18,905 nucleotides of DNA from NCBI GenBank assembly GCA_003135555.1, contig PLCF01000018.1, forward strand, positions 338 to 19,242. Reading direction: 5' to 3'. Positions 1 through 18,905 of the stretch are shown one piece after another. A model generated the notes under the pieces. It saw only the letters and a program-made list of their open reading frames with translations. It had not been told where the DNA came from and ran no database searches. Origin of the DNA: Vulcanimicrobiota bacterium (lineage in GTDB: Bacteria; Vulcanimicrobiota; Vulcanimicrobiia; Vulcanimicrobiales; Vulcanimicrobiaceae). The position numbers and the translations under genes are program-made. Numbering within the stretch: the stretch's first letter is position 1; each line of letters starts with the position of its first letter.

Positions 1-1413
1 CGGCACCTCCTCGAGCCGGAAGCGCGCGATCTCCTCGACCACGTCGGCCGGGATGAGTACGTCGTTGCGCCAGTACGGCGGCTGCACGCGCAGCTCGGGG
101 CCGGTGCGGTCCACCGCGAAGCCGAGCGAGACCAGCACCCGTTCCGTCTCGTCGTCGGGCACGTCGAAACCGAGCAGTCCGCGCACCACGCCCGGGGTCA
201 GACCGACCCAGCCCGGTGCGGACGCCGGCTTGCCGGTGGCGTGCGGCATCGCGACGCTGCCGCCTTCTTGTTCGAGCAGATGCGCGGCGCGCGCGGCACC
301 GATATCGGCCAGCGCGAGCGGCAGCGACTTCTCGAACCGGGTCGACGCCTCGGTTCGAAGTTTGAGCGCGATCGAGGCGCGCCGGATGCGCGGCCCGGTC
401 CACGTCGCCGCCTCGATCAGCACCTCGGCGGTCGCGTCGCCGACCTCGCTGCGCTGGCCGCCCATGATCCCGGCGAGCGAGGTCGGACCCGCTTCGTCGG
501 CGGTGACGATGGCGCGCTCGTCGAGGGTGCGCTCCTGTCCGTCGAGGGTGGTGAAGCGTTCGCCGTCCTTCGCGTCGCGCACGATGAGATGCTTTCCGGC
601 GACGTGGTCCCAGTCGAAGAAGTGCAGCGGCTGGCCCAGCTCGAGCATGGCGAAGTTCGAGATGTCCACGACGTTGTTGAGCGGGCGCTGTCCCGCCAGC
701 GCTAGCCGCACGCGCATCCAGGCCGGTGCGGGACGGATCCGCACGCCGCTCACCCGCTGGAACACGAACCGCTTGCAGTCCAGCGTCTCGATCGTCACCC
801 GCGCGTCCTCGGTGTCGCCATCGTACTGCACCTGGCTCGACGGCTCGCGCAACGGGACGCCGAACGACGCCGCCAGCTCGCGTGCCAGGCCGACGATCGA
901 GAGCGCGTCGGGACGGTTGGGCGTCACGTCGACTTCGAGGACCGGTTCGGTGAGACGGAAGTGCGCGATGAAATCGGTCCCCACCGTAATCGTCGGCTCG
1001 AGCTGCATGATCCCGTCCTCGAACCACGCGCCGGGCAGGGCGACCTCTTCGGCCGAGATGAGCATGCCCTGTGAGTCGATGCCGCGCATCTTTCGCGGCG
1101 CGATGGTCAGCCCGCCGGCGAGTTGCGCGCCGATGCGCGCGACCGGGACGGTCTGGCCGGCGGCGACATTGGTTGCAGCGGTCGCGATGAGCAGCGTCGC
1201 GCCGGCGCCGACGTCGAGGGTGCAGAGCTGCAGGCGATCGGCGTTGGGATGCGGTTCGAGCGTGGCAATGCGGCCCACGACGACGTTGGTCAGCGCCGGT
1301 CGCGTCTCGACGTCGTCGACCGGAAACCCGAGCGTCGCGAGCCGCGCCACGGTCTCATCGGGACTCTGCGGCAAGTCGACATAGTCGCGCAGCCACGCCA
1401 ACGGCACGCGCAT
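1..1413 (-). CDS. pheT: Phenylalanine--tRNA ligase beta subunit (3' end runs off the window)
   Basis: Absent from the ORF track (no stop in window). Manual translation from ATG at 1413 gives MRVPLAWLRDYVDLP..., HPNADRLQLCTLDVG, MRGIDSQGMLISAEEV, VTPNRPDALS, VDISNFAMLELGQPLHFFD, RFEKSL. The start overlaps the pheS stop (TAATG). Confidence 0.97.
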   Translation of the reverse strand, partial: MRVPLAWLRDYVDLPQSPDETVARLATLGFPVDDVETRPALTNVVVGRIATLEPHPNADRLQLCTLDVGAGATLLIATAATNVAAGQTVPVARIGAQLAGGLTIAPRKMRGIDSQGMLISAEEVALPGAWFEDGIMQLEPTITVGTDFIAHFRLTEPVLEVDVTPNRPDALSIVGLARELAASFGVPLREPSSQVQYDGDTEDARVTIETLDCKRFVFQRVSGVRIRPAPAWMRVRLALAGQRPLNNVVDISNFAMLELGQPLHFFDWDHVAGKHLIVRDAKDGERFTTLDGQERTLDERAIVTADEAGPTSLAGIMGGQRSEVGDATAEVLIEAATWTGPRIRRASIALKLRTEASTRFEKSLPLALADIGAARAAHLLEQEGGSVAMPHATGKPASAPGWVGLTPGVVRGLLGFDVPDDETERVLVSLGFAVDRTGPELRVQPPYWRNDVLIPADVVEEIARFRLEEVP

Positions 1414-2498
1414 TATGCCAACCCCTCGGCGAAGCCGGGAGCATTCTCGATGAAGGCACGGATGTCGTTCATATCGTGCTGCTTCATCGCGACTCGTTCC
1501 AGCCCGCAGCCGAAGGCCCAGCCGGTCACCACCGCGGGATCGTAGCCGACGCCGCGCAGCACGCTGGGGTGGACCATCCCGCTGCCGCCCAGCTCGAACC
1601 AGCCGCTTCCGCCGCAGGTGCGGCATTGAACGTTGTCATCCTGAGCCTGTCGAAGGACGGCAGTCACGCCGAGGCCGGCGCAGGCCGGACACTTCACGTC
1701 GATCTCCGCCGACGGCTCGGTGAACGGAAAGAACGACGGCCGGAAGCGCACGTCCGTGGACGCCCCGAACAGCTCGCGGCACATCCCCACCAGCATCCCC
1801 TTGAGGTGGCCGAAGTGGATCCCGGGGCCGACCATCAAGCCTTCGACCTGATGGAACATGAACAGATGGCGCGCGTCGTTGGCGTCGCGGCGGTACGCCT
1901 TGCCGGGAACGATGATCGCGATCGGCGCAGGGTGCGTGCGCATCGCGCGCACCTGCATCGGCGAGGTGTGCGTGCGCAAGACCAGATCAGGGCGCAAGTA
2001 GAACGAATCGAGTCCTTCCCGAGCGGGGTGGTCGGGCGGGATGTTGAGGGCGTCGAAGTTGTTCGCGTCGGTCTCGATCTCCGGGCCGAGCACGACCGCG
2101 AAGCCGTGACGGGTGAAGTAGCGCGCGACGTCGATCGCGACTCGGCGCACCGGATGGAGCGCGCCGAGCGACGCCGGCGGGCCGGGGAAGGTGACGTCGA
2201 TCGTGTCCTCGAGCGATCGCGCCAGCGCCGCGTCCTCGACCCGCGCGAGCGCCTGCGCGAGCCGAGCCTCGAGCGTCTCGACCGCCGCGTTGATCAGCTT
2301 GCCCGCCGTAGGCCGCTCGGCCGGAGGCAGCGCGCCGATCGCGCGCCGCACCGCGGTGACCTCGCCGCTGCGGCCCAAGAACGCAACCCGAGCGTCGTCG
2401 AGGGCGCGGGCGTCGGACGCGTTCGCCACGGCCTCGTCGAAACGCGCGCTCAGCGCGGCGAGGGTGGCTTCGAGTTCTGTCATGCCGGTCGTGGTCAT
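1413..2498 (-). CDS. pheS: Phenylalanine--tRNA ligase alpha subunit
   Basis: Motifs NFDALNIPPDHPAR, LRTHTSPMQVR, FHQVEG, RFRPSFFPFTEPS, GMVHP, GWAFGCGLER. Start is ATG 2498 or 2483; the ORF-track start at 2582 runs through leader hairpins. Confidence 0.97.
   Translation of the reverse strand: MTTTGMTELEATLAALSARFDEAVANASDARALDDARVAFLGRSGEVTAVRRAIGALPPAERPTAGKLINAAVETLEARLAQALARVEDAALARSLEDTIDVTFPGPPASLGALHPVRRVAIDVARYFTRHGFAVVLGPEIETDANNFDALNIPPDHPAREGLDSFYLRPDLVLRTHTSPMQVRAMRTHPAPIAIIVPGKAYRRDANDARHLFMFHQVEGLMVGPGIHFGHLKGMLVGMCRELFGASTDVRFRPSFFPFTEPSAEIDVKCPACAGLGVTAVLRQAQDDNVQCRTCGGSGWFELGGSGMVHPSVLRGVGYDPAVVTGWAFGCGLERVAMKQHDMNDIRAFIENAPGFAEGLA
1634..1657. repeat. REP-like small repeat (TGTCATCCTGAGCCTGTCGAAGGA) inside pheS
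   Basis: Resembles, from recall, the widespread GTCATCCTGAGC(C/T)TGTCGAAG / CTTCGACA(G/A)GCTCAGGATGAC repeat family. It lies in a 14-codon insertion with atypical A/T-ending codons. Only one copy is in this window. Confidence 0.7.
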
Positions 2499-2505
2499 AT
2501 GCAAA

Positions 2506-2542
2506 TGCGAACGCCCGATCCTGGAGGACCGGGCGTTCTGCA
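2506..2542 (-). terminator. Strong hairpin just upstream of pheS (possible attenuator terminator)
   Basis: Minus strand GAACGCCCGGTCC-TCCA-GGATCGGGCGTTC forms a 13-bp stem with one G-U pair, followed by GCATTT (weak U tract), about 10 nt before the pheS ATG. Confidence 0.5.
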
Positions 2543-2589
2543 ACTTCTTTCTGGTGTTTGACCCCCGCTCCGGGGGCATCACCCGCTCG

Positions 2590-2688
2590 TTAGTTGGCGG
2601 GCGAAGGGTGCAAGTGCCGGTACATCAGGTACGCGCTGATCGATCCCGTAGTGCTAAACAACTTCCAGAAAACTTCGGAGGTGCGCAT
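2590..2688 (-). CDS. YqzL-like small protein, 32 aa
   Basis: MRTSEVFWKLFSTTGSISAYLMYRHLHPSPAN fits the YqzL pattern FWKxFxxTGSIxxYL. Purine-rich RBS (AAAGAGGGAG) upstream. Lies between trmH and pheS. Confidence 0.8.
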   Translation of the reverse strand: MRTSEVFWKLFSTTGSISAYLMYRHLHPSPAN

Positions 2689-2749
2689 GTGCGTCGGCGG
2701 TCTCCCTCTTTCGTCGTTCGGTGCGCGTGGTTCGCGGTCGGCAAGGGCG

Positions 2750-2778
2750 AGTATAGCACCACCCCATTTGCCCGCCAA
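2750..2778 (-). promoter_or_regulatory. Sigma70-type promoter for yqzL-pheS-pheT
   Basis: Minus strand TTGGCG (2778-2773), 17-nt spacer, TATACT (2755-2750), with extended -10 TG (TGCTATACT). Confidence 0.75.
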
Positions 2779-2780
2779 GT

Positions 2781-2825
2781 CTTGACAGATCAGGGTTTTT
2801 CGGCGCCTTGACAAGCCTCTTGACA
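2781..2825. repeat. Three direct copies of CTTGACA (TGTCAAG on minus)
   Basis: Exact copies at 2781-2787, 2807-2813 and 2819-2825, immediately upstream of the -35 above. Confidence 0.55.
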
Positions 2826-3587
2826 ACGCGCTGCTTCGTAGAGCACGATGCTCCCCGCCACCGCCGCGTTCAAGCTCTCGGCGGCCCCATGCTGGGGTAT
2901 CCGAATGGCCCTGTCCCAGCGCGGCAACCAGTCCCGGACCCCCCGCCGCTCGTTCCCGATTGCGAAGACCGCGTTCTGCGGCATACCCACGACGCGAAGG
3001 TCCTCGCCGTCGACGTCGGCGGCGACGAGCGGGCGCCCGGCGGCCGCCGCTGCGGCGACGATCTCGTCGGAGTCCACCGAGGCGACCGGGAGGCGAAAGA
3101 TCGAACCCATCGCGGCGCGGACCACCTTGGAGCCGTACGGATCGGCCCCGCCCCGCCCGAACAGCATGCCCGCAGCCCCGAAGGCCTCGGCCGACCGGAC
3201 CAGCGTGCCGGCGTTCCCGGGATCGTTGACCCCGGCCAGCAACAGCACCGGACCGGCCCGGGCCAGGATCTCGGCGACGGTGTGCTCGGGCAGGTCGAAG
3301 ACGCACAGCACGCCGGTCGGCGACTCGACGTCCGAGAGCCGCGCGAAGGTGCGTTCGGGGAGCAGGAAAACGGGCACGCCCTCGGCCTCGTACCGGCTCG
3401 GGTCCAACCGCTCCAGGACCGTCGCGGTCAGGTAGATTTCGCGCGGCGTCAGCCCGCTGCGCACGGCTTCCTCCAACAGGGTCGGCCCCTCGACCGCGAA
3501 GCGGCGCTCGGCGCGGCGCCCGCGCGCCGTGCGCAGCTCGCGCAGCTGCTCGAGGCGCGGGTTGTGCGGGCTGAGTTCGGTCGGCAC
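2790..3587 (-). CDS. TrmH/SpoU family RNA 2'-O-methyltransferase
   Basis: Motifs SPHNPRL, FAVEG, DPGNAGTLVRSAEAFG, KVVRAAMGS, IGNERRGV, ESLNAAVAGSIVLY. Likely GTG start at 3587 with GAAGG upstream. Confidence 0.93.
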   Translation of the reverse strand: MPTELSPHNPRLEQLRELRTARGRRAERRFAVEGPTLLEEAVRSGLTPREIYLTATVLERLDPSRYEAEGVPVFLLPERTFARLSDVESPTGVLCVFDLPEHTVAEILARAGPVLLLAGVNDPGNAGTLVRSAEAFGAAGMLFGRGGADPYGSKVVRAAMGSIFRLPVASVDSDEIVAAAAAAGRPLVAADVDGEDLRVVGMPQNAVFAIGNERRGVRDWLPRWDRAIRIPQHGAAESLNAAVAGSIVLYEAARCQEACQGAEKP

Positions 3588-3624
3588 GGGCGGGCCTTCG
3601 AGGCCGTCGAACGCCTGTCCGGTC

Positions 3625-3987
3625 GTGAAGGACACGCGCATCGCCGAGATCGTCTGGCTGGCGCTCATCGCCGCCGTCGTCGCCGCCGGCGGCAACGTGG
3701 CGCTGGGCTTGCTGGCGCTGCACCGCACGTTTGCCGCGGTGCTGCTGGCCGCGCTGGCGGTGGCGGCGCTGTTCGCGTTACGGCGCGCCGTAGCCGGCGG
3801 CACCACGGCCGCGCCCGTCGAGGTCACCAAGGCCGCCACCTATTGCACCGCAGCGGTGCTGGCCTTCGTGGCGATCGGTCTGCACGTCCACTGGGCGATC
3901 GGGGCGTCCATCGCCGCCGTTGAGGCGGCGCTCGTCTTCGACATCGTCACGATCGTCGCGCGGCGGGCCCCCGCGCGCGGGGAATAG
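3625..3987 (+). CDS. Hypothetical small integral membrane protein (~120 aa, about 4 TM)
   Basis: GTG at 3625; about four hydrophobic segments; GC3-biased codons; stop lies 9 nt before the next gene. Confidence 0.65.
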   Translation: MKDTRIAEIVWLALIAAVVAAGGNVALGLLALHRTFAAVLLAALAVAALFALRRAVAGGTTAAPVEVTKAATYCTAAVLAFVAIGLHVHWAIGASIAAVEAALVFDIVTIVARRAPARGE

Positions 3988-3996
3988 GGGACCACG

Positions 3997-4872
3997 ATGC
4001 CGGTTTTCATCACGGGCGGCACGGGATACGTCGGCGCCAGCGTGGTGCGCGAGCTGCGCCGGCGCACGCACGTCGTGCGCGCGCTCGCGCGCAGCGACTC
4101 CGCCGAGCGCAAGCTGCGCGAGCTCGGCGCCGAGCCGGTTCGCGGCGAGCTGCGCGACCTCGATACGCTGCGCGCCCAGGCGGCCGGCGCCGACGCCGTC
4201 GTGCACTGCGCGTTCGATTATTCGGCCGAAACCGTCGCGCTCGAACGGGCCGCGCTCGAGGCGCTGCTGTCGGCGCTGCGCCCCGGCCGGGCGTTCGTCT
4301 ACACCAGCGGCGTGTGGGTGTACGGCTCGCGCGGCGATGCGGTCGTCGCCGAGGACGCTCCGCTGCGACCGCTCGAGATCGTGGCCTGGCGGCCCGCCCA
4401 CGAACAGCTCGTCCTCGCCCAGGACCCGCAGCTGCGCACGGTCGCGATCCGGCCCGGCATCGTCTACGGGGACGGCGGCGGGATCCCCGGCGGGCTGGTC
4501 GCGCAAGCCGCGAAGGGAACGCTGCGGATCGCCGGTGACGGCGCCAACCGTTGGCCGACCGTCCGGCACGACGCGCTCGCCGAGCTCTACGGGGCCGTCG
4601 TCGATGGGCGCGTCGCACGCGGGGTCTACAACGCGACGCGGGGAGCGTCGGTCCCGTATCTCGAGATCGCGCGCGCCGCTTCGCGCGCAGCCGGCGGCGA
4701 CGGTCGCATCGCCCATCTCGCCCTCGAGGACGCGCGCGCGCAGTTCGGCCCCTACGCCGATGCGCTGGCCTGCGACCTGCAGGTCGACAGCGGCCGAGCG
4801 GCTCGCGAGCTGGGGTGGGAGCCGCATCGTCCCACGCTGCTCGAAGAGCTGTCCAACACGACGGTCGTCTAG
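3997..4872 (+). CDS. NAD-dependent epimerase/dehydratase family (atypical extended SDR)
   Basis: TGGTGYVG Rossmann motif, DAVVHCA, FVYTSGVWVYG, IRPGIVYG, ARELGWEP; no canonical YxxxK; GGGGA RBS. Confidence 0.9.
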   Translation: MPVFITGGTGYVGASVVRELRRRTHVVRALARSDSAERKLRELGAEPVRGELRDLDTLRAQAAGADAVVHCAFDYSAETVALERAALEALLSALRPGRAFVYTSGVWVYGSRGDAVVAEDAPLRPLEIVAWRPAHEQLVLAQDPQLRTVAIRPGIVYGDGGGIPGGLVAQAAKGTLRIAGDGANRWPTVRHDALAELYGAVVDGRVARGVYNATRGASVPYLEIARAASRAAGGDGRIAHLALEDARAQFGPYADALACDLQVDSGRAARELGWEPHRPTLLEELSNTTVV

Positions 4873-4930
4873 CCGTTTTCGATTCGCGGCCCTGGCGGGA
4901 GTCGCCGAACCCCAGCCAATAGGGTCGGAC

Positions 4931-5452
4931 ATGGAGTTGCTGGCGACGCGGCGGATCTACGACGGCAAGGTGGTGAATCTGCGAGTCGACACGCTGTTGG
5001 GCGAGGACGGCAGGCCGCACGATGTCGAGGTCGTCGAGCACGAACAGGCTGTGGTCGTGATCGTGCGGCCGCGTCCGGCCGAGATGCTGCTGGTGCGCCA
5101 ATACCGCCACCCGCTCGCGCGCGAGCATTGGGAGGTCGTCGCCGGCGTGATGATCGCGGGTGAGTCCCCCGAGGAGGCCGCCGCGCGCGAGCTGCGCGAG
5201 GAGACCGGCTACGTCGCGCACCGTGTCGAGCGGTTGTGGTCGGCGTACAGCGCGCCGGGATTCTGCGACGAGCTGCTGCACTTCTGCGCGGTCGACGGTT
5301 ACGACATCGGTGAGCCGCAGCCCGACCCGGACGAGCACATCGAGCTGGGGATATTCTCGCTGGCGGAGCTGTGGCGGATGGTGCGCGCCGACGAGCTGCC
5401 CGATGCCAAGACGCAGGTTGCGGTGTTGTGGGCGCTGAGCGGTCGCGGCTAG
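4931..5452 (+). CDS. Nudix hydrolase, ADP-ribose pyrophosphatase (NudF)-like
   Basis: ATG 4931 begins MELLATRRIYDGKVVNLRVD; LVRQYRHP; Nudix box GESPEEAAARELREETGY; SAPGFCDE; DAKT. Confidence 0.92.
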   Translation: MELLATRRIYDGKVVNLRVDTLLGEDGRPHDVEVVEHEQAVVVIVRPRPAEMLLVRQYRHPLAREHWEVVAGVMIAGESPEEAAARELREETGYVAHRVERLWSAYSAPGFCDELLHFCAVDGYDIGEPQPDPDEHIELGIFSLAELWRMVRADELPDAKTQVAVLWALSGRG

Positions 5453-5814
5453 TCGTCGCGCTGCAAACGGGATTGCTTCGCGCGGTCGCGGAGTTTGCGG
5501 CCGACGATCGTCTCGCTCCGCACCACGCGCGCGCGCTGGCGACCGCGGCGGCGCTAGACTACGTCCTGATGCTGGCGACCGGAGCCGCCGGTGTGCGCAT
5601 CCCGCACCGCGACGCCGAACGGGCGATGCACGACGGAATCGCGCGCGCCGTCGACGACCTCATCATCGTGGCGAGCGCCGTCGCCGAGATCGGAACGCCG
5701 GCGGCGTCGGCCTTCGCGCGCGAGGCCGCGACGTCGTTACGCACCGTCGTGCGCGAAGAAGCGCTCGAGAGCGACAGTCGCAGCTTCGCGGTGATCGCGC
5801 TGGCGAACGCGTGA
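5428..5814 (+). CDS. Hypothetical Ala-rich helical protein (start uncertain: GTG 5428 or TTG 5473)
   Basis: Open frame with GC3-biased codons filling the gap; its stop overlaps the next start (GTGA 5811-5814); no family recognised. Confidence 0.5.
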   Translation: MGAERSRLVVALQTGLLRAVAEFAADDRLAPHHARALATAAALDYVLMLATGAAGVRIPHRDAERAMHDGIARAVDDLIIVASAVAEIGTPAASAFAREAATSLRTVVREEALESDSRSFAVIALANA

Positions 5815-6701
5815 GCATCGACGCATCGGCGTTGGTCGCCGCGCTCGATGCGACCGAGGACCACCTGCTCGGCGACGAGATGCGGTCCGTCGTGATCGAT
5901 CACGGCGCGCGCACCGCGCGCGTCACGGTGCTGCTGCACGGTCTCACCGCCAGCCCGCGCACCTGGCGGGAGTTCGCCCGCGTGCGGCATGCGCGCGGCG
6001 AGAACGTCCTGATCCCGCGGCTGCCGCGCCACGGCCACGCCGACCGCATGTCCGAAGCGCTGGTCGGGCTCACGGCCGCCGAGCTGACCGCGCACGGCGC
6101 ACGCGTCCTCGACGCCGCCGCCCAGCTCGGCGAGGAGATCGTGCTGGTCGGGCACTCGCTGGGCGCCGCGCTCGCCCTGCACCTCGCGCACCGCGACCCG
6201 CGCGTCTTTCGCGCCGTCGCCGTCGCGCCGTTCTTGGGGATCAAACGCCTGCCGCGCGACTGGAACGCGTGGGCGCGCGGGCTGTTGGAGAAGACCCCGA
6301 ACCGCTTCTTGTACTGGAATCCGATCGACAAGGGACGCGGGGTCCCGCAACACGGCTATCACCGCTACACCACGCGTTCGTTGGCCGCGTGCTTGGAGTT
6401 GGCCGAGCTGCTGCGCCGCGACGCCCGCACGGGTCCGCCGCAGGCGCGCCACATCGAGATCGTCCGCAACGCCAGCGAGTCGTCGGTGAACAATCACGCG
6501 ATCGACGATCTCGTCGCGCTCTGGCGCGCGGTCGGCGGCGCGAACGTCCGGCTGCACCGGCTCGTCGGGCTGCGCTCGTCGCACGACATCGTCGAGCCGG
6601 AGCGGCGTCAAGCGCCGGCGGCGCGTTTCCTGCCGCTGCTGCATGCGATCCTCGACGATCCGCCCCGCGAGCGCGACGCCGTCATCGACGCGCGCGAATG
6701 A
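5811..6701 (+). CDS. Alpha/beta fold hydrolase (esterase/lipase-like)
   Basis: LLHGLTASP oxyanion region, PRLPRHG, GHSLG nucleophile elbow, C-terminal His (SSHD). Confidence 0.88.
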   Translation: MSIDASALVAALDATEDHLLGDEMRSVVIDHGARTARVTVLLHGLTASPRTWREFARVRHARGENVLIPRLPRHGHADRMSEALVGLTAAELTAHGARVLDAAAQLGEEIVLVGHSLGAALALHLAHRDPRVFRAVAVAPFLGIKRLPRDWNAWARGLLEKTPNRFLYWNPIDKGRGVPQHGYHRYTTRSLAACLELAELLRRDARTGPPQARHIEIVRNASESSVNNHAIDDLVALWRAVGGANVRLHRLVGLRSSHDIVEPERRQAPAARFLPLLHAILDDPPRERDAVIDARE

Positions 6702-7608
6702 GTTCCGCCGCGATGCTCAGCGCTTGCGCGGTGGTCTCGGCCCAGTGGGCCAGCCCGCTCTCGTGCGTCCAGGTTTCGAACGTCGAGCTGATCTTGCCGT
6801 AACTGTTGTCCAGGACGACGTGGGGCACGCCCAGCGCGATCGCCAGAATGTGCGCGTGCAGCCGGTCGGTGACGACGACCTCGGCCGAAAGCACCAGCCG
6901 CGTCCCGCGCCGCAGCCACGCCTCGGCGCGTGGGCGGAACGGCGGCGCTACGGAGATCTCGTCGTCGAGTGGCGCGTCGAGCCAGTCGAGGACGGGCAGC
7001 TCGGCCGGCGGCGGCCCGCGGTCGACCGCTTCGCCGTCGCGGCGCCCGATCCACAGCAGCGGGCGTTCCGCTCGCGCCGCCTCGTGCAGCGGCCCCAGGC
7101 CGAAGGCCATGTCCGGGCACAGCAGCGCCGGCACGTCGAACCACCGCTGCGCGATCTCGAAGCTTTGCCGCTCGCGCACCAACAGCGTGAACGCCGGGTG
7201 TGCGGCGCACAGCCGGCGCATCCGGTCGCGCTTCTCGCGGTGCTCGAACCAGATGCTTTGCGGCAGCTGAATGATGCGCCGGTCGGTGCAGTGCTCCAGC
7301 ACGTACTCGCGCAAGCCTTGCTGGCCGCCGTAGAGGTCGCCGAAGCTGCCGCCGCCGTTGAGCAGCAGCGGACCGTCACCGATCGCCTCCCGCAGCGCGG
7401 TTTCGCTGAAGCTCGACGGGTCGCTGGCATACCCGACCGGAACGCGCAAGCGCTCCAAGACGGCGAGCGTGCCGAGCCAGATCGCGCTGTCGCCCGGATT
7501 GGAGTGGTTGGCGAAGTTGATCAACGCGACGGCGCGGCCCGGCTCAAGCAGTCCGCCCAGCGTTTCGTCGAGCCGCTCGGCCATCCGCGCGGCGAACGCG
7601 GTCGTCAC
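6682..7608 (-). CDS. Polysaccharide pyruvyltransferase (EpsO/Pvg1-like)
   Basis: HSNPGDSAIWLG, GGGSFGDLY, IIQLPQSI, VRERQS, CPDMAF, TDRLHAHIL, DNSYGKI. GTG 7608 overlaps the upstream TGA. Confidence 0.88.
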   Translation of the reverse strand: MTTAFAARMAERLDETLGGLLEPGRAVALINFANHSNPGDSAIWLGTLAVLERLRVPVGYASDPSSFSETALREAIGDGPLLLNGGGSFGDLYGGQQGLREYVLEHCTDRRIIQLPQSIWFEHREKRDRMRRLCAAHPAFTLLVRERQSFEIAQRWFDVPALLCPDMAFGLGPLHEAARAERPLLWIGRRDGEAVDRGPPPAELPVLDWLDAPLDDEISVAPPFRPRAEAWLRRGTRLVLSAEVVVTDRLHAHILAIALGVPHVVLDNSYGKISSTFETWTHESGLAHWAETTAQALSIAAELIRARR

Positions 7609-8594
7609 GGCCGGGCGGATCGGCTCGGGGCGTGTTCGCGCAGGCGCGACCCGGCTGCGGCGCCCGCCGGAAAGAGCGCGTCGATGCGCGCCAGCGTTTC
7701 GTCGTCGGGCCGCAGCGCGGCGGCGGCGGCATTCTCCTCGAGGTGGGCGACGCGCTCGCAGCCCGGCAGCGCAACCACGTCGTCGCCGCGCGCGAGCAGC
7801 CACGCCAGCGCCAGCTGGGCCGGCGACGCGCCGCTGCGCTGCGCGAGGGCGCGCAGCTTGGCGACCAGCGCGAGGTTGTGCTCGACGTTGCCCGGGTCGA
7901 AGCGCGGCACGCGGCGGCGCAGGTCGTCCGCGGCCAGAGCGCCGGTCGAGTGCACGGTGCCGGTGAGCAAGCCGCGGCCCAGCGGCGCGTAGGCGACCAA
8001 CGCGATGTTCAGCTCGCGGGCGGCGGCGAGCACTCCGTTCGTCTCGACGTCGCGCGTGAACAGCGAGTACTCGCTCTGCAGCGCCGCGATCGGGACGGCG
8101 GCGGCGGCACGCCGCAGCGTTGGTGCGTCCAGCTCCGAGACGCCGGCGTAGCGTACCTTGCCCGCCGCCACGAGCGCGGCCAACGCGCCGGCCGACTCCT
8201 CGATCGGCACGCCCGGATCGGCGCGGTGCAGATAGTACAGGTCGACGTGATCGAGACCGAGCCGTTGCAGCGAGGCCTCGCACGCCGCGCGGAGATACTC
8301 GGGCCGGCCGTTGCGGCCGCGATACGCCGGATCGGCGGCGCTGCGCACGATGCCGCCCTTGGTCGCCACGACCGCCGCCGCGCGCCGGCCGCGCAGGGCC
8401 CGGCCGACGAGCCGCTCGTTCTCGCCACGGCCGTACATGTCCGAGGTGTCGATGAGGGTGACGCCCAGCTCGAGCGCGCGGTGAATCGTCGCGATCGCTT
8501 CGCGTTCGGGGACGGCGTCGTAGAACTCGGACATCCCCATGCAGCCCAGCGCGATCGCGCCGACCTCGGGACCGTCCGCGCCGAGCCGCCGCAC
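7605..8594 (-). CDS. Aldo/keto reductase (AKR13-like)
   Basis: GCMGMSEFY, DTSDMYG, ATKGG, SLQRLGLDHVDLYYLHR, LQSEYSLFTR, YAPLGRGLLTG, QLALAWLL. GTG 8594 lies 2 nt after the aroQ stop. Confidence 0.93.
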   Translation of the reverse strand: MRRLGADGPEVGAIALGCMGMSEFYDAVPEREAIATIHRALELGVTLIDTSDMYGRGENERLVGRALRGRRAAAVVATKGGIVRSAADPAYRGRNGRPEYLRAACEASLQRLGLDHVDLYYLHRADPGVPIEESAGALAALVAAGKVRYAGVSELDAPTLRRAAAAVPIAALQSEYSLFTRDVETNGVLAAARELNIALVAYAPLGRGLLTGTVHSTGALAADDLRRRVPRFDPGNVEHNLALVAKLRALAQRSGASPAQLALAWLLARGDDVVALPGCERVAHLEENAAAAALRPDDETLARIDALFPAGAAAGSRLREHAPSRSARP

Positions 8595-8596
8595 GA

Positions 8597-9049
8597 TCAG
8601 CGGCGCTGCTTGCGCGCGGCGTGGTCGGCGGCCAACGCATCGAGCGCTTCGAGGTACGAGCCGATCCCGTGGCCGGTGAAGCGATGGACGCAGACGTCGC
8701 GCACGACCGAGATCTTGCGAAACGCGCCTTCGCGGTTGTCGACGTCGGAGAGGTGCACTTCGGCGGCCGGCAACGCGACGGCGAGCAGGGCGTCGCGGAT
8801 CGCGTACGAGTAGTGCGTGAACGCCGCCGGGTTGATCACGATCGCGTCGGCCCACTTGCGGCTGCGGTGCAGCTCGTCGACGATCGCGCCTTCGTGGTTG
8901 GACTGGAAAAACCGCACGCGCTGGCGCAGTTTGCGCGCCCGCGCGCGAACCTCGCGCTCGAGATCGCGCAGCGTCTTGCGCCCGTAGATCTCCGGCTCGC
9001 GCTCGCCCAGCAGGTTGAGGTTGGGCCCGTTGATGACCAGAATGTTCAT
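8597..9049 (-). CDS. aroQ: Type II 3-dehydroquinate dehydratase
   Basis: NGPNLNLLGEREPEIYG, FQSNHEG, INPAAFTHYSYAIRDA, EVHLS; ATGA overlap with the upstream gene. Confidence 0.96.
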   Translation of the reverse strand: MNILVINGPNLNLLGEREPEIYGRKTLRDLEREVRARARKLRQRVRFFQSNHEGAIVDELHRSRKWADAIVINPAAFTHYSYAIRDALLAVALPAAEVHLSDVDNREGAFRKISVVRDVCVHRFTGHGIGSYLEALDALAADHAARKQRR

Positions 9050-10623
9050 GAGTATCCGATCGCGGCCAGCGCGGCGCGTACGTCTTCGGCACGCACCCCG
9101 TCGTGGAGCCGCGCGCTGCCGATCGCGTCGAGCAGCACGTACTGCGTCCCGCCCGCGTGGCGCTTCTTGTCGCGGCGCGTCGCCTCGACGATCGCAGCGG
9201 GGTCGAGCGCGCGCCATGCCGGCGGGACCGGTAGCGCGGCGAGGTGCGCGTCGGCGTCGGCACGCACGCCGTCGTCGAGGCTGCCGCAGGCGACCGAGAG
9301 CGCCAGCGCGGCGCGCATCCCGACGATCACCGCCTCGCCGTGGCGCAGCGTGCCGTAGCCCGCGACCTTCTCGATCGCGTGGCCGACGGTGTGACCGAAG
9401 TTGAGGACCGCGCGGGTACCGGTGCGATCGTCCTCGTCGCGCGCGACGATCTCGGCTTTGAGCTCGACGCAGCGCGCGATCGCGTCGAGCGCCGTCGCGG
9501 GATCGTCGAGTAGCGCCGTCTCGCCGGCGCGCAGCGTGCGGTAGAGTTGGGCGTCGAGCGCCAAACCGCACTTGAGCATCTCGCCGTAACCGGAGACGAC
9601 GTCGCGGCGCGGCAGCGTGCGCAGCGCCTGCGGCGCGATCGCGACGTGGGCCGGCTGGGTAACCGTCCCGACGAGGTTCTTGCCGCTGGGCAAGTTGATC
9701 GCCGTCTTGCCGCCGATGGCGGCATCGACCGCCGCGAGCAGCGTCGTCGGGACGGCAACGTAGGGAACGCCGCGCTGATAGGTCGCCGCCGCGAAGCCGA
9801 CGACGTCGCCGATCGTACCGCCGCCCACGCCGACGATCACCCCATGGCGGTCGAGTCCGGCGTCGACGAAGCGGTCGTAGAGCGCGCCCAGCGCCGCCAG
9901 CGACTTGAGCGACTCGTCGGCGTCGACGCACAGCAGCGTAGCCTCGACGTGCGCGGCGGCGTAGCCGTGCCTGACGCGCTCGCCGAGCTCTTCGACGCTA
10001 CGGTCGGCGACGATCACGACCCGCCCGCCGGGGAGCGGCGTGATGCGCGCGGGGAGATCGTCGAGCACGTACGGTCCGATCGTGACCTCGTACGGCCGCC
10101 CGGCGGCGACGCGCACGACCCGTTCGCCGCCCAGCGCGAGATCGATCGCGCGCGCGACCTCGGGCGGCGCCACGTCGTCGACCGCGACGCGCACCGCCGC
10201 GCTGAGGTAGCGCGGCCGGCGGGCCGCGTGCAACCGCGCCAGCGCGTCGGGGTCGCGCAGCAGTGGACGGGTACCGGCGGCGTGCGCGGCGCGCCGGGCG
10301 CACGTCGCCAAGCCGGCGTCGAGAAAGACCAGCGTGCCGCTCGACGCGACGCTGCGGCGGTTGGCGGCGTCTTCGAGCGCGCCCGCGCCCAAGGCCACGA
10401 TCGCGCCGCCGCGTGCGGCCAGCGCGCCGATCGCCTCGCGCTCGCGCTCGCGGAACGCCGGCTCGCCCTCGTCCTCGACGTAGCGCGCGATCGAGCGGCC
10501 GGTCTGGTTTTCGATGAGCGTGTCGACGTCGATCGCTTCGAGCCCGCGCAGCGCCGCGAGCAGCGGCGCGACGGTGGACTTGCCGGCGCCCGGCGGCCCG
10601 CACAGGTAGACGTTAGCGGGCAC
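9046..10623 (-). CDS. aroB: Bifunctional shikimate kinase / 3-dehydroquinate synthase (AroK-AroB fusion), 525 aa
   Basis: N-terminal P-loop GPPGAGKST, GEPAFRERE, RPLL. C-terminal GGGTIGDVVGF, PTTLLAAVDAAIGGKT, LNFGHTVGHAIE, HGEAV, DKK. Confidence 0.94.
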   Translation of the reverse strand: MPANVYLCGPPGAGKSTVAPLLAALRGLEAIDVDTLIENQTGRSIARYVEDEGEPAFREREREAIGALAARGGAIVALGAGALEDAANRRSVASSGTLVFLDAGLATCARRAAHAAGTRPLLRDPDALARLHAARRPRYLSAAVRVAVDDVAPPEVARAIDLALGGERVVRVAAGRPYEVTIGPYVLDDLPARITPLPGGRVVIVADRSVEELGERVRHGYAAAHVEATLLCVDADESLKSLAALGALYDRFVDAGLDRHGVIVGVGGGTIGDVVGFAAATYQRGVPYVAVPTTLLAAVDAAIGGKTAINLPSGKNLVGTVTQPAHVAIAPQALRTLPRRDVVSGYGEMLKCGLALDAQLYRTLRAGETALLDDPATALDAIARCVELKAEIVARDEDDRTGTRAVLNFGHTVGHAIEKVAGYGTLRHGEAVIVGMRAALALSVACGSLDDGVRADADAHLAALPVPPAWRALDPAAIVEATRRDKKRHAGGTQYVLLDAIGSARLHDGVRAEDVRAALAAIGYS

Positions 10624-11776
10624 GAACCGTCCGCTCCCAAGCCGCGACGCGTTCGCGCAGCTCGTCCATCGAGTCGCCGCCGAACTTGTCGAGCACGGCG
10701 TCGGCCAACGCCAGCGCGAGCAGCGACTCGCCGATGACCGCGGCCGCCGGCACCGCGCACGTATCGCTGCGCTCGATGTGCGCGCGCGTCGCTTCGCCGG
10801 TGCGCAGATCGACGGAGTCCAAGGGTCGCATCAGCGTCGCGATCGGCTTCATCGCCGCGCGCACGACGATCGGCTGCCCGGTCGACATCCCGCCTTCGAT
10901 CCCGCCGGCGCGGTTGCTGCGATAGCGCGTGCGCACACCGTCACCGGGCTCGTACTCGTCGTGCGCTTGGGAACCCAACCGCGCCGCGGCGCCGAAGCCC
11001 AAGCCGATCTCGACGCCCTTGATCGCGTTGAGCGCCATGAAGGTGCGCCCCACCTCGCCTTCGAGCCGGCGGTCCCATTGCGCGTACGACCCCAGCGCGA
11101 CGGGGACGCCGCGCGCGACGACCTCGAACACGCCGCCGACCGAATCGCCGGCTTCCTTGGCGGCTTCGATCTCGCGCACCATCGCTGCGGCCGCGGCCGC
11201 ATCGAGCGCGCGCACGGGGGAAGCGTCGATCTCTTCGGGCGGCACGTCCCGCCACGGCGTGTCGTCGACCGCGCCGCCGATGCGCACCACCCGGCTCGCG
11301 ATGGTGATCCCCAGTTCGGCGAGCAGGGCGCGCGCCACCGTGCCCAGCGCGACGCGCATCGCCGTCTCGCGCGCGCTGGCGCGTTCGAGCACGTCGCGCA
11401 GGTCGTCGCGGGCGTACTTGATCCCGCCGATGCGGTCGGCATGGCCGGGTCGCGGCACGTGGACTTGGCGCGCCGCCGGCTCGCCGCCGGCGGGCGGATC
11501 GACCCGCATGATCTCGGCCCAGCGCACGTGGTCCTTGTTCTCCAGGATCAGTGCGATGGGGCTGCCGATGGTGATGCCGCGCCGCACGCCGCCCACGATG
11601 CGAATCTCGTCGGTCTCGATCGCCTGACGATTGCCGCGACCGAAGCCGAGCTTGCGGCGGCGCGCCTGGGCCAGCAGCATCTCGGCGTCGAGCGCGAGCC
11701 CGCTGGGGATCCCCTCCATGATGCCGATCAAAGCCGGCCCGTGCGACTCACCCGCGGTCAGGAAGCGCAAGTTCAT
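10613..11776 (-). CDS. aroC: Chorismate synthase
   Basis: MNLRFLTAGESHGP, PRPGHAD, ERASARETA, SNRAGGIEGGMS, MKPIATL, ERSDTC; ATGA overlap with aroE. Confidence 0.97.
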   Translation of the reverse strand: MNLRFLTAGESHGPALIGIMEGIPSGLALDAEMLLAQARRRKLGFGRGNRQAIETDEIRIVGGVRRGITIGSPIALILENKDHVRWAEIMRVDPPAGGEPAARQVHVPRPGHADRIGGIKYARDDLRDVLERASARETAMRVALGTVARALLAELGITIASRVVRIGGAVDDTPWRDVPPEEIDASPVRALDAAAAAAMVREIEAAKEAGDSVGGVFEVVARGVPVALGSYAQWDRRLEGEVGRTFMALNAIKGVEIGLGFGAAARLGSQAHDEYEPGDGVRTRYRSNRAGGIEGGMSTGQPIVVRAAMKPIATLMRPLDSVDLRTGEATRAHIERSDTCAVPAAAVIGESLLALALADAVLDKFGGDSMDELRERVAAWERTVRAR

Positions 11777-12558
11777 GCGATCGTCTCCAGTCGCGGTGCA
11801 AACCCGAACCAGCGCTCGAACGTCGCCGCGGCTTGCGCGACGAACATCGCCGTCCCCGGGACGGTGCGCATCCCGCGTGCCCGCGCTTCGATCAGAAACG
11901 GCGTGTCCTCGGGGACGTAGACGAGATCGAAGGCGGTCGAGCCCGGCTGCGCGTCGCGCGGCAGCAGCGAGCCTGCAGCGTGGCCTTGCATGCCGACGGG
12001 CGTGGCGTTGACGTAGAGATCCGCTGCAGGCACCGCGTCGAGGCTGCACGCGGCGGCGCCGAAGTCGGCGGCGACGGCGCGGGCCCGTGCGAGGTCGCGC
12101 GCCGCGATCGTGAGCGCGGCTGCACCGCCGCGCCGCGCCGCCTGGGCGACCGCGCGCGCCGCGCCGCCCGCGCCGAGCACCGCGACGCGCGCACCGCGCA
12201 GCGCGACGTCGTATTGCGCGAGCGCAGCCTCGATCCCCGCGACGTCGGTGTTGTCGGCGACCAAGGTCTGCCCGACGCGGGTGAGGACGTTCGCGGCACC
12301 GCAGGCACGCGCCGCACTCTCGATCCGGTCGGCCAGCTCGAGCGCGCGTTCCTTGTGCGGCAGCGTGACGTTGCAACCGACGAACTCCGGCGTCGCGCGC
12401 CAGCGCGCGAGCGTCGCGGCGAGGTCGGCGGGCGCTACGTCGACGGCGTCGTACAGCAGCGCGATCCCGGACGCAGCCGCGAAGCGTGCGAACAGCGCCG
12501 GCGACCGGCTGTGGGCGACCGGGTGCCCGATCACGGCCGCGCGGCGCGGCGCGCTCAT
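11773..12558 (-). CDS. aroE: Shikimate dehydrogenase
   Basis: GHPVAHSRSP, GCNVTLPHK, NTD, GAGGAARA, NATPVGM, DLVY, MFVAQA. Confidence 0.95.
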   Translation of the reverse strand: MSAPRRAAVIGHPVAHSRSPALFARFAAASGIALLYDAVDVAPADLAATLARWRATPEFVGCNVTLPHKERALELADRIESAARACGAANVLTRVGQTLVADNTDVAGIEAALAQYDVALRGARVAVLGAGGAARAVAQAARRGGAAALTIAARDLARARAVAADFGAAACSLDAVPAADLYVNATPVGMQGHAAGSLLPRDAQPGSTAFDLVYVPEDTPFLIEARARGMRTVPGTAMFVAQAAATFERWFGFAPRLETIA

Positions 12559-13808
12559 CGCACGCCGTCCAGCGCGCGCGCGAACCCCGGAAACGATACG
12601 GCCATGCAGTCGGGGTCGTCCAGCCGCACGTCGATCCCTGCAGCATGACCGGCGACCGCGAAGGCCATCGCGATGCGATGATCGCCGGCGGTGACGACGG
12701 CGCCGTCGTGCAGCGTGGCCGGCCCGCGCACGGCAAAGCCGTCGGGCGCGGTCTCGACCTCGATGCCCAGCGCGCGCGCCGCGTGCGCGAACGTGTCGAT
12801 CCGGTCGGACTCTTTCACGCGCAGCTCGGCGGCGCCCGAGACGCTCGTCCGGCCGTGCGCGAAGGCGCCCAAAACGCCGACCAGCGGCAGCTCGTCGATC
12901 AAGCCGGGGACCTCGCCGGGAGCGATGACCACCGCGCTCAACCGTGCACCGCGCACGCTCACGCGCCCGTGCGGCTCGGGGCCGGTGCTCGTCTGCGATA
13001 CCTCGACGTCCGCGCCGAAGCGCCGCAACACGTCCAGAAACGCCGTGCGGGTGGGGTTGAGCCCGACGTCGTCGAGCGTCGCGTGCGCGCCCGGGACCGC
13101 CGCGGCCGCCGCGAGCAGAAACGCCGCACTCGACAGGTCGCCCGGGACGTGCAACTGCGTCGCCTGCGGCGTTTGCGGACCCTCGACGACGAGTGCGTCG
13201 CCGTCGTGCCGGCAGCGCACGCCGAAGGCTTCGAAGAGCCGCTCGGTGTGGTCGCGCGTCGCGAGCTGCCCGGTCAGCCGCGTCGGGCCGTGCGCGCCTA
13301 GGGCCGCGAACAAGACCGCCGACTTCACCTGTGCGCTGGGGACCTCGATTGCGACCGCTGCACCGCGCGCTGCGGCGTTGCCGTGCACGACCAGCGGGGC
13401 CGTCCCGGCCGGCGACAGCTCGATGCGCGCGCCGAAGGCGGCCAGCGGTGCGGCGACGCGCCGCATCGGACGCGCGCGCAGCGACGCATCGCCGTCGAGC
13501 GTGGCGACGATCGCCCGCGTCGCGAGCAGTCCGGTCAACAACCGGATCGTCGTCCCGCTGTTGCCGCAGTCGATCGGCTCGGGCGGCGCGATCAGCGTGC
13601 CGGCGCCGCCGCTGACCACCAGCACGTCACCCTCGCGGCGCATCGTCACCCCGAGCGCGCCGAGCGCGCGTTGCGTCGAGCGCACGTCGAGTCCGGCGGG
13701 GAGGTTGAACAGCCGCGACTCCCCCTGCGCCAGCGCAGCCAGCATCAGCGCGCGGTGCGCGATCGACTTGTCGCCGGGAACGGTCATCGGTGGAATGGTC
13801 GCCGTCAT
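12555..13808 (-). CDS. aroA: 3-phosphoshikimate 1-carboxyvinyltransferase (EPSP synthase)
   Basis: PGDKSIAHRA, DCGNSGTTIRL, RPMRR, SAQVKS, RDHTE, NPTR, IDELP, KESDRI, DHRIAM. Confidence 0.97.
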   Translation of the reverse strand: MTATIPPMTVPGDKSIAHRALMLAALAQGESRLFNLPAGLDVRSTQRALGALGVTMRREGDVLVVSGGAGTLIAPPEPIDCGNSGTTIRLLTGLLATRAIVATLDGDASLRARPMRRVAAPLAAFGARIELSPAGTAPLVVHGNAAARGAAVAIEVPSAQVKSAVLFAALGAHGPTRLTGQLATRDHTERLFEAFGVRCRHDGDALVVEGPQTPQATQLHVPGDLSSAAFLLAAAAAVPGAHATLDDVGLNPTRTAFLDVLRRFGADVEVSQTSTGPEPHGRVSVRGARLSAVVIAPGEVPGLIDELPLVGVLGAFAHGRTSVSGAAELRVKESDRIDTFAHAARALGIEVETAPDGFAVRGPATLHDGAVVTAGDHRIAMAFAVAGHAAGIDVRLDDPDCMAVSFPGFARALDGVR

Positions 13809-13823
13809 CGTCCTTGCTGGTCC

Positions 13824-13864
13824 GGAAAAGAGAGCGGGCCCCTCGCCTTCGGCGAGGGGCCCGC
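13824..13864 (-). terminator. Intrinsic terminator of the aro operon leader (attenuator)
   Basis: Perfect 14-bp stem GCGGGCCCCTCGCC-GAA-GGCGAGGGGCCCGC (13864-13834) followed on the minus strand by TCTCTTTT. It lies upstream of aroA in the same orientation. Confidence 0.88.
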
Positions 13865-13914
13865 GCAGTGGAGTGGGTGGTGGATGCTGCTACTGCGCGA
13901 CGCCGAACTCGACC
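13851..13914 (-). promoter_or_regulatory. Predicted antiterminator helix, mutually exclusive with the terminator
   Basis: Minus-strand GGTCGAGTTCGGCGTCGCGCAGT (13914-13892) pairs with ACTGCGCGGGCCCCTCGCC (13869-13851): perfect 8-bp core CGCGCAGT/ACTGCGCG plus U-G, GGC/GCC and CGAG/CTCG. This sequesters the terminator 5' arm. Confidence 0.7.
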
Positions 13915-13967
13915 GACACGAATTTCGTGGATCCGTACGAATAGCGATACGCAGCGCGATGCGACAT
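13890..13967 (-). CDS. Putative Tyr/Phe-rich leader peptide of the aro operon, 25 aa (MSHRAAYRYSYGSTKFVSVEFGVAQ)
   Basis: ATG 13967 to TAG 13890; Tyr codons at 7, 9, 11 (TAT, TAT, TAC) and Phe at 16 and 21; ends 25 nt before the terminator stem. Confidence 0.75.
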   Translation of the reverse strand: MSHRAAYRYSYGSTKFVSVEFGVAQ

Positions 13968-13975
13968 GTCCGCTG

Positions 13976-14005
13976 AGTAAAGCCTAGCGGTGCGGCTCTT
14001 GTCAA
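13976..14005 (-). promoter_or_regulatory. Putative promoter of the aro leader
   Basis: Perfect TTGACA (14005-14000), 18-nt spacer, imperfect -10 TTTACT (13981-13976), 8 nt before the leader ATG. Confidence 0.5.
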
Positions 14006-14113
14006 CCGAGCCAGGCTCAGGCGGCTTGGGACGGCCCCGTTTGGCCGAGGCCGCTCGCACCGTAGGTCCGCGGCCCCCGCGGCCGGTCCCGGGCCCGAAC
14101 CGCCCAACCGCCC

Positions 14114-14137
14114 GGGACGCCGCCGCCGCACGGCGAA
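14114..14137 (+). promoter_or_regulatory. GGGA-N16-CGAA motif (SigH-like promoter candidate)
   Basis: GGGA 14114-14117 and CGAA 14134-14137, 12 nt before the ATG; the same geometry occurs at 17751-17728. Confidence 0.4.
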
Positions 14138-14149
14138 CGCGCCCGCCCG

Positions 14150-15328
14150 ATGACGACGCTCGCGGTTCCCCCCTCACTCCTGGCGCAGGCGGTCGCCGTG
14201 CGGCGCGATCTCCACATGCATCCCGAGCTCGCCTTCGAGGAGCATCGCACGGCGGGGATCGTGGCCGAGCGCATGCGCGCGCTGGGGCTCGAGGTGCACG
14301 AGCGCATCGGCCAGACCGGCGTGGTCGGGCTGCTCGACGGGGCGCAGCCCGGCCCGACGATCATGCTGCGCGCCGACATGGATGCGCTGCCGTTGACCGA
14401 GGAAAACGACGTACCGTACGTCTCGCGCAACCCCGGGGTCACGCATGCCTGCGGACACGACGCGCACGTTGCGATGTTGCTGGGCGCCGTCGAGGTCGTC
14501 CGCGAGCGGCGCGGCGAGCTGTGCGGGCGCATCGCGTTCGTGTTCCAGCCGGCCGAAGAAGGCGGCGGCGGCGCGCTGGCGATGCTCGAGGAGGGGCTCA
14601 TCGAGCGCTTCGCCATCGAGCGCGCCTACGGGCTGCACGTGACGACGATCTTTCCGTCGGGTGCCTTTGCGTTGCGGCCCGGCCCGTTGATGGCCGCGGT
14701 CGACTCGTTCGACCTCGTCGTCGAAGGCGTCGGCGGTCACGGCGCTATGCCGCAGCGCGCGGTGGACCCGGTCGTCGTCGCCGCCGACCTAGTCGGCGGC
14801 TTGCAGCGCATCGTGAGCCGCGAGATCGACCCGATCGAACCCGCGGTGATCACGATCGGCGCGATCAACGGCGGCACGACCTACAACGTGATCCCGCCAC
14901 GCGTCGCCCTCAAGGGCACCGTGCGCACGTTCGACCAGGCGACGCGCGACACGATGGAGGCGCGCATCCGGCGCATCGCCGAGCACACCTGCGCCGCGGC
15001 CAACGCGACCTGCTCGTTAGCTTGGCATCCGTCCTATCCGGTGACCGCGAACGACCCGCACGAGGCGGCGTTCGTGCGCGCGACGCTGGCCGCGCATTTC
15101 GGCGCCGAACGCGTGCTCGAGTCGCCGCCGGTGATGGGCAGCGAAGATTTCTCGTACTTCGCGCAGGCCGTTCCGGCGTGCTTCTGGTTCTTGGGCGCGG
15201 GTGACGACGAGCATCGTTTCCCCAACCACCATCCGGCCTTCGACATCGACGAAACCGCGCTCGGCGCCGGGATCGCGGCGCACGTCGCGGTCGCGCTTGC
15301 CGGGGCGGCTCGCGGCTCGGGCCCCTAG
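14150..15328 (+). CDS. M20D family amidohydrolase (aminoacylase/hippurate hydrolase-like)
   Basis: RRDLHMHPELAFEE, LRADMDALP, HACGHDAH, FQPAEEG, GGHGAMP, GSEDFSY, HHPAFDIDE. Confidence 0.94.
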   Translation: MTTLAVPPSLLAQAVAVRRDLHMHPELAFEEHRTAGIVAERMRALGLEVHERIGQTGVVGLLDGAQPGPTIMLRADMDALPLTEENDVPYVSRNPGVTHACGHDAHVAMLLGAVEVVRERRGELCGRIAFVFQPAEEGGGGALAMLEEGLIERFAIERAYGLHVTTIFPSGAFALRPGPLMAAVDSFDLVVEGVGGHGAMPQRAVDPVVVAADLVGGLQRIVSREIDPIEPAVITIGAINGGTTYNVIPPRVALKGTVRTFDQATRDTMEARIRRIAEHTCAAANATCSLAWHPSYPVTANDPHEAAFVRATLAAHFGAERVLESPPVMGSEDFSYFAQAVPACFWFLGAGDDEHRFPNHHPAFDIDETALGAGIAAHVAVALAGAARGSGP

Positions 15329-15345
15329 CATCCGGCACCCGTTTG

Positions 15346-15354
15346 TGCTACGCT
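15346..15354 (+). promoter_or_regulatory. Possible extended -10 (TGCTACGCT) for the two-gene pair
   Basis: TGn-TACGCT in the intergenic gap, 45 nt before ATG 15400. Confidence 0.35.
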
Positions 15355-15399
15355 TGGTCGACTTCACGAGCCGAGCACGAGCGGGAAAGCGTGGGGCGG

Positions 15400-16521
15400 A
15401 TGATCGCCATCGAAGCCATCAAGTTCAACCACGATACGGGCTCCGCGTCGCACGACGCGCTGAACCTGCGCAGGAACGCGACGAACTTCGTCACCGTCCC
15501 CGAGTGGCGGCGCTTCATCTGCGTCAATCCGGAGGACTCGCCTGCGGCGTACGCGGTCGCACCGACGCACGGCAAGACGATAACGATCCAGGCGTCGTTC
15601 AGCTCCACGGATTTGGCGCTCGGCCAGGCCGAGATCCGCGCCGAGCATCGTGTGAAGCCGCAGCTGGTTCCGTTCGTGAGCGGCAGCAGCGGCTACGTGA
15701 CGCTGGAGCTGATCGACCCGCCGGTGCACGAGCGCCGCGTCGGTTTGTACGACCAGACGTGGGAGTGGGAGTACCGCATTCCGCCCCACCACGAGTGGAA
15801 GCAGTTCGGGATCACGCGCCACCGGTTCTACGTCGTCCTCGACGTGCCGACGGCACCCTGGCAGCAGGCGCCGTACACCGCCGCCAACACGCAACTGCTC
15901 TGGAGCGACGTGCTCGACTACGCGTGCCGCTGGGCCGCCGGTGCGACGACAAAGGATGCGGCCGCGGGGCGCGTGACGCACAGCGTGAACGCGCTGGGTC
16001 CCGCGGTGATGACGTACGACTGTCCGGGCGGCGGCGGCTCGAACTACAGCGGTGGACCGTTCGAGTGCAGCGCCTTCCTACAGCTGCTGCACGGCGGAGT
16101 CGGTAACGGGATCTACGTCAACTGCAGCGACTGCGCGACAATCACCTCGACGTTCGCCGACGCGCTCGGCTGCGATCTCTGGCAGTCGCAGATGGGCTAC
16201 GGCTTCGATCTCAACGAGATGATCGCGATCGGCGCGGCGACGTTCCAGCTTGCGTGCGGATTCTGGACCAGCTTCAGCTATCACGAGGTCGCGTGGGAGG
16301 GCGCGTGCACGCAGGCCGAAGACGTGTTCGACGCGTGCCTGAAAGTCAACGGCGGGCCGAATCCGATCGGCGCACCGTGGGTACCACTGCTGCCGGTTGA
16401 TGCGCGCTTCGGAACCACCGGCTCCGGAGAGTACCGCGACCGGCTGGCGACACCCGCCCCGACCGGGCGCCCGAAGTGCAACCCGCAGCCCGGAACGCGC
16501 CAGCGGCGCGCGCTCGTCTAG
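15400..16521 (+). CDS. Hypothetical protein with a putative transglutaminase/papain-like Cys-His-Asp core, 373 aa
   Basis: Likely ATG 15400. VNCSDCATITSTFADALG, FSYHEVAW and VFDAC give Cys242, His295 and Asp311. No signal peptide. The fold assignment is inference. Confidence 0.75.
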   Translation: MIAIEAIKFNHDTGSASHDALNLRRNATNFVTVPEWRRFICVNPEDSPAAYAVAPTHGKTITIQASFSSTDLALGQAEIRAEHRVKPQLVPFVSGSSGYVTLELIDPPVHERRVGLYDQTWEWEYRIPPHHEWKQFGITRHRFYVVLDVPTAPWQQAPYTAANTQLLWSDVLDYACRWAAGATTKDAAAGRVTHSVNALGPAVMTYDCPGGGGSNYSGGPFECSAFLQLLHGGVGNGIYVNCSDCATITSTFADALGCDLWQSQMGYGFDLNEMIAIGAATFQLACGFWTSFSYHEVAWEGACTQAEDVFDACLKVNGGPNPIGAPWVPLLPVDARFGTTGSGEYRDRLATPAPTGRPKCNPQPGTRQRRALV

Positions 16522-16534
16522 GAGAAGGTATCTC

Positions 16535-17029
16535 ATGCAGGCAGAGCACCGGAGATTCCTCGAGCAGCGCTACGACGTGGAGAGCTGGTTCGGACACAGC
16601 GAAAGCGGGGGCAATGTCAAAGCGTTCGCGTTTACGGGCTTGGAGCTTGGCGGCTGGTCGCTCGTACGCACCGAGCTCCGCGTTGCCGATCACGCTGCGG
16701 TCCACTCGATGTGGCGGCACGACGAGGCCGCTGACGCGTTGCTCGCGATCGACGTCTTCGAGTGCGCGTCCGTGCCGGCCGCACACGACCGCCTCCTCGA
16801 GATCCTCGCGACCATGCAGTCGAACGAGCTCGAGCTCCGTGTCGGCCCGGCGCCCGGCGACATCGCGTTCGGCCTGCGCGATACGATGCTGCTGTTCGCG
16901 CGCGCAAACGTCGTCGTGCACGTGCGAAACGCGGGCCGCGTCGTGGTCGACGTCGACCCGGTCGCCCGCGCGCTCGACGCGCGCCTGCGCGAGCTCGCGG
17001 CTGAGGTCGACCCGGAAGCGAAGGCGTAA
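16535..17029 (+). CDS. Hypothetical protein, 164 aa, coupled to the upstream gene
   Basis: ATG 16535 with AGGAGAAGG RBS overlapping the upstream stop; begins MQAEHRRFLEQRYDVESWFG; no family recognised. Confidence 0.75.
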   Translation: MQAEHRRFLEQRYDVESWFGHSESGGNVKAFAFTGLELGGWSLVRTELRVADHAAVHSMWRHDEAADALLAIDVFECASVPAAHDRLLEILATMQSNELELRVGPAPGDIAFGLRDTMLLFARANVVVHVRNAGRVVVDVDPVARALDARLRELAAEVDPEAKA

Positions 17030-17033
17030 CCGG

Positions 17034-17717
17034 CTAGCGCTCCTTCGACTCGTCGATGAGCAGGATCGCGCGCCGGTTGCCCGACTGCATGCGCTTGAGC
17101 GTCGCCAGCGCGGCGCCGACCGGGCTGCGCGCGTCGAGCATCTCGCTGATCGTATAGCCGAACTCTTTCTTGGCCGAATCGTCGAGCGGGCCGCGCAGCA
17201 TCCCCGGCACGGCCTGGTAGTTCTCGATCAGCGCGAAGGCCGGTCCGACCGCTTCGTGCAGTTTGCGCGGGTCGGCGGCGATGATGAACACGGTGCGATC
17301 GCCGCTCGCGTTCTCGAAGCTCGCGCCCGTCGCGATCCCACGGTCATTGCCGCCGAAGTTCGCCTCGCCGTTCTTCTCCGTGACCTTGTGCAGCCCGTGC
17401 GGCGGCGCGGCCCTCAACCGCGCGATCCAGGCGCCGAGTTGCTGCATCGACGCGCCCGTCTCGGCGATCACCTCGTGCCCGCGGAAGTTTTGCGGCAGGT
17501 CGGCGTTCGGATCGCTGGCCCTCATCGCGGCGAAGATCTGCGCCGAGCTCACCGGCACGACCGTCACGACGGTCGCCTGCGGGTAGAGCGGGAAGTCGCT
17601 GGGATTCACCGCGACGCGGGGTTGCGGCGCGCTCTCCTGGCGCGTCTCGCGACCGCACGCGCACAGCAGCGCCGCGGCGGCGACCGCGGCCCAGATCGTC
17701 GGTGCTACTCGGCTCAT
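17034..17717 (-). CDS. Hypothetical lipoprotein, 227 aa
   Basis: MSRVAPTIWAAVAAAALLCAC-G: basic N-terminus, hydrophobic core, lipobox-like LCAC; strong GC3 bias. Confidence 0.8.
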   Translation of the reverse strand: MSRVAPTIWAAVAAAALLCACGRETRQESAPQPRVAVNPSDFPLYPQATVVTVVPVSSAQIFAAMRASDPNADLPQNFRGHEVIAETGASMQQLGAWIARLRAAPPHGLHKVTEKNGEANFGGNDRGIATGASFENASGDRTVFIIAADPRKLHEAVGPAFALIENYQAVPGMLRGPLDDSAKKEFGYTISEMLDARSPVGAALATLKRMQSGNRRAILLIDESKER

Positions 17718-17727
17718 CCGCCCGCCC

Positions 17728-17751
17728 TTCGCCGCCGGCCGGCGGGTTCCC
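17728..17751 (-). promoter_or_regulatory. GGGA-N16-CGAA motif (SigH-like promoter candidate)
   Basis: Minus strand GGGA-ACCCGCCGGCCGGCGG-CGAA, 10 nt before the lipoprotein ATG. Confidence 0.4.
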
Positions 17752-17769
17752 GAGGCCGGCTACGGCGTT

Positions 17770-18549
17770 TCAGCGCGAGACGGCGGCGGGCCGTTCGTTG
17801 AAGGCGAGCACCGCTCGGATCAACGGCGCCTGGGCCTCACCCGACCAGGCCATCAACGAGCGCAGATCTTTGGGTAGGCAGCGTCCGCCGAACCCCCGCT
17901 CGGCGGTGACCAGTGTGTGGGATTCGCCGACGCGCGGATCGAGCAGAAAAACGTCGCGTACCGTGGTGAAGTCGATGCCGGCGAGGGCGGCCAGATCCGC
18001 GAATTGGTTCACGAACGCGACTTTGGTCGCCAAGAACGAGTTCTCCATGTACTTCGCCAGCTCGGCGGCGCGCGCGTCGACCTCGACATAGCGCAGCTCT
18101 CCGGCCGCGCTCGATGCGTACGCCGAGCGCACCAGCGCGCAAACCGACGGGTCGCCGGCGAGCACGACGAAACCGCAGGCGTCGGCCTCTTGCCACGGAT
18201 GTCCCGGCGCCTCGCCGATGTACTCGGGGCTGTAGCCGATCGGCTTGCCGGTCTCGCGGATGAGCGCGTCGGTCGTGCCGGGCGGCACGGTCGACTTGAT
18301 GCACAGCGGAACCGCGATGCGCTCGACGGCTTCGCGCACGCTCGAGACGTCGCAGCTGCCGGTGCGCTCGTCGAACGGCGTGGGAACCGCGACGAACGCC
18401 AGGTCGCCGGAATTGACGGCGTCCAGACAGCGCTGCGAATCCCGCTCGCCGTCGTACTTGTCGTAGCTCGTTACGCGGTGACCGCCGCGAACGAACAGGC
18501 GCTCCAGCGCCTGTCCCACCGTGCCGAATCCGACGATGCCGATGTTCAC
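17770..18549 (-). CDS. UDP-glucose/GDP-mannose dehydrogenase family protein, short form (259 aa)
   Basis: IVGFGTVG, FVAVPTP, IKSTVPPGTT, YSPEY, ELAKYMENSFLATKVAFVN, DPRVG, GFGGRCLPKD; no C-terminal domain. Confidence 0.88.
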   Translation of the reverse strand: MNIGIVGFGTVGQALERLFVRGGHRVTSYDKYDGERDSQRCLDAVNSGDLAFVAVPTPFDERTGSCDVSSVREAVERIAVPLCIKSTVPPGTTDALIRETGKPIGYSPEYIGEAPGHPWQEADACGFVVLAGDPSVCALVRSAYASSAAGELRYVEVDARAAELAKYMENSFLATKVAFVNQFADLAALAGIDFTTVRDVFLLDPRVGESHTLVTAERGFGGRCLPKDLRSLMAWSGEAQAPLIRAVLAFNERPAAVSR

Positions 18550-18567
18550 GGCGCTGCGTGTGCGATG

Positions 18568-18905
18568 TTAGGCGGCGGTCGACCCGGCTCCGACGGCGTC
18601 CTTCGCGAGCGAGGTCAGCCGCGCGAACGCCGCGGCGTCATGCACGGCCAGATCGGCGAGCGCCTTGCGGTTCACCGCTACGCCCGACTTCTTGAGCCCG
18701 GCCATGAGCCTGGAGTACGACAAACCCTCGCGGCGCGCGGCCGCGTTGATACGGGCGATCCACAGCGAACGGAAGTCGCGCTTGCGCACGCGGCGGTCGC
18801 GGAAGGCGTACGCCAGCGAGTGCAGCAGCGCTTCGTTCGCGACCCGGTAGTTGCGGCGCCGTGCGGCGCGGAAGCCCTTGACGAGCTTCATCACCTTGCG
18901 GCGGT
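18568..18905 (-). CDS. rplT: 50S ribosomal protein L20 (5' end outside the window)
   Basis: [62 protein letters not shown]. Confidence 0.97.

Follow-up and report, generated by a model that had tools for sequence, protein, structure and literature searches.

The aroA gene of the window, by which we mean the whole 18,905-nt stretch of Vulcanimicrobiota (Eremiobacterota) DNA analysed here, is preceded by a leader that we take with high confidence to be a ribosome-mediated transcription attenuator sensing the supply of aromatic aminoacyl-tRNA. The element is real, conserved in relatives and, judging from its sequence, very probably functional; as an attenuator it would make the six shikimate-pathway steps that follow DAHP depend on how well the aromatic tRNAs are charged. 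A first-pass annotation had proposed a Tyr/Phe-sensing attenuator at this position. The attenuator reading is now supported by conservation, covariation and constrained folding, and also by sister leaders in front of hom, ilvC, ilvE, metY and ssuA, which carry codons for the cognate residues.

Read along the minus strand from position 14005 to 13808, the leader comprises a -35 element TTGACA (14000-14005), an 18-nt spacer, a non-canonical -10 element TTTACT (13976-13981), 8 nt, an ORF of 25 codons closed by TAG (13890-13967), a 25-nt linker, an intrinsic terminator hairpin (13834-13864), a U-rich tail TCTCTTTT (13826-13833), a Shine-Dalgarno-like AAGGA (13811-13815) and the ATG of aroA. The first-pass annotation had reported the TTGACA, the ORF with three Tyr codons (two of them TAT), two Phe and no Trp, and a perfect 14-bp terminator, and all of these were found again. 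The gene order it had assigned to the operon was likewise borne out by NCBIfam matches, all on the minus strand: aroA, EPSP synthase (12555-13808; TIGR01356, 371 bits against a cut-off of 287); aroE, shikimate dehydrogenase (11773-12558; TIGR00507, 201 bits, cut-off 200); aroC, chorismate synthase (10613-11776; TIGR00033, 370 bits, cut-off 212); an aroK-aroB fusion, shikimate kinase plus dehydroquinate synthase (9046-10623; TIGR01357, 312 bits, cut-off 305), in which residues 4-160 are matched by NCBIfam shikimate kinase models with scores under the respective cut-offs; and aroQ, type II dehydroquinase (8597-9049; PRK05395 models above cut-off). These genes overlap by 4 to 11 nt. An aldo/keto reductase gene and a polysaccharide pyruvyl transferase-like gene lie 3′ of aroQ on the same strand (6682-8600), each with a 4-nt overlap, and would share the attenuated transcript.

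A covariance model of 19 copies gave scores of 109-162 bits in 25 of the 44 genomes of the genus (19 of these matches by construction, as the model was built from them), the next tier of matches starting at 51 bits. In a class-wide draw of 151 genomes, scores above 100 bits were seen in this genus only. Twenty-four of the 25 copies lie before aroA, and one (G067) lies before a pheA-aroF fusion that is followed by aroA. Counted by locus among relatives that are not independent samples, the element was present at 18 of the 28 aroA loci of the genus, a 19th was broken by a contig end and found on another contig, and the remaining nine had no leader, which is therefore dispensable. Two of these nine keep apparent remnants, half a terminator in G022 and a -35 element with a terminator arm in G014. 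The AroA proteins of element carriers are 64-78% identical and the gene upstream differs between genomes; identities of 73-77% were found in named genomes that carry the labels Vulcanimicrobiota, Eremiobacteraeota or Ca. Elarobacter, which places the window in that phylum. Resolution at the base of the AroA tree is poor, and G032, G048 and G059 were counted in denominators only. Alignment of the aroA upstream regions, a check put forward in the first-pass annotation, showed that an aromatic-rich ORF is conserved in the relatives and that the terminator has undergone compensatory changes. At a threshold of 80% likeness, three metatranscriptome contig sets from the same study yielded a single 35-nt piece of aroE, with the leader uncovered, which counts neither way.

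The leader ORF of the window encodes MSHRAAYRYSYGSTKFVSVEFGVAQ, with Tyr7 (TAT), Tyr9 (TAT) and Tyr11 (TAC) at 13935-13949, followed by Phe16 and Phe21. Taken alone, three aromatic codons within codons 2-14 are not rare (P = 0.067, base shuffle), so the case rests on conservation in relatives, where a cluster of Phe, Trp and Tyr codons takes the same place. Across the 24 leaders that lie before aroA, 116 of the 312 codons at positions 2-14 specify Tyr (71), Phe (24) or Trp (21), a share of 37% as against 7.1% in the long ORFs of the genome; such enrichment in codons for the end products of the pathway is a feature of classical attenuators. Tyr occurs in 24/24 of these leaders, Trp in 21/24, Phe in 20/24 and all three residues in 19/24. 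The window copy is one of only three without Trp, and the 'no Trp' of the first-pass annotation is an exception of this copy, since 21 of the 24 leaders have it. Its remark on a preference for TAT extends to the relatives (31 of 71 sensor Tyr codons, genome 19%), and the Phe codons of the sensor region are TTT in 16 of 24 cases (genome 12%) while those of the 3′ half, the pairing strand, are TTC in 19 of 21. It is thus very probable, from codon content, that the aroA leaders of the genus sense Tyr, Trp and Phe in most copies.

The ORF has 24-26 codons and stops at the same place in all 25 copies (TAG 18, TAA 5, TGA 2), its net frame being maintained through compensating indels. In seven copies a gain of two bases is followed later by a gain of one, such that the 3′ half is read in another frame and the stop is kept; this favours a role as RNA with the stop at a set position and speaks against a functional peptide. 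On this pattern, the 3′ half of the ORF is conserved as RNA and not as peptide. The same observations bear on the idea that the RNA switch is thrown not by uncharged tRNA but by a nascent peptide that binds a free metabolite (an aromatic amino acid or chorismate) or a drug in the ribosome tunnel. Stalling of a nascent peptide in the tunnel is known from TnaC and ermC-type leaders, and a Tyr-Arg pair and a Gly-x-Thr stretch do recur here, with Arg making up 50 of the 312 codons at positions 2-14. However, the aromatic residues keep to no fixed order or spacing, the copies fall into two reading frames over the C-terminal half, the Thr falls within an invariant CACG hairpin, and the sister leaders swap in residues made by their own downstream genes, so that we regard an arrest peptide as very unlikely.

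The -35 element is TTGACA in 23 of the 25 copies and TTGACG in the other two, and the spacer varies freely. A -10 pattern T-n-n-A-(C/A)-T lies in register, 8 nt 5′ of the ATG, in 24/25 copies, and a TG extension at the -10 is found in 23/25 and is absent from the window copy. The promoter scan did not call the leader promoter because TTTACT is without the consensus A. The sole consensus promoter that it called in the window (2750-2778, minus strand) stands before a short ORF and pheS, where a Phe-rich leader is not evident. TAGGCT was considered as the -10 element of the aroA leader and rejected, as its spacer would be 13 nt and it is not conserved. No GGAG, AGGA or GAGG precedes the leader ATG in any of the 25 copies, and no Shine-Dalgarno motif was seen in any. 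The fixed gap between -10 and ATG and the absence of a Shine-Dalgarno motif point to a transcript of the leaderless type, which from the promoter geometry probably starts near 13969, about 2 nt before the leader AUG. Two ribosomal protein genes of the window genome (G000:C14:77+ and C66:111544+), which by their sequence features are presumably rpmA and rplU, have the same short gap between -10 and ATG, and this suggests that leaderless mRNAs may be common in this genome.

The terminator between the leader ORF and the first gene, itself a classical attenuator feature, has 14 pairs, 13 of them G-C, a loop of 3 nt and an energy of -33.9 kcal/mol; the other six of the seven terminator-like matches in the window have only 5-6 pairs. 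In the alignment 98.8% of its cells are paired and 5 of 13 pairs show two-sided change, a covariation score reached by 0 of 500 shuffles. The whole leader folds with a z of -3.76 (0/200 shuffles as good). The first-pass annotation had described an alternative helix with an extendable 8-bp core between codons ~18-26 and the terminator's 5′ arm. Such a helix exists and exceeds the stated length: 23 pairs (-30.9 kcal/mol) join leader codons 18-25, the stop codon and a few nucleotides beyond (13887-13916) to a strand at 13849-13873 that takes in the whole 5′ arm. As a duplex the window antiterminator has an energy of -33.6 as against a shuffled mean of -21.9, with none of 200 shuffles as good. Across 19 copies 90% of its cells are paired, compared with 31-51% for slid registers, and its covariation is thin (two-sided change at 3 of 19 pairs, a score equalled by 14 of 500 shuffles). 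Like the antiterminator of a classical attenuator it excludes the terminator, and against shuffled strands it is significant in 13 of the 25 copies (p ≤ 0.01), reaches about 0.03 in two and is no better in ten, which include five of the shifted-frame copies and three that have lost the U-tail.

Within the ORF a small CACG/CGTG hairpin of 4-6 bp (13917-13929, codons 13-17) has four pairs that are invariant in all 19 aligned copies and flanking pairs with 5 and 3 two-sided changes; it is a candidate pause or protector hairpin and may act as a pause signal. A long conserved 1:2 protector helix was unsupported, being no better than shuffles (median z -0.7).

Equilibrium folding of the full-length RNA gave the terminator in at least 13 of the 19 copies, that is, in all among those listed, and the antiterminator in none of those listed. 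The choice between the two must therefore be kinetic, as is accepted for attenuators, and only nascent-length folds were used to follow it. Dominance of the terminator at equilibrium would also suit a stand-alone gene for a small protein or small RNA with its own terminator, aroA being served by fixed read-through or by a promoter of its own, and the strong promoter-ORF-terminator unit fits such a gene. Against it, the gap between the tail and the aroA ATG is only 17 nt, the C-terminal sequence of the peptide is unconserved while its complementarity to the terminator arm is conserved, and the element is found only before aromatic-pathway genes; we consider this reading highly improbable. The many invariant nucleotides of the 3′ half could in turn point to a ligand- or protein-sensing RNA (a riboswitch, a T-box or a TRAP-like system) in which the ORF is incidental. 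The invariant bases are, however, the paired ones, selection acts on the ORF and on its aromatic codons, and no Rfam family, including the Trp, Phe, His, Leu and Thr leaders, matched at its gathering score (best E 0.38, an unrelated sRNA). Searches of five genomes returned no T-box (RF00230; control search positive in 5/14) and no TRAP (MtrB, PF02081; control positive in Bacillus subtilis), and a sensing RNA of this kind has, in our estimate, a negligible chance of being correct. Both a stand-alone gene and a riboswitch-type RNA are disfavoured because neither explains the codon enrichment together with the complementarity.

The first-pass annotation had suggested folding the leader with and without ribosome masking. 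We folded nascent RNA ending before the 3′ arm of the terminator, with 9 or 13 nt masked past the A-site codon as an assumed ribosome cover. When the ribosome stood at the final aromatic codon within positions 2-14, more than half of the terminator arm was sequestered in 24/25 copies (9-nt cover) or 25/25 (13-nt cover), and the arm was freed once the ribosome passed codons 14-21, just after the aromatic cluster, in 25/25. The loss of antiterminator pairing with a ribosome at the stop codon is built into the masking, and the model is informative in that the switch point comes just after the end of the aromatic cluster; under this folding model and its assumed cover, the sensor codons precede the switch point in all 25 copies, again as in classical attenuators. 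When no ribosome was placed on the nascent RNA, the antiterminator was still dominant in 13 of the 25 copies, that of the window among them. In the window copy, a ribosome at Tyr7, Tyr9 or Tyr11 left the arm sequestered at 0.9, Phe16 lay at the boundary and Phe21 past it. Phe21 was rejected as a sensor, since it lies inside the antiterminator strand beyond the switch point; Phe16 is doubtful, being on the switch boundary and matched by a Phe in only 5 of the 25 copies. Probably, then, neither is a sensor, and by this model the window copy would effectively sense Tyr only. The scheme of the first-pass annotation, in which stalling frees the antiterminator strand and a ribosome at the stop masks it, is supported by conservation, covariation and constrained folding, except that Phe16 is doubtful as a stall site; as to the signal, its Tyr stands, its Phe codons are poor sensors in this copy, and it had missed Trp.

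The following sequence of events is proposed for the attenuator. RNA polymerase would start about 2 nt before the leader AUG, and a ribosome would load without a Shine-Dalgarno sequence, as the promoter geometry suggests. If charging of tRNA-Tyr falls short (for most relatives, that of tRNA-Trp and tRNA-Phe too), the ribosome would, by analogy with known attenuators, stall within codons 5-14. Codons 18-25 would then be free and, by the computed pairing, would bind the whole emerging 5′ arm of the terminator, such that transcription enters aroA. With good supply, the ribosome would move beyond codons 15-17 and cover this strand, the 14-bp hairpin would form and transcription would presumably end near 13826.

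The switch might instead work chiefly at the level of aroA translation, or via Rho or mRNA decay, with a hairpin that is not a working intrinsic terminator. The U-tails of many copies are interrupted (GTTCGTTT type), several being weak, and 3 of the 25 have lost the tail and have the hairpin within the opening codons of aroA. In the window, however, the Shine-Dalgarno sequence of aroA is 18 nt past the terminator stem and outside it, and 5-7 T in 9 nt are kept in 21 of the 25 copies, so we consider it very unlikely that this is the general output. In the three exceptional genomes (G007, G029 and G021; loci L122, L131 and L132) the U-tail has been deleted together with the usual start of aroA, which now begins upstream of the terminator hairpin, and the new start is inside a small hairpin. 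These may represent a conversion from transcriptional to translational control; a translational or Rho-dependent output is likely there and possible where tails are weak.

The window genome holds further leaders of the same build, with Thr/Ile/Met codons before hom, Ile/Leu/Val before ilvC and ilvE, Met/Cys before metY and Cys/Met before ssuA. Each has 24-26 codons and the promoter geometry of the aroA leader; in the order hom, ilvC, metY, ssuA and ilvE they are found at G000:C74:3693+ (L155), C74:19758- (L154), C74:78+ (L268:78-149), C74:19927+ (L269) and C36 (L267:5270-5347, minus strand), so that four of the five share one 35-kb contig. The weaker covariance-model matches proved to be other leaders of this build. 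Among 173 terminator-like hairpins of the window genome, the core of the aroA terminator occurs in five, each of which belongs to such a leader, by a pattern that was drawn from these same leaders; when a profile of the aroA 3′ module was built on sequence only, the ssuA, ilvC and hom leaders ranked first (E 0.002-0.014). The ilvE terminator is without the shared core. Outside the window genome, a gene of about 595 aa fusing prephenate dehydratase, ACT and DAHP synthase parts (pheA-aroF; L228-L257, L198-L208) is preceded by a Trp/Tyr/Phe leader at 28 of the 30 genus loci examined, out of 43 genomes with the gene. At 30 DAHP synthase loci from 29 other genera an aromatic leader was found at 13, including 9/9 full fusions. 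Two queries found no DAHP synthase in the window genome, which is 84% complete.

These likenesses raise the tentative idea, to which we give slightly less than an even chance, that one ancestral leaderless attenuator cassette was copied before many amino-acid operons of the Vulcanimicrobiaceae with its sensor codons swapped (aromatic, Ile/Leu/Val, Thr/Ile, Met, Cys), and in one genome ahead of a tRNA-Cys gene; the leaders of aroA and pheA-aroF would then be three-way Tyr/Trp/Phe sensors. Convergence on a G+C-rich hairpin is a possible alternative. No Trp-codon leader was found before trpE in five of five genomes; in all five trpE follows a gene that by its sequence features is presumably rplQ (L258-L262), and three have a long imperfect inverted repeat in the gap. 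Since trpE has no leader, and TrpR (control positive), TRAP and T-boxes were not found in those five genomes, transcriptional feedback from Trp supply may be confined to the aroA and pheA-aroF leaders.

Neshat et al. reportedly studied the aroR leader peptide of Corynebacterium glutamicum in 2014. As described, aroR precedes aroF, which encodes DAHP synthase, contains Phe-Tyr-Phe and answered to Phe and not to Tyr (PMC11802643; first noted in PMC4046766). It resembles the present leader in being a short ORF with Phe/Tyr codons that acts by ribosome stalling on a gene of the common aromatic pathway (PMC11802643), and is set apart by its description, in that it precedes the first enzyme and the leader of the window precedes aroA-aroE-aroC-aroKB-aroQ; besides, the aroA leaders have Trp in 21/24 and a conserved terminator/antiterminator pair, as against Phe-Tyr-Phe only. 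The Acholeplasma uORFC-13-1 is likewise a predicted uORF by an intrinsic terminator before a shikimate-pathway gene (aroF), but comes with a ribosome-binding site and one or more Phe codons, lies ahead of DAHP synthase and belongs to another phylum (PMC8632094). Unlike both, which lie directly before DAHP synthase, 24 of the 25 copies stand before aroA and one before pheA-aroF-aroA; a sister leader precedes pheA-aroF.

Attenuators before EPSP synthase operons in Firmicutes are T-boxes or protein-dependent leaders. Putative attenuators, predicted as terminator/antiterminator pairs before common-pathway clusters that contain EPSP synthase, have been listed for Bacillus, Enterococcus, Streptococcus, Desulfovibrio and others, and the accessible part of that source names no leader peptide (PMC1173090, Table 7). 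The trpL, pheL and pheM leaders of E. coli share with the aroA leader an ORF of cognate codons, mutually exclusive antiterminator and terminator and the masking of the antiterminator by a ribosome at the stop (PMC11802643, in part), and the closest geometry is that of the M. tuberculosis ilvB1 uORF, whose layout was described with RNA end mapping (PMC13236596, in part). As far as these descriptions reach, all four belong to branch or synthetase operons and respond to a single amino acid or to the branched-chain group, whereas the aroA leader combines three aromatic residues and has its antiterminator strand inside the ORF. The mycobacterial polycysteine 'ribulon' is similar in having leaderless sensor ORFs at several loci of one genome and, according to the available text, differs in unmasking a ribosome-binding site and in sensing Cys only (bioRxiv 10.1101/834739). 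In our case the predicted output is an intrinsic terminator and the set spans aromatic, branched-chain, Thr/Ile, Met and Cys genes; masking of a ribosome-binding site is not indicated in the window and is possible in the three-genome variant only.

Within the literature covered, subscription journals and supplements lying largely outside it, we found no leader peptide before an aroA-first operon, no leader with three aromatic residues and nothing on this phylum; the accessible parts of PMC4833913, PMC2965389, PMC1262725 and PMC2659441 name no aroA leader peptide. The first-pass annotation knew of no described leader-peptide attenuator for such an operon; this holds for the aroA-first operon, but leader-peptide control of the common pathway at DAHP synthase had been described (PMC11802643, PMC4046766, PMC8632094). 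New are the operon under control, the sensing of three aromatic residues by one leader and the existence of a family of sister cassettes; ribosome-mediated attenuation itself is known. If our reading is correct, attenuation by leader peptides, described for branch and DAHP-synthase operons, also reaches the core aroA-aroE-aroC-aroKB-aroQ block, a compact natural sensor reads three aromatic amino acids within eight codons, and an abundant, barely cultured lineage of soil and peat regulates amino-acid synthesis by ribosome-read RNA switches and not by TrpR, TRAP or T-boxes. The sister set, with its gains, losses, a Tyr-only copy and a terminator that slid into the coding region, opens to testing the long-standing question of whether attenuators originate anew each time or are spread as modules that can be re-programmed, and the 145-nt unit is a candidate aromatic amino-acid biosensor.

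Beyond the genus, a short ORF with at least three aromatic codons was seen at 5 of 28 readable aroA loci, and only that of G127 also has the promoter geometry and a terminator. Here (L168, in this one genome) a Phe-rich leader of unrelated sequence, with a promoter and a U-tailed terminator, lies 170 nt before aroA and is possibly of independent origin. A clade with no leader (L003, L004 and L006) has a conserved CACAAC-N17-GTGTTG between a carbonic-anhydrase-like gene and aroA, which resembles an alternative-sigma promoter. Elsewhere in the window, a 392-aa Cys- and Trp-rich ORF with no NCBIfam match (15343-16521, plus strand) is followed by a 210-aa ORF (16397-17029, plus strand), and the pair looks like an inserted two-gene module. 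More leaders with the same terminator core were observed in genus g13 (L157-L160, L164, L165), G162 (L156), G139 (L163) and G005 (L147), Met-rich before hom, Met/Cys before cystathionine gamma-synthase and cysH, and Cys before an ABC transporter locus. In G127 a Cys-rich leader ORF and terminator (L162:1430-1644, minus strand) directly precede a tRNA-Cys gene identified by ARAGORN, an apparent attenuation of this gene or of an operon headed by it. Short leaders also stand before other DAHP synthase genes in G125 (L223) and G110 (L224), one of them with three consecutive Trp codons.
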